Source of the DNA: an uncultured Candidatus Saccharibacteria bacterium
GTDB taxonomy: Bacteria > Patescibacteriota > Minisyncoccia > Phycocordibacterales > UBA918
Direction: 5' to 3'
DNA length: 64,000 nucleotides
Assembly: GCA_964601615.1 (NCBI GenBank)
Contig: CAZRNZ010000002.1
Span: 73,339 to 137,338, forward strand
Part shown: positions 1-64,000 of the stretch, piece after piece
How the letters are laid out: every line of letters begins with the position of its first letter
Numbering within the stretch: the stretch's first letter is position 1
Notes under the pieces: model-generated
What the model was told of the DNA's origin: nothing
The model's input: the letters and a program-made list of their open reading frames with translations, nothing else
The model's database searches: none
Program-made: the position numbers and the translations under genes

Positions 1-286
1 CAAAAACTCACAGTTAGAACACGCTCACCACTTCTGTTCAAGACAACAACTAACCCGACTATGTTATAGTCGGGTTAGTTCATTTTAAAGTTAGAAATTC
101 GAACATGATTTGTTAAAATCATGTTCGAGACGATAATTCTCTAAGCAAGCTTTCGCAATATAGAAAGTGACTAATGCGCTAAGGGAGTTCCCAGCGATTT
201 CACTCGATGGAGAAGACCAGAAAGTCCTCGCCACATCAATCAATTGCTTAGAGAATTATCGTCTCGACAAACGAGACATAAAAATA

Positions 287-320
287 GGCACCGAACACAA
301 TTTGTTACGGTGTCTTTTTT
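287..320 (+). terminator. Rho-independent terminator ending an upstream plus-strand transcript that starts outside the window
   Basis: GC stem (ggcaccg...cggtgtc) followed by a TTTTTTT run. The preceding 280 nt contain nested inverted repeats and no ORF. Confidence 0.5.
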
Positions 321-421
321 TCTACCAACCTATCTAAGAACTTCTCTATGATAGCATACTTGAGAAATTTGTCAAGCTCTTCCCTTTTACTTTCTAAAAA
401 TGAGCCTTATTTTAGTTATTT

Positions 422-1423
422 TTGTATAATACTTACATGACAAAGCCTCAACCAACTTTTACTAAAGACAACGCTGGCAACCTCGACCAAACTCTCCGTC
501 CACAAAGCTGGGATGAATATATTGGACAGTCCAAGATAAAAGAAAACCTTCGTATTCTACTTACTGCGGCCAAAGAAAGAGGTCATGCTGCTGAACACAT
601 ACTTTTATACGGCCCTCCAGGCTTAGGTAAAACCACCCTTGCTCACTTGATTGCCAAAACCCTCGGCACAAACATGCGTGTCACTTCTGGACCAGCTATT
701 GAACGTGTTGGCGACTTGGCTGCTATTTTGACAAACCTTTCCCCTGGTGATGTTTTGTTTATCGATGAGATTCATCGTCTCAGCAAAGCAATCGAGGAGG
801 TACTTTATCCGGCGATGGAATCAGGTGTGCTTGATATCATTATTGGTAAAGGTCCTTCTGCTCGTACTGTTCAACTGGAGCTTCCACCGTTTACTATGGT
901 TGCTGCTACCACCAGAATCTCCCTTCTCTCTTCCCCTCTTCGTTCACGTTTTTCTGGTGGAACCTTTCGACTAGATTTTTATACTGAGCAAGAAATTGCC
1001 GATATTTTAAAGCGCTCAGCTTCATTATTAGGAATGGATACAGACAACGATGTTTTAAAAAGTATTGCTATGAGATGTCGTGCTACACCAAGAACAGCCA
1101 ATTACTTACTGAAGCGATGTCGTGACCTAGCTCAGCTAGACAATAAATCAATTGATAAAGAAATTGTACAAAAGACTTTCTCCTTACTTGATATCGACAA
1201 TCTTGGATTGAGTAGACCAGACCGAGCGGTATTAGAATCAATTATCAATAAATTTGGCGGTGGACCCGTTGGTCTAAATACCATTGCAGCAGCGACGGGA
1301 GAGGAACCCTCGACCATCGAAGATGTTATTGAGCCGTATTTGATTCGCCTTGGACTATTAGACAGAACACCAAGAGGAAGAGTTGCTAGCGGCCTCGCTT
1401 ATAGTCATATAGAAAATATTTAA
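422..1423 (+). CDS. ruvB: Holliday junction branch migration ATPase RuvB
   Basis: Walker [16 protein letters not shown], Walker B DEIHRL and sensor region. Full-length 333 aa typical of RuvB. Confidence 0.95.
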
Positions 1424-1434
1424 GAAAAAGATTT

Positions 1435-1983
1435 ATGTCAGGACATAATAAATGGAGTAAAATTAAACACAAAAAAGCAGCTACCGATGCTGTTAAAAGT
1501 AGAATTTTTTCCAAGCACTCGGCTTTAATTGCCATGGAATCAAGAAAAGCAGGTGGTGATACAAACTCACCAGGATTAGCAGCGGTTATCGATCGAGCTA
1601 AAAAAGACTCGATGCCAAAAGAAAATATTGATAGAGCTGTTGCCAAAGGAGCTGGAGCTGGTGGCGAAGCTTTGCAAGAAGTTATTTTTGAAGCATTTGG
1701 TCCAGGCGGAGTCGGCATATTAATTACCGCTGTAACCGACAATAATAATCGTACCTCTCAAGAAATAAGACACACTTTTACCAAGGCAGGATATTCTCTT
1801 GGAGCACCTGGCACATCCATGTGGGCTTTTACCAAAGACGCTACCGGTTACAAACCAAATAGTGTCGCTGAACTTTCTCTGGAAGATGGTACAAAACTTG
1901 CCGAACTAATAGAGTCGATAGAAGAACAGGAAGATGTACAAGACATCTACACCACTGCCGACTCTGAAGAAGAAACTTTATGA
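1435..1983 (+). CDS. yebC: YebC/PmpR family transcriptional regulator (short form, 182 aa)
   Basis: N-terminus MSGHNKWSKIKHKKAATDAVKSRIFSK is the YebC signature. It sits between ruvB and ruvC as in many bacteria. Confidence 0.8.
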   Translation: MSGHNKWSKIKHKKAATDAVKSRIFSKHSALIAMESRKAGGDTNSPGLAAVIDRAKKDSMPKENIDRAVAKGAGAGGEALQEVIFEAFGPGGVGILITAVTDNNNRTSQEIRHTFTKAGYSLGAPGTSMWAFTKDATGYKPNSVAELSLEDGTKLAELIESIEEQEDVQDIYTTADSEEETL

Positions 1984-2453
1984 GAGTGATCGCCGTAGAT
2001 CCAGGATATGACCGACTTGGAATAGCGGTAATGGAAAAAGAAAACAACCAAGAAAAGTTGTTGTTTTCTACTTGTATTCAAACAAACAAAAAAGATCCCC
2101 TGCCCCAAAGAATTATGGAGATGGGATTAGAGTTTGAAAAATTAGTTAATGAATACGAACCAAACATTTTAGCCATAGAAACTCTTTTCTTTAACAAGAA
2201 TCAAAAAACTGCTTTACAGGTTGCCGAGGCCCGCGGTGTAATAATCTATATTGGTAAGAAAAAAGATTGCCTCATCAGAGAATTTGGACCAAAGGAAGTT
2301 AAGGTAGCGGTTACTGGATATGGTGCTAGTGACAAAAAAGCTGTGATGGATATGCTGAAACGTCTAATCTCTGATTTACCAGAAAAAGCACTAGATGATG
2401 AGTACGACGCTATCGCAGTTGCTACCACAGCTTTGGCGCACGAAAGGTACTAA
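1980..2453 (+). CDS. ruvC: Crossover junction endodeoxyribonuclease RuvC
   Basis: MRVIAVDPGYDRLGIAV catalytic N-terminus and RNase H-like fold motifs. There is a 4-bp overlap with yebC. Confidence 0.9.
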   Translation: MRVIAVDPGYDRLGIAVMEKENNQEKLLFSTCIQTNKKDPLPQRIMEMGLEFEKLVNEYEPNILAIETLFFNKNQKTALQVAEARGVIIYIGKKKDCLIREFGPKEVKVAVTGYGASDKKAVMDMLKRLISDLPEKALDDEYDAIAVATTALAHERY

Positions 2454-2573
2454 GTACTTGTCATAATTAAACTTCAGTGGTCTTAACTTAAAAAAACACC
2501 TATAAACACTTGCATACAAAATCTATTGCGATAAAATCCTTTTTCGAAACAGAAGATAAATTCAAAAGAAATT

Positions 2574-2837
2574 ATGATGACACACACAGACCACAACGAA
2601 GAGGAAGATTTTGAAGGTGAAGATGCTGACGCAAGTATTGACGACTCAATGCTTGATGAAATTAGTGAAACCGACAGCGGCGATGACGAGGTTGAGGGTT
2701 TTGGTCACATAAAAGAGGACGAGGGGGGTGATGACGAAGAAGAAAAGGAAGGAGACGAGGAAGAAGTTAATGATGAATTAGAAGATGATGCGGAAGATGT
2801 GGACTATGATTCTTTTGATGATGAGGACTATCTTTAA
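2574..2837 (+). CDS. Highly acidic (D/E-rich) small hypothetical protein
   Basis: 87-aa ORF, more than 50% Asp/Glu, followed by a strong bidirectional terminator. Coding status uncertain. Confidence 0.35.
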   Translation: MMTHTDHNEEEDFEGEDADASIDDSMLDEISETDSGDDEVEGFGHIKEDEGGDDEEEKEGDEEEVNDELEDDAEDVDYDSFDDEDYL

Positions 2838-2853
2838 TTTTAGATAAGATAAA

Positions 2854-2884
2854 AGAGCGGGAAGCCTTCGGCCTCCCGCTCTTT
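2854..2884. terminator. Bidirectional Rho-independent terminator between the acidic ORF and tyrS
   Basis: agagcgggaagccttcggcctcccgctct hairpin flanked by A and T runs. Confidence 0.7.
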
Positions 2885-2897
2885 TATCTTTTACAAC

Positions 2898-4139
2898 CTA
2901 AACCAACACTACTAAATTCTTCTTACCTCTCCGAAGAAGAGCGATATCAGTAAAATCAATTACAAAATTTAAGTCTACGATTTTTTCACCAGAGAAAATT
3001 ACAGCTCCACTAGAAATAAACTCTCGAGCTTCACGCTTACTTGAAGCCAGATTAGTTTCAACCAACACATCAACCAAATCTTTTCCTTTTGCACCAGCAA
3101 AAGTCGGAGCATTTTGCTTCAACATACTTTTTTCAGCATCTGATAAATCAGAAAGTCCTACATCACCAAACAAAATTCCAGAAACCAAAGATGCTGCTTC
3201 AGTATTTTCACTTCCATGAACAAAACTAGTCACTTCTGCTGCCAATCTTTTTTGAGCAAATCTTTGACCCATAGAAGCCTCGTGTTCATTTTTGATAGAT
3301 TCAATTTCTTCAAGACTGATGAAAGTATAAATCTTTAGGTAGTCAATGACTTTTTCATCCTCAACATTCAACCAGAATTGATAAAACTGATAAGGAGTGG
3401 TTTTTTCTCCCGAGAGCCAAACAGCATTGCCCTCGCTTTTACCAAACTTCTTTCCCGAAGCATCGGTAATCAATGGAAAAGAGAAAGCAAAAACTTCTTT
3501 CCCTTCCCTTTTACGAATCAAATCAACACCAGAAAGCACATTGGTCCACTGGTCGCTGCCACCAAGCTGTAAATCAACTCCATAACGGCGGTTTAGTTCC
3601 CAATAATCATAAGCCTGCAAAAGTGAGTAGGTAAACTCTGTATAAGAAATACTATCATCAGGATTGTCCAACCTTCTTTTAATCAAATCACGTTTGATAA
3701 GCTCATTAACAGTAAAATGTTTTCCAACATCTCGTAAAAAAGGAATTAACTTTACCTCACGCAGCCACTCTGCGTTATTAACCATAACCAGACCAGATTC
3801 TGCGCCCAACATACTATCCAACTGCAATCTAATCGCTTCTGCGTTTTGATCAATAATATCTTCAGACAACAAAACTCGCTCTCCCTTTTCTTTTGGATCA
3901 CCAATCATTCCAGTACCACCGCCCACTAGCAAAACTGGTTTATGTCCACCTAAGACCAAGCGCTTCATTAAGACAATCCAGGCCAAATGTCCGACATGGA
4001 GTGAGTCGGCTGTTGGATCAGAGCCAATGTAAACAGTTCTTTGTTCTGCAAAAATCTTCTCTGGATCGGCTGAAGAATCATATATCAGCCCTCTTTGTCT
4101 TAATTCATCTACCAATTTCATACCCATCGAGTTTAACAT
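2898..4139 (-). CDS. tyrS: Tyrosyl-tRNA synthetase
   Basis: HIGH motif (HVGHL), KMSKS motif (KFGKS) and a C-terminal S4-like domain. The ORF-track N-terminal extension was trimmed to an internal Met (alternative start at 4121, MKLVDEL). Confidence 0.92.
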   Translation of the reverse strand: MLNSMGMKLVDELRQRGLIYDSSADPEKIFAEQRTVYIGSDPTADSLHVGHLAWIVLMKRLVLGGHKPVLLVGGGTGMIGDPKEKGERVLLSEDIIDQNAEAIRLQLDSMLGAESGLVMVNNAEWLREVKLIPFLRDVGKHFTVNELIKRDLIKRRLDNPDDSISYTEFTYSLLQAYDYWELNRRYGVDLQLGGSDQWTNVLSGVDLIRKREGKEVFAFSFPLITDASGKKFGKSEGNAVWLSGEKTTPYQFYQFWLNVEDEKVIDYLKIYTFISLEEIESIKNEHEASMGQRFAQKRLAAEVTSFVHGSENTEAASLVSGILFGDVGLSDLSDAEKSMLKQNAPTFAGAKGKDLVDVLVETNLASSKREAREFISSGAVIFSGEKIVDLNFVIDFTDIALLRRGKKNLVVLV

Positions 4140-4184
4140 AAAGTTGTTAATTACTGTTATTATGGCAATATTACGAAATTTAAA

Positions 4185-6452
4185 ATGACAAACAAACAAA
4201 TCAAGCCTAAAAAGAAAGAAAGTTGGATAAAAGAGAGGTTGTCCGACATGGCAATTTTAGTGCTAGTTATTGGTTTTATTGGTGCTGGTGCCCTACTTAT
4301 TTTCATATCTACTCTGGACATTCCAGATCTTTCTTCTTTTGACCAAAGAAGAGTTTTACAATCCACAAAAATCTATGACCGCACCGGAGAAATCGTTCTT
4401 TATGACCTAAACCAAGATGTAAAAAGAACTGCTGTTCCCTATGAAAACATCTCTCACCATATCAAAAACGCCACTATCGCCATCGAAGACGATACCTTCT
4501 TTTCTCACTTAGGAGTTCGTCCCCTCGCTATTGTTAGAGCAGGAATTCAAAACCTTATTGGTGGTGATTTACGTGGACAAGGAGGATCAACAATCACACA
4601 ACAAGTAATCAAAAACGCTCTTCTTAGTCGAGAAAAATCATATATAAGAAAAATGAAGGAAGCAATTCTTGCTCTCCGTCTAGAACAAGTTTTAAGTAAG
4701 GAAGAAATTCTTTGGTATTACTTAAATGAAAATCCTTACGGAGGAACTATATATGGTGTTGAGGAAGCTAGTCGTGCTTTCTTCAACAAATCTGCAGCCG
4801 AAGTTACTCTGGCTGAATCTGCTTACCTAGCTGCAATTCCACAAGCCCCCACCTACTACTCCCCGTACGGAAATAATCGTGATGCTCTTGAGGTAAGAAA
4901 AAACCGCGTCTTGGATAGAATGGAAGATTTGGGTTTTATTTCTGAAGAAGAATACAATAACGCTAAAGCTGAAACAGTGGAATTTTCTAGTGCTGCTAAT
5001 ACAGGAATTAAGGCACCCCACTTTGTAATGTATATAAGAGAATACTTGGCAGAAAAATACGGTGAGGAAGACCTGGCAACTCGTGGCCTCAAGGTAATAA
5101 CGACTCTTGATTATGATTTACAATCTGATGCAGAAGAAATCGTAAAAGAGTACGCAATAAAAAACGAAACACAGTTCAATGCTTCAAACGCCTCCCTAGT
5201 AGCGATGGACCCAAAATCTGGTGACATTCTCACAATGGTTGGTTCTCGTGACTATTTTGATGAAAATATTGACGGTAATTACAATATTGCCCTAGCAATG
5301 CGTCAACCAGGTTCTGCTATCAAGCCTTTTATTTATGCTAAAGCTTTTGAAAAAGGATATACGCCAGCCACCACCCTGTTTGATGTGCAGACACAATTTT
5401 CAACATCCTGTGACCCAGGAAACACAACGTCTGAAGACGGGTGTTATTCACCAAACAACTACGACAATGCTTTCCGAGGTCCTGTTTCTATCAGAAGCGC
5501 TTTAGCTCAATCACTTAACATTCCAGCAGTAAAAACTCTTTATTTGGCTGGAATGCAAGATTCTATAAAATTAGCTCGTGACGCTGGATTGGCAACTCTT
5601 ACTGATTGGCGTAGATATGGACTTACTCTTGTGCTTGGAGGTGGTGAAGTAAGGTTAATCGACATGACTGAAGCATATGGAGTTTTTGCTAATGAAGGAT
5701 TAAAAATGCCTATCAGAAGCATTATTCGTGTTGAAGACAATACTGGTAATGTTTTAGAAAATAATGAACAACTTCCGGAAGGACAACGAGTTATGGACAG
5801 AGATGCTGCCTTACAAATTTCTGACATACTTTCTGATAACGTAGCCAGAACCCCTTTATATGGTGCAAACTCACTTCTTTATTTTGGTGAAGGAATTGAT
5901 GTTGCAGCAAAAACAGGTACCACAAACGATCGTCGTGATGCTTGGATATTTGGCTATACACCAAACATTGTAGTAGGAGCTTGGGCTGGAAATAACGGCA
6001 ATCAATCAATGAATGAAATTTCAGGGTTAATCATTTCTCCTCTATGGCGAGCGTTTATGGATGTAGCGATGGCAAAACTAGATCAAGAGCAATTCCCTAA
6101 CCCAGCCCCGATTCCAGACGATATTAAACCAGTTTTGCGCTCTAATGGCATGGTTGTAGACGCAACATCACTTGTTGGAAACTTAGACGGAAACACTAAT
6201 GTTGGAGACCTTCTAAACGCTATGTATGACAACACACATACAATCTTACACTTTGTAGATAAAGACAATCCTCGTGGACCATACCCTTCCAACCCTGCTC
6301 GCGATCCGCAGTATTATTTATGGGAGTACGGAGTAACTGTTTGGAAAAATAATCAATTCGGCAGAAATAATAATTCTGAAGGAGAGGGAGACCAAAACTC
6401 ATCTGAAGAACAAGAAAATTCTGAAGGAGAAGATATTGGAAGTAGACAATAA
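4185..6452 (+). CDS. Class A penicillin-binding protein (glycosyltransferase + transpeptidase, PBP1A family)
   Basis: N-terminal TM anchor, GT51 motif IEDDTFFSHLGV, transpeptidase motifs SAIK (SxxK) and KTGTT, and an acidic low-complexity C-terminal tail. Confidence 0.9.
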   Translation: MTNKQIKPKKKESWIKERLSDMAILVLVIGFIGAGALLIFISTLDIPDLSSFDQRRVLQSTKIYDRTGEIVLYDLNQDVKRTAVPYENISHHIKNATIAIEDDTFFSHLGVRPLAIVRAGIQNLIGGDLRGQGGSTITQQVIKNALLSREKSYIRKMKEAILALRLEQVLSKEEILWYYLNENPYGGTIYGVEEASRAFFNKSAAEVTLAESAYLAAIPQAPTYYSPYGNNRDALEVRKNRVLDRMEDLGFISEEEYNNAKAETVEFSSAANTGIKAPHFVMYIREYLAEKYGEEDLATRGLKVITTLDYDLQSDAEEIVKEYAIKNETQFNASNASLVAMDPKSGDILTMVGSRDYFDENIDGNYNIALAMRQPGSAIKPFIYAKAFEKGYTPATTLFDVQTQFSTSCDPGNTTSEDGCYSPNNYDNAFRGPVSIRSALAQSLNIPAVKTLYLAGMQDSIKLARDAGLATLTDWRRYGLTLVLGGGEVRLIDMTEAYGVFANEGLKMPIRSIIRVEDNTGNVLENNEQLPEGQRVMDRDAALQISDILSDNVARTPLYGANSLLYFGEGIDVAAKTGTTNDRRDAWIFGYTPNIVVGAWAGNNGNQSMNEISGLIISPLWRAFMDVAMAKLDQEQFPNPAPIPDDIKPVLRSNGMVVDATSLVGNLDGNTNVGDLLNAMYDNTHTILHFVDKDNPRGPYPSNPARDPQYYLWEYGVTVWKNNQFGRNNNSEGEGDQNSSEEQENSEGEDIGSRQ

Positions 6453-6454
6453 TG

Positions 6455-6481
6455 AAAGTGCCGCCCTTCGGGCGGCACTTT
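6455..6481. terminator. Bidirectional terminator
   Basis: aaagtgccgcccttcgggcggcacttt hairpin between convergent genes. Confidence 0.7.
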
Positions 6482-6488
6482 TATTCAC

Positions 6489-6773
6489 TCATATTATCCT
6501 CTCTGGCGCATTCTTCTTCCCTATTCTCCCTACAATATGAGAAATAATTTCTTTTTCATGGAGCTTTAATTCCATTTTAAAAGGTCCGTAACCAGTAACA
6601 GACAATGTTTTTGTGGAAGTTGTATATCGCACAAACTTCTTATCAAGCTTTATTTCAAACATATCCTCCACAACCTCTAAAAACGCATCTATGACTGTTG
6701 ATTCTGGAGCTATGAGTATCTCTTTATATTTACTAAAAAGAGCGGAAAGCTGCTTTAATTCTCCTCTAGCCAT
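6489..6773 (-). CDS. Small protein downstream of dnaN, possible DUF721/DciA-like helicase-loader accessory
   Basis: 94-aa ORF immediately downstream of dnaN with a 4-bp gap. Weak pattern resemblance to DUF721 (VR..T...LSV ... ELKL..KEIISHI). Function inferred from context only. Confidence 0.4.
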   Translation of the reverse strand: MARGELKQLSALFSKYKEILIAPESTVIDAFLEVVEDMFEIKLDKKFVRYTTSTKTLSVTGYGPFKMELKLHEKEIISHIVGRIGKKNAPERII

Positions 6774-6776
6774 GAA

Positions 6777-7871
6777 CTATTTATTCATAGGCATCACTAG
6801 ATAACGAATTGTATTATCACTAACGCCTTTAATTATGAGAGGTCGTCCAATTCCAGAAAACTGCATATTTATACTATCGTCAGAAAAATGACTCAAACAC
6901 TCTGATAAGTAACGCTGGTTAAAATTAAGCGTAATTTCATCTCCAGTAGTTTCTGCTCTGATTGATTCAGTAGTAGTTCCAGACTCCCCTCCTACAGCTG
7001 AAGCAGTTAAGGAATTATTGGTTACATAAATTCCAACTTGGAAAAATTTATTTAAGAAAATATTTGTCTTTCTAAAAACACGACTCAGGTCTTCTCGCAA
7101 AACCGTAGCTGAAGAAGAAAATTCTTTTGGCATAATTTGTTCATAATCAGGAAAAGAGCCAGCCACAAGTCTTGAGGTAACATAAACACCCTCGGTAAAT
7201 TCCAAGGAAAACTGATTTTCATTAAATCGACAGACAGGATCACTTTCTACCGCATCTAAAATACGAGCAATTTCAATAGCATTCTTTTGTGGAATTAAAA
7301 CTGAACTATCAAAAATAACTCCTTTTTGTGGAACTGTTTTTTCCATCAATCTAAAAGAGTCTGTTGTTACAAAAGTTAAAGAATGCTCTTTCTTTTGAAA
7401 GACATAAACACTTCCAAGCTCAGGCTTAATGAGTGACTGAGATGCAGCGAATGCTGCAGACTTAATTCCCAAGCTGAACATTTGATTAACAATAGTTTGT
7501 CCACTTCCTTCAATTCTTGGAATTGAAGGAAACTCATCTGGAGAAACAGCCTTGATCATAGTCTCAGAACTATTACCTTCTACAATCAAAGAATTGCCGT
7601 CTAAACGGAGCGTAATCTCTTTTTCTGTACCCAGGTTGATTGTTTGTATTAAAACACTAGCAGGGACTGCTACCTCGCCAATCTCAGCGTTCTTTGCTTC
7701 AACATCAGCTTCAATACCAATCTCTAAATTAGTAGCTGAGATAGTTAGTTTACTTTCTGTAACTTTAAGTAGAACACACTGTAAGACAGGTAGTGTTAAA
7801 TGTTTTGTACTTATCTTTCCGACCATCTCTAACCTCTTTAGAAAAGATTCTCTATTTAACGTTACTTTCAT
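6777..7871 (-). CDS. dnaN: DNA polymerase III beta sliding clamp
   Basis: Three-domain clamp, about 365 aa from MKVTLNRESFL. The ORF-track N-terminal 34-aa extension runs into the AT-rich origin region and was trimmed. Confidence 0.9.
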   Translation of the reverse strand: MKVTLNRESFLKRLEMVGKISTKHLTLPVLQCVLLKVTESKLTISATNLEIGIEADVEAKNAEIGEVAVPASVLIQTINLGTEKEITLRLDGNSLIVEGNSSETMIKAVSPDEFPSIPRIEGSGQTIVNQMFSLGIKSAAFAASQSLIKPELGSVYVFQKKEHSLTFVTTDSFRLMEKTVPQKGVIFDSSVLIPQKNAIEIARILDAVESDPVCRFNENQFSLEFTEGVYVTSRLVAGSFPDYEQIMPKEFSSSATVLREDLSRVFRKTNIFLNKFFQVGIYVTNNSLTASAVGGESGTTTESIRAETTGDEITLNFNQRYLSECLSHFSDDSINMQFSGIGRPLIIKGVSDNTIRYLVMPMNK

Positions 7872-8183
7872 AGTATCCACATTATATCGCGATTGTTGTG
7901 GATTGTCGTATATTATTTTTTTCTTTCTTCTTTTCTCTTTATTATTAGGGGTGTTGATTGCTGGATAAGTCAAAAATACTTTTGTAAATAAGGATATTTT
8001 TCATGTTTAATATCCACAGGTGTAACTTAGTAATGTTGGATATAACTGTTGGTAACTGTCTTTTCTGGATAAGGTGGAATATATACACCTTTTTACCCAC
8101 AATTAATATGAGTCATAAACAGCAAAAAATCACTATTTATTCACATGTTATTCACAAGGATTGCACAGATTATTTATTAATTA
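7872..8183. other. Candidate oriC between dnaA and dnaN, with DnaA-box-like 9-mers and an AT-rich unwinding region
   Basis: TTATNCACA-like boxes at about 8009 (atatccaca), 8094 (ttacccaca), 8146 and 8158 (ttattcaca). AT-rich run at 7890-7960. Confidence 0.55.
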
Positions 8184-8212
8184 AAGAGTCGCACCGAAGG
8201 TGCGACTCTTTA
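8184..8212 (-). terminator. dnaA terminator
   Basis: aaagagtcgcaccgaaggtgcgactcttt hairpin directly after the dnaA stop at 8216. Confidence 0.7.
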
Positions 8213-8215
8213 ATT

Positions 8216-9595
8216 TTATTTTAATAACATTCTAATCTGAGCTATCTCCTCTTCTAGATTCGAATCACTCTTCAGTTCGTTTTTTATCTTCTCGCAAGAA
8301 TGAATTACTGTTGTATGGTCTCTCCCTCCCAACTTTTGTCCGATAGTTGGATAAGAAACTGAAAAGTCTTCTCGTAGAATATACATTATCAGCTGACGAG
8401 GTTTAACTACTTCCTTCCGTCTGGTTTTTTCGTAGATACTTTTTGGATCAATATTAAAGTACTGCGCAACCTTTTCTACTACGTCATCAATCGCCATGCT
8501 ACGCCTAGGGCGGGTACTGTTTTTGATAATAGTTCTAACTTCCTCAAGGTTCAAAACCCTGCCCAAAAGTTGTGATTGACACATTATTGAGTTAAGTGCC
8601 CCTTCTAATTCGCGAATATTACCACTGACAGATTCAGCTAGGTGGTCGATAACTTCAGGATCTAGCGTGATACTGTTTTGAGCCGCTTTAGCTTTTAGGA
8701 TTGCTGCTCTAGATTCTAAATCTGGTGCAGGTATATCAACAATCATTCCGGCAGCAAATCGTGATTGTAAGCGTTCTTCCATGCCAGAAAGTAGGGCTGG
8801 ATGAATATCACTAGAAAAAACAATCTGCTTGTTGTTGTCGTGAAGAGTGTTAAACAAATGGAATAGTTCTTCTTGAGTTTTTTCCTTACTGTTTAAAAAC
8901 TGGACATCGTCCATTACCAGAACATCGTACTGACGGTACTTGTCCTTGAAGCTGTTAGCAGTTCCGCTTTGAAGTGAGTTGAAATAATCTACAGTAAAAC
9001 GTTCGGCTGTAACATAAAAAACTTTTTTTCCGCTTTGTTTTATCTTGTTCCCTACTGCTTGAATAAGGTGGGTTTTTCCGTGACCAGTTTTTCCATAAAT
9101 AAATAATGGATTATATGCAATTCCAGGTCGTTCGCTAACTGTTTTTGCAGCAGCATGAGCAAGGGCGTTGAATGGCCCAATAACAAAAGTATCAAAAGAA
9201 TACTTAGGATTTAGGTTATCGCTTTTGTTTATATAGTACTCTTCTAATGGTAAAGCAGAATTTACGTTTGAAGTACGGCTTTCTTGTCTTTTTTCACTTC
9301 TCTGTACAACTGTGTATTCAATATTTCGTACAAACGGTGCGTTTTCACGCAGTACGCGCAGAATCATCGATTGAAACTTGTCTTGCAACCAATCTCTTAC
9401 AAAAACACTTGGAACGCCAAGAGTTATAGTGCCGTCCTCAAGAGAGACTATACGAGTGTCGCGAAACCAAGTCTTAAAGTTAGCTGGAGTAATTGCTAAC
9501 TCGATACTAACTAAAACGTCATCCCATAACTTTTTAATATCAACCTGTTCTGATGTAATAAGACTGTTCACGATCGATGGTGATATTTGATTCAT
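8216..9595 (-). CDS. dnaA: Chromosomal replication initiator DnaA
   Basis: AAA+ Walker A GKTGHGKTHLIQAVGN, Walker B VLVMDDVQFL, and C-terminal DNA-binding domain with the HTTV motif. Confidence 0.95.
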   Translation of the reverse strand: MNQISPSIVNSLITSEQVDIKKLWDDVLVSIELAITPANFKTWFRDTRIVSLEDGTITLGVPSVFVRDWLQDKFQSMILRVLRENAPFVRNIEYTVVQRSEKRQESRTSNVNSALPLEEYYINKSDNLNPKYSFDTFVIGPFNALAHAAAKTVSERPGIAYNPLFIYGKTGHGKTHLIQAVGNKIKQSGKKVFYVTAERFTVDYFNSLQSGTANSFKDKYRQYDVLVMDDVQFLNSKEKTQEELFHLFNTLHDNNKQIVFSSDIHPALLSGMEERLQSRFAAGMIVDIPAPDLESRAAILKAKAAQNSITLDPEVIDHLAESVSGNIRELEGALNSIMCQSQLLGRVLNLEEVRTIIKNSTRPRRSMAIDDVVEKVAQYFNIDPKSIYEKTRRKEVVKPRQLIMYILREDFSVSYPTIGQKLGGRDHTTVIHSCEKIKNELKSDSNLEEEIAQIRMLLK

Positions 9596-9726
9596 AACCG
9601 TTTAAGTGAAGATGGCGAGTAACAACTGGTGATTAGTGCTTTGAATTATACCCTCCCAAAAATACCTGTAAACTTTTTTGATAAAAACCAATAAAACTAA
9701 CCGCTTTCGCTCCGGAAAATGTCTAG

Positions 9727-9746
9727 TGTGGATAAGTTGGGGATAA
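9727..9746. promoter_or_regulatory. Tandem DnaA boxes in the dnaA/rpmH divergent intergenic region
   Basis: tgtggataa (perfect TTATCCACA on the minus strand) followed by tggggataa (one mismatch). Confidence 0.55.
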
Positions 9747-9822
9747 TAATTTTTGCGATAGATAAAGTACTTGAAATAACCGAAAAACAGTGTATATTGG
9801 GGCAACTTGTAAAAATCAATGT

Positions 9823-9972
9823 ATGTCTAAAAGAACTTACCAACCAAGTAAAAAGAAAAGAATGACTACTCACGGTTTTCTTGCTCGCAAGAATAGCCCT
9901 AAAGGAAGCAATGTTCTTTTGGCTCGTCGCCGTAAAGGTCGCGCCAATCTTGCAGTGAAACCAAGTCGATAA
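9823..9972 (+). CDS. rpmH: 50S ribosomal protein L34
   Basis: [13 protein letters not shown]...GFLARK...VLARRRKGR matches the L34 consensus. Start trimmed to an internal Met. Confidence 0.9.
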
Positions 9973-10021
9973 TTTCTTTCGAAAAAATCTAAGGCCAGAA
10001 TAACTGGCACACAACAGTATT

Positions 10022-10345
10022 ATGTTGAAGAAAAAAGAGCGATTAACAAAAAAAGAGTTTGATCGCTTTTTTTCTTTGGGAAAAAGGTTGCACTCCCCTT
10101 TCTTTACTATTGTTTATACAAAGAGTGATAATTTTCACGGGGCAGTAGTGGTGGGAAAAAAGGTTTTTAAAAACGCTGTTGATAGAAATCTTTTGCGTCG
10201 GCGGTTGTACAATTCGCTTTATAAGTTGTCTCGTGCGGATAATCTAAAAGGAGTGTATATAATACTATCTAAGCCACAAGCGGCTAAAATGTCTTTTTTT
10301 GATTTATACCAAGAGATGAAGACTATTACTGATTCTATAAAATAA
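10022..10345 (+). CDS. rnpA: Ribonuclease P protein component
   Basis: Basic 107-aa protein with the RnpA pattern (FTIVY...VVGKKVFKNAVDRNLLRRRL) in the conserved rpmH-rnpA-yidC order. Confidence 0.85.
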   Translation: MLKKKERLTKKEFDRFFSLGKRLHSPFFTIVYTKSDNFHGAVVVGKKVFKNAVDRNLLRRRLYNSLYKLSRADNLKGVYIILSKPQAAKMSFFDLYQEMKTITDSIK

Positions 10346-10348
10346 TTT

Positions 10349-11077
10349 ATGTTCTCTACTATTTGGCACACAATCTTTTTCGACCCAATTTATAATGGGC
10401 TAGTTTTTTTTATTGACGTTATTCCAGGTGGAGATATTGGTTTGGCGATTATCTTTACCACTATTGTAGTTAAGTTAATTTTGATGCCTCTTTCTATTAA
10501 GGCAGCTAAAACTCAAAAGGTTATTCGTGAAATTGAGCCAGAATTAAAAGAAATCCAAGAAAAATATAAAGATGATCGCGAATCTTTGGCCAGAGAGACG
10601 ATGACTTTATATAAGAATAAAGGAATAAATCCTTTTTCCAGTATTTTCTTGTTACTTTTACAGATTCCAGTTGTAATTGCACTTTATCTTTCTGTATTAA
10701 GTGGCGGAGGCGTTCCTTTGCCTAACATTAATCAGGAACTTCTCTACTCTTTTGTTCCTTCTCCTGAAACTGTTGATATGATTTTCTTAGGTTTTGTGGA
10801 TATTGCTGCTAAGAGTTGGCCTTTAGCTTTATTGGCAGGACTCGCTCAGTTTGCTCATGCAAATATTTCTTTACCAAAATTAGGTGGAAGAAAGGCTGGT
10901 GAAGTTGATTTTAAGGCAGATTTTGCACGTAGCATGGATATGAATATGCGGTATGTTATGCCGGCCATTATTGCTGTTTTTGCTTACACCCTCTCTGCTT
11001 CAGTAGCTTTATATTTCTTGGTAAGTAGTCTGTTTGCGATTGCACAAGAGTTTGTAATTAGAAGACATAGGAATTAG
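10349..11077 (+). CDS. yidC: Membrane protein insertase YidC/Oxa1 (short Gram-positive-type)
   Basis: Multi-TM protein with the conserved PLSIKAAKTQKVIREIEPELKEIQEKYKDD region, following rnpA. Confidence 0.88.
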   Translation: MFSTIWHTIFFDPIYNGLVFFIDVIPGGDIGLAIIFTTIVVKLILMPLSIKAAKTQKVIREIEPELKEIQEKYKDDRESLARETMTLYKNKGINPFSSIFLLLLQIPVVIALYLSVLSGGGVPLPNINQELLYSFVPSPETVDMIFLGFVDIAAKSWPLALLAGLAQFAHANISLPKLGGRKAGEVDFKADFARSMDMNMRYVMPAIIAVFAYTLSASVALYFLVSSLFAIAQEFVIRRHRN

Positions 11078-11086
11078 TTTTGGAAA

Positions 11087-11119
11087 TAAAATACCCCGAA
11101 GCTTTGCTTCGGGGTATTT
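11087..11119. terminator. Bidirectional terminator after yidC and at the end of the T4SS-like operon
   Basis: aaaataccccgaagctttgcttcggggtatttt. Confidence 0.7.
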
Positions 11120-11122
11120 TAT

Positions 11123-12313
11123 TTATAACCCTAGATTATAAAGCCAAAGACTGTTATTGGTTTTATTTAAGAAGAGCAACTTTTTCCCATCCTCTGTAAC
11201 AAATAACTTTATTACATCAATATCAAATCCCGCTAAATTTGGTAAGTAAGATAATATTTTAGCTGAACCATCAGTATTTTGTTGCCATAGTGTGTCTGAA
11301 GAAGTTATTTCACCTTTGTACCATTTTGATAAACTTTCTCTGTTGCCATCGTTTATTTGTGAGGAAAGTGCACAAATAAAACCTGTTAATTCACTATGGG
11401 TACATTTTTCGGGCACTGCTAATACTGAGGCATTAGCTAAGCTGTTATTTTCAATATTCTGAATAGCGTTAGTAATTTTCTGTCTATCTGTATCAAAGCC
11501 AGAATATAAAATGTTATTACCTGATTTGTCGATTACAGCAGAAAAACTATACAAATTTTTCTGGTTAATTCTCTGGGTATTTCCATTAATTATCTCGTAT
11601 ACCCCCCCTTTAAACCAAGGAGAGTTTTTGTTCGTTAAATAAGTTTTATTGTCAGACCAAAAAACTTCTATTTCAGTCATTGGTGTTGTCCATAGATCCT
11701 GAGTAAGATTCTCTTGCCAGTCATACTGTCGGGCAAATGTTTGATTGTTTTCTATAGTTGTATATCTAATGTCACCAATATTATTAAAAGAGAAATTACT
11801 GCTGTTTATGGGCAGTTTAGTGCTTTTAACAGTATTACCCCCAAGGGCGACAATAGTTGGTATTATGTCTGTTACCTGCTCTGATTCTAGAACAACCAAT
11901 TCACCGCTCAAATTAAATATTGCATTAACTGTTTTCCCTGTGGTATTTCCTGAAATTCTTGATTCACTATTATTATCTAAATTTATTTCATATACATGCC
12001 CAGTTCCTCTTTCAACGTAGCGAATTCTCTCTGGTTTTTCGGGGGTTGTAGTGGATGCTTCAATTTTGGGTAGATAAACGAAACCCGCAACCACTTTAGT
12101 GGTAAGTTGTCTTAATTGATTTTGATTGTCTGCCAGCTGAGTGTTTCCTGAATTTGTTTCTGTTTGTATTTCCGTCGGTTGTCCAATTATTCCTAGATCA
12201 GTAAAAACACTATTAATATTATTAGGTGTTCCAAATAAAAGTAAATAACCCCAAAGTAGTAGCAAGGTAACTACTACAAAAATACCAATTCCTACTAGTA
12301 TTCTTTGGGTCAT
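11123..12313 (-). CDS. Membrane-anchored extracytoplasmic protein, last gene of the T4SS-like operon
   Basis: N-terminal TM helix then an about 360-aa N/T/S-rich domain. 2-bp gap to the upstream gene. Confidence 0.5.
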   Translation of the reverse strand: MTQRILVGIGIFVVVTLLLLWGYLLLFGTPNNINSVFTDLGIIGQPTEIQTETNSGNTQLADNQNQLRQLTTKVVAGFVYLPKIEASTTTPEKPERIRYVERGTGHVYEINLDNNSESRISGNTTGKTVNAIFNLSGELVVLESEQVTDIIPTIVALGGNTVKSTKLPINSSNFSFNNIGDIRYTTIENNQTFARQYDWQENLTQDLWTTPMTEIEVFWSDNKTYLTNKNSPWFKGGVYEIINGNTQRINQKNLYSFSAVIDKSGNNILYSGFDTDRQKITNAIQNIENNSLANASVLAVPEKCTHSELTGFICALSSQINDGNRESLSKWYKGEITSSDTLWQQNTDGSAKILSYLPNLAGFDIDVIKLFVTEDGKKLLFLNKTNNSLWLYNLGL

Positions 12314-12314
12314 A

Positions 12315-12935
12315 TTAGTTTGGGTTACATTTATAAATAGTTGCTAATTGGGTACCGGTCCAGTAATTTTCATCGCGCGCTACATTTCCCTGGTTTTGGT
12401 TACATAGCTGAGTCAGTTCACTTACAGTTCGATCAAAACAGCCTGAGTCACTATTTTGACAGTGACTGAGTATGGATGTGGAATGAACAAATTCGTGAGT
12501 GTAAAACTCATCGCGAAGTGGCGTATTATTAACCACGCCAGTATTTTCTGAACCAGATTGAGTTGTTGTTGGTGCTAGTTCACTAGTTTCAAGTTCTTCT
12601 ATTATTGTTAGCCTAGTAAGATTGGGGTTAATTGTATTTAAAATAGTTACTGCTCCAAGGATTATCAGAAGTCCAAGTAGGGCATTTTTTATACGCTCTT
12701 TAGCGGCAGATTTTTTTGTTACCAGGTCTGATAACATATATTCAGCTCCTGCCCAAATAAGCATTCCTACAGCTGCAATTGCACCTAAAGCAATTGCAGC
12801 CATATATATAGCTTGAATATAATTACTAGAAGAAACTTCACCTGTAATAAAGGGTATTTGTTGAAAAGTAGTTATTTCATTGGCGCTTACTATAGTTGGT
12901 GCTAATAATATAGCTAAAAATAATATCTTTCTCAT
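12315..12935 (-). CDS. VirB2/TrbC-like pilin candidate with a Cys-containing C-terminal extension
   Basis: Signal peptide (MRKILFLAILLAPTIVSA), two hydrophobic helices separated by a short basic loop (classic VirB2/TrbC topology), then an about 100-aa tail with 4 Cys. Assigned by architecture and operon context. Confidence 0.5.
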   Translation of the reverse strand: MRKILFLAILLAPTIVSANEITTFQQIPFITGEVSSSNYIQAIYMAAIALGAIAAVGMLIWAGAEYMLSDLVTKKSAAKERIKNALLGLLIILGAVTILNTINPNLTRLTIIEELETSELAPTTTQSGSENTGVVNNTPLRDEFYTHEFVHSTSILSHCQNSDSGCFDRTVSELTQLCNQNQGNVARDENYWTGTQLATIYKCNPN

Positions 12936-13681
12936 AGATTTAAATTGAAAATACCCTTAGTAATTTCCGATAGATTTTGTTGACTACGAACATTTAATAT
13001 AACCTCAGTTGTTTCTTTATTAAAAGAATCGCTTCTAATTAAAGAAACTTCTCGCCAGTCATTTGGATTAAGTACAATATTTACACCCTGAGATTGCCAT
13101 GATCCTAGTGTATTAGAAAGAAGTGATTGAGTACCAAAGAAAAATGGCTCCGCTCGTACAGAAGTTTCGTTTCCTATTAAAATAAGATTTTTACCAATTG
13201 AATTTTGATTAAGACCACGAAGTTCATTATTTTCATAAAATAAGATCTTAGGAGAAGAAGTTTTTATGTATTCAGAAGCTGTACCAATGTTTTGCCCAGA
13301 AGCTGTACTTACTGTAACACTGATTAACACTTCCCTATTTGTAGCAGGTAAGTTTGTTATAACAAAAGGTGCTGATGTAGTTATGTTTTGGCTACCGATC
13401 CTCCAATTAAATCTACTCGCCTGAATATTTGTTTCTGGAATAGCAGTTATCTTTACAGAACTACCTACTATTGGCTCACTTCTACCTTTATAAAAATATG
13501 GTTTGTAAGTATTGGCTTCAACTATAAGGTCAATTGTCGAAAGACTCACAGTTGCTGTACTTGTTGCAATGTTTTGTCCATTATTAATGGGTAAAACAAA
13601 ACTTTGTTGAGCATGAGCAAAATTTATATTAAATAATATTGCTAAAAATAATATATATTTTTTTTTGCCTGTTGATGCCAT
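12932..13681 (-). CDS. Secreted protein (signal peptide), T4SS-like operon
   Basis: N-terminal signal peptide, beta-rich composition, 4-bp overlaps on both sides. Confidence 0.5.
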   Translation of the reverse strand: MASTGKKKYILFLAILFNINFAHAQQSFVLPINNGQNIATSTATVSLSTIDLIVEANTYKPYFYKGRSEPIVGSSVKITAIPETNIQASRFNWRIGSQNITTSAPFVITNLPATNREVLISVTVSTASGQNIGTASEYIKTSSPKILFYENNELRGLNQNSIGKNLILIGNETSVRAEPFFFGTQSLLSNTLGSWQSQGVNIVLNPNDWREVSLIRSDSFNKETTEVILNVRSQQNLSEITKGIFNLNL

Positions 13682-13694
13682 TCAGTAAATGATA

Positions 13695-14327
13695 TCACAG
13701 AGATTTATCACGAAGGAACATATATAAAGACCAAAGCCACATTATTGGGAATAAGTTTATTATTGGGCAAAGAAGAAGAACTAAACAAACTGATATCACC
13801 AAAATACTAAATCCTCCCAAAACATCTTCGCCACTTCCTGTATAAAGTGCTGCAGCTACGAACCAAGTTACTAAACCGCATATCATAGAGCCAGCAATTC
13901 CTATCAAAAATACTCCGGTGCCAGCTTCTTGAATTGAGTTAAATGTTACCCAGTTAAGAGCTGACATTACCCAATTTGATTCTGTTTCTGACATTAACCC
14001 TAGACCAATTAAGGCTATCAGAGCTAGACATAGTTGGATTATATAAATAATCACCGTATATGAAATAGAGGTGGTAAAAAGTTTGAAAGATGCTGCATCA
14101 GCATTTAATTTGTCACTAATCTTCACAAAATCTTTTACTTCCTGAGCAGTGTTTTGATTTGGAAAGAACTTAACCTTTTTAGGTGAAATACGTGGGGAAC
14201 TATTTCGTTGAGAGATGTTTGGACGACTCGGTTTTTTTAAACGTGAGTCATTACTAAAACCGCTCCCTGATTTAGTTGAACCACTAGGAGTCGGGGTCTT
14301 TTTTACTACAACGTTTTTTATGACCAT
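13695..14327 (-). CDS. Polytopic membrane protein with a basic S/P/K-rich N-terminal tail, T4SS-like operon
   Basis: About 80-aa disordered basic N-terminus followed by 4 predicted TM helices. Confidence 0.5.
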   Translation of the reverse strand: MVIKNVVVKKTPTPSGSTKSGSGFSNDSRLKKPSRPNISQRNSSPRISPKKVKFFPNQNTAQEVKDFVKISDKLNADAASFKLFTTSISYTVIIYIIQLCLALIALIGLGLMSETESNWVMSALNWVTFNSIQEAGTGVFLIGIAGSMICGLVTWFVAAALYTGSGEDVLGGFSILVISVCLVLLLCPIINLFPIMWLWSLYMFLRDKSL

Positions 14328-14330
14328 AGG

Positions 14331-16139
14331 CTAGTCTCGCAACGATTTAAGTTCAGCGCGAGCTTTTTTGATCTGAAGAAGTTGAGAAGGGTCAGATGTA
14401 ATAATTTGATCTTCTGTATAACTTGCTATCACTTTGATAGCAACATGTTTTAGTCCCACAAAGAATATACCCTCCCCCACGTTACTCTCTAGCAGCAAAA
14501 GTTTCTCTTCGTCAGTAAGATTGAAAGTTTTTTGTACGCTATCTATTGCGGTTGGTGATTGCTTCATTAAAAATTGTAATGAAGAGTTGGTAATCATAGG
14601 AACTCCGTAAGGGGAGCGCAAAAAGTCGCCCACATCTTGTGTGATAGTAGCAATACCAAGATAGTACTTTCGGCCACGTTTAGCTAGAGAAAACAGGAAG
14701 GAAGCAGTGTCTTCGCTTTTCATCATCCACCAAGCTTCATCGATAACCATCAAACGTTTTGCTAGGCGACGTCTAATCATATTCCAGATATGGTTTGTGA
14801 TGATATACATAGCAATTGTTTTGAGTTCATCTTCCATGTCACGCAGGGAGAAAACAATAAACTTTTGGTTTATATCCACATTAGTTGGATGATTCATGAA
14901 GCCAGACCAGGTTCCGCTAGTGTATTTTTGTAAGCGAGCGATAAGTGAATTACTTCCCTCCATTCCTGCTAATACCATTTCAAAATCTGAAAGAAGTGGA
15001 TACTCCATACCTGTCCAATCAGCATCTCCGGTAATGTCTTTAAGTGCGTAAACTTCGCGAATAGCTTGGTCAACAATAGTTTCCTCTTCAGGTGAAAGTC
15101 CGCCTAGCATTAAACGCATCAAGCCAATTAACTCAATGATATGAGAGCGTAGAATATCGTTTGGATCTTCATCTTCTTGCGGGTCTGGCAGGTCAAATGG
15201 GTTTATATGGTGTGGACTAGACAGAGAGATGTTGAAAAAACGTCCTCCTGTAGCTTCAGCTAAGTACTCATATTCCCTTTCAGGGTCGAGGACAATAACT
15301 TCTGTACCAAACATTAAAGAACGAAGAATCTCTAATTTAATAGCATAAGATTTTCCAGCACCAGAAGTAGCGAATGTTACTGAATTATAGTTTGTTAAAG
15401 AAAACCTATCGAATAATACAAGTGATGAGTTGTGACGGTTTATACCGTAAAGTATGCCGTTGTCACTAGTTAGGTCAAAAGATGTAAAAGGAAAAAAGCT
15501 AGAAAGTGGTGAAGAATTAAATTTACTATGAACTAAAAGCTCATCAGTCATTGTTGGTAAAACACTTTTTATACCTTGCTCTTGCTGGAATAATGCTGGT
15601 TTAATATAAACCAGTCTAGAATCTAGAATTCCTTTTACTTCTGATTCAGTTTTATTTAAAATATCTTCGTCTTGTCCGTAAACTGCGATATATAAACCTA
15701 CATCAAAAAGCTTCTCCTCAGCTTGTTGAAGTTTGTCGCGCAAATCTTCTAGGTTTCTATAAGCAGCTTCAAGTTGAGGGTCGCGCACCATCCCCTTGCT
15801 TTCGTTTGCATTGATTTGACTTTGTACCTCAGCTACTTTCTTTTGAAATTTCTTTAAAGTATCCGCAGTGTCTATCGGATGAATCATTATTGATACGTCC
15901 ATTTCTTTTTCTAAGTTTAAGATAGGTTCGAGCCATCCGTCATTTAAATAACGAGGATAAGATACTGCAAAAAAAACACGGGCATTTTGACCACTTATAT
16001 TTATATGACGTGGTTGCACAGAGACTGCTGATGGAGCAACAACATCTTCTAGTGTCATTAGGGCACTTTTAGTATCTAGAACATTATTATCACTAATTGC
16101 ACCAGATTTATTTTGTTTTATTAAATCAAAAATTCCCAT
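14331..16139 (-). CDS. virB4: VirB4/TrbE/CagE-family type IV secretion ATPase (C-terminal ATPase domain)
   Basis: Walker A FATSGAGKSYAIK, Walker B RLMVIDEAWWMM (the DEAW signature of VirB4), and a downstream IATITQDVGDF motif. Confidence 0.85.
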   Translation of the reverse strand: MGIFDLIKQNKSGAISDNNVLDTKSALMTLEDVVAPSAVSVQPRHINISGQNARVFFAVSYPRYLNDGWLEPILNLEKEMDVSIMIHPIDTADTLKKFQKKVAEVQSQINANESKGMVRDPQLEAAYRNLEDLRDKLQQAEEKLFDVGLYIAVYGQDEDILNKTESEVKGILDSRLVYIKPALFQQEQGIKSVLPTMTDELLVHSKFNSSPLSSFFPFTSFDLTSDNGILYGINRHNSSLVLFDRFSLTNYNSVTFATSGAGKSYAIKLEILRSLMFGTEVIVLDPEREYEYLAEATGGRFFNISLSSPHHINPFDLPDPQEDEDPNDILRSHIIELIGLMRLMLGGLSPEEETIVDQAIREVYALKDITGDADWTGMEYPLLSDFEMVLAGMEGSNSLIARLQKYTSGTWSGFMNHPTNVDINQKFIVFSLRDMEDELKTIAMYIITNHIWNMIRRRLAKRLMVIDEAWWMMKSEDTASFLFSLAKRGRKYYLGIATITQDVGDFLRSPYGVPMITNSSLQFLMKQSPTAIDSVQKTFNLTDEEKLLLLESNVGEGIFFVGLKHVAIKVIASYTEDQIITSDPSQLLQIKKARAELKSLRD

Positions 16140-16142
16140 ATC

Positions 16143-16781
16143 CTATTTATTACTTGGTGGATTTTTCTTAACATCACCGGGGTTGAAAATATGATAATAA
16201 AGCTCAACCAATTCTTCATTTTTTAGTAAAATGCTGCGGACGCCAACCGAAGAAAGACCCTGTTCTACCAATGATAATCTTTGTTCAAGTTGAGTTTTAT
16301 GTTCGGTAAAATTTTTGTCATCAAAATAAACATTTTTTTGACCGCCTAGCATCTCTTTAAAATTACCAAGATTCTTTTGTAAATTAGCAGAGGTTGGAGT
16401 ATAGGGAATGATAACAAAAAAACTTTTTGACATTACATCAACTTCATTTGTGAAGTTTTTAATAAATTGAATATATTCTCTGAGTTGAATTTTCATCAAT
16501 TCATTGTTTTGACTATCTTCCCTAGAGGCTAGAAGGTTTAGATATGGCTGAATATCGAGCCTACGAGATTGAATATAAATCTGAATTGAAAAATCTAAGG
16601 TGTTTAAGAAAGTTTGAAATTGGCGGAGAATAGCTTCTTGTTCGTCATATGATTTAAGGGCAAAGTTAATTGAAGACGCTAAAAGAACCATATTCATTTG
16701 GCCGTTCTTCAAAATAACCACGTCATCTCTAACGTCGCTTACTGGTACAAAATTCTGAGTAGTATTTTTGTCTGCTGCCAT
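16143..16781 (-). CDS. Soluble protein directly upstream of virB4, candidate split-off VirB4 N-terminal domain
   Basis: 212 aa, 3-bp gap to virB4. Combined 212+602 aa matches typical full-length VirB4 (about 800 aa). Inference. Confidence 0.45.
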   Translation of the reverse strand: MAADKNTTQNFVPVSDVRDDVVILKNGQMNMVLLASSINFALKSYDEQEAILRQFQTFLNTLDFSIQIYIQSRRLDIQPYLNLLASREDSQNNELMKIQLREYIQFIKNFTNEVDVMSKSFFVIIPYTPTSANLQKNLGNFKEMLGGQKNVYFDDKNFTEHKTQLEQRLSLVEQGLSSVGVRSILLKNEELVELYYHIFNPGDVKKNPPSNK

Positions 16782-16813
16782 CGTTACAATATAATAACAT
16801 TATCTGTTCAGCG

Positions 16814-17233
16814 TTAACGATTATCTTTTTGAATAGCTTTCATTTCAAGGCGTCGAGAAAGAGAAGCAATATTGTTTTCAGTAGTTGTTGGTGGGATATA
16901 TGAAGACGTGCTTACTGGAGGTGTGTTTTCGGAAGATGTATTATAAATCCCACTCCCCTTTTTGCGCCAGAAATATAATTTATTACCTTGGAAATATCGC
17001 ACAGCCGCCTCAAGGAAGTTAGAAAAAGGTCGGTTGTTTACTGGATAAAAAGCTAACAAAAAAGTTAGTGCTAAAACTGGAATACCAAGTAAAACAAAGA
17101 TAATAAAAGGAGTAAAAAAGAAAAGTACTGCTGATAATCCAACTCCTCCAGCAATATAAACAAATTGCTTCCAGGTCAGTGGACCAAAAATCTTGTCTTC
17201 TATTTCAATAAATTGTGGAACTTCGAATCTCAT
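16814..17233 (-). CDS. VirB3-like small membrane protein (two TM helices)
   Basis: 139 aa with a hairpin pair of TM helices (FVYIAGGVGLSAVLFFFTPFIIFVLLGIPVLALTFLLAFYPV) located just upstream of the VirB4 module, as for VirB3/TcpE/ConD. Confidence 0.5.
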   Translation of the reverse strand: MRFEVPQFIEIEDKIFGPLTWKQFVYIAGGVGLSAVLFFFTPFIIFVLLGIPVLALTFLLAFYPVNNRPFSNFLEAAVRYFQGNKLYFWRKKGSGIYNTSSENTPPVSTSSYIPPTTTENNIASLSRRLEMKAIQKDNR

Positions 17234-17793
17234 TTTTTGATTATATCATCTTGTGAAGAGCGATATACACCTTCTTCCTCAGATGTCTGACTCTTAAATG
17301 TGCCGTAACTATGAGCTCGGCTTATTTCTACATCTTCTGCAAAAGTCCTAATTGGTTTTACTGCATTCTGAATAGTCTCTTTTACTTCAGGAGTAATTTT
17401 TGGTGAAGTATTTTCTGTTCCTTCTGTTATTGTAGGCTTTATTTCTTTAGAGGTTTCGTCTTCTAATAACTCTGCAGCAATTTTTAACTCTCCGTCAACA
17501 ATTGAAAAAAGTTCTTCATCCAAAAAAAGAGAAATTTCTCTAGCAATAGATATTTCTGTAGGTAATGATTCTGTTAATCTCTCTATAAGACCTTTTCTGG
17601 TAAGAAAAAGATATAAAATCAAATCTATTTCCATTTGTAAGCCAGATTTTTGTTCCTCACTTAATGTGAACTGACTTACAGTCTTTTCTAATACAACCTC
17701 AACTGTGCCATATTGAAATAGCTCAATAATACTAAGTGGTAGCGCTTGGTATCTTTGTTGCATTAATTCTGGTAGTTGAGAGTTGTTGTACAT
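17230..17793 (-). CDS. Acidic soluble hypothetical protein, T4SS-like operon
   Basis: 187-aa ORF with a 4-bp overlap to the downstream gene. Confidence 0.45.
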   Translation of the reverse strand: MYNNSQLPELMQQRYQALPLSIIELFQYGTVEVVLEKTVSQFTLSEEQKSGLQMEIDLILYLFLTRKGLIERLTESLPTEISIAREISLFLDEELFSIVDGELKIAAELLEDETSKEIKPTITEGTENTSPKITPEVKETIQNAVKPIRTFAEDVEISRAHSYGTFKSQTSEEEGVYRSSQDDIIKK

Positions 17794-17803
17794 ATTTATC
17801 TTT

Positions 17804-19825
17804 TTACTTACCCTTTATCTTCTTTTTGTATTCGTTTCTGATTTCTGTTGCAGCATTGTCATTCTGTGATTTATCTCTTCCTGTAAAGAGGTTGGATATA
17901 ACATTTTTATTTTCAACTGTTGTAGCGTAACCCCCTGCTTCTTTGTCTGCTTTCTTTTCTGCGTTTGCTAAATCTTTTTTTGTTTCTGCTATCTCCTTCT
18001 GTAAATCACTCATTTTAGATTCGATTTCAGATTGTTTTTGCGCGTCATCTCTAGCTGAGGCACGTTCAAGTTGAAGTTCAGCAAAAGCAGACATTTTATT
18101 CTTCAACTCCTTCTTTTTGTCGTCTATTTCTTTATTAGTGCCAGAAGCTATATTGGTTTTAGAGCCAGTTTGACGGCGGAATCTTTCTGCACTAAGCGCT
18201 TCAGTTTGTTTACTTTTTTCATCTTCCAACTCTTCTCCTTTAGCGCGAAATGACTCTATTTGTGCTCTAATCACCTGCCGCTCTCCTTCATCTTTGGATT
18301 CAGATAATGATTTACGTTTATCTTGTATAAGTCTCTTGTTATCCTTAATTGCTTGATCTACAGCATCAACTTCTGTTTGTAAACGTGCAATTACTGGATC
18401 GCTACCACTCACCTCGCCAAGATTTTTGGCATAATTAACCTCTTTATCAAGAACTTGTTTAGTTGTTGTAGCGTAACCACCTTTTACTCCCTCACCAAGA
18501 CCCATCTTTGTACTTGTTGATCTATTTATATTACGAGCATCAAAACTACTGTCACCTAATTTTGTTGTGACATTAAGTGCGCGTCTACCTGCCCAACCAC
18601 TAACTCCTCCGCCAGAAGCTCGATCTCTTCCCTTGTCACTATCGGCGTAGTTTTGTGACCAGCGTCCAACTGTACCTCTTAATCCACCGGCTGCTAAGCC
18701 TGCTGGATTAACATTATTGGCTACATTTATTGCTAGATTAGCACCAGTGTCACCAAATTTTCTGGCTACATAAAGAGCTGCCCAGGCAAAAGCAGCGACA
18801 AAGAAAGAGGATACAATAAAACCAAAAGTATCCATGTCCCCTTGTGCTCTATTGGCCATCAATGTTTCTAGGGCTCTAAGTGATACTAGAAGCATAAAAA
18901 GATATGCTGGACCCATTATGGTTTGGTTTATTAACCTTTTCCACCAAGAGCTACTTAAGTTTTTAAAATTTGGTAAAACCCAACCCAAAAACATAATTGG
19001 CGAAAACATCATTAAGAATATCAGGTAGATAAAGCGTGAAAACATTAGAAGTGCCCCAGCCGCAAAAGTGAAGCCCATAATAATGAACATCAAACAAATT
19101 GCTATACCAATACCAAAAGCATCTCCCCAATTATATCCGCCAGATTGTTGGTCCTCGTCACTGTTGGATATGTAGTTACTAATAGCAAGACTTCGACTAC
19201 TAATAGATTCAATATCTGTAGCAGCTAGGAATCTGTCGTGAATTCCATATACTGGCATACCCATAACGGTAGCTGTTATGCCTGCATCGTCATCTAAGAC
19301 TAATACATTTCTTATTTCAGCAGCAGTGATATTACCAAAATCAATTACTATTTGAGCAGCGTAAAGACTAAAGTTTATTAATAAAGCGGCAATTAATAAA
19401 CTACCTAATGTTCTTTTTGCCTTACCCTCGTCTATTTGTAGAATAATTCTGAATCCTATAAAAATTATGCCAAATATGAATAGAAGATTGAATAAATCTC
19501 TAATAAATTCCCAAACGTACTGAATAACGTCGTCTAGCTGAAGTGTTGAAACTAGACCTGGCATGTTGAAGACAAATAAAGATAAGCTGATGTCTAGTAG
19601 TGAACCACCAATCCAAAGAAAAAAGCCACCTATAGTCGTAAGTGATACATAGATAACCCTACCGATATTGTCAAAGTTTTCAGCCATATTACCCGCATCA
19701 CCAGCTGTACCTGTAGTAGTCGTAGTTGCATAAGCGGTAAATGGACTCAGTAGCAAGGAAAAAGCAAAAAACACTAACAAAAAAATTAGCATTGAAATTA
19801 GTGTTTTTTTTCTTAACCCAAACAT
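17804..19825 (-). CDS. VirB6/TrbL-like polytopic membrane protein with a C-terminal coiled-coil charged tail
   Basis: Signal/TM N-terminus, 6 or more TM helices over about 380 aa, then an about 290-aa K/E/D-rich predicted coiled-coil (KEIDDKKKELKNKMSAFAELQLERASARDD...). Confidence 0.6.
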   Translation of the reverse strand: MFGLRKKTLISMLIFLLVFFAFSLLLSPFTAYATTTTTGTAGDAGNMAENFDNIGRVIYVSLTTIGGFFLWIGGSLLDISLSLFVFNMPGLVSTLQLDDVIQYVWEFIRDLFNLLFIFGIIFIGFRIILQIDEGKAKRTLGSLLIAALLINFSLYAAQIVIDFGNITAAEIRNVLVLDDDAGITATVMGMPVYGIHDRFLAATDIESISSRSLAISNYISNSDEDQQSGGYNWGDAFGIGIAICLMFIIMGFTFAAGALLMFSRFIYLIFLMMFSPIMFLGWVLPNFKNLSSSWWKRLINQTIMGPAYLFMLLVSLRALETLMANRAQGDMDTFGFIVSSFFVAAFAWAALYVARKFGDTGANLAINVANNVNPAGLAAGGLRGTVGRWSQNYADSDKGRDRASGGGVSGWAGRRALNVTTKLGDSSFDARNINRSTSTKMGLGEGVKGGYATTTKQVLDKEVNYAKNLGEVSGSDPVIARLQTEVDAVDQAIKDNKRLIQDKRKSLSESKDEGERQVIRAQIESFRAKGEELEDEKSKQTEALSAERFRRQTGSKTNIASGTNKEIDDKKKELKNKMSAFAELQLERASARDDAQKQSEIESKMSDLQKEIAETKKDLANAEKKADKEAGGYATTVENKNVISNLFTGRDKSQNDNAATEIRNEYKKKIKGK

Positions 19826-19829
19826 AAAT

Positions 19830-21347
19830 TTACTGACTCAATAAGATACCATCATAGTCAAACTCTCCCCCACAATTTTGTTTACTTATGGCGGTATCAT
19901 ACTTGAACCTATCTACCATCTGAGAGAATTCAAGGTCTATATAGGATATCTTTAATTCTTGATTTTTGTAAGCGGTTTGGAATAAACCTTGAGTTTTATA
20001 GGCATTATAAGATACTAAAGCAGCATTTTTAGTTGTTGCATCGCTAGATGAATACTGTGTATCAAGGGTTGTAAGGATTGAGATTGTAGTAGATGCGACA
20101 CTGGTACCTGCCAGACCGTTTTCTCTTGCCTTTTTTAGTTCATCTGTTAACTCCATGTCAAAACAAGGAGAAAATTCTTCTTTGTTTTGATCTAATTTTG
20201 TTTGCAGTGCTGAAACTTCATTTAGTATATGTTGTTGAAGTTGTAAATACTCTTGTTCTATCGCCAAAGCTTCTTTTATTACGTTTGAATTATTAACTTG
20301 GTATTGCGTAATATTATCGGTTATTAATGCTTCGACATAAGAAAGTGCTCCATCTGGTCCAAATATACTCTGGCTATATATTGGGTTTCCAGTTAATCCG
20401 AGAACTCCAGTTAGACCCTGCAAAGCTTGGTTGGCAAGATTGTTCATCAAATTAGAAGCAATTTCATTAAATTCATCCATGTTCAACATCTGCAAACCTG
20501 GAAGTTCGACCAAGTTGAAAGAGACCATATCAGCCGCCAATGATGGAGGATTTACAATACGACAGTCAGTTCTATTTCCGCCGTTTGCTGTTTCAACATC
20601 TGTACATACTCGCTGAGGCAACATACCTCTCGTGTTACTTATTAGATCACGCTCATTTTGAATAGCATTGGCCTGTCTTCTATTTAAAGTATTTTGACCT
20701 TCATAAACAGCACACATATCATCACGACAGTTTACAAAATCACCTAAAAGTCTATGTGAAATACTTTTGTATTGATTCGTATCCCCTTCTGTTGACTGAA
20801 GCACTCCACCATTAACTCCTTTTTCCCGCTGGCTTAAGTAACCATTATAAAGAGCAGTTCTCACACGGTGTGCTTTCTCTGGGTCAGATTGACCACTAGT
20901 GTCTAGACCTTCTGAGAAAATAAAATCACCAGCAACTTGGTCATTTATATTTTGGTAATACTCAGAATAATTTTGGACAAACGGAATTTGCCCATCTTGA
21001 CCTGGTTGTTGACCGCCTAGCCATTTGAGTAATTCTCCAGTAAGTTGTTGTTGCATCTGCTTGGCCATTCCCCAAGCCGCTGGGTCAAGAACTTGTTCCT
21101 TGAAGAGTAATTGTTCAATTGCGTCAGCAGTTTGTCCTCCTGTAATAGAGGATAAGGTTGTTTTAATCGCTGTTGTAATAGCTGATTCAGAAGCATCACT
21201 GATTATGCGAACATTTTGCACTCCTGAACCAAATATATTTCCTGCTATACTGCCAAGTAGATCCCCTAGTTGCGCTTCGGCCTTCAGGTTTGTAAAACCA
21301 AAAGTTAGACAAAATATAGTTAGGAAGATTGTTATTTTTGTTTTCAT
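19830..21347 (-). CDS. Secreted Cys-containing protein, T4SS-like operon
   Basis: Signal peptide MKTKITIFLTIFCLTFGFTNLKAEA, 505 aa, multiple Cys pairs. Confidence 0.5.
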   Translation of the reverse strand: MKTKITIFLTIFCLTFGFTNLKAEAQLGDLLGSIAGNIFGSGVQNVRIISDASESAITTAIKTTLSSITGGQTADAIEQLLFKEQVLDPAAWGMAKQMQQQLTGELLKWLGGQQPGQDGQIPFVQNYSEYYQNINDQVAGDFIFSEGLDTSGQSDPEKAHRVRTALYNGYLSQREKGVNGGVLQSTEGDTNQYKSISHRLLGDFVNCRDDMCAVYEGQNTLNRRQANAIQNERDLISNTRGMLPQRVCTDVETANGGNRTDCRIVNPPSLAADMVSFNLVELPGLQMLNMDEFNEIASNLMNNLANQALQGLTGVLGLTGNPIYSQSIFGPDGALSYVEALITDNITQYQVNNSNVIKEALAIEQEYLQLQQHILNEVSALQTKLDQNKEEFSPCFDMELTDELKKARENGLAGTSVASTTISILTTLDTQYSSSDATTKNAALVSYNAYKTQGLFQTAYKNQELKISYIDLEFSQMVDRFKYDTAISKQNCGGEFDYDGILLSQ

Positions 21348-21349
21348 AA

Positions 21350-22207
21350 TTACTCTATTTTTATAAAGCGAGAAGCAATATCATTATTATTCCATTTTAT
21401 TCCCAATTTATCTAAAGAAAGATAAAGATTAGATATTGCCAAATAAAGAGCTTCTGTATCTGACTGATATCTTTGGAGTCTTGCCATTGCTGGAAAAGCA
21501 TCATTAAATAGATTTTTAAATGCTTTGATATCTTTCAATATTGCGTTGTAAACATTTATTAGTGAAAGATGTTCTTTAACTAGAGATGGAGGTACTTCAG
21601 TTGCCAACATTGCAGAAATCATTTTTTCGTAAGATTCGATAATTGGATCGAGATCATTTAGTATCTCAGCCTTGTTTCTATTAAGAGCCCGGTTCACTAT
21701 TAGTAGTTCATTGTCTGTATTTGCTGGAGGAGCAAAATCAAAAGTAATGGCTGCAACTTTATTTCCGTAAGTACGAAGAATTTCTTGGTTATTACTTGAA
21801 CCAACTTTAATATCACTTCTGTCATATTGGATATCTAAACTTTCTTGTCTTACTTGCGAAAGAAGAGAGTCGGTATTTTGATTACCTGATGTGTTACCTA
21901 TATATGATTGGGTCGCTAAAGTTACAGCCAGCGCTGCAGTTTTTGTCATGGTGGCTGAATTATTCTCCCCTCCTAAATGAATGGTTGGGATATTTAAAGA
22001 TTCTTGCCAGTCTGGAATTCCATCAAAGTTTTTGTCTGTAATGTTAATAAAAGTTCTAGTGTTGCTCACTAGTGTTGGTGCAACTTTATTTGTTTCTTCT
22101 CTATCCTCTTTATATATTGATGCTACAAAAGAAGTACCAACCAAAGTTAGTCCAAACAAGGAAGCGGCTGCGATTTTCGGATTTATTTTTATTCCCATCT
22201 TATCCAC
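21350..22207 (-). CDS. Secreted or membrane-anchored protein, first gene of the T4SS-like operon
   Basis: N-terminal hydrophobic segment. The ORF-track start at 22207 is a GTG; the first ATG is at 22198. Confidence 0.5.
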   Translation of the reverse strand: MDKMGIKINPKIAAASLFGLTLVGTSFVASIYKEDREETNKVAPTLVSNTRTFINITDKNFDGIPDWQESLNIPTIHLGGENNSATMTKTAALAVTLATQSYIGNTSGNQNTDSLLSQVRQESLDIQYDRSDIKVGSSNNQEILRTYGNKVAAITFDFAPPANTDNELLIVNRALNRNKAEILNDLDPIIESYEKMISAMLATEVPPSLVKEHLSLINVYNAILKDIKAFKNLFNDAFPAMARLQRYQSDTEALYLAISNLYLSLDKLGIKWNNNDIASRFIKIE

Positions 22208-22210
22208 AAA

Positions 22211-22250
22211 TTATAACAGCCGCCAAATTTATTTGGCGGCTGTTATCAAC
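22211..22250. terminator. Perfect hairpin, rsmA terminator, abutting the first start codon of the T4SS-like operon
   Basis: gttataacagccgccaaat / atttggcggctgttatcaac, an about 19-bp stem. Confidence 0.6.
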
Positions 22251-22255
22251 TTTAT

Positions 22256-23071
22256 TTAAGATAAATCCTTAATTTCTTTACAAATCGCTAACCACTTTTC
22301 TAGTGGTACATCCTCACCTCTTATATCTAGTGATAAATCTAGTTTTAAAAATAATTCTTCTAATTTTTTACGCTCGTAATTTTTAGATAGGTTTCCAATA
22401 AGTTGCTTTCTCTTTGAACCAAAACCTAAATGGATTATTTCAAAAAAAAGTTCAGCCGAAACTTCCGATAGCTTGTCTTTGTTTATTTCGTAAACTGCCA
22501 CAATAGCTGAATCAACTTTTGGCGGTGGGGTGAAGTGTCCCTTACCAACTGATTTAATGTATTTAGGTTTTCCAAATACTTGTATTGATAATGATAGAAG
22601 TGACTCCTTCTCCCCTTTCATAACTCCGGTCGTCGCTCTTTTACCAACTTCTTTTTGTACCAAAAAAACTAGTGTGTTTGGTTGAATATCGCCAGCTAAA
22701 AATGTTCTAAATAATTGTCCAGTAATGTAGTAAGGAATATTTGCTACTGCCTTAAAAGATTTGTTCGGCAAATTTAAATCACGCAAATCAAACTGGCGAA
22801 CATCAGCATTATGCACAACAAGTTGTCCATTTGAAATTTCTTCAGCAAAAGTTTTTTCTAAAACTTCAATTGCTCTGCTGTCAGTTTCGAGTGCAATAAC
22901 TTTTGCACCTCGTTTCAAAATTTCTTTTGTGAGCGCACCAGTTCCTGGTCCAACTTCTACGACCAAATCATCTTCAGTAAGTTCTCCGGCATCACACATC
23001 CAACGCGGAACAACATCACTGTTCAAAAAGTGTTGCCCAAGAGATTTTTTTGTTTGAAATTTTTCTGTCAT
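22256..23071 (-). CDS. rsmA: 16S rRNA (adenine1518/1519-N6)-dimethyltransferase
   Basis: KKSLGQHFL N-terminus and the SAM-binding VVEVGPGTGALT motif. Confidence 0.9.
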   Translation of the reverse strand: MTEKFQTKKSLGQHFLNSDVVPRWMCDAGELTEDDLVVEVGPGTGALTKEILKRGAKVIALETDSRAIEVLEKTFAEEISNGQLVVHNADVRQFDLRDLNLPNKSFKAVANIPYYITGQLFRTFLAGDIQPNTLVFLVQKEVGKRATTGVMKGEKESLLSLSIQVFGKPKYIKSVGKGHFTPPPKVDSAIVAVYEINKDKLSEVSAELFFEIIHLGFGSKRKQLIGNLSKNYERKKLEELFLKLDLSLDIRGEDVPLEKWLAICKEIKDLS

Positions 23072-23152
23072 TTAGTTCAAGCAATATACTCTGTTAATTT
23101 AAAAAATAAAACCCCTTGTCTATGAAATTTTCTTTAGAAAAATTTTATAAAC

Positions 23153-23188
23153 AAAAATCCTGGTATCTTTTCGGATACAAGGATTTTT
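23153..23188 (-). terminator. Terminator downstream of the TrpR-like gene
   Basis: aaaaatcctggtatcttttcggatacaaggattttt. Confidence 0.6.
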
Positions 23189-23194
23189 AAAAAG

Positions 23195-23617
23195 TTACTT
23201 TTTTGTACTGAACATGTTGAGTAGAAGAAAGTGCTCAGACTTTTTGTTTTTTGTGCCGGCAAAATTGAAAGCATTTGCCCATAATTTTTTACTCTGTTTT
23301 GGAGTAGGGTTACTTTTGTATGACTCTACAATTTCTTCGTAACCAGGTATTTTTTTGTTAAGCCATTGCCTTGTCTGCGAAACAGTATTTGGACTGACTT
23401 GTAGACGTTCCCTGATATTTGTTCGTGTTTCACCCTCCATTAACATCATGGCAATCATCACTCTTCTGCCGATTGTGATCTTTTCACTGTCTGTAAGAAG
23501 GTCATTGATAAATGTTATTACAGGCTCTTCTCCCTGTATGTTTCGCGCCGTCTTGTACAGCACATTTAGTGCCTCGTCTCGACTTTGTGGTGATAATTTT
23601 TCAATTTTTATACTCAT
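23195..23617 (-). CDS. TrpR-like YerC/YecD family DNA-binding protein
   Basis: LLTDSEKITIGRRVMIAMMLMEGETRTNIRERLQVSPNTVSQTRQWLN matches the YerC/YecD TrpR-like helix-turn-helix pattern. Confidence 0.55.
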   Translation of the reverse strand: MSIKIEKLSPQSRDEALNVLYKTARNIQGEEPVITFINDLLTDSEKITIGRRVMIAMMLMEGETRTNIRERLQVSPNTVSQTRQWLNKKIPGYEEIVESYKSNPTPKQSKKLWANAFNFAGTKNKKSEHFLLLNMFSTKK

Positions 23618-23659
23618 GTTTATTTGTCGTACTGTTAATAATACATGAACTTTTTGAAA

Positions 23660-25630
23660 CTAGATGTGGATAGTAAAATCATCGTCCCAATCATCTAATA
23701 ATCCTCCGGTTCGTTTTTTAACTTCACTTCCACCACCCTCAATTTCTAGTAAATCTTGATTGATGTCAGAAATAAATGATGATGGCATAGCAGAATTTGT
23801 TGTACCAAACACCATGCGTGAATGTGCGTAAGTTAGATAGAGTTTTTTACCAGCTCGAGTAAGTGCTACATAAAATAATCGACGCTCCTCTTCTTTGTCT
23901 ATTCCCTTGTCATCAAGTCTTTGGTGTGGAAATAATCCTTCTTCAAGTCCGGTAATAAACACATAAGGAAATTCCAAACCTTTAGCTGCATGTACTGTCA
24001 TCAGTCGAACTGCATCGCTCTCTTTTTTTTCTTCCAGCTCGTCTTGATCGCTTTGTAGTGATGCATCTTCGAGTAGAGCTTCAACCGCTTCTTCTGGTTC
24101 AAGTTCATCGTAACGAGTTGCTAGTGAAACTAATTCCCGCAAGTTTTCTAGTCTTTCTAAATCATCTTCAGTGCCACCTTTTTTGAAAGTCATTTCCATA
24201 CCAGTTCTGGCAATAATAAATTTCAATGTATCAGATATTTTTTTAGTTCTAGCTTCGTCAGCAATATCTATCATCATTTGTTCGAACGCTTCCACCTTGC
24301 CTAATGTTGCACCTTTTAGTTCATCTCTTTGTCCAGCTAGAATTTTTAGCACAGTTACTTTTCCAATGCCGCGAGCTGGAGTATTGATGATTCTTGATAG
24401 ATCGGCAGCTGATTCTGGATTAAGAGCAAGTCGTAAAAATGACAAAACATCCTTCACTTCTTTTCTTTCAAAAAACTTTACTCCTAAAACTTGATAAGGA
24501 ACATCTGCTTTTAGAAATGCTTCTTCTAACAAACGCGATTGAGAGTTGGTGCGAAATAGAATGGCAATTTCTGACGGCGATATTCCTTCTTCTATCAATC
24601 TGATTGATTCGTTAGCGACATACTCAGCTTCATGGTTGCCAGAAAATCCGCCAAACAATTTTATTTTTTCACCGGAATCATTGTTGGTAAAAACTGTTTT
24701 TGGAACTCGGTTTTGGTTTTTCTCAATGATTAGATTAGATGCCTCGATAATGGTTTTTGTTGAGCGATAATTCTCTTCCAGTAAGATGGTTTTGGCATTA
24801 TTGAAATGTCTTTCAAACTGCAAAACATTTTTTATATCAGCTCCACGCCAAGAATAAATTGACTGATCAATATCTCCTACCACACAAATATTTTGTCTTT
24901 CACCGGAAAGTAGTCGAGCAATTTCGTACTGCACTTTGTTGGTGTCTTGGTATTCGTCGATGTGAATGTAACTAAAACGGTTTTGTAATTTCTCCCGCAC
25001 TTGCTGATTGTTTTCCAGAAGTCGTAAAGTCTTCAAAAGTAGGTCATCAAAATCTAGTGATTTATCTTTTTGAAGTTTTTGGTCGTACTTCTCCCAAACT
25101 TCCGCCGCTACTCTTTCTGGGTAACTTGATGCATTTTCTGAAAAAGTCGCTCGAGAGATTGCGTCACCTTTTGCCTTCGATATTATTGAAAGTACCTTGC
25201 GAGGCTCAAACTCTTTTGGGTTGTAGTTTGCTTCTTCTATAGAAGCTTTGATAGCTTTGTTGCTGTCACTTCTATCATATATTGTGAAGTGTCTCGGTAG
25301 TCCAACCTCTTCGTGAAACTCTCGTAAGATGCGTACACCAAAAGAGTGGAAAGTTGTCACCAACGGTGAGCTGTCTATCATTGCTCTGTCCGAAGGCGGG
25401 TATTGTTTGATTAGATTCACTGCTCTCTCCCTCATTTCTTTAGCAGCTTTGTTAGTAAAGGTCACAGCCAAGATATTTCTCGGCTCCGTTCCTTTATGAA
25501 TAAGATGAACTATTCGATGAGTAACGGTTTTTGTTTTTCCAGAACCTGCACCAGCCAAAACCAATAAAGGTCCTTCGGTGTGTAACACCACTTCTTTTTG
25601 TTTGTCGTTTAGTCCATCAAGATATTGCAT
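23660..25630 (-). CDS. pcrA: ATP-dependent DNA helicase UvrD/PcrA
   Basis: Walker A AGAGSGKTKTVTHRI, and the full set of UvrD helicase motifs including DEYQDTN and VTFTNKAA. Confidence 0.92.
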   Translation of the reverse strand: MQYLDGLNDKQKEVVLHTEGPLLVLAGAGSGKTKTVTHRIVHLIHKGTEPRNILAVTFTNKAAKEMRERAVNLIKQYPPSDRAMIDSSPLVTTFHSFGVRILREFHEEVGLPRHFTIYDRSDSNKAIKASIEEANYNPKEFEPRKVLSIISKAKGDAISRATFSENASSYPERVAAEVWEKYDQKLQKDKSLDFDDLLLKTLRLLENNQQVREKLQNRFSYIHIDEYQDTNKVQYEIARLLSGERQNICVVGDIDQSIYSWRGADIKNVLQFERHFNNAKTILLEENYRSTKTIIEASNLIIEKNQNRVPKTVFTNNDSGEKIKLFGGFSGNHEAEYVANESIRLIEEGISPSEIAILFRTNSQSRLLEEAFLKADVPYQVLGVKFFERKEVKDVLSFLRLALNPESAADLSRIINTPARGIGKVTVLKILAGQRDELKGATLGKVEAFEQMMIDIADEARTKKISDTLKFIIARTGMEMTFKKGGTEDDLERLENLRELVSLATRYDELEPEEAVEALLEDASLQSDQDELEEKKESDAVRLMTVHAAKGLEFPYVFITGLEEGLFPHQRLDDKGIDKEEERRLFYVALTRAGKKLYLTYAHSRMVFGTTNSAMPSSFISDINQDLLEIEGGGSEVKKRTGGLLDDWDDDFTIHI

Positions 25631-25946
25631 AGTTGCACATTATATATGAACAGGTGCTAAAAAGTTAGAAATTATTTTTAATTCAGTGTCAATACTTAGA
25701 ATATCAATGAATATATAGCTTTATTGACACTTTTTTTAAGCGCTGCAAAAAGTGGAATACGTCAATTGCCTACAACTGGGGTTCTTGTATCATAGTCTAG
25801 CTTAGAGTGATAAGCTCTTTTATACAGAATGTCCCGTAATGGTTGATAGATGCGGCGAGTCCTTAATTATTTGAATTATTCAAACTTCAGAACAAGATTC
25901 GGACGGCAGTAAACGTACGAACAAATTAGAACTAATTTATAAGCCG

Positions 25947-27038
25947 GTGGCTTTTTTGAAGAATAGAAAATTTACTGTACTCGACGGTTTTTTTCTTTGT
26001 GCACTAGTCATGATTCCTCTCTCAGTTCAGGCGGGGGTATTTTCTAAAGTCACTGGTATCTTCAATAGTAACGAAGTTGTCTATGATAAGTATGCAACAA
26101 ATTCCTCTGCTAGTGACCTGAAGCTTTTGACCGCTCGTGTGAACCCTGAAACCACTTCTCATCAGGGAGGAGGAGATGTTTTTGTAGATGAAGGCGCTCT
26201 TCTTTCTGGTGGGCAGTTTAATATGGATACAGTCTCTGGTTCAGCAAGTAGTGGTGAGATTAGTATCCACACAGTTAGACCTTGTACTGAATCTGGTTGT
26301 GAAACTTTGTCTCATATTGCTGAAATGTATGGAGTTTCGGTAAATACTATTCTTTGGGCTAACGACATTAGTGATCCAAAGAGTGTTCGTGCTGGAGACA
26401 CTTTAGTAATATTGCCTATTACTGGTGTTCGACACATTGTAAAAGACAAAGAAACATTAGCTTCTATTGCTAAAAAGTATGGTGCAGAAACCTCAGAACA
26501 GGTTGCTGCCATGACGAGTGACATTATGGCTTACAACCGCTTGGCATCAGCTAGTGAAATTAGCGTTGGTGATACAGTTGTGATTCCTGGAGGAGTTATG
26601 CATACCGCTGCGGTATCTAGTACGATAGCAAAAAGTAGCTCATCCTCATCTTCTTCTGCATCTCGTTCAACTGCAACTACAGCTCGTAGTTCTGGAGCAG
26701 GTTTTGTTAATCCTTTACCAGGTGGAGTTAGGACTCAGGGTATCCATGGTTACAATGCAGTCGATATTGCTGCCGCTTCCGGTACTCCAATTAGGGCTGC
26801 CGCTGACGGTGAAGTAATCGTTTCTCGTAGTAGTGGTTGGAATGGTGGCTATGGAATCTATATTGTTATCAAACATGCTAATGGTGCTCAAACTTTGTAT
26901 TCACATATGTCTGGTGTAACTGTTGGGTCTGGTGCGCGTGTAACTGCAGGTGAAACAATCGGTTACGTTGGTAACACTGGTAAGTCTACCGGTCCCCACC
27001 TACACTTCGAGGTTCGTGGTGCGACCAATCCTTTTTAG
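25947..27038 (+). CDS. Cell-wall endopeptidase with two LysM domains and a C-terminal peptidase M23 domain
   Basis: Signal/TM N-terminus, two LysM repeats, Ser-rich linker, and M23 motifs HxxxD and HLHFEV. Confidence 0.88.
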   Translation: MAFLKNRKFTVLDGFFLCALVMIPLSVQAGVFSKVTGIFNSNEVVYDKYATNSSASDLKLLTARVNPETTSHQGGGDVFVDEGALLSGGQFNMDTVSGSASSGEISIHTVRPCTESGCETLSHIAEMYGVSVNTILWANDISDPKSVRAGDTLVILPITGVRHIVKDKETLASIAKKYGAETSEQVAAMTSDIMAYNRLASASEISVGDTVVIPGGVMHTAAVSSTIAKSSSSSSSSASRSTATTARSSGAGFVNPLPGGVRTQGIHGYNAVDIAAASGTPIRAAADGEVIVSRSSGWNGGYGIYIVIKHANGAQTLYSHMSGVTVGSGARVTAGETIGYVGNTGKSTGPHLHFEVRGATNPF

Positions 27039-27041
27039 TTT

Positions 27042-27069
27042 TTTAATAAAAGAGCGCGCCGTAGGCGCG
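27042..27069. terminator. Bidirectional terminator
   Basis: aaagagcgcgccgtaggcgcgctcttt. Confidence 0.7.
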
Positions 27070-27082
27070 CTCTTTTATTTTG

Positions 27083-28600
27083 TTAAATTTTTACTCTAAA
27101 TTGCAATGCTTCATATATATGTCTATTTTCTATCTCAGAATCATTTTCAAGATCAGCAATTGTACGAGCAACCTTAATTAGTCTATGTAATCCGCGTGGC
27201 GATAGATTTAGTTTAGTCGAAGATTGTTTTAGTAATTCTCTGACTTCTGGTGAAAGTGTTATGAGTTCATCTAAATCTCGACTCGACATTCTGGAGTTAA
27301 TAGTAATTCCCTTTCCTGCAAATCTTTCTTTTTGTTTGGCTCTAGCTTGTTGAATTTTTTCTCGAGCAATTTTAGTTTCGTCAGAAGTTTTTGTTTTTGT
27401 GGTTAGTGTTTCGTAATCTACGTGCGGAACATTTAACCACAAATCAATTCTATCCAAGATCGGTCCAGATATTTTTCCTTTGTATGTTTCCATCATAGTG
27501 GAAGCGTAGTCAGTAGTACCATCTTCGGTACCTCTATAAGGATTAAGTGCGGCTACCAAAACAAAGTCCGCTGGAAAATTTTCTGTCCCTTTTACTCTCG
27601 AAATTGTTACACATCTATCCTCTAGCGGTTGGCGCAGAGAATCAAGTGAACGTCTGTCGAACTCGGGAAACTCGTCCATAAACAAAACACCTTTATGAGC
27701 TAGGGTGACCTCGCCAGGTTTGGGATTGCTGCCACCGCCCACTAAACTTGTGAAACTAGCGGTGTGATGTGGTGTACGAAAAGGTGGACTTGAGGTTATT
27801 TGTTTTTGCAGTGAACCGACTATTGAGTGTATTGCCATGACTTCCAGGGCCTCTTCTTTGGTTAGAGGGGGTAAAAGTCCTTGAAAGGTTCTGGCCAGCA
27901 TTGTCTTTCCAGTTCCTGGCGGTCCGGCCATAATTATATTATGTAAACCTGCAGCAGCAATCATTAATCCGCGTTTAGCACTTTCTTGTCCCTTGATATC
28001 CTCAAGTCTAATATGCAAATCCATCCAATTATCAGAAATAATTGTTTCTTCTGATTCTGGAATTAAGCAGTGGTTTTCACGAGTACTATCTAGGTGATTA
28101 ATAACTTCATTTAAAGTTTTTGCGCCACGAACACAAATTCCCTCTACTAAAGAAGCTTCCTCACTATTTCCTTCTGGTACGATTACTTCAGTAAAGCCAT
28201 TATTTTTAGCAGTCATTACTGCAGATAATATTCCCTTCACTTCACGAAGCGATCCGTCTAATGAAAGTTCTCCTAAAAAGAGTGTCTTACTTACATCACC
28301 TTTAATTATTTTTGCAGCCAAAAGATATGCGATTGCCATTGGCAGATCAAAGATAGGCCCATCCTTTTTAAGATCGGCGGGCGCTAATGAGATTATTATT
28401 TTGTGATTCTCACTTTTCGGTGATTTGAAACCAGAGTTTTTAACAGCAGAACCAATTCTGTCTCGTGCTTCCTCAACCGCTTTTCCTGGTAGTCCAACAA
28501 CAGAAAAAGAGTACAGACCCCGTGAAAGATCTGCCTCTATTGTGATAATATCTCCGCGTAATACACCTGGCTGAGCAGTGAATACGCGAGCGACACTCAT
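27083..28600 (-). CDS. comM: Mg-chelatase-like AAA+ ATPase YifB/ComM
   Basis: Lon-like N-domain, Walker A GPPGTGKTMLAR, Walker B VLFMDEFPEF. Confidence 0.9.
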   Translation of the reverse strand: MSVARVFTAQPGVLRGDIITIEADLSRGLYSFSVVGLPGKAVEEARDRIGSAVKNSGFKSPKSENHKIIISLAPADLKKDGPIFDLPMAIAYLLAAKIIKGDVSKTLFLGELSLDGSLREVKGILSAVMTAKNNGFTEVIVPEGNSEEASLVEGICVRGAKTLNEVINHLDSTRENHCLIPESEETIISDNWMDLHIRLEDIKGQESAKRGLMIAAAGLHNIIMAGPPGTGKTMLARTFQGLLPPLTKEEALEVMAIHSIVGSLQKQITSSPPFRTPHHTASFTSLVGGGSNPKPGEVTLAHKGVLFMDEFPEFDRRSLDSLRQPLEDRCVTISRVKGTENFPADFVLVAALNPYRGTEDGTTDYASTMMETYKGKISGPILDRIDLWLNVPHVDYETLTTKTKTSDETKIAREKIQQARAKQKERFAGKGITINSRMSSRDLDELITLSPEVRELLKQSSTKLNLSPRGLHRLIKVARTIADLENDSEIENRHIYEALQFRVKI

Positions 28601-28977
28601 GGAGTTTCGTTCATGTGCTGTTTACAAGTACGAGCAGAAGGGTTTGCTTCCAAACGGTCTTCTTCTATCTGCTCACCTGACACTTCGCATATTCCATAAG
28701 TACCTTGTTCAATTTTTTCTAGAGCCAACGTAATGTTGTTGTATCTGGTTTCAAGTTGAGCCAAAGTCGCTCGCCTTTCATCGTAAGCCTCGGTACGATC
28801 TGCTACGTCATTTAAATCTGCGCTAACTACATCTAAATCGTCAGCTCTTTCTACCCAATCTCCGGCAACATCAGGATTTTTTACTCCCAATTCATTTAGG
28901 GATTCTTTGATCTTACTCAAATCTTCCTCTAAAAGATTTTTGTATTTTTCTGTGTTCATATTAAATAATATTAACAC
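28597..28977 (-). CDS. DksA/TraR-family protein with a degenerate C4 zinc finger
   Basis: C-terminal YGICEVSGEQIEEDRLEANPSARTCKQH aligns with the DksA/TraR C4 region, but only 2 of the 4 Cys are retained. Coiled-coil N-terminus. 4-bp overlap with comM. Confidence 0.55.
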   Translation of the reverse strand: MLILFNMNTEKYKNLLEEDLSKIKESLNELGVKNPDVAGDWVERADDLDVVSADLNDVADRTEAYDERRATLAQLETRYNNITLALEKIEQGTYGICEVSGEQIEEDRLEANPSARTCKQHMNETP

Positions 28978-28980
28978 GTT

Positions 28981-30723
28981 TTATTGTGCTCTTTCGATGG
29001 AGTTTATAAATGATTCTTTATTGTTGGCTATTATGAGTATGCGTTGATTAGTAAAACCATAAGTAATCCCCTCTTCTCCGTTGTCATACTGAAGGACTCG
29101 TACATCATGGTTTTGTACAATCTGATCCGCAAAACCAATAGCATTTGGAGTGGTTGTGCTGTTACTTTGCGGACTATCAAAAACACCAAGATTATTGATA
29201 ATACCACTCTCAGCAGAAAGTATTCCACCAAAGGCTGTATCAAATGAAGAAAATTTAATAATTATCAGTGGATTATTCTGATACTTTGCTATTGTTATTT
29301 TCTCAATATTTCTAGTAAATGAACCACTAACTTGAATGTTTACAGCTCGCAATATTTCTTCAGTGTTTGCAATTATTGAATTGTTTGTTGTTAGATTAAA
29401 AATAACAAAGTCAGATTGAGATCCTGTTGATTGAATTTGCTGTTTGAAATTATCTGTACTAATACCAGATATATTTATGTTGTTGGTTTCGTAAGTCGGT
29501 GCTGTTGTTGGATTTGTTGATACTGGAAGATTTGTGGGATTTGATGTGACTGGCGTAGTAGTTTTGTTCAGGTTAATAAACCACCAGACCCCAAATACGC
29601 CACCAGATGACGCGATAATTATAACTAAAGCAATAGCACTATAAATTGCCAACTGATTCAACTGGCCAAAATTTCTGATATTGTTTTCTTTTGGCTCTGC
29701 TTTATTTACTATAGGGTCTGCTGGTGCAGGTTCTATAATTTCTGGTTTTGAGACTGATATAGGAGTAGTTGTTTCTGTAACAGGTATTTCAATTGAATTA
29801 TGAATAATTGCTGGCTGAGTAGATTCCTTTTCAGGAAGTATTGGTATTACCGGAGTTGATTTTGGTGTTTGTAAGATTTCCTTAGTTGGAGTAGCAATTT
29901 CCTTTGTATTAATCTTAAATTCTGATGCTGGGGCATCAAAATGTGACCAACTCGGTTTAATTTCTTTCTTTTCTTTTATTGATACAGATTTGGTGGCAAC
30001 CTCTTTATCTCCAGTTTCGGTTGGTTTGTTAGTCGGTATTTTAGAAGCAAGTTTTTTATAATCATCTTTTGGTGCTAAAGCGCTTTGCCTCGAAGCTTTT
30101 TCGACAATTTCCTTGCGCTCCTCTATAGAGCGAACTGTCGGGATTGCTTTTCTTCTATTTTCAGCTTTTATTTCGATAGCTGTTTTTTCTTCATTAAACC
30201 AATATTTAACTGCATCAGCTATTGCAGAAAATAGTCTAAACCGATTATCTTTCTTATCAGAAATAATACTGCCTTCCAGTCCATAATCATCAGAATCGTC
30301 ATAAGTATTAATTTCTTGGGCCGTATTCATTAACGGATTTTCTACCAGCGACCTTGACCCAGTTTTTTCTTGTAGAAAACCCTGGGTTTCTTCTTGTAGA
30401 GTCTTATTAGAACTGGAAATCAAAGGTTTATTTTCCTGAATTATAGGAACTGGTTGTTCTATAATTTGTGCAACAACAGGTTTTATTGTTACCATCTTTT
30501 TCTCTGGTTCTGGCTCTGCTGTTATTGTTTTGATTTCTTCCTTAGTTGGTTTTCTAAAAATTGTAGCGTTTTGATTTAGCTTTTTTTGTTCATTTATTTT
30601 AGATGTTTCCTTACTTTTGGCAGGAGTTGAAGAATTTGGTGCGGGCTCACCTTTTAGTATAGATACATCGCTATGAAAGGTTCGTATCTTCGGAACCTTT
30701 TTAGGTGAGCTATTACCGGACAT
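28981..30723 (-). CDS. Bitopic membrane protein with a K/E/P-rich cytoplasmic N-terminal region and a large extracytoplasmic C-domain
   Basis: 580 aa with a single TM (QLAIYSAIALVIIIASSGGVFGVWWFINL), co-operonic with the dksA-like gene and comM. Confidence 0.5.
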   Translation of the reverse strand: MSGNSSPKKVPKIRTFHSDVSILKGEPAPNSSTPAKSKETSKINEQKKLNQNATIFRKPTKEEIKTITAEPEPEKKMVTIKPVVAQIIEQPVPIIQENKPLISSSNKTLQEETQGFLQEKTGSRSLVENPLMNTAQEINTYDDSDDYGLEGSIISDKKDNRFRLFSAIADAVKYWFNEEKTAIEIKAENRRKAIPTVRSIEERKEIVEKASRQSALAPKDDYKKLASKIPTNKPTETGDKEVATKSVSIKEKKEIKPSWSHFDAPASEFKINTKEIATPTKEILQTPKSTPVIPILPEKESTQPAIIHNSIEIPVTETTTPISVSKPEIIEPAPADPIVNKAEPKENNIRNFGQLNQLAIYSAIALVIIIASSGGVFGVWWFINLNKTTTPVTSNPTNLPVSTNPTTAPTYETNNINISGISTDNFKQQIQSTGSQSDFVIFNLTTNNSIIANTEEILRAVNIQVSGSFTRNIEKITIAKYQNNPLIIIKFSSFDTAFGGILSAESGIINNLGVFDSPQSNSTTTPNAIGFADQIVQNHDVRVLQYDNGEEGITYGFTNQRILIIANNKESFINSIERAQ

Positions 30724-30796
30724 AATAATTATTGTTTATTATCGCATAGTTGTTTGTTTATTATTTTTTAAAATTGTTAATTATGTGGTTTTCATA

Positions 30797-30826
30797 AAAG
30801 AGCGCAGCTTTAGGCTGCGCTCTTTT
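30797..30826 (-). terminator. Terminator of the NYN-domain gene
   Basis: aaaagagcgcagctttaggctgcgctctttt. Confidence 0.65.
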
Positions 30827-30838
30827 ATGATTCTTTGA

Positions 30839-31438
30839 TTACATATCGTCAGTGTCTGTACCAACAACTTTTTGAATAGAAGTTTCTTCTTTGTTATTTT
30901 TCTTCTTTGGTTTTTTTGATGAACGCGGAGCTTTATATCCAATTAAAAACTCTCTTGGGTTTTCATCCATATCAATAAAATCATCAACACTTTCCTGTAA
31001 TTTTTGTGATGATGATCTGCCGAAGCTTATTACTTCAGCCTGACAACCTTGTGATTTCAAATACTCCACTAGTGGAATAAAATCTCCGTCACCAGTGGCA
31101 ATAACAATTGCATCAACCTTGTGTGATATTTTTACGGCATCAATAGCTAAACCAACATCCCAGTCAGCTTTTTTTGCACCACCATAAAATATTTGTAAAT
31201 CCTTAGTTTTGATTTCAATACCAAGTTTTTCTAAGGCTTCAAAAAAGGCGGTCTCTTCTCCCCCTTCAGTATTTACCACATAAGATAGTGCCCTCACTAG
31301 CTTTCTTCCTCCTAGGGCTTTGTTTACAACAGCACCAAAATTTACTTTAGCGTGATAAAGATTTTTTGCACTGTGATAAAGGTTTTGTGTGTCTATAAAA
31401 ATAGCCACACGTTGTTCCGGATGTCTTATTACTGACAT
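30839..31438 (-). CDS. NYN/LabA-like PIN-domain protein
   Basis: VAIFIDTQNLYHSAK ... VIATGDGDFIPLVEYLKSQG pattern of NYN (LabA/DUF88) ribonuclease-like domains. Confidence 0.7.
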   Translation of the reverse strand: MSVIRHPEQRVAIFIDTQNLYHSAKNLYHAKVNFGAVVNKALGGRKLVRALSYVVNTEGGEETAFFEALEKLGIEIKTKDLQIFYGGAKKADWDVGLAIDAVKISHKVDAIVIATGDGDFIPLVEYLKSQGCQAEVISFGRSSSQKLQESVDDFIDMDENPREFLIGYKAPRSSKKPKKKNNKEETSIQKVVGTDTDDM

Positions 31439-31532
31439 ATTTTAATATTTAAAATTTTAGACAAAATACGTTAAATAAATTATGAAAAATTGTACTTTGT
31501 TTTTGTTAAAACCTTCGTCTGATTATAACGCA

Positions 31533-31559
31533 AAAACGCGGTCATCGACCGCGTTTTTG
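31533..31559 (-). terminator. rpsO terminator
   Basis: aaaaacgcggtcatcgaccgcgttttt. Confidence 0.7.
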
Positions 31560-31566
31560 TAAAAAA

Positions 31567-31833
31567 CTATTTCTTCAAACCAAGCTTTCCGAGTAGTTCG
31601 GTGTATGCTTTTTTGTTCTTTCTCTCCAAGTACTTCAGGTGCTTGCGTCTGTCAGCTACCATTTGTAGAAGACCACGACGAGAGTGAAAATCTTTAGCAT
31701 TCTTGCGCAAGTGTGTTGCAAGAGTATTGATTTGCTTAGTAAGAATACCTACTTGTGCCTCAGGTGAACCAGTGTCAGCATCGTGACGACGAGTATCCTT
31801 AAGAGCTTTTTGTTTTTGGTTTTTAGTTAACAT
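31567..31833 (-). CDS. rpsO: 30S ribosomal protein S15
   Basis: 88-aa basic protein, HLRKNAKDFHSRRGLLQMVADRRKHLKYL. Confidence 0.93.
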   Translation of the reverse strand: MLTKNQKQKALKDTRRHDADTGSPEAQVGILTKQINTLATHLRKNAKDFHSRRGLLQMVADRRKHLKYLERKNKKAYTELLGKLGLKK

Positions 31834-31966
31834 GCGGATTCAAAATTTGTGATTGCTCCACTAGATATGGTGGATAATCACGATATGAGTAACCTGCGAA
31901 GGTCATTTATAACTATAGCATATTTTGAAGAAAATTTCAAGCCTGTACTATTTGTCATGGTAACTT

Positions 31967-31998
31967 AAAAGCCCCGCAGCTTTAGCTGCGGGGCTTTT
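31967..31998 (-). terminator. Terminator
   Basis: aaaagccccgcagctttagctgcggggctttt. Confidence 0.7.
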
Positions 31999-32008
31999 AA
32001 GTTAATCA

Positions 32009-32764
32009 TTAAATAAGTACCTCAATTTCTGCTTCGGCGCGTATTTTTTCAATCTCAGCTGCAAAGGCTTGTTGCTTCTTATCAGAAACCATTTGGCTCT
32101 TAATTATTTCAGCAACTTCTTCTAAAGGAGGTACGTCTTCACCGTTAGATTGCTTGATTATATCGTAATAATTACTAACCTCTTCATCCGTAACCGTAAT
32201 AGAATTTGTATCTATTCTAGATTCTAGATATTTATTGATAATAATCCCCTCTTTTATTTCTGTTTCTAGTTGAGATTTTGTAATGTTGTTAGCTTTTAAA
32301 GCTGTTTCCATTGCTTCTTCACTGCCAAAATTCTCAAGAATGGTCTGAATTTCAGACTCAATTTCGCTATCAGAAACTGTTATGTCAGCTTCATGCGCTG
32401 CATCCAACACTAGTTTTCTGTTGATTAGACTATTTACTACCTCATCTTTTACAATATCTGCATCTTCTGTAGTGATAGTTACTCCTTGGTTGGCGTAGTT
32501 AGCAATAAATTGATTTATAGCAGTCCTGTAGTCAGAGCGACTGATTTCTGCACCGTTTACCTTAGCAACAGGGCCTCGACCATTAATGTATAGAGCAGAT
32601 TCAAGGTCAGGAGCAATATCAATATTGTTTGAACTTTTATCTTTTAAGAAAAAATAAGCTCCTCCAGCAACGGCTAGTGCAATTACTAATATAACTATAG
32701 CTATCACTATATTATTGTTCTTCTTAGTAGTTTCTGTTTTTGTTTCTGGTACTGTTTCACTCAT
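32009..32764 (-). CDS. Membrane-anchored SurA/PrsA N-domain-like chaperone (no PPIase domain seen)
   Basis: N-terminal TM then a SurA_N-like helical domain (AKVNGAEISRSDYRTAINQFIANYANQ...). Confidence 0.5.
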   Translation of the reverse strand: MSETVPETKTETTKKNNNIVIAIVILVIALAVAGGAYFFLKDKSSNNIDIAPDLESALYINGRGPVAKVNGAEISRSDYRTAINQFIANYANQGVTITTEDADIVKDEVVNSLINRKLVLDAAHEADITVSDSEIESEIQTILENFGSEEAMETALKANNITKSQLETEIKEGIIINKYLESRIDTNSITVTDEEVSNYYDIIKQSNGEDVPPLEEVAEIIKSQMVSDKKQQAFAAEIEKIRAEAEIEVLI

Positions 32765-32821
32765 AAATCGTTATTTGTTTCTAATTATATGAGAATAATT
32801 GTATCACAAAGTTAGAACGAT

Positions 32822-32852
32822 AAAGCCCCGCGGCCAAGGGCCGCGGGGCTTT
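32822..32852 (-). terminator. cspA terminator
   Basis: aaagccccgcggccaagggccgcggggcttt. Confidence 0.7.
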
Positions 32853-32860
32853 AATGCTAC

Positions 32861-33058
32861 TTAAGCGCGCTGTACATTGATAGCAGATGGTCCTTTCGGT
32901 CCTTCTTCTACTTCAAATGTAACAGTTTCGCCCTCACGTAGATCGTCATACATAACGTCTACTAGAGAACGTGCGTGGAAGAAAACATCCTTGTCTCCCT
33001 CTGCAGGCTTGATAAAACCAAAACCTTTGTCGGTAAGACGTGCAATTGTTCCTGTCAT
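32861..33058 (-). CDS. cspA: Cold-shock protein CspA family
   Basis: GTIARLTDKGFGFIKP ... VFFHARSL are the RNP1/RNP2 motifs. A 197-nt 5-prime UTR upstream is typical of csp mRNAs. Confidence 0.92.
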   Translation of the reverse strand: MTGTIARLTDKGFGFIKPAEGDKDVFFHARSLVDVMYDDLREGETVTFEVEEGPKGPSAINVQRA

Positions 33059-33255
33059 CGAATTCTTTTTGTTTAACTAATTTGTCGGATTTTCATCCGA
33101 ACAAAGTCCTTCTACACCTGTTCTTTCTTCCACGACCTATTTTGTCTCTAGGGACATGAATCGGAAGTGATCCAAGGAGAACTGCTTTGCCTGCTTATTA
33201 AAGCATCTACACAGAAAAACACAATAGTACTTATCTTGATGTTACAATATTCACA

Positions 33256-34320
33256 ATGAGTCAAAAAAAGCTTAAAGCAAAATTTTTTAGATTCAAAAGG
33301 GATTTAACAAAACCTTTTCTGCCTAAAAATTTTGATTTACCGATCAGATCTTTATATGGCGCTGTACTCTTTTCAGCTACCTTGTTTACTGTTTTAACAG
33401 TTTTTACGACTGCTACACTCACGTTTCCCTTAGCTGAACCTGAAATACCGGTAGCACCTTTCCCTGTTGGGGTTGATCCAAATAGTAAAACGATTACAGA
33501 AAATCCTGAACTTGACCATTTTATTGCTAGCTCTGGTAGAGCCAGGTGGCATTTCCCTTCAATCGTTCCTACCGGAAAATTTGCACAATTTATTACTAAA
33601 TTATCCAGAACGTCTTGGTACCAGTTAGCTATTCCTGGAGGCCGTCTATTGGTGATTTTCCCAGGAGAAAGGAAGGAAGAAGTTGCTAAAAACTTTGGTG
33701 ATATTTTACGATGGGATTCTACTGAGAGAAAGGAGTTTTTAAGATTGGTTACAGATTCTGCGCCTGAATTAAATGATGGACAGTTTTTTCCAGAAAGTTA
33801 TTTGGTAGCAGTTGATGCTTCACCAGAAGATGTCGCAAAGCTGGTGATTGAACGTTTTCAGGCAGAAGTCGTTGCGCGCTATGATACAAAAACTGAGGAA
33901 TATCTTCCTATGAGGGAAGCAATTATCATTGCTTCCCTACTCGAGAGAGAAGCTTACGATTTTACTGATATGCGAGAAATATCAGGAGTTATTTGGAATC
34001 GCTTATTCATAGACATGAATTTGCAGCTAGACGCAACCTTGCAATATGCTAGAGGGACTAGGGCAGATTCTTCCAAATGGTGGCCAGTACCAACTCCGGC
34101 AGATAAATATATTGAGTCACCATACAATACATATAAGTATAAAGGTCTACCGCCTGATCCTATTGCCAACCCTTCACTCGAGTCAATTGTTGCTGCACTT
34201 AATCCAATTCAGACAGATTGTCTATTTTATTTTCACGCTAGTGGTGGAAGGTTCTATTGTTCAGAAACCTACGAGGAGCATGTAAGAAAGTTGCGTGAGG
34301 TTTTTGGTCAGGGAAGATAA
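33256..34320 (+). CDS. mltG: Endolytic murein transglycosylase MltG (YceG family)
   Basis: N-terminal TM and a YceG-like domain with YKGLPPDPIANPSLESIVAAL near the C-terminus. Confidence 0.85.
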   Translation: MSQKKLKAKFFRFKRDLTKPFLPKNFDLPIRSLYGAVLFSATLFTVLTVFTTATLTFPLAEPEIPVAPFPVGVDPNSKTITENPELDHFIASSGRARWHFPSIVPTGKFAQFITKLSRTSWYQLAIPGGRLLVIFPGERKEEVAKNFGDILRWDSTERKEFLRLVTDSAPELNDGQFFPESYLVAVDASPEDVAKLVIERFQAEVVARYDTKTEEYLPMREAIIIASLLEREAYDFTDMREISGVIWNRLFIDMNLQLDATLQYARGTRADSSKWWPVPTPADKYIESPYNTYKYKGLPPDPIANPSLESIVAALNPIQTDCLFYFHASGGRFYCSETYEEHVRKLREVFGQGR

Positions 34321-34322
34321 TT

Positions 34323-34351
34323 TGACTTTATTTCTGAAAGGTCTAGAATAC
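34323..34351 (+). promoter_or_regulatory. Sigma-70-like promoter for the downstream ORF-free transcript
   Basis: TTGACT, 16-nt spacer, TAGAAT. Confidence 0.5.
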
Positions 34352-34357
34352 GAATTG

Positions 34358-34685
34358 CCAAAAAGGTGGGAGGTTGCAAAACTGTGAAGATCAACCGTTT
34401 CCCGAAATAGCGTCACCATCTACAATAGATGAGGACAACCTCAAGGCAAAGGGAAAATCGGAGGGAGGAATGCTCCATATTCGTGAAGGTCCCGAAGTTC
34501 TTTAGTTCAGAAAGGTTTATATAACCCACATCGCTCACAGCAACGAAGTGGCAATAGGTCTGAATATTATTTCGGACACGGTTGAAACCGAGACGCCCAA
34601 AGTGCTGCCCAGGGTTTTGTGCACCTGAGTGCAAAATACATGCACCGACCCCGACGATTTTATATTCGTCGGGGTCTTTTTTATT
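34358..34685 (+). ncRNA. Candidate structured ncRNA, family unassigned, about 320 nt between promoter and terminator
   Basis: No plus-strand ORF of 60 aa or more. Consensus promoter upstream and a strong terminator (gaccccgacgattttatattcgtcggggtc plus a T-run) at 34640-34685. The minus-strand 73-aa ORF looks non-genic. Confidence 0.45.
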
Positions 34686-34738
34686 TTATATTGACTAGTT
34701 TTGTATTTATTCTAGGATGATATCCAGATTAGTGATTA

Positions 34739-35023
34739 GTGGAGATTTTCATGTTTACAGAAGACGATCTGCTAAGTTTTTCTAAAGAAGACAGGTTTGA
34801 TACTTATCGTAAATTTTTCACTGCTTATATTTCTGCAGAAGAACTTGATAGCGAAAAGTTGCTTCGTAAATATAGTGGAATTTTATCTAGACTCGAGACT
34901 GTTTGGCTGCTTTCCGTCGCCGATATAAATTGTCTAAAAAACGAAGTGCTAGATAAGAGATCAAGGTCAAGTTTTTTATTGAATGAGTTTGTTGCTGATA
35001 TCGATGAGACTACAATTCATTAA
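34739..35023 (+). CDS. Small hypothetical protein
   Basis: 94-aa ORF followed by a strong terminator. Confidence 0.4.
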   Translation: MEIFMFTEDDLLSFSKEDRFDTYRKFFTAYISAEELDSEKLLRKYSGILSRLETVWLLSVADINCLKNEVLDKRSRSSFLLNEFVADIDETTIH

Positions 35024-35026
35024 TAC

Positions 35027-35059
35027 AAAAGGGCCGGAAGCGAAGCTTCCGGCCCTTTT
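35027..35059. terminator. Bidirectional terminator
   Basis: aaaagggccggaagcgaagcttccggccctttt. Confidence 0.7.
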
Positions 35060-35067
35060 CTTATCCC

Positions 35068-35133
35068 CTACTTCTTTGCCTTGTCTTTCTTTGGTTTCTT
35101 CTTCTCCTTTTTGTGAGTTACTTTTTCTGCCAT
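35068..35133 (-). CDS. Possible 21-aa lysine-rich micro-ORF (MAEKVTHKKEKKKPKKDKAKK)
   Basis: ATG to stop, ending right at the bidirectional terminator. Very low complexity; weak. Confidence 0.15.
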   Translation of the reverse strand: MAEKVTHKKEKKKPKKDKAKK

Positions 35134-35323
35134 ATATTAATTTATTATATTAAATAATTGTACAAACCTGCTTAAAATATTTTGGTTTATTTAGTTTTCA
35201 TTGGTCGAGTATTATCTCTTACTAATTACTTAAATCATATCATGAGAATTATTTTGCATAATTGGGTATAAGTGAATTTGTGTCATATGTTCTACATATA
35301 GATAAATTTGTTAAACTATCTTT

Positions 35324-36115
35324 ATGAAAATATACTCGTGGAACGTTAACGGAATTAGGGCGGTAGATAAAAAAGGATTATTTACCCCTTTTATTATGAA
35401 ACATCAGCCTGATGTGTTGTGTTTGCAAGAAACCAAGGCTTCAAAGGAACAAAGTACGGTAGATTTACCGGAATATGATGAATACTGGAGTTCCGCAGAA
35501 AAGAAAGGTTATTCAGGGACTGCTATTTTTACCAAAATTGCACCCAAAAGTGTCATATATGGTCTTCCGGAAGATGTGAAACAAGAATTTTCCTTATCAG
35601 ATGAATATGGAGATAGTTCTACAGAAGGTCGTGTAACCACAATTGAGCTAGAAAATATCTATGTAGTTTCAGTTTATACACCAAATGCTAAAGACGATTT
35701 GAGTAGATTACCTGTTAGACAAGAGTGGGATAAAGCATTTCTTGCCTATATGAAACAACTTCAGTCTGAGAAACCGGTAGTTTTTTGCGGTGATTTGAAC
35801 GTGGCACATACCGAACTCGATTTAGCTAGACCAAAAGAGAACAAAGGAAAGAAGGGTTTTACGATAGAAGAACGTGAAGGAATCGAGGAAATTATAGAAG
35901 CTGGTTTCACAGATTCATTCAGATTATTTAATAAAGAAAACGGTAACTACACTTGGTGGTCACACTTTGCCAAAGCTAGAGAAAGAAATGTTGGTTGGAG
36001 GATAGATTATGCAATGGTTTCGAAAGATTTGATTCCTTTAGTTAAAAAATCATCCATACATGATGATGTATTTGGTAGTGACCACTGCCCTGTTTCTGTA
36101 GAAATATCTATATAG
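35324..36115 (+). CDS. xth: Exodeoxyribonuclease III (AP endonuclease)
   Basis: MKIYSWNVNGIRA N-terminus, catalytic LCLQETK and DHCPV motifs of the EEP family. Confidence 0.92.
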   Translation: MKIYSWNVNGIRAVDKKGLFTPFIMKHQPDVLCLQETKASKEQSTVDLPEYDEYWSSAEKKGYSGTAIFTKIAPKSVIYGLPEDVKQEFSLSDEYGDSSTEGRVTTIELENIYVVSVYTPNAKDDLSRLPVRQEWDKAFLAYMKQLQSEKPVVFCGDLNVAHTELDLARPKENKGKKGFTIEEREGIEEIIEAGFTDSFRLFNKENGNYTWWSHFAKARERNVGWRIDYAMVSKDLIPLVKKSSIHDDVFGSDHCPVSVEISI

Positions 36116-36119
36116 GACA

Positions 36120-36695
36120 ATAATGTCTTATATAAAAGACAGCTTATCCACAGTTATTCACATTGATGTCCTTTACATAATTTGTAAAGGACATAGAATA
36201 TATTCAGGCCCAGAGAGGGCAGGCATCGCAAGATCCTAAAGAGTTCATTCCACAAGGTTAGAAACCTCCAAAATTCTAACAACGTTCATAACACATTCCC
36301 ACCTAAAGAGTATGTAAAAAATAAAACATTTAAGTACTCAAGTTAAAGAATTCATGATCGAGCTTGTGAGCCGCAAAGAGGGCCTAAGACATTGGTCCCT
36401 CCTTCCGGCTCGCTTGCTTGAAAAAAGTAAAAGTGAATTCTTAGGAATCTACTAAAGATTCCACGCACAGGAGAGAAGTTTATTAGGTACAAAAGTAAGA
36501 GTCGTTAGGTAAATTAGGATCACTCAGTCTTTAGACATAGAGTTCCATCTGAGGCATTTACACCTCGTATAAAAATCCTAAAGGGACTCGAAATAAGTAC
36601 ATTCTGTATGTCGTGAGACATATATCAAGGCCTGGAGAGGTTGGTAGACAAGTTTATTGTCTTCCTACCCCTCCAGGCCTTTTTTATTTATAAAC
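36120..36695 (+). ncRNA. ORF-free, structure-rich region ending in a plus-strand terminator; candidate long ncRNA, family unassigned
   Basis: No ORF of 60 aa or more in any frame over 36116-37015. Perfect hairpin at 36157-36185, a long nested helix at 36366-36424, and a terminator ggcctggagagg...cctctccaggcc plus TTTTTTATTT at 36634-36695. Confidence 0.35.
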
Positions 36696-36962
36696 TTCCA
36701 AAATTAGCGAAATGCTTGGTTTTCAGGATTTTGTATCCCGCGTCGTATGTATGTATACGCCTTGGTTAACAAAATCCCTTAATCCGTCGCCTTTCATCTA
36801 ATTTATGAAAGTTTGTCTTGTAAGAAGAATCTTAAGTTAAAAAATACCTATAAACTATTGCGTTTTATCCAATTTATCAAAGATATATAGGTATTTAATA
36901 TTAGTTCCATGCCTTACTTTCCTTTGCTACGTATCCAGAAAGAAGTCCTGTATAAAATATTT

Positions 36963-36990
36963 AAAAGCAGTACTAATTAGTACTGCTTTT
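36963..36990. terminator. Terminator of the NUDIX gene
   Basis: aaaagcagtactaattagtactgctttt. Confidence 0.65.
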
Positions 36991-37015
36991 ATTTGTTCTA
37001 GCCTTATTACTTGGT

Positions 37016-37480
37016 CTACCGCTTTATTTCTATTAACTTATGTTCCAAGACGGTATCGTTTTCCCCAAATAAAAAATATCCTTTAAATTCAACGCCTTTT
37101 AGTAAAAGAGGTAACCAATAAGTATCATCTGCCCACATATCTTTGTAAGGAATCTCCTCTGTTTTAAACCATTTTGGTAGCATTTCCTCAGTCTCTTCCG
37201 GCTTACCTTCATATTCATCCGTTTTGTAAATATGAACCTCTAATATTTCTGGATTACCAGCAAATTCAAAGTCTAAAACACCAATTTCTTGCAAATTTAT
37301 TGGAGTAACACCACACTCTTCTTGCGTTTCACGAATAGCTGCTTCCTCTAAGGTTTCTCCCTGTTCTAGTTTTCCACCAAAGCCGTTCCATCTCCCTGCA
37401 CCAAAGCCACGCTTCTTCATTCCCAGCAAAATCTGGTCATCTTTCGTAATCATTACCAGAGTAAGAAGCTTTTTGTTCAT
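37016..37480 (-). CDS. NUDIX hydrolase
   Basis: Nudix box GGKLEQGETLEEAAIRETQEECGV. Confidence 0.85.
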   Translation of the reverse strand: MNKKLLTLVMITKDDQILLGMKKRGFGAGRWNGFGGKLEQGETLEEAAIRETQEECGVTPINLQEIGVLDFEFAGNPEILEVHIYKTDEYEGKPEETEEMLPKWFKTEEIPYKDMWADDTYWLPLLLKGVEFKGYFLFGENDTVLEHKLIEIKR

Positions 37481-37486
37481 AAATCA

Positions 37487-38959
37487 CTAACCAACCTTAT
37501 GACTTCGTTCAATTTTCTTTATTTCAGCTAACTCTTCTTCCTTTTGTCTTTCCTTACCTTGTTCACCAAGTTCTTTTAATTCATTTTCACTTAACTTTAG
37601 TAGTTCCAAAACCCTATTATCCATATATTCTTCGGTATTTTTTGAAGGATCTTCTAGTACTTCTTCTAAAAGTGCATGAAGAATGTAACCAAGCTTTCTT
37701 CCTGGTTTCTCACCAGTGTCTTTCATTATCTTGTCACCGTTAGTTTTAAGCATTTTGACTGAAATAGGGTCACGTAATGCTTGATCTACCATTGATTTGT
37801 ATTTACGGAAGCGGAAAGGTTGTTCTTTTGGTCTGCCTGTACCAACTCTGTCCAAAACTCGTAATGTTAGCAAGTCTTCAATATTTTCCTCCCCTACTCT
37901 TGTGATGGTGCGTCTTACGGCAGAAAGACTAATCTCATCTGGATCAGCAAAAAACATATGCCAACGCACTAATATCTCTACTTTTTTGGCCATTTCATTA
38001 GGGATTTTTAGCCTTTTCATTATCTTAGCCGTCATTTTGGCTCCTACAACTTCATGACCAAAAAACGTGTAACGTTTATTTTTACCGCCTTCCCTTCTGG
38101 TAGCTGGTTTACCAATATCGTGTAACAAGGCTGCTATACGCATTTCAGTAGAAAGTTTCTTATCTGCAGCTGCTTGCATGCTACGAAGAAGATGTTCGTA
38201 AACATCAAAAGCGTGAATTCCTCCTTGTTCACAACCAATAGAATCTTTTATTTCAGGTAAAACATAGTCAATCAAACCAAGTTTTTCCAACATCACTATC
38301 CCCATCATGGGATTATCAGAATTTATAATACGGATAAATTCGTCACGAATACGTTCAGCAGAAATATGGCTCAAAAGAGTGCTATTTTTGGAAATAGAGT
38401 TCATTGTTTCAGACTCAATAGCAAAATTTAACTCAGCAGAAAGTCGGATAGCTCGCATCATACGAAGGGCGTCTTCACTAAAGCGCTCATCGGGATTTCC
38501 TACCGTTTTGAGGCGTTTTTTACGCATATCGTCTTCCCCGTCAAACAAGTCAACAGTCTTTTCATCCTTAAGACGAAAAGCAATAGCATTTACAGTAAAG
38601 TCTCTTCTTTTTAAGTCTTCTTCTAAAGAAACACCAAACTCCACGTTGTCTGGTCTTCTTCTATCAGAGTAGCCACTTTCTGTACGATAAGGAGTTACTT
38701 CTACTACCTTAAGTGTTTCCTCTTCTGTATCTTCATTTATCACCCCCACAGTTCCATAGTCATTGTTGGCATAAGAGTCTGGGAAAATAGCTTGAATCTC
38801 TTCTGGAGTTGCATTGGTGGTTAGATCCCAATCCTTCGGAGTCCTCTTTAGCATTAAGTCGCGCACACATCCGCCTACCAAATATGCTTCAAAACCGTTT
38901 TCTTCTAATCTTTCAGAAATAGCCACTACTTCTTTTGGAACATCTTCTCTTGTTAGCAT
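37487..38959 (-). CDS. cca: CCA tRNA nucleotidyltransferase (class II NTase with HD domain)
   Basis: LVGGCVRDLML head motif, the HD-domain HDIGK motif, and tRNA-NT body domains. Confidence 0.88.
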   Translation of the reverse strand: MLTREDVPKEVVAISERLEENGFEAYLVGGCVRDLMLKRTPKDWDLTTNATPEEIQAIFPDSYANNDYGTVGVINEDTEEETLKVVEVTPYRTESGYSDRRRPDNVEFGVSLEEDLKRRDFTVNAIAFRLKDEKTVDLFDGEDDMRKKRLKTVGNPDERFSEDALRMMRAIRLSAELNFAIESETMNSISKNSTLLSHISAERIRDEFIRIINSDNPMMGIVMLEKLGLIDYVLPEIKDSIGCEQGGIHAFDVYEHLLRSMQAAADKKLSTEMRIAALLHDIGKPATRREGGKNKRYTFFGHEVVGAKMTAKIMKRLKIPNEMAKKVEILVRWHMFFADPDEISLSAVRRTITRVGEENIEDLLTLRVLDRVGTGRPKEQPFRFRKYKSMVDQALRDPISVKMLKTNGDKIMKDTGEKPGRKLGYILHALLEEVLEDPSKNTEEYMDNRVLELLKLSENELKELGEQGKERQKEEELAEIKKIERSHKVG

Positions 38960-39043
38960 AAATTATTGATTTTAATTGTATCAATAGATTGTTTATTTGT
39001 CGTTGCTTTTTGTCTCTCTTAAAAGTATAGTAGTTGTCTAAAT

Positions 39044-39116
39044 GCGCCTGTGGTGAAATGGATATCACAACTGACTTCGGATCAGTCGTTCTGGGTTCGA
39101 GTCCTGGCAGGCGCAC
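39044..39116 (+). tRNA. tRNA-Arg (anticodon UCG)
   Basis: Manual cloverleaf: acceptor GCGCCTG/CAGGCGC, D-stem GTGA/TCAC, anticodon stem ACTGA/TCAGT with loop CTTCGGA, T-loop TTCGAGT. CCA is not encoded. Confidence 0.8.
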
Positions 39117-39124
39117 TGATACAT

Positions 39125-39148
39125 AAAACCTGCCCTGCGGCAGGTTTT
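39125..39148 (+). terminator. Terminator after tRNA-Arg
   Basis: aaaacctgccctgcggcaggtttt. Confidence 0.65.
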
Positions 39149-39157
39149 ATGATAAGT

Positions 39158-39260
39158 GCGAGGCGAAGCGTTGTATTTTTATCTTTTCATAGAGAAAAAT
39201 ACCGCGAGCCGGGGTCGAGAGTGCTTAGTAAAATAAGAGCGTAGCGAATATATTTTACTT
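39158..39260 (+). repeat. tRNA-linked repeat, copy A
   Basis: The 55-nt core GGCGAAGCGTTGTATTTTTATCTTTTCATAGAGAAAAATACCGCGAGCCGGGG matches 45599-45648 with about 4 mismatches and contains an internal hairpin. Confidence 0.7.
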
Positions 39261-39431
39261 AGCAACTCGTGACCACTTGTTATATTTAACTACAAAGTTC
39301 TACCTTGTAATTAGGTAACCACATAGATACTACTGTAAACAAAAAAGCCCTGCTGTGGTGGAACACAACAGGGCTAGGCCAAGAGGCCTTTAATCAGGCT
39401 TGGAACAACCTGATCGATGCGACTGGATCAG

Positions 39432-40040
39432 CTAAGTCTGGTCGCAAGGTTGAATATAATAGAAATCAGTTAATTTCAAGGCTTTTAGTAAATCATTTAC
39501 CTGCACACTCATCTCCTTGGTACCATCTACCACTAAGTCAGCAAATTCCTTAGGCGAGCTCTCTTTGGTGTATTCAAGTTCTTTAGTCTGCCAATTTAGC
39601 CAAGATTGTTTGATTTCTTCTTCACTTTTACCATCCATTCCTCTATCTCTTTCTATTCCCCTTTCTAAACAAATATCTAACGGAGTATCAACAAAAATCC
39701 CATAATCAATATATGGTCTTAAATTTGTTTTGAGTGAACTAATTCCCTCTAGAATCATTACTTCTGTAACAGCTTGGTTTGTCACTGGTTCAGGAAAATG
39801 TTCTTCCCACCACTTAGATCTAGGGTAATTAAGTTCTCTTTCTCCATTAATAATTGGCTCAAACACTAGCTTTATCATTTCATCTTGCCAAGCAGTCGGA
39901 TTCTCCCAGCTAGCAAAATCATCGGTATGAATTATTTCGGCTTGTAATTTATCAGATAAGTATTTTGCTAGTGTTGATTTGCCTGACCCACCGTGTCCGT
40001 CAACAGCTATCAGTTTTATGGGTAGTTTCCCTCTTTTCAT
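39432..40040 (-). CDS. P-loop nucleoside/nucleotide kinase family protein (uridine-kinase-like fold)
   Basis: Walker A AVDGHGGSGKSTLAKYL near the N-terminus, 202 aa. Substrate unknown. Confidence 0.65.
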   Translation of the reverse strand: MKRGKLPIKLIAVDGHGGSGKSTLAKYLSDKLQAEIIHTDDFASWENPTAWQDEMIKLVFEPIINGERELNYPRSKWWEEHFPEPVTNQAVTEVMILEGISSLKTNLRPYIDYGIFVDTPLDICLERGIERDRGMDGKSEEEIKQSWLNWQTKELEYTKESSPKEFADLVVDGTKEMSVQVNDLLKALKLTDFYYIQPCDQT

Positions 40041-40141
40041 AACAAAAGTCTATAACAAAAATTTCTTTATACAATATGCAATTTGCATGTTAATAACTGT
40101 TCAACTTGAACAGTCGTTTATGTATATAATATATACATTCT

Positions 40142-40807
40142 ATGATTCGAAATGAAGAAAAGTACCAAAAAGCAACATATTTTCGTAAGCGTGGTTTTTC
40201 TTATACAGAAATAGCTAAATTGGTGGGTGTTTCCCGTGGAACATTAAGTAATTGGTTTGCTAAAAAAAGCTTTTCTAAAAAGGTTAAAGTTGATAATGAA
40301 ATAAAGACAAGAAAAGAAAATGTTAAAAGAATCTCACTTTTAAATAAGGCCCGTCAAACAGAAAAAAATAAAAAGCATAAAGAAGTTCTTAAATCAGCCA
40401 ATACTGAGTATAAAAATTATCGCCATCTTCCCCACTTTATGGCGGGAATAGCCCTATATGTGGCCGTGGGTGATTTAGGTAACAATAACAATATTAGATT
40501 ATCTGATTCTAGAATAGATATTCATAAGATCTTTATAAGGTTTTTAGTAGATTTTCTTGGGATGGATAAAAAAGATATCAAATGTTGGTTAGCAATTGAT
40601 TCTAAAGAAAAGGAATCTAAGGAAGTTGCTGTTTGGTCTAAGTTATTAAAGATATCTTCTGAAAATTTCTATAAAAGTCAGGTCATAAGTAATATTAATC
40701 AATCAACATTGCGAAAAACCATAGGAAATACTATAATCGTAAACGCTACTTTGAAGCAGAAGCTCAATAGATGGGTAGAGTTGGCCTCAAAAGAGTTAGT
40801 TAAATAA
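40142..40807 (+). CDS. Lys-rich protein with an N-terminal helix-turn-helix
   Basis: RKRGFSYTEIAKLVGVSRGTLSNWF HTH at residues 15-40. The rest has no recognisable domain. The stop abuts tRNA-Gly(GCC). Confidence 0.5.
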   Translation: MIRNEEKYQKATYFRKRGFSYTEIAKLVGVSRGTLSNWFAKKSFSKKVKVDNEIKTRKENVKRISLLNKARQTEKNKKHKEVLKSANTEYKNYRHLPHFMAGIALYVAVGDLGNNNNIRLSDSRIDIHKIFIRFLVDFLGMDKKDIKCWLAIDSKEKESKEVAVWSKLLKISSENFYKSQVISNINQSTLRKTIGNTIIVNATLKQKLNRWVELASKELVK

Positions 40808-40809
40808 AA

Positions 40810-40880
40810 GCGGCCATGGTTAAGTGGTATAATGAGTCCTTGCCAAGGATTAGTGGAGAGTTCGATTCTCTCTGGCCGCA
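40810..40880 (+). tRNA. tRNA-Gly (anticodon GCC)
   Basis: Acceptor GCGGCCA/TGGCCGC, anticodon stem AGTCC/GGATT with loop TTGCCAA, T-arm GAGAG-TTCGATT-CTCTC. Confidence 0.8.
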
Positions 40881-40924
40881 CATATGAAAAACCCCCTTAT
40901 AGGGGGTTTTTCATATGTGCGGCC
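40874..40924. repeat. 23-bp perfect inverted repeat (hairpin) whose 5-prime arm overlaps the last 7 nt of tRNA-Gly(GCC)
   Basis: ggccgcacatatgaaaaaccccc ttat gggggtttttcatatgtgcggcc. The arms contain the CATATGAAA(AA)C half of the 14-bp palindrome family. Confidence 0.8.
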
Positions 40925-40960
40925 AGAGGAAGATACTTCCTGTCTCTCCGTAAAAAATCA

Positions 40961-41050
40961 AAAAGCGGAGTGTTGAACTTTTGCCTTATAAGCAAAAGTT
41001 CCGCGGTTTTGGGCAGCGGGTACTTTTGAGCAAAGCGAATTAGGAACTTT
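40961..41050 (+). repeat. tRNA-linked repeat, copy B (rearranged or degenerate)
   Basis: Shares aaagcggag(t/c)gttg, ccgcggttttgggcagcgggtac (like cgcggttttcccgtgctcgcac) and gagcaaagcgaattaggaactt with copy C. Confidence 0.55.
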
Positions 41051-41096
41051 TGTTGCTTCTCTCTAACATGTCTGCCAACACTTCCTTTTCCCTAGT

Positions 41097-41823
41097 GTTT
41101 CATATGAAACAAGTTATCCACAAAGTTAAATGTTCTGTCCTAGATTTTGAGACTGTGTATAACTAAGGGGACAAGTGGATTAAGGACTTTCTGTTTTGTT
41201 CTTAATATTTGTAAATATGGCTATAAATAAGGGTCTTTTAAGACTTTTATGCCCTATACAGTAATCTTATACGTTTCACGTGAAACATCTAGATATATGT
41301 TTCATATGAAACGTTACAAATATAATGCACTTGAGAGTGAGGTTATAATCAGATTAGTGACCAATAAAAAGAATAATAAAATAATGGGTAATTTAGGTGA
41401 AGATATTGCCGAAAAATACCTTAGAAATAAGGGTTTTATTATTTTAGAAAGAAACTATTTAAGAAAATGGGGAGAAATAGATATTGTTACACGTGGAACC
41501 GGACTTGAATGGAAAAATTCTGATGTTTCATATGAAACATCAGAAAAAGTACATTTTGTGGAAGTTAAGAGTGTTTCATATGAAACAAAAGAGGAATTAG
41601 CTTGGGCTGTTACACATGAAACATGGCGACCAGAAGAAATGGTTCATTTTCATAAAATGAAACAAATAAGAAAAGTCGTTGAATCTTGGTTGATTGAAAA
41701 TAATTGGGAAGGGGATATTCAGATTGACGTCATTGCAGTCAGGATCGTTTCACGTGAAAAGTATGCAACAGTAAAATATATACCAAACATAATCTTAGAT
41801 TAATGTGTCACGTGTAACATAAC
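41097..41823. repeat. Array of about 8 copies of a 14-bp palindrome GTTTCA(TA/CG)TGAAAC, irregularly spaced, in and flanking the YraN-like gene
   Basis: Perfect copies at 41097, 41273, 41299, 41525 (extended 20-bp palindrome gatgtttcatatgaaacatc) and 41573. One-mismatch copies at 41609 and 41747. Degenerate copies at about 41480 and 41806. Confidence 0.85.
41384..41803 (+). CDS. yraN: YraN/UPF0102-family predicted endonuclease (restriction-endonuclease-like fold) with repeat-encoded insertions
   Basis: GNLGEDIAEKYLRNKGFIILERNYLRKWGEIDIV ... VHFVEVKS ... IDVIAV matches the YraN core motifs. The ORF-track start at 41249 adds 45 aa that contain two palindromes, so the start was set at the Met preceding the GxxGE motif. 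Confidence 0.6.
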   Translation: MGNLGEDIAEKYLRNKGFIILERNYLRKWGEIDIVTRGTGLEWKNSDVSYETSEKVHFVEVKSVSYETKEELAWAVTHETWRPEEMVHFHKMKQIRKVVESWLIENNWEGDIQIDVIAVRIVSREKYATVKYIPNIILD

Positions 41824-41860
41824 TAAGTGGCTAATAATATGGATATTATAGGTATGTCCT

Positions 41861-41906
41861 TTATAGAAGACGTTTATGTCTTTTATAAAGGACATACATT
41901 TTGATT
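41861..41906. repeat. Hairpin repeat ATGTCCTTTAYA...TRTAAAGGACAT, copy 2 (copy 1 at 36157-36185)
   Basis: gtatgtcctttata gaagacgtttatgtcttt tataaaggacatac. Copy 1 is atgtcctttaca taattt gtaaaggacat. Confidence 0.7.
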
Positions 41907-41947
41907 AATACGACCTTCAGTTTGAATTAATTTTGTCCACATAAATA

Positions 41948-41981
41948 AAGCGCTTTTAAACTTTAGTTTAAAAGCGCTTTA
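41948..41981 (-). terminator. Terminator downstream of tRNA-Pro
   Basis: aaagcgcttttaaactttagtttaaaagcgcttt. Confidence 0.65.
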
Positions 41982-41988
41982 TTTGTTG

Positions 41989-42059
41989 TCGGGGAGCCGG
42001 GAATCGAACCCGGACCACACGGTCCCAAACCGCGTACACTACCACTATGCTACACCCCG
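41989..42059 (-). tRNA. tRNA-Pro (anticodon UGG)
   Basis: Acceptor CGGGGTG/CTCCCCG with one T-T mismatch, anticodon stem CGCGG/CCGTG with loop TTTGGGA, T-arm CCGGG-TTCGATT-CCCGG. Confidence 0.7.
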
Positions 42060-42086
42060 AGGAAGTGAGAGTCGTGATATTTGTTT

Positions 42087-42146
42087 TCTCAGAGTTCAAA
42101 CGAAAAAAGGGGAGTTTCCTCACATTTTTTCGTTTGAACTCTGAGA
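42087..42146. promoter_or_regulatory. 22-bp perfect inverted repeat in the divergent tRNA-Pro / sigma-factor promoter region
   Basis: tctcagagttcaaacgaaaaaa [16-nt loop] ttttttcgtttgaactctgaga. Confidence 0.6.
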
Positions 42147-42311
42147 TAGCAAGCTTTGCTTGCAAAATATCAAGACCGAATAACGAAAGGGTGAAAGCTT
42201 GCTTACACCACTGATACCTTTTGATTAACTTCCGCAAATTCATCAACAAACTTGCGACAAAATCATATCACTTTTTCTGAAAAAAGCGAGACTTGAATAA
42301 GATTATGTGCA

Positions 42312-42956
42312 ATGAAAGATATCGGCATTTGGCTCGTCTATGTATATAATGGATTCCACATGGCTAGTAACCACAAAACAGGCCAAATATCTGGAAGCCA
42401 GGAGGATCTTTTTTTGAAAGCCTTTGACGAGTATGGAGATGCGCTTTTTCGACACGCCTTCATGCGAATAAGTGACAGAGAGCGGGCAATAGACCTGGTT
42501 CATGATACTTATGCAAAAGTGTGGTCATATGTAAGGTCTGGTCATGAAATAGATTCCTTTCGACCTTTTCTATATAAGGTTTTAAACAATCTGATTATAG
42601 ACGAGTATCGAAAGAAGAAAGAATCATCGCTAGATGCTTTGCTAGAAGCTGATGGTGTGAGTGAGGCTAGTTTTGATGGCTTGATAGAAGACGGTACAGA
42701 ATCTCTCATCAACAATATCGATGGCGGAAAGGCCTTTGATTTACTCAGTACATTGCCAGATGATTATAGGGAAGTGATGATACTAAAGTTTGTTGATGGG
42801 CTAGGTCCTAAAGAAATAGCATCACTTATCGAAGAGACGGAAAATGTTGTCTCTGTAAGACTCTATCGTGCTATGAAGGCCTTGCGAAACGCAATTGAAG
42901 AAGAGGAAAATCGCTTGATCGGTAATAGTAAAAATTCCAATCAAGATGATATTTAA
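42312..42956 (+). CDS. RNA polymerase sigma-70 family factor, ECF-like
   Basis: Region 2 (DLVHDTYAKVWSYV...FRPFLYKVLNNLIIDEYRKK) and region 4 HTH (DYREVMILKFVDGLGPKEIASLIEETENVVSVRLYRAMKALR). An alternative start is at 42360. Confidence 0.85.
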   Translation: MKDIGIWLVYVYNGFHMASNHKTGQISGSQEDLFLKAFDEYGDALFRHAFMRISDRERAIDLVHDTYAKVWSYVRSGHEIDSFRPFLYKVLNNLIIDEYRKKKESSLDALLEADGVSEASFDGLIEDGTESLINNIDGGKAFDLLSTLPDDYREVMILKFVDGLGPKEIASLIEETENVVSVRLYRAMKALRNAIEEEENRLIGNSKNSNQDDI

Positions 42957-44205
42957 ATATAAAATGGAAGATTTTAATCAACAATTTAATAAAAAAGCCA
43001 AGCAGATATCTTTAACTGCAAGTGAGCGCAATGAACTGCGTGAGAGTATTTTGGTTTATATGGATTATCATCCTTTAACTGAAAGTCAGGGTCTTCCAAA
43101 AAGAAAGAAAAAAGATGTTCAAAACTTTTTTCAGAGCCAAATTAATAATGGCTGGTTTTGGGTAAAAGCATCAGGTGTGACAGCAATGTTTTTTATAATG
43201 GTTGTACCTCTTTTGGCAGAAAGATCTTTACCAGGGGATGTGTTGTATCCAATTAAGGTTAGTTTTAACGAAGAATTGCGCGGTGCTTTGGTTTCTTCAC
43301 CATACCAGAAGATTGAATGGGAAACAGAGAGGTTGGAGCGCAGAGTGTCCGAAGTAAAGCTTTTAGCAGATTCTGGGAAGCTTACAACTTCAGCCGAAGC
43401 AGATGTAGCTAAGGCTATGCGTCAGCATAGTAATGCAGCAAAGCAAAGTATTGAGTCAATCAGAGAAAGTAATTCGGATGATGCTTCTATTGCAAATATT
43501 GCTTTAGCTTCAACCTTGGACATATCGGCTGAGATGTTGTCGGGGAGGGTTGCAACAGGAAGTGCCACTTCATCTGCAATGGTTGATGCTGTTAGTGAGG
43601 CTAGAGCGTCAATGGTCTTGGTTGGAAATAATGTTTCATACGATAATTTGATGTCCCGTATTGAGTCTGAAACAACTAGAGCTTACGAATATCTGAATGG
43701 TATAAGCGCTTCTATTTCATCTAGTGATAAGCAGGCAATAGAACGTCGGCTAGAAGATGTTAAAGGAAGGGTAGAATCTGCAACAGAATTACGTGAAAGA
43801 GATGGTGCCGCTGCTGTAAGTGCTTTAGTGGAGGCATTGAGCAGTACTAATAAAGTGATGGTTTTCATGACAAATCTTGAGTTGCGCAAAACTGTTGCCA
43901 TTGAAAAATTAATTCCTTCTGTGCCAACTAAGAGTGAGGAATCTGAATTATTGAAGGTGAAGTTATCTGATATTTCATTGACTGCATCCAAGATTGATAC
44001 GGCCATATCTGAATTAGCTACCACCTCAGAAGGGTATAGTGACATGGTTTTACAAATGAAAGAATATAAAGAGATGAGTTCATCCAGTTTGAATATGTTA
44101 GAGAAGGGGGAGTTACAGAATGCTAAGGAATCTGTTGCTAATATTATGAAAAAAGTAGATCAAGTTATTGTTAATCTGAAATTGGTTGGTGTGGAGATTA
44201 AGTAG
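42946..44205 (+). CDS. Single-pass membrane protein overlapping the sigma gene, putative anti-sigma factor
   Basis: About 70-aa cytoplasmic N-terminus, one TM (WFWVKASGVTAMFFIMVVPLLA), about 330-aa helical extracytoplasmic domain. Role inferred from the 11-bp overlap with the ECF sigma gene. Confidence 0.45.
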   Translation: MIFKYKMEDFNQQFNKKAKQISLTASERNELRESILVYMDYHPLTESQGLPKRKKKDVQNFFQSQINNGWFWVKASGVTAMFFIMVVPLLAERSLPGDVLYPIKVSFNEELRGALVSSPYQKIEWETERLERRVSEVKLLADSGKLTTSAEADVAKAMRQHSNAAKQSIESIRESNSDDASIANIALASTLDISAEMLSGRVATGSATSSAMVDAVSEARASMVLVGNNVSYDNLMSRIESETTRAYEYLNGISASISSSDKQAIERRLEDVKGRVESATELRERDGAAAVSALVEALSSTNKVMVFMTNLELRKTVAIEKLIPSVPTKSEESELLKVKLSDISLTASKIDTAISELATTSEGYSDMVLQMKEYKEMSSSSLNMLEKGELQNAKESVANIMKKVDQVIVNLKLVGVEIK

Positions 44206-44229
44206 GAGTGATAGGATTTTTGGTAAACA

Positions 44230-44260
44230 AATGACCGCCAGCTTTGCTGGCGGTCATTTA
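44230..44260. terminator. Bidirectional terminator
   Basis: aaatgaccgccagctttgctggcggtcattt. Confidence 0.7.
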
Positions 44261-44272
44261 GTTTTCTTTTAT

Positions 44273-45337
44273 CTATTTTATATTCTGGGAGAGTATCTTG
44301 GTTAAAATAATACCTACTGTTTCGTTAAAAAGTTCAGCCCTTTCGTCCAGGTTCCCTTTTGACATTGTGTTTATATCAAAACCAGTTTCTTCATAGACTG
44401 TTCTATTTATGTAAGAAGTTGATATGGCATTTAAAGCAGTCGAGTCATCCTCTTTTGTGCTTACAACTCCAATTGATTCTCCTTTGTGGTTTATTACTGG
44501 ACTACCAGATGCTCCTTGGTAACCAACAGGGGAATTATCAAGAGAAATTAAATCTGCCAAACCACTACCGAATGTGTACATTTTTTTAATTGTTGTAGTA
44601 GAAATAGTTTTTGTATTCTCTTGAGAGATGGATTTATTTAATGGGTATCCTACTAGTATTACTGTACTATCATGCTCACTAACTTCTAATGGAGAGGTTA
44701 GTGAGGGTATAAAGGCAAAGTTTTCTATTTTTTTATTATCATTAGATGTTAAATAAATAAAAGCAAAGTCATTTTCACCTGTTCCTCTTGGTTCAGTGGC
44801 TGATATTAAGTGAGCATTTCTGATAACCCAAGAAGGTGATATGTACAACAGTTTTGTATTGTAAATTGTTTCCATATCTTCTCCTGTTCTTGCTTCACAA
44901 TCTATCTCACCAAGAGAATTATCATTTTGAAGTAAAAGGAATTGAGCAATGTGAGCATTTGTTATAACTAGACCATTTTGACTAATAACGAACCCGGTTC
45001 CGGTAATGGTTTTGTTGGCTTCATTGGTTTGAAGTTTACAACTAATCTTTACTATTGCATCTTCAATGTTTTCATTTTTGGCGGTAGTTATAATTTCTTC
45101 TGACGAAGTAATTTCCTCTGAAGATGCTAATCTTATTGCCTCCAATCTTATTCTTTCGAGAGATAGTTTTAGTACATCGACAATTGAATTGTTGGATGTC
45201 TCGTCAGAAATTATTGATATCGATGCTGACTGATCTTTAATTTCCTCTTTGGAGTTTTTATTCAATACTGACCAAAACAAAGTTGCTATCAGAAAAGTCA
45301 GTATTATAGATATTAATATTTTGGTCAATTTTATCAT
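44273..45337 (-). CDS. Membrane-anchored trypsin-like (S1) serine protease
   Basis: N-terminal TM. Catalytic-triad contexts TGTGFVISQNGLVITNAHI (His), DFAFI (Asp), GASGSPVIN (Ser). Confidence 0.8.
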   Translation of the reverse strand: MIKLTKILISIILTFLIATLFWSVLNKNSKEEIKDQSASISIISDETSNNSIVDVLKLSLERIRLEAIRLASSEEITSSEEIITTAKNENIEDAIVKISCKLQTNEANKTITGTGFVISQNGLVITNAHIAQFLLLQNDNSLGEIDCEARTGEDMETIYNTKLLYISPSWVIRNAHLISATEPRGTGENDFAFIYLTSNDNKKIENFAFIPSLTSPLEVSEHDSTVILVGYPLNKSISQENTKTISTTTIKKMYTFGSGLADLISLDNSPVGYQGASGSPVINHKGESIGVVSTKEDDSTALNAISTSYINRTVYEETGFDINTMSKGNLDERAELFNETVGIILTKILSQNIK

Positions 45338-45430
45338 TAGATAAATTTAAGATGATAAAGGAAAAAAGTAAAACAATATCTTTGTGGGTATTGGAAAAAT
45401 GGTTGGCTTTGTGGTAATATCGCTCTGCCT

Positions 45431-45501
45431 GCGGGCATAGTTTAGTGGTAAAACGTCTGCCTTCCAAGCAGAAGATCGGAGTTCGATTCCCCGTGCCCGC
45501 A
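45431..45501 (+). tRNA. tRNA-Gly (anticodon UCC)
   Basis: Acceptor GCGGGCA/TGCCCGC, D-stem GTTT/AAAC, anticodon stem TCTGC/GCAGA with loop CTTCCAA, T-loop TTCGATT. Upstream promoter TTGGAA-18-TAATAT with an extended -10. Confidence 0.8.
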
Positions 45502-45510
45502 CTAGTAAAC

Positions 45511-45540
45511 AAAAAGAACACACTTTTGTGTGTTCTTTTT
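45511..45540 (+). terminator. Terminator after tRNA-Gly(UCC)
   Basis: aaaaagaacacacttttgtgtgttcttttt. Confidence 0.65.
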
Positions 45541-45593
45541 GTACGTGTGTGGGCAACAGTAAGCGCCACTTCGGCGCTTACGTGGGGAATCGA

Positions 45594-45704
45594 AAGGCGG
45601 AGCGTTGTATTTTTCTCTTTTCCTAGAGAAAAATACCGCGAGCCGGGGCAGCAAGTCCTTGTGAACAAAGTGAATTAGGAACTTGCGCGGTTTTCCCGTG
45701 CTCG
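45594..45704 (+). repeat. tRNA-linked repeat, copy C (longest)
   Basis: Matches copy A over the 55-nt core and copy B over the flanking modules. Has an internal 9-bp hairpin tttttctct...agagaaaaa. Confidence 0.7.
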
Positions 45705-45710
45705 CACAAT

Positions 45711-45788
45711 AAAAAACCGACAACTCTTTGAGTTGTCGGTTTTTCTGTATTTATTACTCAAAACAAAAGACCTCTTTTGAGGTCTTTT
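45711..45788. terminator. Two tandem hairpin terminators downstream of hup
   Basis: aaaaaccgacaactctttgagttgtcggttttt and aaaagacctcttttgaggtctttt. Confidence 0.65.
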
Positions 45789-45803
45789 GTTGCATCGCTG
45801 TCA

Positions 45804-46076
45804 TTATTTCACAGCATCCTTAAGTGCTTTGGCGGCACGGAACTTAGGTACGCGCATTGCTGGAACTTCAATTGATTCTCCAGTGCGAGGATTGCGAGCT
45901 GTACGAGCGTCGCGTGACTTGGTAGAGAAAATACCTAGACCAGCGATAGATACTTCCTGACCACTCTTAAGTGTATCAACAACACTGTTGATTACTGTTT
46001 CAACAGCTCTTTCTGCATCAGCTTTTGTTATGTCTAATGATTCGTGTACTTTGTTGATTATGTCTGCCTTATTCAT
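45804..46076 (-). CDS. hup: DNA-binding protein HU
   Basis: 90 aa; MNKADII...[28 protein letters not shown] is the HU arm signature. Confidence 0.93.
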   Translation of the reverse strand: [90 protein letters not shown]

Positions 46077-46254
46077 ACTTAATTAGTGTGTGAGTTTTTA
46101 TAATGGTTACGTCGAGATTTTAATCCCACCTCGCCACAATTGGCTTACAAAACATTATATAGCACTGTTTATTGACTGCAATGACTTGGCAAAAAGAAAT
46201 ATTGTGTTCTTATTTTTGTTAAAAATAAATAACCTATGATAATCTTTTTTAGTT

Positions 46255-46821
46255 ATGTCTTTAAAAATTGGAGTGATGGGAGATCGAGGAAGTTTTTCTG
46301 AAATGGCAGGAGAGTCTTATATTCAAAAGGAAGGTTTGAAGGATGTTGATATTTTGCCTTTAATAACAGCAGAAAATGTTCTGACAGAGTTAGAAAAAGG
46401 AAATATTGAAAGGGGGATATTTCCGATTGAAAACTCAAATGGTGGAATCGTGATTGAGTCAGTTTATGCGATGTCAAAGCATAATTTTAATATTGAAAAA
46501 ATGTTTGAAATTGATATTCATCATAATCTTTTGGTTAAAAAGGGGATAAAAGCTTCAGAGATAAAAACTATAACTTCACATGATCAAGCTCTTAAGCAAT
46601 GTCGTATGTATATTAAAAGAGTCTGGACTGAAGCTGATGTTGTGCCATTTAAGGATACTGCAGCCGCTGCCAAGGCTCTTCATGATGGTGAGTTAGATGC
46701 TTCTACAGCTGTGATTGCTTCAAGGCGAGCAGCTGAGATGTATGATTTGGATATTTTAGAAGAATCAGTGCAGGATTTGAAATATAATTACACCACTTTT
46801 GTGGTAGCTTATAGACAATAG
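46255..46821 (+). CDS. pheA: Prephenate dehydratase catalytic (PDT) domain protein lacking the ACT regulatory domain
   Basis: KIGVMGDRGSFSE, FPIENSNGGIV, TITSHDQALKQC and DTAAAAKAL...AVIASRRAAEMYDL match the four PDT conserved blocks of Bacillus PheA. Confidence 0.75.
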   Translation: MSLKIGVMGDRGSFSEMAGESYIQKEGLKDVDILPLITAENVLTELEKGNIERGIFPIENSNGGIVIESVYAMSKHNFNIEKMFEIDIHHNLLVKKGIKASEIKTITSHDQALKQCRMYIKRVWTEADVVPFKDTAAAAKALHDGELDASTAVIASRRAAEMYDLDILEESVQDLKYNYTTFVVAYRQ

Positions 46822-46836
46822 GTTAATTAAGAATAT

Positions 46837-46871
46837 AAAGAACGGCGGAACCAAAGGTTCCGCCGTTCTTT
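46837..46871. terminator. Bidirectional terminator
   Basis: aaagaacggcggaaccaaaggttccgccgttcttt. Confidence 0.7.
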
Positions 46872-46880
46872 ATTTTATAG

Positions 46881-48410
46881 TTATCTTGCGTAACTAATTA
46901 CTCTTGTTTCCCTAATTACGTGAACTTTAATTTCTCCAGGATAACGCAACTGACTCTCAATGTTAGTTGCAATTGTTCTAGCTAGTTCATGAGTTGCCAG
47001 ATCTGTTAATTTATCTGGATTTACCAAGACTCTAATTTCCCTACCAGCAGAAATTGCAAAAGCTTTTTCAACACCGACTATCGTAGTAGCGATTGCTTCT
47101 AGGTCAGTTAGTCGCTTAATGTAGTTTTCAATTGAATCTCTTCTGGCTCCGGGACGACTTCCTGAAAGGGAGTCGGCTACCTGCACAATAATAGATTCTG
47201 GTGTTTCATAAGGATATTCTTCATGGTGAGCACGCATGGCAAGAATAACTTTTTCATCCACACCATATTTCTGTAATATTCTGATACCAATCTCTACGTG
47301 AGTTCCTTGTACTTCATGACTAACGGTTTTACCGATATCGTGAAGCAAAGCACCTGCTCTAGCAATTGATTCATCAGCACCAATTTCTTTAGCAATAATT
47401 CCAGCAATATGTGCCATTTCTACTGAGTGCCAAAGAACGTTTTGTCCGTAACTTGTTCTAAAATGCAGTCTTCCTAATATAGTTATTAAATCAGGATGAA
47501 GATTTGGAACACCTGCTTCATAAGCAGCTTTTTCACCCATCTGTCTCACAGTCTTCGCAACTTGTTTACGAGCCTCTTCAACAAATTCTTCAATTTTTGC
47601 TGGTTGGATTCTGCCGTCTTTGAGCAACATTTCTAGTGCTACTCTGGCAATTTCACGACGAATTGGGTCGAATGAAGAAAGAATTATATAACCAGGTGTG
47701 TCGTCTATAAGTACATCTACACCAGTTAAACGTTCAAATGCTCTGACGTTCCTTCCTTCTTTTCCAATTACTTTACCTTTTAGGTCATCACTTGGTAGTT
47801 CGACGTTGGCAGTCATGACATTGTTTGGCATTGAGTTACCAACACGATGAATTGCTGCCAAAAGTAAATTACGAGCTTGTTCCTCAAATTGTTCTTCGCC
47901 ACCAACTTCAAGTTTATGGATACGGCTAACTAAATCAGTTTCGCGTTCAATCTCAACTTTTTGGAGAAGTTTTTGATAAGCCTCATCTTTTGAAAGCTTA
48001 GCTATTTCTTCCAATTTAGCATCAAGTTCAGATTCATGTTTGTCGAGACGTGATTTCACTGACTTAACTTCTTCAATTTTTGAACGAACATTTTCAATTT
48101 GTGAATCGACGTCAATTTGTCTTTGATCTAAAAGTTCTTCTTTTTTGTTCAATCTTTCTTCTTTTGTTTCGAGTTTTTCTTCAAGTGCACGACATTCGGC
48201 TTTTGTCTCTTTTTCTAGTTCTTCAGCTTTCAGCTCGGCTTTTTCTATAACTTTGCGAGCTTTTTCATCAGCTTCTAGTGCTTTTTGTTTTAGCTCTAGT
48301 TCTAGTGATGATTTTTTTGATAGAGCGTGCCAATACCTAAGCAAGTATCCAGCTAAGGCTCCAATTATGAGACCAGCGAACGCCGCACCAATAGCGATTA
48401 GTGTCGGCAT
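46881..48410 (-). CDS. rny: Ribonuclease Y
   Basis: N-terminal TM, coiled-coil, KH domain (GKVIGKEGRNVRAFE) and HD domain (HDIGK). Confidence 0.92.
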   Translation of the reverse strand: MPTLIAIGAAFAGLIIGALAGYLLRYWHALSKKSSLELELKQKALEADEKARKVIEKAELKAEELEKETKAECRALEEKLETKEERLNKKEELLDQRQIDVDSQIENVRSKIEEVKSVKSRLDKHESELDAKLEEIAKLSKDEAYQKLLQKVEIERETDLVSRIHKLEVGGEEQFEEQARNLLLAAIHRVGNSMPNNVMTANVELPSDDLKGKVIGKEGRNVRAFERLTGVDVLIDDTPGYIILSSFDPIRREIARVALEMLLKDGRIQPAKIEEFVEEARKQVAKTVRQMGEKAAYEAGVPNLHPDLITILGRLHFRTSYGQNVLWHSVEMAHIAGIIAKEIGADESIARAGALLHDIGKTVSHEVQGTHVEIGIRILQKYGVDEKVILAMRAHHEEYPYETPESIIVQVADSLSGSRPGARRDSIENYIKRLTDLEAIATTIVGVEKAFAISAGREIRVLVNPDKLTDLATHELARTIATNIESQLRYPGEIKVHVIRETRVISYAR

Positions 48411-48489
48411 ATTTTGTTTATTAAATAATTAATCCAGTTTTTCAGTCGTTTCAGATGTACTGCACTTCTACATTAGCAGATTGATGGAT

Positions 48490-48536
48490 AAATGAAAACC
48501 GGGCGACTGTCTTCGACAGTCGCCCGATTTTCATTT
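48490..48536 (-). terminator. clpP terminator
   Basis: aaatgaaaaccgggcgactgtcttcgacagtcgcccgattttcattt. Confidence 0.7.
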
Positions 48537-48537
48537 A

Positions 48538-49140
48538 TTAAGAGTATATTTCGTCTACAATTCCGTAAGCTTTTGATTCTTCTGCATCCATAAAGAAATC
48601 TCTATCAGTATCTTTTTCGATGCGGCTCAGTGTTTGTTTAGTTGCTTTTGCCAAAATCTTGTTCAGTCTGTCGCGAGTTTTAAGGATGTGTTTGGCAGTA
48701 ATCTCGATATCAGAAGCCTGTCCTTGTGCTCCGCCCCATGGCTGATGAATCATTACTTCAGCATTTGGTAGGATAGCTCTTTTTCCTTTTGCTCCTTGAG
48801 ATAAGATAACTGATCCCATGGAAGCAGCAATTCCAACACAGACTGTCGCCACGTCAGGTTTGATATGGTTCATTGTGTCTACAATAGAAAGTCCAGCCGT
48901 AACACTTCCTCCTGGGCTATTTATATACAGATAAATATCTTTCTTTGGGTCTTCGGCCTCTAGAAAAAGTAATTGCGCCACTACCAGATTTGCCATGTAG
49001 TCGTCGATTGGCCCAGTAACGAAGATAATTCTCTCTTTTAAAAGTCTCGAATAAATATCAAAAGCACGCTCTCCACCAATGGTCTTTTCTACCACCATCG
49101 GTACAAGTTGGCTTTTAGGATTAAGGTTCTTTATTTCCAT
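48538..49140 (-). CDS. clpP: ATP-dependent Clp protease proteolytic subunit
   Basis: Catalytic Ser context GIAASMGS, plus His and Asp contexts. 200 aa. Confidence 0.95.
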
Positions 49141-49186
49141 ATTTCAATTGTCTGAACTCTGATAGTAACAGAATTTTTTTAAATAT

Positions 49187-49217
49187 AAAGAGGCGCGGGC
49201 TTCGCCCGCGCCTCTTT
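49187..49217 (-). terminator. tig terminator
   Basis: aaagaggcgcgggcttcgcccgcgcctcttt. Confidence 0.7.
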
Positions 49218-49235
49218 ATATTTATCTTTGTAAAC

Positions 49236-50366
49236 CTAAACGGTCTCCAAGAATTTCATCACTGCTTCATTTTGTAATACTGAAGCAACATAAATCTTTA
49301 CTCTGGCTGGATCAGCATTTTTGTAGTGCTCAAGTAAGTGTTTTACTTCTGCATTCAAAGCCTCTTCATCTGGAGTAATGTTCTCCTTTTTGGCAATTTC
49401 ATTCAATACCAACTGCAAGCGCGCTCGTTTTTCAGCAGCTGGTGTCCATTCTGTCTTAAGATCCTCGCGCGTCTTCTTTACATGAGAAAGATAATCATCA
49501 ATCTTCAGACCTGCTCTTTGAATGTCTTCTTCCATTTGAGAAAACATTTGAGCAATCTCTGTATCAATTAAGATTTGGGGTAGTTCAAATTTACTATCTT
49601 CGATAATCTTATCAGTCAAATTAGCGCGATGTTTTGCTTCAGCTTCTCTGGTCTTTTCAATACCAAAATGCTCGCGAAGCTTAGTCTTGAAATCTTCAAC
49701 GTTCTCAAATTGTCCTGGATTTCCAAGAGTCTTTACCAAATCATCAGTCAACTCAGGAATTGGTAAGTCATTGATATCTTCAATTGGTTTTCCTTCCTCA
49801 TCATGTGCTGGGCCTTCATGTACAGTTCCATCAGCATGAGTATGTGTTTCCTTTTCACCAGCTGCTGCTTTCTTCTGAAGTCTTTCGTAAGCTGCTTTTT
49901 GGCGAAGGATATTTTTAATTTGTTCTTCTAATTCTTCGTCAGTAATAGTTACTTCGCCTTTGTTTTTATTAGTATCTTTGGCAATTTTTTTGTAGTCAGC
50001 TAAAGAAATCTCTGGCAAAACAGCCACTGTAGCTTTGAATCCAAGTGGATTTTCTGGAGCAATTTTAGTTATTTCAATTTTTGGATAACCAATTGCTTCT
50101 AGGTTGTGCTCCTTAACTATTTCTGGGTAAGTGGCAGAAATGGCACGTTCTGCCATTTCAGACAAAATTGCCATTTCTCCAACCTTAGAAACAATAATGT
50201 TTTCTGGTACGTGACCTTCACGAAAACCGTCTATTTTAATACTTTTCCCTAGAGCTTTTACGCTAGGTGCACGATGTTTTTGTAGTTCCTCAAAAGGAAT
50301 CTCACCCTCTATTTTTACTTGTGAGTTAGCTTCCTTGGTTACAGAAAATTTCTTTATAAAATCCAT
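49236..50366 (-). CDS. tig: Trigger factor
   Basis: N-terminal ribosome-binding domain (MDFIKKFSVTKEANSQVKIEGEIP) and the GFREGHVP signature motif. tig-clpP order conserved. Confidence 0.88.
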   Translation of the reverse strand: MDFIKKFSVTKEANSQVKIEGEIPFEELQKHRAPSVKALGKSIKIDGFREGHVPENIIVSKVGEMAILSEMAERAISATYPEIVKEHNLEAIGYPKIEITKIAPENPLGFKATVAVLPEISLADYKKIAKDTNKNKGEVTITDEELEEQIKNILRQKAAYERLQKKAAAGEKETHTHADGTVHEGPAHDEEGKPIEDINDLPIPELTDDLVKTLGNPGQFENVEDFKTKLREHFGIEKTREAEAKHRANLTDKIIEDSKFELPQILIDTEIAQMFSQMEEDIQRAGLKIDDYLSHVKKTREDLKTEWTPAAEKRARLQLVLNEIAKKENITPDEEALNAEVKHLLEHYKNADPARVKIYVASVLQNEAVMKFLETV

Positions 50367-50395
50367 AGGGTCGAATTAAACCATAAGGAGACAAA

Positions 50396-50432
50396 AAAAC
50401 AAAACCAGCGTAATTTTACGCTGGTTTTGTTT
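50396..50432 (-). terminator. Terminator
   Basis: aaaacaaaaccagcgtaattttacgctggttttgtttt. Confidence 0.65.
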
Positions 50433-51095
50433 TTACTGAGAAGTTGTGGTTGTTGTTGGTCTTGAATTTATATCTGCTTCTATATTATCAAAAGTACTTT
50501 CAAGGTTTTGGATATTTACAGCTCTTAGTTCAGATTCAATTGAGTTAAGTTCGTTTATTATCTGTTCGTAATTAGGGCCTATCTCTTCCGGAAGCGGTGG
50601 TAATTCAATGGTAGTTTCTGGCAGGATTAAGTTTATTAGTTCTTCACCAAATAAAATTACTGCCCCTAAAATTCCTATTAATACAATTAAACAAAATATC
50701 AAAAGTGGACTAAGTAATCTATTTGAGGATACCTTTGATGATTTTAAACTACCGTTAGAATCTTCTTCTGGATATTTTAATTCAGATTCTGGTATCAAAG
50801 GAGCGCTATTGGGGATCGATGATGTAAATGCTGTCTGTGTAGTAGGGCTAGTTTGAGTATTCTGAGTAGGTGGTGTTGGAATGACTGCAGATATTTGTGT
50901 TTGTAGATTTGGTGTTGATGCAGGTGTGTTAATTGTTGGATTTGGAGTTTGTTCTGCTTCTTGTGTAATTGGAGATGTTTGGATAAAGCTCGATTGAGGT
51001 TCGGTCGGCAAAGATTGTATCTCTGGTTCAGTTGGAATTATATTTTGTGGGACATTATTTGTTTGTGTAGTCCCATTTTCATCTTTTGGTGGCAT
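50433..51095 (-). CDS. Pro/Thr-rich membrane protein (single TM)
   Basis: Low-complexity P/T/Q N-terminal half, one TM (LLSPLLIFCLIVLIGILGAVILFG), short C-domain. Confidence 0.45.
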   Translation of the reverse strand: MPPKDENGTTQTNNVPQNIIPTEPEIQSLPTEPQSSFIQTSPITQEAEQTPNPTINTPASTPNLQTQISAVIPTPPTQNTQTSPTTQTAFTSSIPNSAPLIPESELKYPEEDSNGSLKSSKVSSNRLLSPLLIFCLIVLIGILGAVILFGEELINLILPETTIELPPLPEEIGPNYEQIINELNSIESELRAVNIQNLESTFDNIEADINSRPTTTTTSQ

Positions 51096-51099
51096 GTTA

Positions 51100-51816
51100 C
51101 TAGTTGTTTAGATTGGTATTTTCTGCTGTATTAACGGAGTCTTTAAGTGAAGAAGTTGTTTCAGTTAAAAGATTTTTTGTGTCATTTAATATGTCGTTAA
51201 TCATTCGTAAATGATTCTCAGTTTCTAGCCATTCCTGACTTGGGTTTTTAGAATTAATTAAGTATTCAGTATTAACATCTATGTTTCTTAAGGCAGATAC
51301 AGATAAGTTGATTAATTTGTTAGACATTTCCAATGAATTAGATTGGCCGATTATATCTATATTATTAGAAGTTATATTAGTTTGTTGGCTACCTAGTTTA
51401 TTTGATAGGTCTTTCAATTTTTCAGAAGTGTTCGATAAATAAGATACTATACTATTTATTCGTTGTGATACTGATGATTGAGATTCTTCTGTAAGTAATG
51501 AAGTATTACTAGTGGTTGTGCCAGATAGTTCAACTATCTTAATATTTAAATTATTTTCCCACGCACTTATTTTTTGTGAATAATCAAGGTATTTTTGCTC
51601 ATAAGGATTGTTCGTTGTAAATTGCGTTTCAGCAACATTTTCCTCAGTTTTTTCTAATACTGAGTTCTCAGAAGTTGTGCTTACTGTAATAGGTTCTTGA
51701 TTTGTGGTTGTTGCATTTTGTGCAGAAACTTGTGAAGCAATCAGAAATACCAAAGCCGTTAATAGTATTGATAAGATTGCTGAGTAAATATTAAGTGGTT
51801 TTTGTTGTTTATACAT
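51100..51816 (-). CDS. Membrane-anchored N/S/T-rich extracytoplasmic protein
   Basis: N-terminal TM then a coiled-coil-like N/S/T-rich domain. Confidence 0.45.
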   Translation of the reverse strand: MYKQQKPLNIYSAILSILLTALVFLIASQVSAQNATTTNQEPITVSTTSENSVLEKTEENVAETQFTTNNPYEQKYLDYSQKISAWENNLNIKIVELSGTTTSNTSLLTEESQSSVSQRINSIVSYLSNTSEKLKDLSNKLGSQQTNITSNNIDIIGQSNSLEMSNKLINLSVSALRNIDVNTEYLINSKNPSQEWLETENHLRMINDILNDTKNLLTETTSSLKDSVNTAENTNLNN

Positions 51817-51886
51817 AATTTATAATCCCTAGTAAGACTTATTTTACAGAGACACTTTTACCATCTGGTAATTAAGAGTCATTATA

Positions 51887-51917
51887 AAACGAGCGGGCGC
51901 TTTGCGCCCGCTCGTTT
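51887..51917 (-). terminator. ppa terminator
   Basis: aaaacgagcgggcgctttgcgcccgctcgttt. Confidence 0.65.
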
Positions 51918-51933
51918 ATTAACACTTCCTAAA

Positions 51934-52452
51934 TTATTTACTTTCTTCGTACATTTTACGACTTTTTTCAAAAGCCTCTTTTGCTACTTGTGCACCACTC
52001 CATTCACCAACCATTACTTCCTTGTTTTGAACTTTTTTGTAAGTTTCAAAGAAGTGAGACATTTCTTTCTTAAAGTGAGGATTTAAATCAGAAATATCTT
52101 TGATGTTGTCAAAACGAGGATCTTCTAGTGGTACAGCCACAACCTTGTCGTCACGTTCTCCATCGTCTGTCATTTCCATAATAGCGATAGGACGAGCTTT
52201 TACTAAGATTCCTGGAGCTAATGGGTAAGTAGTAATTAGTACTACATCTAGTGCATCTCCATCATCAAATAATGTCTGTGGTACAAATCCGTAATCAAAT
52301 GGATAGTCTTGTGCTGTGTGCATTACTCGGTCGAGAGCGATAATTCCTGTTTCTTTATCAATCTCATATTTGTTCTTAGAGAACTTAGGGATTTCGATAA
52401 TAACATTCATTTCATCAGCACTACCGGCTGGAATATCGTGAAGTAAATTCAT
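51934..52452 (-). CDS. ppa: Inorganic pyrophosphatase (family I)
   Basis: DYPFDYGFVPQTLFDDGDALDVVLI active-site block. Confidence 0.93.
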   Translation of the reverse strand: MNLLHDIPAGSADEMNVIIEIPKFSKNKYEIDKETGIIALDRVMHTAQDYPFDYGFVPQTLFDDGDALDVVLITTYPLAPGILVKARPIAIMEMTDDGERDDKVVAVPLEDPRFDNIKDISDLNPHFKKEMSHFFETYKKVQNKEVMVGEWSGAQVAKEAFEKSRKMYEESK

Positions 52453-52476
52453 TTTTTGTTTAAATTAAAGGTTTTC

Positions 52477-53820
52477 TTAACTTAATTCTTCCTCAGCTTC
52501 TTCTGGTGTATCAACTTCATCTGCTTCGTCCATATCTAGAGAATCTCTGTCCGAAGTTGGTTCGTCAGATACTTCATTTTCAGAAACAACTTCAATACCT
52601 TCTTCTGGTGAGGAGGTCTCCACAGCTTCTGTTGGAGTTTCCTTAATTTCCTCTGAATCAGCTTCTGCCAATTCTTCTCCCTTAGCTGAGACAATATCAA
52701 GTTTCCAGCCAGTGAGCTTTGCTGCTAGACGAACATTTTGTCCGCCACGACCAATCGCTAGAGACTGTTGATCAGGCGCAACCTCAACGATTGCGTGCCC
52801 ATGAGTGCCAGCAATGTCGTCTGGTTCTGATTCAATTTTTACTGACAGAACACGAGCTGGAGAAAGTGAATCCTCGATAAAATCGTTGATATCTGCAGAC
52901 CACTCAATTATGTCTATTTTTTCACCACCGAGTTCACTCATTACAGTAGCAACACGCACTCCACGCTGGCCAACTAATGACCCAACTGGATCTAGATGTT
53001 GATCTTTTGAGAAAACTGCAATTTTAGAACGACTACCAGCTTCACGGGCAATACTCTTAATTTCTACTGCACCGGTCTGTAGTTCTGGAGCTTCAATAGT
53101 AAACAAGGCAGATAAGAAATCAGGGTGTGATCGAGAAAGACGAATAAAGATTCCACGAGGGGTTTCTTCCACGCGAAGTAAAATAGCGCGAATTCTTTCT
53201 CCTGGTTTAAATCTTTCTCCAGGAATTTGCTCTTCGTAAGGTATTACAGCGGTAATACGTCCAAGGTCTACAAATAGGTTTCCTCTTTCAAATCGTTGTA
53301 CATGGCCATTTACGATATCGCCTTCTTTTTGTCCAAATTCAGCTAAAGCTGCGTCACGTTCAGCCTCACGTACTTTCTGGATGATAACTTGTTTAGCTGT
53401 TTGGGCTGCAATACGTCCAAAATCATCTTTTGGCTCAAGTGGAAAAATCATTTCTTCACCAGGAACAACATCTTTTTTGATAAAGCGGGCATTATCAATC
53501 ATGATGTGTTTTTCTGGATCAAAGCGAACTTTTCTATCTTCTGACGGAAGAATTTCTTCGTCCTCCGCTTCTTCTTCATCAAACTCTTCGTCTTCAGGCT
53601 TAAGCATAGTTTCATCAACTACTATTTTTACCTGCTCAAAGTCAGTTGTTCCGGTAGCTGTGTCAAAGCTGGAACGGATTATTTGTCCTTTTTTACCAAA
53701 TTCCTTCTTATATGCAGTCGCCAAAGCCTGCTCGATTGCTTCGAACATCTTTTGTTTTGGGATTCCGCGCTCTTCTTCCATCTCAGCTAATACTGAGTTG
53801 ATTACCTTTAAATCAAACAT
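52477..53820 (-). CDS. nusA: Transcription termination/antitermination factor NusA with an acidic C-terminal tail
   Basis: N-terminal domain, S1 domain (GDIVNGHVQRFERGNLFVDLG), two KH domains, then an about 70-aa D/E-rich tail. Confidence 0.92.
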   Translation of the reverse strand: MFDLKVINSVLAEMEEERGIPKQKMFEAIEQALATAYKKEFGKKGQIIRSSFDTATGTTDFEQVKIVVDETMLKPEDEEFDEEEAEDEEILPSEDRKVRFDPEKHIMIDNARFIKKDVVPGEEMIFPLEPKDDFGRIAAQTAKQVIIQKVREAERDAALAEFGQKEGDIVNGHVQRFERGNLFVDLGRITAVIPYEEQIPGERFKPGERIRAILLRVEETPRGIFIRLSRSHPDFLSALFTIEAPELQTGAVEIKSIAREAGSRSKIAVFSKDQHLDPVGSLVGQRGVRVATVMSELGGEKIDIIEWSADINDFIEDSLSPARVLSVKIESEPDDIAGTHGHAIVEVAPDQQSLAIGRGGQNVRLAAKLTGWKLDIVSAKGEELAEADSEEIKETPTEAVETSSPEEGIEVVSENEVSDEPTSDRDSLDMDEADEVDTPEEAEEELS

Positions 53821-54023
53821 AATTATTGAAAATAGCTAATAAATTGGCCATTGTACGACTTGTTAAAATGAAAGCCCGGCCGAAGGGCCGAGCATTTCTG
53901 TCGTGTTTTCAATATAACACGGGTTTTGCAAGATGCAAATCAATAGAGCTGGGCCATTTTATACATTGACTTTTGGGTTAATTTATGCTATCATAGTGAG
54001 AGATAGTGTTCTTGTGGAGATAA

Positions 54024-54236
54024 GTGATGCGTACTGCCACTGTGACCAATGAAGATCGTTATTCTTTTGCTGATTTCATCAAGGATGGAGCAGCTCTTCT
54101 TTCGCTAGTTGCTTTTGTGGCAGCTTTCCTCTTTTTTGCCGACGGCATGATTGAGGCCAAAGGTCAGTCAGACCAAGACGTCGCAATCTCTTATGGTTCA
54201 ATCTCTGAACTCATTGCCGATATCGAGGTTCAGTAA
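54024..54236 (+). CDS. Small hypothetical membrane protein (70 aa)
   Basis: One hydrophobic helix, followed by two tandem terminators at 54255-54281 and 54296-54320. Confidence 0.35.
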   Translation: MMRTATVTNEDRYSFADFIKDGAALLSLVAFVAAFLFFADGMIEAKGQSDQDVAISYGSISELIADIEVQ

Positions 54237-54388
54237 TTTGTTACCTATATCCTAAAGCCAGTCTTATTTAGACTGGCTTTTCTTTTTTATAGATAAGGGC
54301 GCGGCAAAGCCGCGCCCTTTCTGTTGGCAATTCACTCATATTCCAACAAGATGGTGATACAATTTATATATAAATATTTTGGAGGGAA

Positions 54389-56137
54389 ATGCGTATTCAA
54401 GATTCACAACTAAAACGCTTTATTGCCGACTCAGGTTTGGTATCAAAAACTGACCTTGCCTTAGCAGAGCAGGCCGCAAAAAGGGAAGAAAGAACCCTTT
54501 CTGATTCTCTTTTATCGGGTGGTTATTTAAAGGAAGACGATTTGCGTCGCATTGAGTCATATATATTAGGAATACCTTTCGTGTCTTTGCGCGGACAAAA
54601 AATTCCTTTTGATGTCCTATCTCTAATTCCAGAGCCTGTTGCCAGAAATCACAATATTGTCTCATATAAAAGAAATGAAACTTCTTTGGAGGTGGCGATG
54701 CTTAATACAGCTGATTTAGCTTCAGTTGATTTTATTAAGAAAAAGACTGGTTTAAAAATACTACCTCGTTTAACTGACAATGACAGTATTAGAGAGGTAT
54801 TGTTACAGTATCAAAAAACCTTAAAAGATGAATTTGGGGAAATTATTGCAGGCGACGCAGCTTCTCTTAAATTGATTGATGGTGAAAATGAAGAGGTGAA
54901 CGAAGATGATTTGAAGAAAATGGCGGAAGATTTACCTGTTATCCGCATTGTGGACACACTTTTGCGACATGCAATCATTCAAGGTGCTTCTGACATTCAT
55001 ATTGAACCAATGGAAAATGAGCTTTTGGTTCGTTATCGTATTGATGGCATTTTACATGATGCTATGACTTTGCCAAAAATTTCTTCAGGCAGTATCGTGG
55101 CCCGTATTAAGGTTTTGTCTAACTTAAAACTTGATGAAAAACGCTTACCACAAGACGGTCGCTTTAAAATGGAAATGGACGGACAAAAGGTTTCTTTTCG
55201 TGTTTCAGTGTTACCAATTTTTTTTGGTGAGAAAGTAGTGATGCGTTTGTTGCGTGAAAATCGCAGTGGTTTTACTTTAGAGGGAATTGGTTTTCATGGT
55301 TCTTCGCTAGAGCGAGTTCATGGCGCAATGAAGCAAACAACAGGAATGATACTCGTGACCGGACCAACCGGTTCAGGTAAAACAACCACTCTTTATACTA
55401 TTCTTGATTTACTTAACACACCGGAAGTAAATATTTCTACCATTGAGGATCCGATTGAATACCAGATGCCTCGTATAAACCAAACGCAAGTTAAGCCTGA
55501 GATTGGTTTTACTTTTGCTAATGGACTTCGGTCATTGATGCGTCAAGACCCAGATATTATTATGGTGGGAGAAATTCGTGACCAAGAAACTTCTGGTTTG
55601 GCTATTAATGCGGCTCTAACTGGTCACTTGGTGTTGGCAACTGTGCATACTAATTCCGCTGCTGGAACAGTAGCTCGTTTAATGGAGATGGGTGCAGAGT
55701 CTTTTTTACTGGTTTCTACTTTACGAGTAGCTATCGGTCAACGATTGGTGCGAAGATTGAGTGGCGAGAAAGAAGCATATACACTTTCAACTGCTGAGAA
55801 AAAAGAGCTCGCTCGACATGTTGATTTAGATAAGATAATGGATACTTTGAAGGAGGAGGGGGTGGTTAAAAAAGATGCTACATGGTCTTCAATTCCGTTT
55901 TATCGTCCGAAGGAAGGGGTGATTGATGATGATGCCTATAAAGGGCGACTTGGTATTCATGAAGTTCTTACAGTATCTCCTTTAATAAAAGAGAAGGTAA
56001 TTGCCGGTGGTACGGCTGATGATATTGAAGAAATTGCTCGCAAGGAAGGCATGTTAACAATGTTGGAGGATGGAATTTATAAAGCAGCCCGTGGAGTAAC
56101 TTCCATTGAAGAAGTCTTGCGTGTCATTAATGAGTAA
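54389..56137 (+). CDS. pilB: Type IV pilus assembly ATPase PilB (GspE family)
   Basis: Walker A GPTGSGKTTTLY, Asp/His boxes, N-terminal GspE_N-like domain. Good SD sequence ggagggaaATG. Confidence 0.9.
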   Translation: MRIQDSQLKRFIADSGLVSKTDLALAEQAAKREERTLSDSLLSGGYLKEDDLRRIESYILGIPFVSLRGQKIPFDVLSLIPEPVARNHNIVSYKRNETSLEVAMLNTADLASVDFIKKKTGLKILPRLTDNDSIREVLLQYQKTLKDEFGEIIAGDAASLKLIDGENEEVNEDDLKKMAEDLPVIRIVDTLLRHAIIQGASDIHIEPMENELLVRYRIDGILHDAMTLPKISSGSIVARIKVLSNLKLDEKRLPQDGRFKMEMDGQKVSFRVSVLPIFFGEKVVMRLLRENRSGFTLEGIGFHGSSLERVHGAMKQTTGMILVTGPTGSGKTTTLYTILDLLNTPEVNISTIEDPIEYQMPRINQTQVKPEIGFTFANGLRSLMRQDPDIIMVGEIRDQETSGLAINAALTGHLVLATVHTNSAAGTVARLMEMGAESFLLVSTLRVAIGQRLVRRLSGEKEAYTLSTAEKKELARHVDLDKIMDTLKEEGVVKKDATWSSIPFYRPKEGVIDDDAYKGRLGIHEVLTVSPLIKEKVIAGGTADDIEEIARKEGMLTMLEDGIYKAARGVTSIEEVLRVINE

Positions 56138-57365
56138 TATGAAATTTACCTACACTGGTGTTACAAAAGAAGGTATTGATATCAAAGAAACTGTTGAGGC
56201 TTCAGATCGTTTTGCGGTCTATGAAATAGCGAGAGAGAATGGTGTGGTGGTAACTAAGGTGGATGAGGAAGGTAAATTTTCCTTAGATAAGTTTTTTAAT
56301 ATTGAAAAAATCAATGCTTTCTTAAGCCGTATTTCGGCTGATGAGTTAGTAATGATCACTAGAAACTTAAGTGGAATGTTGACGGCTGGACTACCACTTT
56401 CTAGGGCTTTGACGGTAATTGAAAGACAGAGTCGTAATCCAAAGACAAAAGTTGTTATTGCTGAGGTTCGAGAAGATATTCAAAAAGGAAATCAGTTTAG
56501 TCAGGCTCTGGAAAATCATTCTAGAGTTTTTGATGATTTATATATTGCCATGGTAAGAGCTGGAGAAGAGAGTGGAAAATTATCTGATGCTCTAAAATTG
56601 CTTTCGGTCCAGATGGAAAGATCTATGGCTCTCAAAAAGCGTATTAAGAGCGCGATGATTTACCCGACGATTGTATTTGTGATTATGGGTATTATTGGGA
56701 TTGTAATGATGATTTATGTAATGCCATCAATTACAGGTACTTTTAAAAAAATGGGAGTTGAGTTACCAGCTACTACACAATTACTTATCTCTGTTTCTGA
56801 TTTTATGGTAGCAAATACAGTAGTTTTTCTAGGAGGGGTATTTGCTACTATTGTTGGTTTTATTATTTTTCTTAGAACAAATATTGGAAAAACTATTTGG
56901 CACTGGCTGATTTTACACTTACCGGTAATTGGTACGATGGTAAAAGAAGTAAACTCTGCTCGTACAGCACGCACAATGTCCTCGCTTTTAACTTCAGGTG
57001 TTGATGTTATCCATGCAATTGATATTACAACTGACGTGGTTCAAAACGTTTATTACAAACCTATACTTAAAAAAGCACGCAAGGCTGTGGAAAAGGGTGA
57101 TGCACTTTCTAGTGTTTTTATCGCTAATGAAAAACTCTATCCAGTTTTTGTAGGTGAAATGATGATGGTGGGAGAAGAAACTGGACAGGTAGGTAAGATG
57201 ATGGAGGACTTGGCAACTTTTTATGAAAATGAAGTAGAGCGCAAGACTAAGGATCTATCAACAATTATTGAGCCGATGTTGATGGTGGTAATTGGTGGTG
57301 TGGTTGGTTTCTTTGCGCTAGCAATGATTGCCCCGATTTATTCTATTACTGATTCGATTGGTTAA
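56130..57365 (+). CDS. pilC: Type IV pilus platform protein PilC (GspF family)
   Basis: Two GspF repeats with 3-4 TM helices. Start ATG overlaps the pilB stop (atgagtaa). Confidence 0.88.
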   Translation: MSNMKFTYTGVTKEGIDIKETVEASDRFAVYEIARENGVVVTKVDEEGKFSLDKFFNIEKINAFLSRISADELVMITRNLSGMLTAGLPLSRALTVIERQSRNPKTKVVIAEVREDIQKGNQFSQALENHSRVFDDLYIAMVRAGEESGKLSDALKLLSVQMERSMALKKRIKSAMIYPTIVFVIMGIIGIVMMIYVMPSITGTFKKMGVELPATTQLLISVSDFMVANTVVFLGGVFATIVGFIIFLRTNIGKTIWHWLILHLPVIGTMVKEVNSARTARTMSSLLTSGVDVIHAIDITTDVVQNVYYKPILKKARKAVEKGDALSSVFIANEKLYPVFVGEMMMVGEETGQVGKMMEDLATFYENEVERKTKDLSTIIEPMLMVVIGGVVGFFALAMIAPIYSITDSIG

Positions 57366-57512
57366 AGTTATTTATTGATTTTCTCTGGTTTTAAAAGGAG
57401 TGATATTTTTCTCAATTTTGCCTAGCTATTGAATTAGATTTTATTTTGCTGTTTAATACTCGATAGGTAGATTTCTATTCTAGAAATCTTTGCTTCAAAG
57501 GGAGGTTTCCTA

Positions 57513-58178
57513 ATGTTGGTAAAGTTCTCTAACAATAACAGCGCTAGTCGTGGGTGGAGCATTTATTTTCTATTCTTAATTTCTTTGCTCATTTGTAGCT
57601 TTTCCTCGCTTACAATTAACACTTCCGCTTCTGAAAGTGTTCGCCTTGAGGGCGATGTCCTCGTCTTGGAAGAGGTGATAGAAAAAGCTCGGATTGAGAA
57701 TGTTCCTTTTGGTCTTAGTGCTGAACAGGCACGAGACTTGATATCTGGAAAAGTTTCAGAAATACAACTTAATGATGATAATGATGTTCGTATCGGTTGG
57801 TTTGTCCCAATCGTTACTGAAGAGTATGCGGCTATTCGCAAGGTTGCCTATCAAGGTGATTGGCAAATAAATTCATATTTTGAGAAATTGGATCTCAATT
57901 GGAAGAATATATTAACGTTGAATTTATTTTTTTATGGACCAATTCTGCTATGGGTTTGTATTATCTTGATGTATCGTCGTATAACTCACTTGGTTGAGTT
58001 GGACGATCTCGGTTTGGGGTTTGCTGCCTTTGCTGTCGTGCCCTTTACGGCAGTGCACTTTTTCGTTTATTATTATTGTGGCGTTAAAGAATTTCTGACT
58101 TTGCTTATTATGGCTGCTTCAATTGTGATAGTAGCTTTTATTGTAAGGAAACAAAAAATAAGTGTTGTACATTCTTGA
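57513..58178 (+). CDS. Polytopic membrane protein in the pilus locus, function unknown
   Basis: N-terminal TM plus 3 C-terminal TM helices. Strong SD aagggaggTTTCCTAATG. No peptidase A24 motifs seen. Confidence 0.45.
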   Translation: MLVKFSNNNSASRGWSIYFLFLISLLICSFSSLTINTSASESVRLEGDVLVLEEVIEKARIENVPFGLSAEQARDLISGKVSEIQLNDDNDVRIGWFVPIVTEEYAAIRKVAYQGDWQINSYFEKLDLNWKNILTLNLFFYGPILLWVCIILMYRRITHLVELDDLGLGFAAFAVVPFTAVHFFVYYYCGVKEFLTLLIMAASIVIVAFIVRKQKISVVHS

Positions 58179-58187
58179 AAAGAACTT

Positions 58188-58213
58188 AAAGAACGGGTTT
58201 AAACCCGTTCTTT
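58188..58213 (+). terminator. Terminator
   Basis: aaagaacgggtttaaacccgttcttt. Confidence 0.6.
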
Positions 58214-58239
58214 TATTTTGCCTAGTGTAATATATACGT

Positions 58240-58707
58240 ATGCAAAAACTATTTACTAGCAAAGGATTTTCTTTAATGGAATTAATAGTGGTAATTGCCA
58301 TTGTTTTGATTTTGTTGGCAGTTTCAGTCTGGTCTTTGCAATTTATGCAGGAAAGAGTTTTGCTTAATACTTTGCAAAGTAGTTTGGTTTTTAACTTAGA
58401 AGAAGCCAAAGCCAAAGCGGTAGCTGGAAAGAATGGCTTGCCACATGGAATTTATTTTACTGAAAATAGCTATGTGCAATTTAGTGGTTACGAATATGAT
58501 CCAGAAGATGTAAACAATGTTGTACATGATATCGACAGTCGCTTATTATTGAGCACTGATATACTAGGAAATGAAGAGGTAATTATTTTTTCTCGTATTA
58601 CTGGGTCTGCCAGTGATGAGGCAATTATAGAAATATCTTCTCGGGCTAATCCAGAAAATAGAAAAGTGATTAAGATTGGTCAGGGAGGAGGAATTACCTC
58701 ACAATAG
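58240..58707 (+). CDS. Type IV pilin (prepilin-type N-terminal cleavage/methylation domain)
   Basis: MQKLFTSKG/FSLMELIVVIAIVLILLAV, a class III signal with Glu5. Confidence 0.75.
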   Translation: MQKLFTSKGFSLMELIVVIAIVLILLAVSVWSLQFMQERVLLNTLQSSLVFNLEEAKAKAVAGKNGLPHGIYFTENSYVQFSGYEYDPEDVNNVVHDIDSRLLLSTDILGNEEVIIFSRITGSASDEAIIEISSRANPENRKVIKIGQGGGITSQ

Positions 58708-58710
58708 TAA

Positions 58711-59193
58711 ATGAGAGTTTATCTTAAAAACCAAAATATAAGTCGCGCTTTCTCAATTGTAGAGGTGATTGTGGCGGCCGCAATTTTTACTATTACTCTA
58801 GCGGCATTCGTCGCTTCTTTTGAATTTTTTAATTCGATAGAGAACCAAACTGAAGAAAAGACTACGGCCGCGTTTTTGTTAGAAGAAACTAGCGAAGCTG
58901 TTGTTTTATTACGTGATTTTGCTTGGGAGAATATCAGTGAACTAAATCAAGGAGATTGGTATTATTTGAGTTGGAACGGTAGTGAATATGTTCTGTCAGA
59001 ATCTGATGAAGAAAATTCTCTTTACGCAAGAAGAGTAATGGTTTTCTCGGTTTATCGAGATAATTTAGGTAATTTGGCTGGAGCAGGAACTGAGGATTTA
59101 AATACTAAAAGAGTAGTTATTGAGATTTTGGGGAGAGATAGAAGTCAGATAATTAGTACTGCAGAAATGTTGGTCCATAATAATTATGAGTAA
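58711..59193 (+). CDS. Pilin-like protein (prepilin-type N-terminus, Ala at -1)
   Basis: NISRA/FSIVEVIVAAAIFTITLAAF with Glu5. Confidence 0.6.
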   Translation: MRVYLKNQNISRAFSIVEVIVAAAIFTITLAAFVASFEFFNSIENQTEEKTTAAFLLEETSEAVVLLRDFAWENISELNQGDWYYLSWNGSEYVLSESDEENSLYARRVMVFSVYRDNLGNLAGAGTEDLNTKRVVIEILGRDRSQIISTAEMLVHNNYE

Positions 59194-59698
59194 GTTTGCA
59201 CAGAAAAAAGGTTTCTCGTTAGTAGAGCTGTTGGTTTATTTAGCTAGCATGACAGTTATTTTGTTGGCACTTTCTTATGTGATGTTCAATGTTTATAATC
59301 TTTATCTTTCTCTGGTTTCTAATTCTCGTGCCGATAGAACAGCTAGTACTTTGATGCAGGTTTTATCTACAGAGATTCGTTCTGGTGCAACCATTGATCA
59401 ATCAAATAGTGTATTCAATGCCCCAATTGGACGACTTTCTATTAGTACTTACAGCAATATGAATCTGGTAGAAAAAGATTTCTATGTTGCAGATAATCGG
59501 ATTGTAATGGATGTTGATGGGACAAAAACAGAGATGACGCCAGAAGATATTGATGTTTCTAAGTTTTTGTTTAATCAAATTTTGACACCAGTTTCTTATG
59601 CTGTTCGTTATGAATTTGATTTAACCTATTCAGTTAGGGGAGAATTGGTCACAAAGACTTATCCTGGATTGGTAGTATTAAGACGTTCATATGATTAA
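59186..59698 (+). CDS. Type IV pilin or minor pilin
   Basis: MSKFAQKKG/FSLVELLVYLASMTVILLAL with Glu5. Confidence 0.75.
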   Translation: MSKFAQKKGFSLVELLVYLASMTVILLALSYVMFNVYNLYLSLVSNSRADRTASTLMQVLSTEIRSGATIDQSNSVFNAPIGRLSISTYSNMNLVEKDFYVADNRIVMDVDGTKTEMTPEDIDVSKFLFNQILTPVSYAVRYEFDLTYSVRGELVTKTYPGLVVLRRSYD

Positions 59699-61595
59699 GA
59701 ACTTCCTAAAAATAGCGACAAGCTTTGTTGTGGTTACAACCTCGTCACTTTATCGTATATCTAATACGCAGCAGTTCCTCGTTTGTCCACGCCTCGCTTC
59801 TCATCAATTTTTAGGAAGTTCTAGGTCAAACAAAGGGGGCTACGTGGTTATTTTAAATACACTTATCTTTGTAGCGGTTTCAACTATTGTTATTTATGCT
59901 TTATCTAATCCTCTAATCTCTGCCAATCGAGCGACAGCCGACATTCTAAATTCTAAGAGAGCTTTTGTGGCTGCTTCTAGTGTGGCTGATGAAGTACTTT
60001 ATAAAATGAAAAATCAACTCAGTGTACCAACCCAAGATGTAATAACACTTGGCGGAATTGATACTGCGGTTTCGGTGGCTACAAATTTTTCTGGCAGAGT
60101 GGTGCAGGTAGAGTCAGACAGTGAAGATGTTTCTAGGCGGCTTCGGGTGGCTGTGTCTGAGAGTCAGGGGGTGAGTTTTAATTATGGTATGCAAACTGGT
60201 CAGGGAGGGTTTGAGCTTTATGGCGGTGCACAAGTTCATGGAAATATTTATTCCAATGGAAATATTATTGGACACGGCGGTGCACAAGTTCATGGTTCTG
60301 TGACTGTAGCTAATGGTCAGGCACCTACACTTGAAGTGGTAAACTCAAGTTTGCAAAACGGAGAAGTATTATTTGGTGGTCAGTTAGTTCACAATGATCA
60401 GAAACCCGAAGATTTAGCCCAAAGTTTTCGTGTTTCCACTACAACCCCAATAACTAGTGTGAGAGTTTATATAAAGAAGTATGCTAATGTCTGGATGAAT
60501 GATATCGAAGTAAAGATAGTAAATGACAATGGTGGTCGTCCTGGAAATACTGTATTGGCATCTGGTTTAATTGGAAATAGTCACGTTACAACTTCGTATA
60601 ATTACATTACGGTACCTTTTTCCAATTCTGTTAATCTAAATCCAAATAACACTTATTGGTTAGTTTTTGATACTTCTAATACCTGGCATAGTTATTATGT
60701 AATAGCTACTAATCAAAATATTTATAATAATGGTATTGCTAGAACCGGTATTTTTGGAGGTAATTCTTGGAATGATTTAACCCCGAATAATAGAGACATA
60801 TTGTTTGATATCTATGTTGGCGGACAAACTGGACGTATTTCAGGAAATCAAAATAATCGTATAAATGTTCATGGTGACGCGTGGGCAAATGTGATTGAGG
60901 GAGCTAATGTGAGTGGGGTGATGTATTGTCAGGGCGGTTCTTATGCAAATAAGAGTTGTGATTCTTCAAGGCCTGACCCTGTACCGCAACCTTTTCCTGT
61001 GTCTGATGGAAATATCGAGGCTTGGAAACAGGAGGCTGAGGCAGGTGGAGTTTATAATGGAGATTTTGTAGCAGGAAATTATCCTACTCAGCATGTAACC
61101 TTAGGGGCAAGAAAAATAAATGGTAACCTGAGAGTAACCTCAGGCGGAAGTTTAACGATAGAAGGAACTGTTTGGGTGACTGGTAATGTAACTATTGATG
61201 GTGGAGCAATTTTGCGCACATCAAGTTCTTATGGAAGTAACAGTGGAGTGATTGTTGCTGATGGCAGAATTATCGCCACTGGTGGTGGGAAGATTGAAAA
61301 TAATAATGTTAACGGAAACTATATTTTAGCAATTACTACTAGTTCTTGCCCTGATGCGCCAGGTTGTAACAATAATCCAGCCATATTGGTTGATGGTGGT
61401 TCAGGATCAATTATTTTAAATGCTCAAAATGGGACATTGCGAGTAACTGGTGGTGCAAAAGCGAAACAACTTACTGCTAAAAAAATAATTATGGATGGTG
61501 GTACTGAGGTACGATATGAAACAGGTTTGATGGATTTAAATTTCAATACTGGCCCGTCTGGTTCTTGGAGTGTTAGTGAGTGGAGTGAAATTTAG
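59691..61595 (+). CDS. Large pilin-like protein lacking Glu5, with Gly-rich beta-helix repeats; candidate pilus tip or minor pilin adhesin
   Basis: Hydrophobic segment KGGYVVILNTLIFVAVSTIVIYAL after a long leader. Repeats GGAQVHGNIYSNGNIIGHGGAQVHGSVTVANG and VTGNVTIDGGAILRTSSSYGSNSGVIVADGRIIATGGG. True start uncertain. Confidence 0.5.
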   Translation: MIKNFLKIATSFVVVTTSSLYRISNTQQFLVCPRLASHQFLGSSRSNKGGYVVILNTLIFVAVSTIVIYALSNPLISANRATADILNSKRAFVAASSVADEVLYKMKNQLSVPTQDVITLGGIDTAVSVATNFSGRVVQVESDSEDVSRRLRVAVSESQGVSFNYGMQTGQGGFELYGGAQVHGNIYSNGNIIGHGGAQVHGSVTVANGQAPTLEVVNSSLQNGEVLFGGQLVHNDQKPEDLAQSFRVSTTTPITSVRVYIKKYANVWMNDIEVKIVNDNGGRPGNTVLASGLIGNSHVTTSYNYITVPFSNSVNLNPNNTYWLVFDTSNTWHSYYVIATNQNIYNNGIARTGIFGGNSWNDLTPNNRDILFDIYVGGQTGRISGNQNNRINVHGDAWANVIEGANVSGVMYCQGGSYANKSCDSSRPDPVPQPFPVSDGNIEAWKQEAEAGGVYNGDFVAGNYPTQHVTLGARKINGNLRVTSGGSLTIEGTVWVTGNVTIDGGAILRTSSSYGSNSGVIVADGRIIATGGGKIENNNVNGNYILAITTSSCPDAPGCNNNPAILVDGGSGSIILNAQNGTLRVTGGAKAKQLTAKKIIMDGGTEVRYETGLMDLNFNTGPSGSWSVSEWSEI

Positions 61596-61600
61596 AGGAA

Positions 61601-61629
61601 AAAGGAGGGCGCCGTAGGCGCCCTCCTTT
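61601..61629 (+). terminator. Terminator of the pilus operon
   Basis: aaaggagggcgccgtaggcgccctccttt. Confidence 0.7.
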
Positions 61630-61651
61630 TTCCTTGTGTTACAATTTACCT

Positions 61652-62434
61652 ATGCAAAAGAAGAAAAATCCTCTTTTGATTGCTAATTGGAAACAAAATC
61701 CAGCAACCTTAAAAAGAGCAGAAAAGATATTTGTTGATATTCAAAAAGGTTTATCTAATCGAAACGGACAGTCTCTTATTTCTGTTGCACCACCAAATAT
61801 ATTTTTAGCTGATTTAGCTCAGTTGTCAGGTTCACAAAAAATAGAATTTCTATCACAGGATGTTTCGGTTTTTTCTGATGGTGCCCATACGGGCGAAATT
61901 AGTGCCACTCAATTACGTTCCGTTGGTGTTAAGGCTTCTATAGTTGGCCATTCAGAAAGACGTTCAGAGGGAGAAACGAACGAAGAAGTGAATCAAAAAA
62001 TTCATAGACTTCATGAAATGAAATCTACTGCCATTGTTTGTGTTGGTGAAAAAACTCGTGATAACCTCGGCGATTACTTTTCCTTTATAGAAGAGCAAAT
62101 AAGACAGGCATTACAAAATGTTGATGCATCTAATTTAAAAAATATAGTGATTGCCTACGAACCAGTTTGGGCAATTGGTACTGGTGAGAATGCTACGCCA
62201 GAAAATGTGGAGGAAATGAAGTTGTTTATACAGAAAGTCCTTTCAGATTTATACGATAGAGAAAAAGCTGCTAAGGTTCGTATTATCTACGGTGGATCAG
62301 TTAATCCAGAGAATGCTGAACAATTACTAAAAATCGGTAATGTTGATGGATTTTTAATTGGTGGCGCAAGTTTAGAAGCAAAGAAGTTTGTATCAATAAT
62401 AAAAACCGCAGATAAGTATGCACAATTGGCTTAA
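61652..62434 (+). CDS. tpiA: Triosephosphate isomerase
   Basis: IANWKQN, GHSERR and AYEPVWAIGTG active-site motifs. The ORF-track start at 61634 is TTG inside the terminator; the first ATG at 61652 was used. Confidence 0.9.
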   Translation: MQKKKNPLLIANWKQNPATLKRAEKIFVDIQKGLSNRNGQSLISVAPPNIFLADLAQLSGSQKIEFLSQDVSVFSDGAHTGEISATQLRSVGVKASIVGHSERRSEGETNEEVNQKIHRLHEMKSTAIVCVGEKTRDNLGDYFSFIEEQIRQALQNVDASNLKNIVIAYEPVWAIGTGENATPENVEEMKLFIQKVLSDLYDREKAAKVRIIYGGSVNPENAEQLLKIGNVDGFLIGGASLEAKKFVSIIKTADKYAQLA

Positions 62435-63596
62435 AGGTTTGTTTGGCAAGAAAATTTTAGAGGGAGAAACATTGCCTTTAGTAGAAGATATTGTTTCTCT
62501 AAAAGGAAAGAATGTATTACTGCGTGCTTCATTAAATGTGCCGACAGAAAATGGCAAGGTAACTGATACTTTTCGTTTAGAAAAGATGTTGCCAACTATT
62601 GAGTATTTAAAAAAACAAGAAGCCAAGATTATTATCATAGGTCATATTGGACGCGCTGGAGATAGTTTAAAACCAGTACAAGAGGCTTTAAATGAAATGA
62701 CACAGGTGAGTTGGGGTGGGGTTTTGGGTGCGGGAAGCGAAGCTTCCCGCACTGTCTCTTCTCTTAAAAATGGCGAAATGGTGATGTTGGAAAACTTACG
62801 ACAAGACACCAGAGAGACTAATGGAGATGATGGGTTGGCTAAGGAGCTGGCTAGTCTGGCAGATATATATGTGAACGATGCTTTCTCTGATTCTCATAGA
62901 GAACATGCGTCAATAACTGGTGTTCCCAAATATCTACCATCTTATTTTGGTTTCAATTTCTGGCAAGAATATCAGGCTCTGAGCAAGGTGATGAACCCAA
63001 AATCCCCATCAGTTTTTATCTTAGGTGGAGCAAAATTTGATACAAAAATGCCCTTAGTAAAACGTTATGCTGATATTTATGACAAAGTAATAATCGGTGG
63101 CGCATTAGCAAATGATTTTTTTAAAGCCAAAGGATACGAAGTCGGTAAGTCTCTTATTTCAGATGTAGATTTAAGTAATGACGATATTTTACACAATCCA
63201 AAAATAGAGCTACCTCTTGATGTTGTGGTAGAGGGTCCAAAAGGAGTGCGAGAAGTTGGTCCCAGAGCTGTTTTGCCAGATGAAATAATTATGGACTTAG
63301 GTCCAACTACTTTGAAAGATTTAGAGGAAATTGTGCTTGAAGCAAAAACTATTCTCTGGAATGGTCCGTTGGGTAATTTTGAAAAAGGTTTCTCACTTGG
63401 TACCGAAATGTTGGCTCGTTCAATTTCAAAATCAGATGCATTTAGTGTGGTTGGCGGTGGAGACACTATTGCTTCTATTCGCTCACTCAATCTGGAAAAT
63501 AAATTTGGTTTTATGTCTACGGCTGGTGGGGCAATGCTGGTATTTCTCGAAACAGGTACTCTTCCGGCAATAGAAGCTGTTAAAAAACAACCTTAG
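62418..63596 (+). CDS. pgk: Phosphoglycerate kinase
   Basis: N-terminal KGKNVLLRASLNVP, hinge, and C-terminal nucleotide-binding GGGDT motifs. Overlaps the tpiA end by 17 nt. Confidence 0.92.
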   Translation: MHNWLKGLFGKKILEGETLPLVEDIVSLKGKNVLLRASLNVPTENGKVTDTFRLEKMLPTIEYLKKQEAKIIIIGHIGRAGDSLKPVQEALNEMTQVSWGGVLGAGSEASRTVSSLKNGEMVMLENLRQDTRETNGDDGLAKELASLADIYVNDAFSDSHREHASITGVPKYLPSYFGFNFWQEYQALSKVMNPKSPSVFILGGAKFDTKMPLVKRYADIYDKVIIGGALANDFFKAKGYEVGKSLISDVDLSNDDILHNPKIELPLDVVVEGPKGVREVGPRAVLPDEIIMDLGPTTLKDLEEIVLEAKTILWNGPLGNFEKGFSLGTEMLARSISKSDAFSVVGGGDTIASIRSLNLENKFGFMSTAGGAMLVFLETGTLPAIEAVKKQP

Positions 63597-63994
63597 AGGT
63601 TGTTTTTTATTTCATTAGCTAGTTTTGCTAATTCTTCATCCTCAGCTATACCTTGTGGTTTCATCGAAGCAGATAAATCTTTGTCACCTTCCGGTATTGG
63701 ATAAAGCTTAATGTGTGCGTGCGGCACTTCAAATCCTTCTATTACTAAACATGTACGAAAAGCATTGAAAGCTTTGTCTGAAGCTTTGGCGATTTTTTTA
63801 GCTACAGAAAAAATATGTGAATAGGTTTCGTCATCTAAGTCAAAAGCGTAATCAATTTCTTTTTTTGGAATTACTAGTGTTTGACCTTTAACACCAGGAA
63901 ACTTATCCATAATCACTATACAAATATCGTCCTCGTAGACAAATTCAGCTGGAATCTCACGGCGAATTATTTTAGAAAATATTGAGTCAGGCAT
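63593..63994 (-). CDS. HIT-family (histidine triad) hydrolase
   Basis: HIT motif VPHAHIKLYP (HxHxHxx). Confidence 0.85.
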   Translation of the reverse strand: MPDSIFSKIIRREIPAEFVYEDDICIVIMDKFPGVKGQTLVIPKKEIDYAFDLDDETYSHIFSVAKKIAKASDKAFNAFRTCLVIEGFEVPHAHIKLYPIPEGDKDLSASMKPQGIAEDEELAKLANEIKNNL

Positions 63995-64000
63995 AATTAA

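Follow-up and report, generated by a model that had tools for sequence, protein, structure and literature searches.

Bacterial small RNAs (sRNAs) of the 3′-untranslated region (3′-UTR) that possess their own promoter (type I) include DapZ, which lies after dapB, and MicL, which lies within or after cutC, in enterobacteria. Other sRNAs are dual-function molecules that carry a small open reading frame (ORF), as exemplified by SgrS/SgrT, RNAIII/delta-hemolysin and SR1/SR1P. The Patescibacteria have tiny genomes and, to our knowledge, almost no characterised riboregulators, and we know of no Hfq or ProQ context in these bacteria.

The window analysed here is a stretch of 64,000 nucleotides, in which a small unit of ~330 nt (~290 nt in its ortholog) lies directly 3′ of the cell-wall gene mltG. 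The genome is that of a member of the Patescibacteria (CPR), Paceibacteria/Kaiserbacteria-like, and the nearest proteins to the MltG of the window belong to metagenome-assembled genomes labelled Paceibacterota, Kaiserbacteria or Nomurabacteria. The unit is delimited, and flanked, by the following features.

33256-34320, plus strand: mltG/yceG (Pfam YceG, E 8e-49), stop codon at 34318-34320
34322-34349, plus strand: sigma-70-type promoter (−35 TTGACT at 34322-34327, 16-nt spacer, −10 TAGAAT at 34344-34349)
34413-34634, minus strand: ORF of 73 aa
34647-34689, plus strand: intrinsic terminator (stem GACCCCGACG/CGTCGGGGTC at 34647-34676, then the T-run TTTTTTATTTT)
34739/34751-35023, plus strand: gene of 90-94 aa downstream of the unit, an ORFan
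35324-36115: exonuclease III-like gene (exoIII), further downstream

The unit resembles the type I sRNAs of 3′-UTRs in that its promoter is situated where the upstream coding gene ends, its terminator is common to the unit and the mltG mRNA, and a conserved module lies near its 3′ end. Because no terminator separates mltG from the unit, the sequence of the unit should also serve as the 3′-UTR of the mltG mRNA. Unlike DapZ or MicL-S, the unit is far longer (~330 nt), has no sequence or Rfam relation to either, and is transcribed by prediction only. With the dual-function sRNAs it shares a length of a few hundred nucleotides, a candidate short ORF led by a Shine-Dalgarno (SD) sequence, and separate conserved noncoding elements, whereas its ORF is shorter (11 codons) than those of SgrS/SgrT, RNAIII/delta-hemolysin and SR1/SR1P, and there is no homology. 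The explanation that we tentatively prefer is a lineage-restricted sRNA gene of the type that lies in a 3′-UTR and has its own promoter, possibly with a second function through the mini-ORF. On the comparative evidence we hold, with modest confidence, that the unit is a genuine small transcription unit and a candidate sRNA, conserved yet rare and dispensable.

Boundaries and distribution of the unit

The initial annotation had described this region as an unassigned transcript bounded by a promoter and a terminator and devoid of long ORFs, and that description has been borne out, with the unit conserved in one relative (L072). The TTGACT-16-TAGAAT promoter is present, 1-2 nt from the coordinates first given and now placed at 34322-34349, and the strong terminator is present as an 11-pair stem (34647-34676) followed by a T-run. 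The longest plus-strand ORF between the two is 43 aa (34374-34505, TTG start), in agreement with the earlier statement that none reaches 60 aa. The 73-aa minus-strand ORF likewise exists and is not conserved in L072; a Pfam scan of seven proteins, including this ORF and the 94-aa ORF, returned nothing for those two.

The promoter, which begins 2 nt past the mltG stop codon, is a 10/12 match, and transcription would start at about 34356-34358. By itself this match is at chance level: TTGAC-N17-19-TANAAT occurs once in the 64-kb window against an expectation of 1.09, and 8 promoter-like sites in 3.5 kb compare with 8.8 in shuffled sequences. Terminator-like sites are enriched (5 vs 2.1), and that of the unit, with 11 pairs (8 of them G-C) and an 8-nt loop, is the strongest; because the T-run follows the stem on the plus strand only, the orientation of the unit is fixed. 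The observation rises above chance because the L072 ortholog keeps the promoter, the terminator and the internal blocks. Its promoter (TTGACT-16-TAAAAT at 4074-4101; the spacer differs in sequence) lies 6 nt past its own mltG stop codon, and its terminator (4361-4394) retains 11/11 pairs through two compensatory pairs and two one-sided changes. Preservation of both elements, in the two genomes only, is as expected of an independent sRNA gene, in which the sigma-70-type promoter just past the mltG stop codon would drive synthesis of a ~330-nt RNA ending at the intrinsic terminator.

The distribution of the unit was determined by comparing ~165 mltG neighbourhoods (70 genome loci, 80 metagenome loci and 11 fetched by exact protein) and by searching ~1 Mb of loci with nhmmer, blastn, a two-sequence HMM and a covariance model, R1. 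One true homolog was found, directly 3′ of mltG in L072 (JGI contig Ga0206107_1000055 of sample 3300020137; MltG 68% identical; nhmmer E 2e-16), along with a Logan contig, L071 of run SRR16798010, that is identical to the window. The unit occurs in 2 of the ~165 related mltG loci. The two-sequence HMM and R1 detected no further homolog in the ~1 Mb of related loci, and R1 matches in L011, L079, L117 and L141 were rejected as homologs, being terminators or coding sequence. No copy was found elsewhere in the same ~1 Mb, this being the part of the genomes that the search covered. In the MltG tree, the sister of the window protein (P0004/L153, 79% identical) and the two sisters of the L072 protein (P0010/L156 and P0011/L157) come from genomes that lack the unit, which is also absent after mltG in P0003, P0005, P0006, P0007 and P0008; in these genomes, a bidirectional terminator occurs immediately 3′ of mltG. 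Since the closest relatives do without the unit, it must be dispensable or mobile.

The unit is situated at the edge of the mltG-exoIII interval, the cargo of which is different in every genome examined: L153 has nothing there, L156 has genes of 174 and 119 aa, L157 a gene of the metallo-beta-lactamase fold, L003 two genes, L072/L162 a MacAB-like efflux operon, and the window the ORFan. The terminator 3′ of this ORFan (about 35030-35060) resembles the one 3′ of the L072 unit (4416-4446); as these appear to be homologous, the unit sits between mltG and that ancestral terminator.

This context bears on the proposal, contained in the initial annotation, that the region is a long leader for the 94-aa gene. 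In such a cis-acting leader or attenuator, the 11-codon ORF would encode a leader peptide controlling read-through of the terminator into the downstream genes, of which the one in the window is the ORFan. The combination of promoter, SD-led short ORF, hairpins, intrinsic terminator and co-directional gene does resemble leader-peptide attenuators (trpL, pheL, hisL; Rfam leader families), and several C-rich segments could serve the G-rich SD region as alternative partners in other local pairings. However, the unit has no conserved gene downstream. In L072, within which no gene is called inside the unit, a bidirectional terminator follows ~20 nt after the unit terminator and precedes a MacB-like gene; because this next gene is convergent, the unit cannot be its leader, and it is conserved there with nothing downstream to regulate. 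The gene in the window is preceded by a promoter-like site of its own (TTGACT-16-TAGGAT), and it is itself the only match among 5.8 billion proteins, with no homolog, no Pfam family, nothing from PADLOC, and PHROGs matches only at E>0.05. Moreover, no conserved anti-terminator pairing was found, and, in contrast to those of trpL, pheL and hisL, the peptide lacks a regulatory-codon run. We regard a cis-acting role as quite improbable, and riboswitch, T-box and leader assignments were rejected on the ground that no conserved co-directional gene lies downstream (convergent in L072, an ORFan in the window).

The candidate mini-ORF

The sRNA reading leaves room for a peptide, because the longest conserved block of the unit consists of an SD-like sequence and a short ORF, which the initial annotation had not picked up.

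34460-34469, plus strand: SD-like sequence GGAGGGAGGA, with GGAGG ending 5 nt before the ATG (GGGAGGATGAA in L072)
34470-34505, plus strand: candidate 11-codon mini-ORF, MLHIREGPEVL* (MSHIREGPQVL* in L072)

The mini-ORF reads ATG CTC CAT ATT CGT GAA GGT CCC GAA GTT CTT TAG in the window and ATG TCT CAT ATC CGT GAA GGC CCC CAA GTT CTT TAA in L072. The SD sequence, start codon, frame and stop codon are all kept, and the changes are codon-like, as judged from two sequences that differ at 7 of 36 nt. Of the four differences outside codon 2, three are silent at the third position, including TAG to TAA, and the only replacement is GAA to CAA (E to Q); read in either of the other two frames, the region has a stop or a larger number of replacements. 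A longer ORF (43 aa from the TTG at 34374; 37-50 aa in L072) was rejected because only its last 11 residues align, and its TTG starts were rejected as well, that of L072 being the −35 box itself and that of the window lacking proper spacing to its GGAGG. No predicted protein in the collection of 5.8 billion has three 5-residue words in common with the ORF translations.

Folding predictions indicate that the GGAGG region, as UCGGAGG, can form a stem with GUCCCGA of mini-ORF codons 7-9 and that the SD site would then be occluded; such pairing with the middle of the ORF would gate the access of ribosomes. All 6/6 pairs of this stem are kept in L072, one by a compensatory change (C-G to G-C) and one through conversion of G-U to G-C. 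The partner in the compensatory change is the same GAA to CAA substitution, so that coding and structural constraints are inseparable here.

These pairs also argue for a purely noncoding sRNA, in which GGAGG, ATG and stop would be by-products of a conserved stem-loop, with no peptide made. The GAA to CAA change is exactly compensated by an upstream C to G, and GGT to GGC turns G-U into G-C. In addition, combinations of SD and ATG arise by chance in this genome: GGAGG-N4-8-ATG has 9 occurrences against 4.3 expected, only 3 of which lead to long ORFs, and GGAGG plus ATG does not mark gene starts specifically. Nor is it obvious what a hydrophilic peptide of 11 residues would do. On the other side, the stop codon is kept through TAG to TAA, the ATT to ATC change is silent and falls in a loop, the two genomes have the same SD-to-ATG spacing, and conservation and alignability end directly after the stop codon. 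An RNA that is noncoding throughout is, in our estimate, unlikely, though it deserves to be taken seriously. In the reading that we prefer, the mini-ORF might either be translated, which would make the sRNA dual-function, or load ribosomes that control the folding or stability of the RNA.

A more specific role for the mini-ORF is suggested by its I-R-E-G-P sequence, which is invariant in both genomes, lies near the C-terminus, and is one residue off the I-R-A-G-P of SecM. By analogy, the 11-codon ORF could be a ribosome-arrest sensor, in which a pause at IREGP would remodel the junction of a trans-acting sRNA with no downstream gene linked to it; the paused ribosome would sit exactly on codons 7-9, which otherwise pair with the ORF's own SD sequence. 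RAPP-like arrest peptides, according to the portion of the source available to us, have a C-terminal core of R-(A/G)-P-P, RAGP or RAPG and are encoded upstream of a protein-localization gene (PMC12992588). In contrast, REGP is not among the cores described in that portion, no Sec or YidC gene lies downstream of the unit, and, unlike in SecM-type arrest, only 6-7 residues would have been made when the ribosome reaches the motif. Arrest is therefore a highly speculative reading, and we consider it very unlikely.

Conserved noncoding blocks and predicted folding

Apart from the mini-ORF, the unit contains the following elements.

34356-34455, plus strand: variable 5′ domain of ~100 nt (~67 nt in L072)
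34514-34526, plus strand: hairpin GGUU-UAUAU-AACC (L072 equivalent GAGCU-AUUCAAA-AGCUC)
34536-34562, plus strand: conserved noncoding block 1, CACAGCAACG-AAGTGGCAATAGGTCTG, 27/27 bases identical
34558-34577, plus strand: hairpin GUCUGAA-UAUUAU-UUCGGAC, 7 pairs (L072 GUCUGG-ACUAGU-CUAGAC)
34575-34602, plus strand: conserved noncoding block 2, GACACGGTTGAAACCGAGACGCCCAAAG, 25/28 bases identical
34629-34645, plus strand: small pre-terminator hairpin GUGCA-AAAUACA-UGCAC (L072 GGGU-AUAUUC-ACCC)

Overall identity between the window and L072 is about 71-77% in the unit, compared with 70-74% for the flanking coding DNA. Within the unit, conserved blocks alternate with unalignable stretches, and on neither strand can a long coding frame run through the indels (1, 2 and 8 nt) that fall between them. 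Block 1 reads CACAGCAACG(T)AAGTGGCAATAGGTCTG in L072, and this 1-nt insertion likewise means that it is not coding. The two-genome consensus of block 2 is GACACGGTT(G/T)AAACCGAGA(C/A)GCCC(A/T)AAG. At the divergence of these genomes (MltG 68% identical), neutral DNA should not align; conservation in one relative argues that the unit has a function and that most of it is noncoding.

When blocks 1 and 2 from the two genomes are folded independently, the same three-way junction is predicted. Block 1 contributes a hairpin, (U/C)CAC/GUGG, with four pairs (one changed on one side) and an invariant AGCAACG(U)AA loop, after which comes the linker CAAUAG; block 2 contributes the hairpin CGGU-UGAA-ACCG (34579-34590). 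The junction would be closed by GCC(C) of block 2 pairing back to GGC of block 1, and because the closing pairs are invariant they provide no test by covariation. Its invariant loop and linker nucleotides are AGCAACGAA and CAAUAG. The 5′ domain is predicted to fold as an extended hairpin in each genome, with a terminal helix of UUGCC/GGCAA in the window and ACCUUG/CAAGGU in L072, and is unalignable except for UCAACCG (34391-34397), which is common to both. This heptamer can form 7 bp with CGGUUGA (34579-34585) in the window; in L072 the pairing is reduced to 5 bp plus a mismatch and is not used in the minimum-free-energy (MFE) fold, and the long-range 5′/3′ pairing predicted for the window is not reproduced there.

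That this is a strongly structured RNA is not supported by thermodynamics alone. The folding z-score of −3.9 is equal on both strands and is due to the terminator and the small adjacent hairpin. For the core without the terminator (34352-34640) it is −0.89, with 40/200 shuffles as good, and a GC-corrected MFE scan covering the whole window does not single the region out (z=−0.4). What looked like a folding signal is the terminator only.

RNAalifold and pair counts on the two sequences identify five helices with 31 pairs, 31/31 of which are paired in both, and sliding the 3′ partner columns by 1-3 positions lowers pairing to 28-53%. Compensatory changes occur in three helices: one pair in the SD stem, one in the hairpin at 34558-34577 and two in the terminator. 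In the hairpin at 34558-34577 every pair survives, one having changed in a compensatory way (A-U to G-C) and two on one side only; the hairpin at 34514-34526 is conserved in position and not in sequence, which could be chance with two sequences. However, 34/500 shuffles do equally well on these measures, and there are two sequences only. With two members and shuffles that equal the covariation measures, the structure is suggestive, not statistically established.

The absence of a thermodynamic signal would also be compatible with a non-functional or DNA-level leftover, namely the decayed edge of a variable island or a site for recombination or protein binding, the likeness of which in two genomes would reflect ancestry or transfer. 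Such an origin would fit the patchy distribution within the clade and the changing mltG-exoIII cargo, and in L072 the block 2 hairpin is a perfect 12-bp DNA palindrome, CGGTTTAAACCG. It accounts poorly, however, for blocks of 27/27 and 25/28 identical bases beside unalignable stretches, for promoter hexamers that are maintained, and for terminator changes that are compensatory. Several searches also came back empty: a blastx comparison of 34251-35350 with every ORF of ≥50 aa in 70 related loci recovered the MltG C-terminus only and no gene remnant, scans of viral contigs with the two conserved blocks gave 0 matches, and blastn against phage and plasmid collections found no match to the unit. 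A leftover is consequently an improbable explanation.

From promoter, terminator and conservation we infer that the sRNA gene is transcribed, and its translation and every aspect of its function are likewise inferred. The RNA would comprise the variable 5′ hairpin domain, then the module of GGAGG and 11-codon ORF, and then the compact three-way junction, which may be the working part of a trans-acting riboregulator that functions by base pairing or protein binding. Target prediction with RNAduplex against start regions yielded only long, interrupted and uninformative duplexes.

Known RNA families and other conserved elements nearby

The initial annotation had considered a divergent housekeeping RNA (RNase P RNA, 6S, tmRNA or signal recognition particle (SRP) RNA) and pointed to RNase P-like strings. 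Both strings occur in the sequence (GGAGGGAGGAATGCTCC at 34460-34476 and ACGGTTGAAACCGAGAC at 34578-34594), and it is correct that the P4 block AGUCC is absent and that there is no T-box (no Rfam match). In comparison with RNase P RNA (RF00010/RF00011) and 6S (RF00013), the unit has an RNase P-like length and a few short similar strings, such as GGAGGAAUGCUCCAUA against GAGGAAAGUCCGGGCUCCAUA of the P4 region. As regards tmRNA, the ORF is of tag-peptide size. Unlike RNase P RNA and 6S, the unit has no covariance-model match and no P4 core, and it is not universal in close relatives.

The comparison with Rfam that had been proposed revealed no family match to the unit, at gathering thresholds or at E<=10. 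Against Rfam 15, the search at E<=10 on 601 nt gave only terminator-shaped sRNA models far below the cut-off. The weak near-matches to STnc240 and NsiR1 are explained by the hairpin at 34629-34645 and the terminator; DUF3800-I is a further near-match, and that to His_leader (21.7 bits against a gathering threshold of 49, minus strand) is driven by the terminator. The L072 ortholog likewise gave only terminator-type near-matches at E<=10. RF00010 and RF00011 (core P1-P4, with the conserved GAGGAAAGUCC and ACAGAA..CGGCUUA strands) match neither the window nor L072, and ARAGORN finds 4 tRNAs and no tmRNA in the window. RNase P RNA was rejected because the unit is not universal, being absent after mltG in the closest relatives, where a housekeeping RNA would be retained; 6S, a rod of about 180-200 nt that is closed by a stem and has a large bubble at its centre, because there is no RF00013 match and the long-range pairing of the window is not found in L072; and tmRNA, because the unit ends 3′ in an intrinsic terminator and lacks a tRNA-like end, a T-arm and CCA. 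A divergent housekeeping RNA is thus effectively refuted, and we give it scarcely any credence.

The practical outcome is a negative one, in that the unit is neither this genome's gene for RNase P RNA, 6S, tmRNA or SRP RNA nor the leader of the ORFan. If it is a true sRNA with a promoter, a possible mini-ORF and a junction domain, it would be among the few concrete riboregulator candidates of Patescibacteria. Its immediate value is small, given its rarity, its dispensability in the closest relatives and the lack of any inferred target.

Two other conserved elements were observed in the vicinity. An ORF-free stretch of ~490 nt 3′ of exoIII (36203-36690) is conserved in at least six related genomes, with E down to 4.5e-81; in five aligned sequences 23 pairs are compensatory, and the stretch has a terminator and a promoter that lies within palindromes but matches nothing in Rfam. 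It is a more convincing noncoding RNA candidate than the mltG unit and merits more attention. A lysine-rich ORF of 21-22 codons on the minus strand (35068-35133) is conserved in six related genomes, or seven including the window.

A conserved ORF-free stretch 3′ of the exoIII-like gene

The stretch that follows the exonuclease III-like gene (exoIII) is a candidate for a novel large non-coding RNA, and a much stronger one than the sRNA unit, the promoter-to-terminator unit of about 330 nt directly 3′ of mltG. The region comprises the following features.

36120-36200, +: promoter region of the 490-nt stretch
36172-36199, +: promoter TTTACA-16-TAGAAT, 5′ of the stretch
36203-36690, +: ORF-free, about 490 nt long, with DNA-level conservation, 3′ of exoIII
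Within 36203-36690, +: GNRA-capped hairpin (predicted fold)
Within 36203-36690, +: helix GUGAGCCG...CGGCUCGC (predicted fold)
Within 36203-36690, +: unpaired segment, invariant over about 45 nt, ACCUCCAAAAUCUAACAACGUUCAUAACACAUUCCCAC, which includes an anti-SD-like CCUCC
About 36630-36690, +: strong terminator, 3′ end of the stretch

Strong DNA conservation of 36203-36690 extends to six to seven of the related patescibacterial loci collected around mltG homologs (L157, L003, L004/L076, L156, L007 and L073), with an E-value of 4.5e-81 for the match in L157, and in every one of these loci the copy is positioned after exoIII. Among the 90 pairs predicted by RNAalifold from five sequences, 23 carry compensatory changes, and a search of the stretch against Rfam returned no match. 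The promoter is embedded in two operator-like palindromes, TGTCTTATATAAAAGACA and TGTCCTTTAC..GTAAAGGACA.

The interval between mltG and exoIII

Within this clade, the mltG-exoIII interval (34321-35323) is a variability hot spot, whose content differs between the window and five related loci. The equivalent interval is empty in L153; L156 has two small genes there and L003 two genes, L157 has a lactamase_B-fold gene, and L162 has a MacAB-like efflux operon of three genes. The synteny upstream of the interval is constant (NYN, rpsO, SurA-like, csp, mltG). Between the sRNA unit and exoIII, the window contains the following.

34691-34718, +: promoter-like site of the ORFan, TTGACT-16-TAGGAT
34751 (ATG) to 35023 (stop), +: 90-aa ORFan, with a GGAG SD 5′ of the ATG
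About 35030-35060: bidirectional terminator of the ORFan
35068-35133, −: unannotated lysine-rich ORF of 21 codons, MAEKVTHKKEKKKPKKDKAKK

The sole match of the ORFan among 5.8 billion proteins is itself; Pfam and PADLOC gave no hits, and all PHROGs matches were insignificant. Because it is missing from relatives, the ORFan appears to have been inserted recently, separating the sRNA unit from the ancestral mltG terminator, the bidirectional terminator found immediately after mltG in relatives without the unit.

The lysine-rich ORF probably encodes a real small basic protein. It is retained in L001, L153, L156, L157/L158 and L162 as M[GA][EK][RKG]V[AT]H[KR]KEKKKPKKDK...; in all cases it runs opposite to mltG, with the mltG-side terminator on one side and exoIII on the other.

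In L080, a distant relative (MltG identity 50%), about 1 kb directly 3′ of mltG (4047-5094) is devoid of ORFs of 70 aa or more.

Strongly folding stretches elsewhere in the window

Four other stretches (45361-45850, 40741-41090, 41791-42280 and 1-350) fold far more strongly than the rest of the window, with z of −3 to −4.9 after G+C correction. One example is the fold at position 45431, with −134 kcal/mol per 280 nt. Rfam matches in these stretches were confined to tRNA and weak sRNA-like matches at 45710-45827 (−), and the fold strength exceeds what their single tRNA genes would explain. Group I introns have been reported in tRNA genes of Patescibacteria (PMC13011429, 2026).

Follow-up and report, generated by a model that had tools for sequence, protein, structure and literature searches.

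The locus considered here raises a simple question: what fills positions 36116-37015 of the window (the whole 64-kb stretch of DNA that was analysed)? At 900 bp this is the window's longest gap between genes, the median gap being 48 bp, and its longest ORF has 46 amino acids, with none of 60 or more. The original prediction singled the region out as unusual for its 900 bp free of ORFs of at least 60 amino acids, and this has stood up, the length being the unusual part; ORF absence by itself says little, since an ORF of that size is likewise missing from 595 of 1000 composition-matched shuffles of 36116-37015. The proposal of one or more structured RNAs was also borne out: the gap has a single conserved gene for a structured RNA, strongly supported by covariation. 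It is very probable that the gap holds a single stand-alone gene for a real, independently transcribed structured non-coding RNA (ncRNA) of an uncatalogued family. The best explanation overall, to which we assign a probability of about 0.8, is a stand-alone gene for a large structured ncRNA, one of a Paceibacteria family found directly downstream of xth.

The predicted gene, about 480 nt long, occupies 36206-36687 of the plus strand, with its inferred 5' end at AGGCCCAGAGAGGGC and its 3' end in a U-tract. Position 36206 is the point where sequence conservation begins, and start, terminator and RNA are all predicted from sequence. Assignment to the plus strand follows from the G-U pairs in the covariation tables, which fit that strand only, and from the U-tract and the promoter orientation, which agree with it. 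An nhmmer profile of 36 homologues matches 36206-36685 (E = 2e-36) as the sole copy in the window. Homologues number at least about 115, range from 287 to 544 nt, and come from metagenome-assembled genomes (MAGs) and metagenomes of Paceibacteria (Patescibacteria/CPR), so that the family is common to more than 100 species-level sequences of uncultured members of this group. The xth gene lies directly 5' of the RNA gene in almost all of them, and the full-length element directly follows xth in 42 of 80 loci recovered through the Xth protein. When metagenome contigs were scanned with a 19-nt 5' motif alone, 122 matches were listed (120 metagenome and two viral loci), 43 of them chance matches and at least 79 further true homologues; among the matches listed, 73 of the 79 metagenome homologues have xth directly upstream on the same strand. 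A phage origin was considered and rejected, as both pattern matches in viral contigs are not homologues. A search of the literature found no described Parcubacteria or Patescibacteria ncRNA of this kind.

The predicted promoter is conserved to the nucleotide across the family. In the window it is of the sigma-70 type and lies at 36172-36199 on the plus strand, with a -35 hexamer TTTACA (36172-36177), a 16-nt spacer and a -10 hexamer TAGAAT (36194-36199), which together match the consensus at 10 of 12 positions. A -10-like TAnnWT ends 6 nt before the first conserved base of the RNA in 100 of the 113 family members listed, and in 109 of 113 listed promoters the first base of TGTCCTTTAC stands exactly 40 nt ahead of the point where RNA conservation begins (39 nt in the window). 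The RNA gene has, in other words, what is looked for in an ncRNA gene, a promoter of its own that keeps a constant spacing to the conserved, predicted 5' end.

Several operator-like sites surround this promoter. A split palindrome, TGTCCTTTACA-N5-TGTAAAGGACA, at 36167-36193 places one arm over the -35 hexamer and the other in the spacer. The perfect 12-bp hairpin originally placed at 36157-36185 is this inverted repeat, with 12-nt arms at 36166-36177 and 36183-36194; it is real, its coordinates need correction (the hairpin positions given at first were off by 5-10 nt), and it is promoter DNA upstream of the inferred transcript start. A second copy of TGTCCTTTAC is inverted in 72 and direct in 33 of the 113 listed promoters. 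Farther upstream, within 36111-36141, an operator-like TAGGACA half-site overlaps the xth stop codon, and an 18-bp near-palindrome, TGTCTTATATAAAAGACA, lies at 36124-36141 (family consensus TGTCCTTTATAAAGGACA). Of 113 distinct promoters listed, 64 are preceded by a palindrome with at most three mismatches from TGTCCTTTATAAAGGACA, and in 50 of those 64 the palindrome starts 52-53 nt upstream of the TGTCC site proximal to the -35 hexamer.

Two tandem DnaA boxes, spaced 10 nt apart on the plus strand, lie between these sites: TTATCCACA at 36144-36152, which is perfect, and TTATTCACA at 36154-36162, which has one mismatch. They stand at about -62 and -52 in the window; the family positions are -63 and -53 (boxes with at most one mismatch), and of 112 listed promoters 104 have one or more boxes and 41 have two. 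As in members of a DnaA regulon, then, predicted TTATNCACA boxes occupy conserved positions relative to the promoter. The window's dnaA-dnaN region likewise carries clusters of DnaA boxes, including a similar tandem pair upstream of dnaA. DnaA is known to regulate promoters that include its own (dnaA autoregulation), nrdAB and B. subtilis sda. The promoter described here resembles these in having TTATNCACA boxes in fixed phase just upstream of the -35 hexamer, but differs in that the product is an ncRNA and in that the boxes are joined by a second operator motif, TGTCCTTTA, in three to five copies. On this evidence it is reasonably probable that DnaA and/or a repressor regulates the RNA gene. 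DnaA would control transcription through the two phased boxes at -63 and -53, and a second DNA-binding protein that recognises TGTCCTTTA would also take part; the sites of the latter overlap the -35 hexamer and fill the spacer, a repressor-like layout, with the auxiliary palindrome near -92. The TGTCCTTTA operator would thereby define the binding motif of a putative CPR transcription factor, and the DnaA boxes suggest a link between the replication status of the chromosome and the action of the RNA.

Hairpins H1, H2 and H4 make up the 5' domain of the predicted transcript; after it come a central region of variable hairpins, the 3' junction domain and, last, a long terminal hairpin followed by a U-tract. 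Folding of 36200-36695 gives -155.8 kcal/mol (z = -7.7), a value equalled by none of 100 shuffles, and compensatory base changes support at least seven helices. All of the elements that follow are on the plus strand. H1 (GCCC-AGAGA-GGGC, 36208-36220) is nearly invariant, and its variants keep the pairing: GUCC/GGGC in relatives L002 and L003, GUCC/GGAC in L004 and GCC/GGC in L001. H2 (36222-36236) has in the window a short form, GG(C)AUC-GCAA-GAUCC, capped by a GNRA loop, and a form of about 60 nt in most relatives; AUC/GAU in the stem is replaced by ACC/GGU and GUC/GAC in L003 and L004, and 17 of 21 pairs of the long form are changed on both sides. For H1 and H2 together, 93% of the alignment cells are paired, as compared with 35-53% in slid-partner controls, and none of 500 shuffles does as well. 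A conserved single-stranded block, CCUAAAGAG at 36235-36243 (family consensus CCUUAAAGAG), follows, and then H4 at 36257-36280, whose stem GUUAGAA/UUCUAAC displays ACCUCC (36264-36269) in its loop. The window's H4 fold has z = -3.1; a stem enclosing ACCUCC is present in all 43 genome-derived members, and an automatic picker returned 29 distinct stem sequences, a few of which are long-range alternatives. Beyond H4 runs a conserved unpaired stretch, AACGUUCAUAACA...CCCACC, at 36281-36303, with CCCACC at 36298-36303.

The central region (36304-36498) varies by lineage. In the window a long helix (36346-36443) is flanked there by two hairpins (36308-36339 and 36444-36462); the region is common to the window and L002-L004, where GAGCUUGUGAGCCG to AGGAGCGUGGGCCG is one of the compensatory changes, and most relatives have one shorter hairpin in its place. 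The long helix, predicted at -45.4 kcal/mol (z = -6.9), is the nested helix first reported at 36366-36424, a real structure whose span is larger than described, those positions corresponding roughly to its inner part (36360-36420). The 3' junction domain (36499-36589) is closed by a helix GAGUC/GACUC (36499-36503 with 36585-36589), inside which are a helix UUAGG/CCUAA (36505-36509 with 36577-36581) and two hairpins, at 36517-36546 and at 36550-36554 with 36563-36567. Seventeen homologues folded singly gave the same 3' junction architecture, and the closing helix changes from GAGCUU/AAGCUC to GAGUC/GACUC between subgroups. A small hairpin, UAUGUC-GUGA-GACAUA at 36607-36622, is confined to the subgroup formed by the window and L002-L004.

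The terminal hairpin and its U-tract span 36627-36687, with 25-nt arms at 36627-36651 and 36657-36681, a 5-nt loop and then U6 at 36682-36687. It is GC-rich and predicted at -36.4 kcal/mol (z = -7.5), and is predicted to be an intrinsic terminator as well as a conserved structural element, AAAGGCCUG...CAGGCCUUUU: both partners have changed in 10 of 16 pairs, and pairing is kept in 91% of cells. The terminator originally put at 36634-36695 exists, in a slightly different place (36627-36681, plus TTTTTT at 36682-36687), and an intrinsic terminator is found at the 3' end, where an ncRNA gene should have one; a simple scan for terminators failed to pick it up, probably on account of its long, interrupted stem. 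An antiterminator pairing of the 5' AGGCCC with the 3' strand of this hairpin was examined and rejected, as the hairpin covaries alone and the 5' end is fixed.

The structure is conserved through compensatory changes in H1, H2, H4 and the 3' half (junction domain plus terminal hairpin). In the 3' half 88% of cells are paired, against 35-49% in slid-partner controls, 18 pairs are changed on both sides and none of 500 shuffles reaches the covariation score; the measure of further pair types is not above shuffles there (428 of 500). Behind these covariation tests are MAFFT alignments of 17 rather closely related sequences, with the structure taken from one of them, which favours the structure somewhat, and close relatives can beat column shuffles even where there is no structure; the slid-partner control argues against that explanation here. 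RNAalifold applied to a plain MAFFT alignment of 41 5' halves recovered only H1, because the variable hairpin lengths wreck the alignment, and H2, H4 and the 3' half were tested with subgroup alignments carrying a projected structure and with anchor-based extraction of stems.

How might such an RNA act? The most conserved feature of the transcript offers a lead, as ACCUCC is invariant in 115 of 115 listed sequences, is displayed in the H4 loop of all members, as is looked for in a C-rich-loop RNA, and belongs to an UACCUCCAA motif retained in about 95%. ACCUCC resembles the anti-Shine-Dalgarno sequence. A CCCAC or CCACC motif is present in 103 of 115 listed sequences, placed in one subgroup just 5' of the terminal hairpin, and CCCACC is without an internal partner, since its complement GGUGG is found in 1 of 115. 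GGAGG is present in 32 of 115, mostly inside H2; a pseudoknot between ACCUCC and the H2 3' strand CUGGAGGUAC is complementary in many members and was set aside, being absent from members with the short H2, the window's among them. Our best guess is a trans-acting RNA, controlled by DnaA and by a repressor, whose C-rich loops bind G-rich RNA or protein: acting through ACCUCC in the H4 loop and through CCCACC, two elements left unpartnered inside the RNA, it would bind a protein or else base-pair with a small number of mRNAs at G-rich sites that resemble Shine-Dalgarno sequences. Precedents for such pairing are S. aureus RNAIII (514 nt) and RsaE/RoxS, C-rich loops of which pair with Shine-Dalgarno (SD) sequences. 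The RNA shares with these a C-rich motif in a hairpin loop, a second unpaired C-rich motif, and a promoter and terminator of its own, and it is about as long as RNAIII, but it has no homology to them and no known Hfq-type context, and the host, unlike theirs, seems to use SD sequences rarely, with an SD-like motif in only 4 of 56 window ORFs. Complements of at least 9 nt that contain GGAGG occur outside the RNA at four sites in the window, all in a type IV pilus cluster; two of the four are at ribosome-binding sites, those of pilB (54376) and of a gene starting at 57513, with 9-10 nt of complementarity in this single window. That the RNA works by base-pairing of its C-rich loop is in our view possible yet doubtful.

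A more specific version of the pairing idea, which we regard as improbable, is that the RNA is a free-standing mimic of the anti-SD sequence in a Parcubacteria/Paceibacteria lineage where SD-led initiation is rare. The loop UACCUCCAA would capture the few mRNAs with a strong GGAGG, here type IV pilus genes that include pilB, or might be a decoy for whatever binds the ribosomal anti-SD; were this true, DnaA and the TGTCCTTTA-binding repressor would tie such control to the replication or cell-cycle state. An anti-SD motif was detected in the 16S rRNA of only 48% of Parcubacteria (Tsurumaki et al. 2022, PMC9297842). No 16S 3' ends were found in the related loci that were searched. The anti-SD-like loop touches an open question, that of how translation is initiated in Parcubacteria in which the SD/anti-SD interaction has largely been given up.

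Among the explanations that compete with base-pairing, the one that survives best accepts the ncRNA as real and holds it to be a scaffold or sponge for protein, as are 6S, CsrB, Y RNA, OLE and raiA, in which case ACCUCC and CCCACC would be elements of protein recognition or tertiary contact. We take this to be a serious possibility, if still somewhat short of an even chance. The size, the several domains, the conserved junction and the unusually long conserved terminal hairpin are more typical of ribonucleoprotein RNAs than of seed-pairing sRNAs, invariance of the hexamer in every listed sequence would suit a fixed contact with a protein or the ribosome, and SD-like targets are found in very few of the window's genes; on the other side, no candidate partner protein is co-localised, the conserved neighbours of the RNA gene being xth and cca.

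A second alternative is that the functional element is the DNA, either as a control locus bound by DnaA or another protein (compare datA, DARS or a transcription-activated site) or as a regulatory region 3' of xth, and that the transcript is secondary. Thirteen more distant xth loci have the same promoter in front of sequence that nhmmer does not recognise as homologous, so the promoter may be a more constrained element than the RNA; the cassette keeps about 80% nucleotide identity in loci whose Xth proteins are 62-71% identical, linkage to xth is all but complete, and the locus lies 26-28 kb from the dnaA-dnaN/oriC region. These points notwithstanding, the compensatory changes, the G-U pairs on one strand and the invariant loop hexamer are constraints specific to RNA, a titration locus would be expected to have more than one or two DnaA boxes, and a discrete product is marked off by a canonical -35/-10 pair at one end and a terminator at the other, which together make the alternative decidedly improbable. 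A secondary replication origin was rejected: there are only one or two DnaA boxes, the flanking genes converge, and a classical rnpA-rpmH-dnaA-dnaN origin region is present at 7-10 kb.

The third alternative follows from the original suggestion that the gap might supply a housekeeping RNA otherwise missing from the window (tmRNA, RNase P RNA or SRP RNA), to which 6S RNA may be added, in a form diverged enough to be missed by Rfam and ARAGORN. There is some reason to entertain it. RnpA is encoded at 10022-10345, which requires the genome to have an RNase P RNA, and the 64-kb window shows none, an absence that says little because only this much of the genome is visible; sizes of 287-544 nt, wide conservation and a strong promoter would also suit a housekeeping RNA. 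CPR RNase P RNAs are known, moreover, to escape default Rfam thresholds, a lowered RF00010 threshold and manual refolding having been needed for 10 of the 35 complete genomes of CPR bacteria reported on by Lui et al. 2021 (PMC8172020). RF00010 still detected the RNAs of that study, which kept "many conserved features" (PMC8172020), unlike the RNA at 36206-36687, for which no match to RF00010 or RF00011 was obtained at E values up to 10. The RNA family, in fact, matches no catalogued RNA family. Rfam 15 at gathering scores finds none at the RNA locus in the window or in 28 homologous loci, and permissive searches of 506 nt and 1401 nt (E up to 10) returned no RNase P, tmRNA, SRP (4.5S or long form) or 6S match. 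What they did return (miRNA precursors, SNORA36, OxyS, tsr26, RAGATH-6 and RAGATH-19) is far below gathering, falls mostly on the terminal hairpin and was discarded as chance. The original prediction had looked to Rfam, ARAGORN and conservation for a signal; the first two give none, but conservation is very strong.

The individual RNAs fare no better on inspection. ARAGORN reports only four tRNAs in the window and no tmRNA there or in eight related loci, and the RNA lacks both a tRNA-like CCA end and a tag reading frame. The universal RNase P blocks (CR-I of the GGAAAGUCC type and CR-V of the ACAGAA...GGCUUA type) are absent on reading of the sequences. Type A RNase P RNA, CPR forms included (PMC8172020), is comparable in its range of sizes, in how widely it is conserved and in having a structured core where helices are inserted or deleted by lineage, but the RNA here is without the blocks that form P4 and without P1 pairing of its ends; those ends form local hairpins (H1 at the 5' end and the terminal hairpin at the 3' end) that covary, with no closing stem of the P1 or 6S type. 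With 6S RNA and Ms1, which bind RNA polymerase, it would share the character of a stand-alone, probably abundant ncRNA with a long imperfect helix, but where these form one rod, with a bubble at the centre and the 5' and 3' ends pairing to close it, both the minimum-free-energy and the comparative structures of the RNA described here are multi-domain. A missed housekeeping RNA is thus very unlikely, and the original suggestion of one is not supported.

Decay of a protein-coding gene, which was also suggested at first and might seem to be favoured by so long a non-coding stretch in a compact genome and by stop-free stretches of up to 139 codons in some homologues, can be dismissed with near certainty, as relatives carry the same non-coding element, seen in at least about 115 sequences of various species, stop-free stretches agree in neither strand, frame nor position and the peptides of the longest ones are unrelated, length differences among homologues are arbitrary, hairpin-sized insertions, substitutions in helices are compensatory, and conservation begins exactly at the promoter-defined start.

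The closest likenesses of the proposed ncRNA are to the orphan large ncRNAs OLE, ROOL, GOLLD, the raiA motif and HEARO, RNAs whose functions are not known. Like it, these are several hundred nucleotides long and multi-domain, are backed by covariation, are restricted to certain lineages yet widespread within them, and were found by comparative genomics of long intergenic regions. The RNA described here differs in occurring in CPR bacteria, and Rfam 15, searched by cmscan at gathering or permissive scores, gives no sequence or structure match to OLE, ROOL, GOLLD, HEARO or raiA. We know among the five neither of a fixed neighbourhood such as that provided by xth upstream nor of a DnaA-box promoter conserved at the nucleotide level. 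CPR bacteria (Patescibacteria) have tiny genomes in which very few regulators can be recognised and, to our knowledge, almost no described ncRNAs beyond the universal ones. An RNA of 300-540 nt that is strongly structured, is kept in more than 100 species-level sequences and has a constant locus and promoter is likely to be a central player and not an accessory. The family could enter Rfam, where it would annotate a long "empty" gap in many Paceibacteria MAGs.

In the last 320 bp of the gap (36696-37015), nothing conserved was found in 36696-36961, and the bidirectional terminator hairpin at 36962-36991, assigned to the minus strand, lies outside the RNA and is predicted to serve the NUDIX gene at 37016-37480, which is on the minus strand and convergent with the RNA gene. 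This 3' part of the gap is lineage-specific, since a NUDIX gene adjoins xth in only 1 of 80 related loci.

The interval at 36116-37015 is bounded by the stop codons of xth (exodeoxyribonuclease III; 35324-36115, + strand) and of a convergent NUDIX hydrolase gene (37016-37480, - strand). It very probably (roughly 0.9, judging from comparative sequence) holds a real, conserved and independently transcribed structured noncoding RNA, at 36206-36687 on the + strand, whose family is absent from Rfam 15. That 900 bp without a long ORF stands out, as the original prediction had it, is correct for the length, this being the longest intergenic gap of the window (median 48 bp), but not for the missing ORFs: the longest in any frame is 46 aa, and since 595 of 1000 shuffles of the region likewise have no ORF reaching 60 aa, their absence is unremarkable. 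Three structural features had also been named; all exist, with coordinates off by 5-10 nt, but the "perfect 12-bp hairpin", a genuine inverted repeat, lies outside the RNA and is promoter/operator DNA, as it coincides with the promoter elements of the window. Conservation is lacking in the last ~320 bp of the gap because the NUDIX gene is peculiar to the lineage of the window; this part contains only the NUDIX terminator (36962-36991). Among 80 related loci the CCA-adding enzyme gene (cca) follows convergently in 60, and a NUDIX gene adjoins xth in only one; the NUDIX gene was apparently inserted between the RNA gene and cca specifically in the window's lineage.

The nearest relatives of Xth (62-76% identity) all come from MAGs labelled Paceibacterota, Parcubacteria, Kaiserbacteria, Nomurabacteria or Patescibacteria, which assigns the window to a Paceibacteria-type CPR bacterium. 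A full-length RNA homologue lies right 3' of xth, on the same strand, in 42 of the 80 loci fetched through Xth. A scan of metagenome contigs was independent of xth, its query being limited to the 19 nt at the 5' end of the RNA; with a parallel scan of viral contigs it listed 122 loci, at least 79 of them true homologues by nhmmer. Two pattern matches in viral contigs proved not homologous by the same search. The xth gene is directly 5' and on the same strand in 73 of the 79 metagenome homologues among the matches listed, the rest being truncated contigs, and the linkage is therefore real rather than a sampling artefact. The family has at least 115 members, 111 of the 115 collected being distinct, and their length ranges from 287 to 544 nt with a median of 385; the window carries a single copy.

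Conservation sets in sharply at AGGCCCAGARAGGGC (36206 in the window), and a comparison of 113 distinct regions upstream of this point shows a promoter of fixed geometry. The element TGTCCTTTAC, which includes the -35 hexamer TTTACA, starts 40 nt 5' of the conserved start in 109 of 113, and a -10-like TAnnWT ends 6 nt before it in 100 of 113. A second copy of TGTCCTTTA occupies the spacer, inverted in 72 regions and direct in 33. DnaA boxes with at most one mismatch lie at -63 and -53 (at least one box in 104 of 112, two in 41), and the 18-bp palindrome TGTCCTTTATAAAGGACA, allowing three mismatches, is upstream in 64 of 113, starting near -92 in about 50. In the window the palindrome is at 36124-36141, the DnaA boxes at 36144-36152 (perfect) and 36154-36162, TGTCCTTTACA at 36167-36177, TGTAAAGGACA at 36183-36193, and the -35 and -10 elements at 36172-36177 and 36194-36199. 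At its 3' end the RNA has an interrupted 25-bp hairpin followed by U6, and only the + strand fits the promoter orientation, the U-tract and the G-U pairs of conserved helices.

The phased boxes just 5' of the -35 element resemble the arrangement of DnaA-controlled promoters and suggest that DnaA controls the RNA gene. A similar tandem pair, TTATCCACA / TTATCCCCA at 9727-9746 (-), lies upstream of the genome's own dnaA, beside rpmH-rnpA. The classical origin neighbourhood rnpA-rpmH-dnaA-dnaN, with DnaA-box clusters, is at 6.8-10.3 kb of the window; the likely oriC region (7973-8216 and 9596-9760) has five DnaA-box-like sites between dnaN and dnaA besides this tandem pair. The TGTCCTTTA sites over the -35 element and spacer, together with the distal palindrome, are arranged as a repressor operator and a cooperative auxiliary site would be. 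Perfect TGTCCTTTA recurs in the window at just one further site, where two 18-bp palindromes (41855-41872 and 41877-41894) lie side by side, followed by a -10-like TACATT, ~75 nt and a bidirectional terminator (41949-41975) beside tRNA-Pro; the same regulator could govern a small transcript at 41855-41975.

That the gap holds structured RNA, as originally proposed, is borne out by conserved, covariation-supported helices and by the folding of 36200-36695 to -155.8 kcal/mol (z = -7.7 against dinucleotide shuffles). The first hairpin, H1 (GCCC-AGARA-GGGC), is nearly invariant, and its pairing is kept through a C-G to U-G to U-A path in the window's subgroup (L002-L004) and a matched 1-bp shortening in the related locus L001. 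In the window H2 is a short hairpin with a GNRA cap; the H2 of most relatives measures ~60 nt. A conserved CCUUAAAGAG block lies directly 3' of this hairpin. The H4 stem is lineage-dependent in sequence (29 distinct stems among 43 members by an automatic stem picker, a few being long-range alternatives to the simple local stem), and its loop always carries ACCUCC; the 5' domain ends in an unpaired ACGUUCAUAACA...CCCACC stretch. The centre is a variable hairpin region, ~195 nt in the window and its closest relatives, that includes the long helix noted originally. A junction domain follows, closed by GAGCUU/AAGCUC (GAGUC/GACUC in the window's subgroup) and containing a short second helix and two hairpins, with the long terminal hairpin 3' of it; the same 3' architecture appears in 17 homologues folded singly. 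With the structure of one member projected on MAFFT subgroup alignments of 17 related sequences, 93% of cells in H1 and H2 are paired (35-53% in slid-partner controls) and 17 pairs are changed on both sides; the 3' half (junction domain and terminal hairpin) gives 88% (35-49% slid) and 18 such pairs. None of 500 shuffles reaches the covariation score in either part; the count of further pair types in the 3' half is not above shuffles.

The suggestion that this is a housekeeping RNA unseen elsewhere in the window fared poorly. At Rfam 15 gathering thresholds the window contains four tRNAs and nothing else, 28 related loci likewise give tRNAs alone, and ARAGORN finds no tmRNA in the window. Permissive Rfam searches (E up to 10; 1401 nt, then 506 nt) return sub-threshold noise, mostly miRNA models on the terminal hairpin, with no match to RNase P, tmRNA, SRP, 6S, OLE, ROOL, GOLLD, HEARO or raiA. 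An RNase P RNA was weighed seriously because those of CPR bacteria are divergent (Lui et al. 2021, PMC8172020) and RnpA is encoded in the genome, yet the P4-forming conserved blocks are absent and both ends make local hairpins instead of a P1 helix, so that a housekeeping role is very unlikely. A decayed protein gene is likewise very improbable, as the longest stop-free stretches vary in strand, position and frame among members and give unrelated peptides, and length differences come as whole hairpins. A literature search for the conserved noncoding RNA family found no description of it.

Of the 38 xth loci lacking a recognisable homologue, 13 have the same promoter cassette 3' of xth. There it precedes a sequence of ~280 nt, ending in a terminator, that is unrelated to the family by nhmmer and has no Rfam or ARAGORN match. 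Behind the DnaA-box/TGTCCTTTAC promoter, more distant Paceibacteria have different-looking "type 2" RNAs (L038:3640-3925, L040, L052, L056, L063 and L064) and "type 3" RNAs (L047:4860-5100 and L057). Distant homology is hinted at by the L047-type RNA, which starts with an H1-like AGGCC-GUUC-GGC and includes CCCCUAAAACAAAAGAGG. The pattern would reflect either very rapid evolution of the RNA under a promoter that stays frozen, or re-use of that promoter.

ACCUCC, the core of the 16S anti-Shine-Dalgarno sequence, is present in 115 of 115 members, and UACCUCCAA in about 95%. Internal complements are scarce (GGAGG in 32 of 115, mostly within the long H2 that the window RNA lacks; GGUGG, complementary to CCCACC, in 1 of 115), which leaves both C-rich motifs available to contact other molecules. 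We favour a model in which the RNA, expressed under DnaA and repressor control, would act in trans, its C-rich elements binding G-rich RNA or protein. An SD-like motif precedes only 4 of the 56 window ORFs of at least 100 aa, start regions being A/T-rich instead, in keeping with the report that many Parcubacteria have lost the anti-SD motif, which can be detected in just 48% of their 16S genes (Tsurumaki et al. 2022, PMC9297842). The clearest SD-led genes are in the type IV pilus cluster: pilB at 54389 and a gene of unknown family starting at 57513. Outside the RNA gene, four complements of the H4-loop region of at least 9 nt with GGAGG occur in the window, all on the sense strand of this cluster (54.3-60.8 kb), two of them at the ribosome-binding sites of these genes (ATTTTGGAGG at 54376 and GGAGGTTTC at 57501). 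As a clue to targeting, from this window only, this is suggestive but weak, because complementarity to ACCUCC is inherent in every SD and the cluster is G-rich on its sense strand.

Two other gaps were noted. The second-longest (45503-46254, 752 bp) lies 3' of tRNA-Gly(UCC), and Rfam detects no family in it at gathering score. A second ORF-poor stretch, at 34321-34738 after mltG/YceG, gives terminator-type noise alone in Rfam and was not found beside xth in relatives. It folds with z = -3.9, ends in a strong terminator (34650-34685 plus T-run) and may be a second ncRNA. Its G-rich GGUGGGAGGU (34365-34374) and GGAGGGAGGA are complementary to ACCUCC and CCCACC of the xth-linked RNA.

What the first reader, a model, noticed from the sequence alone, without database searches (positions are those of the whole stretch)
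39158..45704. Family of ~100-nt repeats located 40-95 nt downstream of three different tRNA genes
The copies are at 39158-39260 (after tRNA-Arg), 40961-41050 (after tRNA-Gly GCC) and 45594-45704 (after tRNA-Gly UCC). Copies A and C share a 55-nt core with about 4 mismatches, (g/a)GCG(a/g)AGCGTTGTATTTTT(a/c)TCTTTTC(a/c)TAGAGAAAAATACCGCGAGCCGGGG. The core contains an internal hairpin whose stem mismatch differs between copies. Copies B and C share the flanking modules gagcaaagYGAATTAGGAACTT and cgcggttttSSSgYgCkcgSac. Each copy follows the tRNA's own terminator hairpin. The repeat may be an independently transcribed small RNA family, or the conserved end of an element that integrates next to tRNAs. 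It could also be tRNA-trailer processing signals.
Basis: seen in the sequence. Interest (0 to 1): 0.6.

Follow-up and report, generated by a model that had tools for sequence, protein, structure and literature searches.

The report
tRNA-linked structured RNA cassettes in Patescibacteria
The three repeats are copies of a roughly 160-base folded RNA module found just downstream of transfer-RNA genes across the Patescibacteria; its two ends are copied from the neighbouring tRNA, and it is a previously undescribed counterpart of the poorly understood "tRNA-linked repeats" of E. coli.

Summary
The three copies are collinear homologues, not shuffled modules. They belong to a family of about 160-nt structured elements that I found only in Patescibacteria (CPR) loci.

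- **Linkage:** nearly every element sits 20-100 nt downstream of a tRNA or tmRNA gene on the same strand, or second or third in a tandem array.
- **Structure:** a covariance model finds exactly three copies in the window (C 119 bits, A 70, B 56) and 39 in all. 89% of cells are paired and 44 of 46 pairs covary.
- **Ends:** each complete element is closed by a stem made from an inverted copy and a direct copy of the last 15-25 nt of the upstream gene. For tRNAs this rebuilds the acceptor/T-stem minihelix.
- **State in the window:** copy C is complete, A has lost its frame, and B is decaying.
- **Dynamics:** related genomes show filled and empty sites, different cores in the same frame, and one insertion after the clpP stop codon.

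The closest known kind is the E. coli tRNA-linked repeats, including RtT RNA. They share the architecture, but no sequence homology could be shown, and their function is unknown.

Most likely these are co-transcribed RNA cassettes released by tRNA-processing enzymes. Transcription, processing and function are all inferred. How the frame is copied from the upstream gene is unexplained.

The parts
39044..39116 (+). tRNA-Arg(UCG), host gene of copy A; no encoded CCA
   Evidence: ARAGORN; Rfam tRNA 61 bits
39125..39148 (+). Hairpin after tRNA-Arg, AAAACCTGCC-CTGC-GGCAGGTTTT. Its CTGC loop is the one typical of 'hairpin X' in other family members
   Evidence: Sequence; compared with hairpin X in the alignments
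39162..39274 (+). Copy A core. It contains P1/P2 (GGCGAAGCG...CGCGAGCC), hairpin 1 (39173-39202, one A.G mismatch) and a long hairpin 2 (39215-39274) tipped by GA-GC-GUA-GC-GAA. It has no tRNA-derived frame (no ANTI, hairpin X or DR2), so it is a truncated or rearranged copy
   Evidence: Model hit 39116-39292, 70 bits; fold z-score -4.7; DR2 and ANTI runs of only 6 nt; same core arrangement in L078
40810..40881 (+). tRNA-Gly(GCC), host gene of copy B
40870..40928 (+). Perfect palindrome with 28-nt arms. It comprises the last 12 nt of the tRNA, the terminator (40893-40906 plus U-run), and ANTI (40917-40928, GTGCGGCCAGAG), which is the reverse complement of the tRNA 3' end
   Evidence: the repeat finder I3, 100% complementary; terminator scan; 12-nt ANTI run
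40917..41077 (+). Copy B, a decaying element. ANTI is intact and the 5' domain with hairpin 1 (40975-41003) folds, with P1 replaced by AAAAA/UUUU. The inner stem of hairpin 2 is broken. DR2 is reduced to TTCTCTCT (41057-41064)
   Evidence: Model hit 56 bits; fold z-score only -0.4; the orthologous site in L138 holds an intact copy at 131 bits
45431..45502 (+). tRNA-Gly(UCC), host gene of copy C
45511..45540 (+). Hairpin/terminator of tRNA-Gly(UCC), AAAAAGAACACAC-TTTT-GTGTGTTCTTTTT
   Evidence: Sequence
45548..45707 (+). Copy C, the complete element (160 nt). ANTI-acceptor 45548-45555 (UGUGGGCA); hairpin X 45559-45581; ANTI-T 45584-45594 (GGGGAAUCGAA). P1, GGA/GA internal loop and P2 lie at 45596-45606 and 45637-45645. 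Hairpin 1 is 45607-45636 (loop UUUCCU) and hairpin 2 is 45649-45687. DR2 45691-45707 (UUUUCCCGUGCUCGCAC) resembles the tRNA 3' end GAUUCCCCGUGCCCGCAC
   Evidence: Model hit 45545-45709, 119 bits. The single-sequence MFE fold gives the closing helix, X, P1/P2, hairpin 1 and hairpin 2. Intact orthologues follow tRNA-Gly(UCC) in L076, L138 and L141
45712..45744 (+). Intrinsic terminator directly after copy C (15-bp stem plus U-run)
   Evidence: Terminator scan
41988..42059 (-). tRNA-Pro(UGG), the only window tRNA with no element downstream. In relatives where this tRNA lies on the + strand it does carry one (L142, L144)

Best explanation
A, B and C are three paralogous copies of a Patescibacteria-wide family of about 160-nt structured RNA cassettes. 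C is intact, A has lost its frame, and B is decaying. The cassettes lie directly downstream of tRNA or tmRNA genes and are most likely transcribed with them. They are the CPR counterpart of the tRNA-linked repeats (TLRs) of E. coli.

**Anatomy (shown).** After the tRNA's hairpin come, in order:
1. An inverted copy of the tRNA's acceptor 3' strand (ANTI).
2. A 9-11-bp hairpin X, usually with a CUGC loop.
3. An inverted copy of the T-stem 3' strand and T-loop.
4. A conserved core.
5. A direct copy of the tRNA's last 15-22 nt (DR2).

The core contains:
- P1, a GGA/GA internal loop, and P2.
- Hairpin 1, 10-12 bp, freely covarying, with a pyrimidine-rich CUUCCUA loop.
- Hairpin 2, with a conserved bulged A and a tip of tandem G.A pairs plus a GNA triloop.

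ANTI pairs with DR2. This encloses the core in a helix that reproduces the tRNA's acceptor/T-stem minihelix, with the core in place of the T-loop.

**Mechanism (inferred).**
- Read-through or polycistronic transcripts carry the tRNA plus one to three cassettes.
- The minihelix offers RNase P a 5' site and RNase Z plus the CCA-adding enzyme a 3' site, as on a tRNA. Each cassette is therefore released as a discrete, stable RNA.
- The conserved core would be the working part, probably a binding surface for a protein or another RNA. Its target is unknown.

**Evolution (shown).** The cassettes are gained, lost and replaced. Their frame always matches whatever gene end lies upstream.

**Evolution (inferred).** They spread and are homogenised by recombination at the repeated gene end and by template switching across the palindrome.
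For: **Family and structure**
- Real homologues occur in seven CPR genomes and seven metagenome contigs.
- RNAalifold, working independently, predicts the closing helix, X, P1, P2, hairpin 1 and hairpin 2. 33 of 46 pairs show compensatory changes.
- Over 39 model hits, 89.2% of cells are paired and 44 of 46 pairs covary. The covariation score is 0.682, against 0.12 or less for slid controls (the 26-sequence set is).
- MFE folds of the single sequences give this architecture in most of the 14 elements; a few lack the acceptor-like closing helix.
- Element length is uniform at 156-165 nt.

**Linkage to tRNAs**
- Every hit with a tRNA or tmRNA within 500 nt is co-oriented with it. First elements lie 21-45 nt downstream, and later array members at 205-405 nt. 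One weak hit (L043 3931-4105, 30 bits) is 1705 nt from the nearest same-strand tRNA.
- Exact DR2 runs reach 22 nt.
- In a sample fetched through a protein rather than the RNA pattern, 13 of 32 tRNAs have a model hit just downstream.
- In that sample 13 have ANTI of 8 nt or more (upstream-flank control: 1), and 8 have DR2 of 10 nt or more (control: 0).

**Co-transcription**
- L075 has a tRNA followed by three cassettes, separated by hairpins without U-runs. A single terminator follows at the end.
- Copy C is followed directly by its own terminator.

**Purifying selection**
- The orthologue of C in L076 has a completely different hairpin 1 sequence, and P2 is changed from GCG/CGC to GCC/GGC. The fold is the same.

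**ANTI pairs with its own DR2**
- In L031 the element follows tmRNA, and GGGAAUUG pairs with its own CAAUUCCC. That sequence differs from the tmRNA's AUUCUCCC.

**Precedent**
- E. coli has 22 TLRs at ten loci, one to five per locus. Their last 18-19 bp are identical to the end of the upstream tRNA or rRNA gene.
- Three of them are made by terminator read-through and then processed (PMC8144298).
- Rfam's RtT consensus has the same kind of closing helix, GGGGAAGGAU with AUCCUUCCCC.
Against: - No expression data exist. Transcription, processing by RNase P and RNase Z, CCA addition and any function are all inferred.
- Only about 45% of the 39 hits keep 6 or 7 of 7 pairs in the acceptor-like helix. 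Many copies, including B, L079 and the intact L138 B-site copy, have lost the acceptor part of DR2 yet keep ANTI complementary to the tRNA.
- Two copies sit after the clpP stop codon with a frame copied from the coding sequence. tRNA mimicry therefore cannot be the general reason for the frame.
- The excess of G.U over A.C pairs on the proposed RNA strand is weak: 50 vs 34, p about 0.1. A single-stranded DNA structure is not excluded.
- At least one unrelated core (type 3) uses the same frame. This points to a shared insertion mechanism rather than a shared RNA function.
Confidence: 0.55

Rival explanations
1. The cassettes are non-autonomous mobile DNA. They insert downstream of highly expressed genes, mostly stable-RNA genes, by a mechanism that copies about 15-25 nt of the target in both inverted and direct orientation. 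The conserved hairpins would be recognised as single-stranded DNA, or as RNA, by the mobilising machinery. Any RNA product would be incidental or serve only the element's own spread.
For: - Filled and empty sites exist. The clpP-rny spacer is empty in the window and in L140 but filled in L138 and L141. There ANTI and DR2 match each genome's own clpP end.
- The tRNA-Gly(UCC) site is empty in L140, with no ANTI, and filled in the window, L076, L138 and L141.
- Different cores occupy the same frame at the tRNA-Gly(GCC) site: type 1 in the window and L138, type 3 in L139 and L145.
- The syntenic tRNA clusters of L066 and L079 carry different elements at different tRNAs.
- Decaying copies exist (B) and so do tandem arrays.
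- Core sequence is highly conserved across distant CPR lineages.
- The hairpin tips are GNA-triloop mini-hairpins, which are known to be unusually stable in DNA (own knowledge).
Against: - No transposase or integrase gene lies next to the elements in any locus whose genes were tabulated. The one integrase-family gene seen (L143 274-1188) is several kb from any tRNA, in a locus with no element.
- All 32 elements within 500 nt of a tRNA or tmRNA are in the transcribed orientation, as expected for an RNA.
- Orthologous copies persist with compensatory changes.
- No known transposition mechanism yields an inverted plus a direct duplication of 20 nt of the target.
- The full family pattern gave no hit in viral contigs.
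Confidence: 0.25
2. The elements act in cis on the upstream gene. ANTI can pair either with the end of the upstream RNA (the tRNA 3' strand or the clpP coding end) or with DR2. This would form a switch that tunes termination, 3' maturation or stability of the upstream RNA in read-through transcripts.
For: - There are three mutually exclusive pairing partners: T, its complement T', and a second copy of T.
- The palindrome tRNA end-terminator-ANTI is perfect over 28 nt in copy B and over 24 nt in L139.
- ANTI is often kept when the acceptor part of DR2 is lost.
- ANTI and DR2 track changes in clpP.
Against: - The tRNA folds as it is transcribed, before ANTI exists, so invasion of the acceptor stem is unlikely.
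- A conserved 100-nt core and tandem arrays are not needed for such a switch.
- Many tRNAs in the same genomes lack any element.
Confidence: 0.1
3. The direct repeats of the tRNA 3' end are att-site scars left by integrase-mediated insertion and excision of genomic islands or prophages at tRNA genes.
For: tRNA and tmRNA 3' ends are classic integration sites, and integration duplicates the tRNA 3' end (own knowledge). DR2 runs of 15-22 nt are seen.
Against: - The DNA between the repeats is a conserved, covarying module of uniform length, 156-165 nt. It is not variable island remnant.
- Integration does not explain an inverted copy or hairpin X.
- No integrase gene lies next to the elements.
- One insertion lies after a protein-coding gene.
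Confidence: 0.03

Closest known systems
tRNA-linked repeats (TLRs) of Escherichia coli (Egan & Landy 1978; Rudd 1999; reviewed in PMC8144298)
   Same: - They lie immediately downstream of a tRNA or rRNA gene, in the same operon and orientation.
- There are one to five units per locus.
- The 3' end of each unit repeats the last 18-19 bp of the upstream RNA gene.
- Some are made by terminator read-through and then processed.
- No function is known for the family.
   Different: - There is no detectable sequence relationship.
- Complete CPR elements rebuild the full acceptor plus T-stem helix and carry an extra hairpin X.
- The CPR core is conserved across several CPR lineages.
- The CPR frame lacks CCA, because CPR tRNA genes do not encode it.
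- One CPR insertion site is a protein-gene end.
RtT RNA (Rfam RF00391; rttR, tyrT-tyrV operon of E. coli)
   Same: - It is a unit of 130-171 nt repeated four times after the tRNA-Tyr genes.
- Rfam's consensus closes the RNA with GGGGAAGGAU paired to AUCCUUCCCC. That is an inverted copy paired to a direct copy of the tRNA's T-stem/acceptor 3' strand.
- It contains GA-GC-GAA-GC-GA mini-hairpins like the tip of hairpin 2.
   Different: - The Rfam RtT model does not hit the CPR elements at E up to 10.
- My model scores only 7 bits (E 0.08) on RtT.
- In RtT the helix covers only 10 nt, and CACCACCA stays single-stranded.
- RtT carries a direct, degenerate copy of the tRNA-Tyr variable and T-arm region.
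Engineered and natural 'tRNA scaffold' RNAs (RNAs embedded in a tRNA-like fold so that tRNA enzymes process them, e.g. mascRNA/MALAT1; own knowledge)
   Same: An acceptor/T-stem mimic delimits a passenger RNA and could recruit RNase P, RNase Z and the CCA-adding enzyme.
   Different: Here only the top half of the tRNA is mimicked. The passenger replaces the T-loop rather than the anticodon arm. Processing has not been shown.
tmRNA tRNA-like domain
   Same: The 5' and 3' ends pair into an acceptor stem that encloses a large non-tRNA insert.
   Different: - tmRNA keeps an intact T-arm and a D-loop, and is a single-copy gene.
- ARAGORN and Rfam do not call the cassettes tRNA or tmRNA.
- In L031 a cassette follows the true tmRNA gene.

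Membership tests
tRNA-linked repeats (TLR), as defined for E. coli | Located immediately downstream of a tRNA or rRNA gene, in the same orientation and operon | tested here: met
   All hits with a tRNA or tmRNA within 500 nt are co-oriented and 21-99 nt downstream, or later in an array. Exceptions: two copies after clpP and one weak hit 1705 nt from a tRNA (L043).
tRNA-linked repeats (TLR), as defined for E. coli | The 3' end of the unit is identical to the last ~18-19 bp of the upstream RNA gene | tested here: met
   Exact runs of 15-22 nt in L075, L066, L065, L077, L140 and L145. Within the window the match is only partial: C has two mismatches over the acceptor strand plus one near the T-stem, B keeps an 8-nt remnant, and A has none.
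tRNA-linked repeats (TLR), as defined for E. coli | One to five units per locus, in tandem | tested here: met
   Three in L075; two in L023, L027, L071 and L077. The window has single units.
tRNA-linked repeats (TLR), as defined for E. coli | Transcribed with the upstream gene and processed to a discrete RNA | not testable with these tools
   There is only indirect support. The L075 spacers lack terminators and a terminator follows copy C.
RtT RNA (Rfam RF00391) | Match to the family covariance model at or above the gathering score (45 bits) | tested here: not met
   No RtT hit even at E up to 10 in window 38900-46000, or at E up to 1 in L066. The same model scores 133-138 bits on the E. coli units.
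tRNA / tmRNA | Cloverleaf with D, anticodon and T arms (tRNA), or a tRNA-like domain plus tag reading frame (tmRNA) | tested here: not met
   ARAGORN and Rfam tRNA/tmRNA models call only the four true tRNAs. The cassette has an acceptor-like and a T-like helix but no T-loop, D arm or anticodon arm.
Integrated island bounded by a duplicated tRNA 3' end (att sites) | Integrase gene and variable cargo between the direct repeats | tested here: not met
   The content is a conserved module of about 140 nt. No integrase lies next to the elements.
MITE / IS-derived element | Family-wide terminal inverted repeats, a short target-site duplication and a cognate transposase | tested here: inconclusive
   The ends are inverted repeats (ANTI/DR2), but they differ at each site and equal the local upstream gene end. 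No transposase was found.
Group I intron (known in Patescibacteria tRNA genes, PMC13011429) | Match to the group I intron model and insertion within the tRNA | tested here: not met
   No Rfam intron hit. The elements lie outside intact tRNAs.

The most novel reading that the evidence does not exclude
The cassettes could be a new kind of self-propagating RNA-coding element. On insertion it would build its own closing stem from an inverted and a direct copy of the 3' end of the gene upstream. By landing behind tRNA genes it would acquire a tRNA-like minihelix that gives it tRNA-type processing, CCA addition and stability. That would make the obscure enterobacterial TLRs one branch of an ancient, widespread class with an unknown copying mechanism. 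It might also carry a conserved cellular function in the reduced genomes of Patescibacteria.
Probability: 0.2. Interest if true: 0.8.

Novelty: new variant of a known kind. Interest (0 to 1): 0.6.

Why it matters
tRNA-linked repeats have been known in E. coli since 1978, and the family as a whole has no assigned function.

This work finds an unrelated but architecturally equivalent family that is:
- abundant, following roughly 40% of tRNA genes in an unbiased sample;
- structurally conserved, in the very small genomes of Patescibacteria.

This argues that such cassettes are either useful or very good at persisting. The family also offers much better comparative material than the E. coli repeats, with dozens of covarying copies and with filled and empty sites.

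Three practical points follow:
- The cassettes are a source of unannotated structured RNA in CPR genomes.
- They could confuse the calling of tRNA-flanking islands or att sites.
- The rule that the frame is copied from the upstream gene end poses a concrete mechanistic question.

Tried and rejected
- **Rfam.** Searches at gathering score and at permissive E-values on the window, L066 and E. coli found no known family for the cassettes.
- **Known housekeeping or catalytic RNAs.** I considered 5S rRNA, SRP RNA, RNase P RNA, 6S RNA, the hammerhead and the k-turn by eye, and rejected all of them:
  - The hairpin 2 tip reads CUUAUGA...GAA, but G5 is missing and there is no three-way junction.
  - There is no Rfam support.
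  - The element is multicopy with site-specific ends.
- **Hairpin 1 as an anticodon-arm mimic.** The loop CUUCCUA was considered, but the position equivalent to nucleotide 37 is usually U. It was not pursued.
- **Hairpin 1 loop as an anti-Shine-Dalgarno sequence.** The genes I looked at in the window lack clear SD motifs. This is left as speculation.
- **Viral origin.** The full pattern gave 0 hits in viral contigs. A 17-mer from the hairpin 2 tip gave 55 hits. These are unrelated sequences sharing a GCGTAGC mini-hairpin, with no tRNAs nearby.
- **Genome scan.** 66 of the 73 genome hits were chance matches in GC-rich genomes. They had no hairpin 1 and no significant model hit.
- **Homology to RtT.** The result was marginal, 7 bits.
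- **Strand test by G.U versus A.C counts.** It was only weakly informative.
- **ANTI as a copy of the tRNA's own 5' half.** Rejected because non-palindromic T-loops appear reverse-complemented: TTCGATT becomes AATCGAA in L075, and TTCAATT becomes AATTGAA in L066. G.U pairs of the tRNA also become Watson-Crick pairs in the element.
- **Literature.** Four searches for CPR tRNA-like or tRNA-downstream RNAs found nothing relevant.
- **A failed check.** My register-specific comparison of ANTI with tRNA positions 66-72 was out of register, so I do not use it.

Full report
**1. The observation**

The window carries four tRNA genes: Arg(UCG) 39044-39116, Gly(GCC) 40810-40881, Pro(UGG) 41988-42059 on the minus strand, and Gly(UCC) 45431-45502. 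None encodes CCA. The repeat finder confirms the similarity downstream of the three plus-strand tRNAs:
- A and C share 66 nt at 88% identity.
- B and C share 56 nt at 77% identity, in register.

Aligned together, the three copies are collinear. The layout is GCGRAGYGUUG, then a hairpin whose stem differs completely between B and A/C, then CCGCG..., then a second hairpin with a conserved tip GARCRWAGYGAAU. The 'cgcggtttt' similarity between B and C lies at non-equivalent positions. No Rfam family matches, even at E up to 10.

**2. Relatives**

Flanking genes mark the window as Patescibacteria (CPR). They include DUF5667, an ECF sigma factor, RNase Y and the CCA-adding enzyme, and homologues are labelled Kaiserbacteria or Paceibacterota.

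A degenerate pattern from the three conserved segments gave 73 hits in one genome per species. Sixty-six were chance matches in GC-rich genomes. Seven, all in CPR genomes, had a perfect but different hairpin 1. These genomes were Nomurabacteria, Kaiserbacteria (two), Saccharibacteria, Paceibacterota, Minisyncoccia and one labelled only Patescibacteria group. A tighter pattern found seven more in metagenomes.

**3. Anatomy**

Reading the flanks shows that each complete element is about 160 nt (156-165) and has a frame copied from the upstream tRNA. After the tRNA's hairpin come:
- **ANTI-acceptor:** the reverse complement of the acceptor 3' strand.
- **Hairpin X:** 9-11 bp, often with a CUGC loop.
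- **ANTI-T:** the reverse complement of the T-stem 3' strand and T-loop back to G53.
- **The core.**
- **DR2:** a direct copy of the tRNA's last 15-22 nt.

ANTI is not a copy of the tRNA's 5' half, because non-palindromic T-loops appear reverse-complemented (L075, L066, L079). ANTI and DR2 pair. This rebuilds the acceptor/T-stem stack, with hairpin X where the D and anticodon arms would leave and the core in place of the T-loop.

Several results support this fold:
- RNAalifold on 13 full-length elements predicts the acceptor-like helix, X, P1, P2, hairpin 1 and hairpin 2 on its own. 33 of 46 pairs show compensatory changes.
- MFE folds of the single sequences agree for most of the 14 elements.
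- A covariance model finds 39 copies in 331 kb of CPR sequence. The best control hit in 507 kb of non-CPR loci had E 0.38.
- On the 39 copies, 89.2% of cells are paired and 44 of 46 pairs covary. The score is 0.682, against 0.12 or less for slid partners.

The model-fitted alignment leans towards the structure, but the RNAalifold and single-sequence results do not depend on it.

**4. State of the window copies**

- **C (45548-45707)** is complete. The closing helix UGUGGGCA/UGCUCGCA has two G.U pairs. X, the T-like helix, the core and DR2 are all present, and a terminator follows at 45712-45744.
- **B (40917-41077)** keeps a perfect 12-nt ANTI inside a 28-nt-arm palindrome with the tRNA end. 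Hairpin 2 and DR2 are broken, and its fold z-score is -0.4.
- **A (39162-39274)** has a well-folded core with a lengthened hairpin 2 (z-score -4.7) but no frame. L078 shows the same core arrangement.

**5. Linkage, arrays and co-transcription**

Every model hit with a tRNA or tmRNA within 500 nt is co-oriented and downstream. Spacing is 21-45 nt for first elements and 205-405 nt for second or third elements. One weak hit (L043 3931-4105, 30 bits) lies 1705 nt from the nearest same-strand tRNA.

In L075, tRNA-Gly(CCC) is followed by three elements. They are separated by small hairpins without U-runs, and one real terminator follows at the end. This argues for a single transcript.

To avoid selection bias I fetched nine syntenic loci through the HTH protein encoded at 40142-40807. 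Among 32 tRNAs, counting those in the window:
- 13 have a model hit just downstream.
- 13 have ANTI of 8 nt or more, against 1 in the upstream-flank control.
- 8 have DR2 of 10 nt or more, against 0 in the control.

**6. Dynamics**

- **tRNA-Gly(UCC) site.** It is filled in the window, L076, L138 and L141. It is empty in L140, where the tRNA and terminator are present but ANTI is not. ANTI therefore arrives with the cassette.
- **tRNA-Gly(GCC) site.** It holds a type 1 core in the window, L138 (intact, 131 bits), L140, L142, L144 and L146. In L139 and L145 an unrelated core sits in the same frame, and the L145 DR2 is 21-22 nt identical to the tRNA.
- **L066 and L079.** They share a tRNA cluster but carry different elements at different tRNAs.
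- **clpP.** Two model hits lie right after the clpP stop codon in L138 and L141, whereas the window and L140 have an empty spacer. There ANTI is the reverse complement, and DR2 the direct copy, of the last 12-25 nt of each genome's own clpP coding sequence.

The frame is therefore copied from whatever lies upstream. tRNA mimicry is a consequence of where the cassettes usually sit. It may still be exploited.

**7. Comparison with what is known**

The literature library holds nothing on such elements in CPR. The group I introns reported in CPR tRNA genes are unrelated.

The architecture matches the tRNA-linked repeats of E. coli:
- There are 22 units at ten loci, one to five per locus.
- The last 18-19 bp are identical to the end of the upstream tRNA or rRNA gene.
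- No function is known, and the stringent-response claim for rtT was retracted.
- Three units downstream of 5S rRNA are made by read-through, are processed, and bind Hfq and CsrA in vitro (PMC8144298).

I checked the tyrT-tyrV locus directly. There are four RtT units, each ending in the tRNA-Tyr 3' end. Rfam's consensus closes each with GGGGAAGGAU paired to AUCCUUCCCC, which is also an inverted copy paired to a direct copy.

Sequence homology is not demonstrable. The RtT model does not hit the CPR elements, and my model scores 7 bits on RtT. I therefore file the finding as a new variant of the TLR kind, not as a member of the RtT family.

**8. How it most likely works**

*Shown:*
- A conserved, covarying fold.
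- Tight, oriented linkage to tRNA genes.
- A frame derived from the upstream gene end.
- Arrays, and gain, loss and replacement.

*Inferred:*
- Cassettes are transcribed with the tRNA.
- Where the frame is complete, the minihelix presents RNase P and RNase Z/CCA sites, so each cassette is released as a stable RNA.
- The conserved core then binds an unknown partner. Its conserved features are the GGA/GA loop, the pyrimidine-rich hairpin 1 loop, the bulged A and the tandem-GA/GNA tip.
- Recombination between the direct repeats, and template switching across the palindrome formed by the gene end, hairpin and ANTI, would explain arrays, precise loss and the match of the frame to the host gene.

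*Unexplained:* how a new insertion acquires a 15-25-nt inverted plus direct copy of its target.

*Main rival:* the cassettes are essentially selfish mobile DNA (or RNA-mediated) elements and the fold serves their spread. The data do not separate this cleanly from a cellular function, and the two are not exclusive. The weak G.U excess does not exclude a single-stranded DNA structure. Uniform orientation and the terminators favour RNA.

**9. Verdict**

The feature is real and reproducible. It is not a known RNA family. It is the CPR analogue of a known but unexplained kind of element, and it is of moderate to high interest because it gives that old puzzle a large, structured data set with insertion polymorphisms.

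Noticed in passing
window 41090-41820: There are at least eight copies of the palindrome GTTTCA(T/C)(A/G)TGAAAC in and around the UPF0102/YraN-like ORF (41249-41803). Some lie inside the coding sequence (families D1/D4/D6). The same palindromes lie upstream of the orthologous gene in L139 (11077-11115).
   Followed up: partly
window 42081-42152: A long hairpin with 34-nt arms (88% complementary) lies just upstream of tRNA-Pro on its transcribed side (I1). Its role is unknown.
   Followed up: no
L138 18331-18483 (-) and L141 19382-19538 (-); empty counterpart at window 48411-48537: A cassette of the same family is inserted directly after the clpP stop codon. It is framed by an inverted and a direct copy of the last 12-25 nt of the clpP coding sequence. 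The window and L140 have the empty site.
   Followed up: yes
L139 10790-10890; L145 10790-10935; L066 2190-2320; L081 (about 760-900 on the strand shown): A second, unrelated cassette core occupies the same tRNA-derived frame. Two sub-forms are seen...AAAAGGTGYAC.GAA.CTGTAAG in L139 and L145, and GGTTGMCAGC...GCGACAACCTGTACCG..CATGTAATG in L066 and L081. In L145, tRNA-Pro has an 18-nt repeat of its 3' end at +128 with yet other content.
   Followed up: partly
window 37487-38959 (-) next to tRNA-Arg 39044-39116: The CCA-adding enzyme gene lies in the neighbourhood of tRNA-Arg(UCG) in the window and in all nine syntenic loci, usually directly adjacent. None of the window's tRNA genes encodes CCA.
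   Followed up: no
L076 about 560 (-); L075 about 6475 and 6085 (-): The spacer between a tRNA and its cassette can be just a GNA-triloop mini-hairpin flanked by A and T runs (AAAAAAGCGTAGCGAGTTTT, AAGCAAAGCGC). The same mini-hairpin forms the tip of hairpin 2 and also occurs in E. coli RtT units.
   Followed up: no
L139 9856-9902: After tRNA-Arg there is a perfect 24-nt-arm palindrome made of the tRNA 3' end, the terminator and ANTI, with no cassette core behind it. It is either a remnant or an independent extension of the palindrome.
   Followed up: no
L082-L136 (viral contigs), e.g. L103, L110, L119, L092, L126: Several phage contigs carry clusters of short hairpins tipped by GAGCGNAGCGAA or GAACGAAGTGAAC motifs. 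They are not members of this family and are not next to tRNAs.
   Followed up: partly
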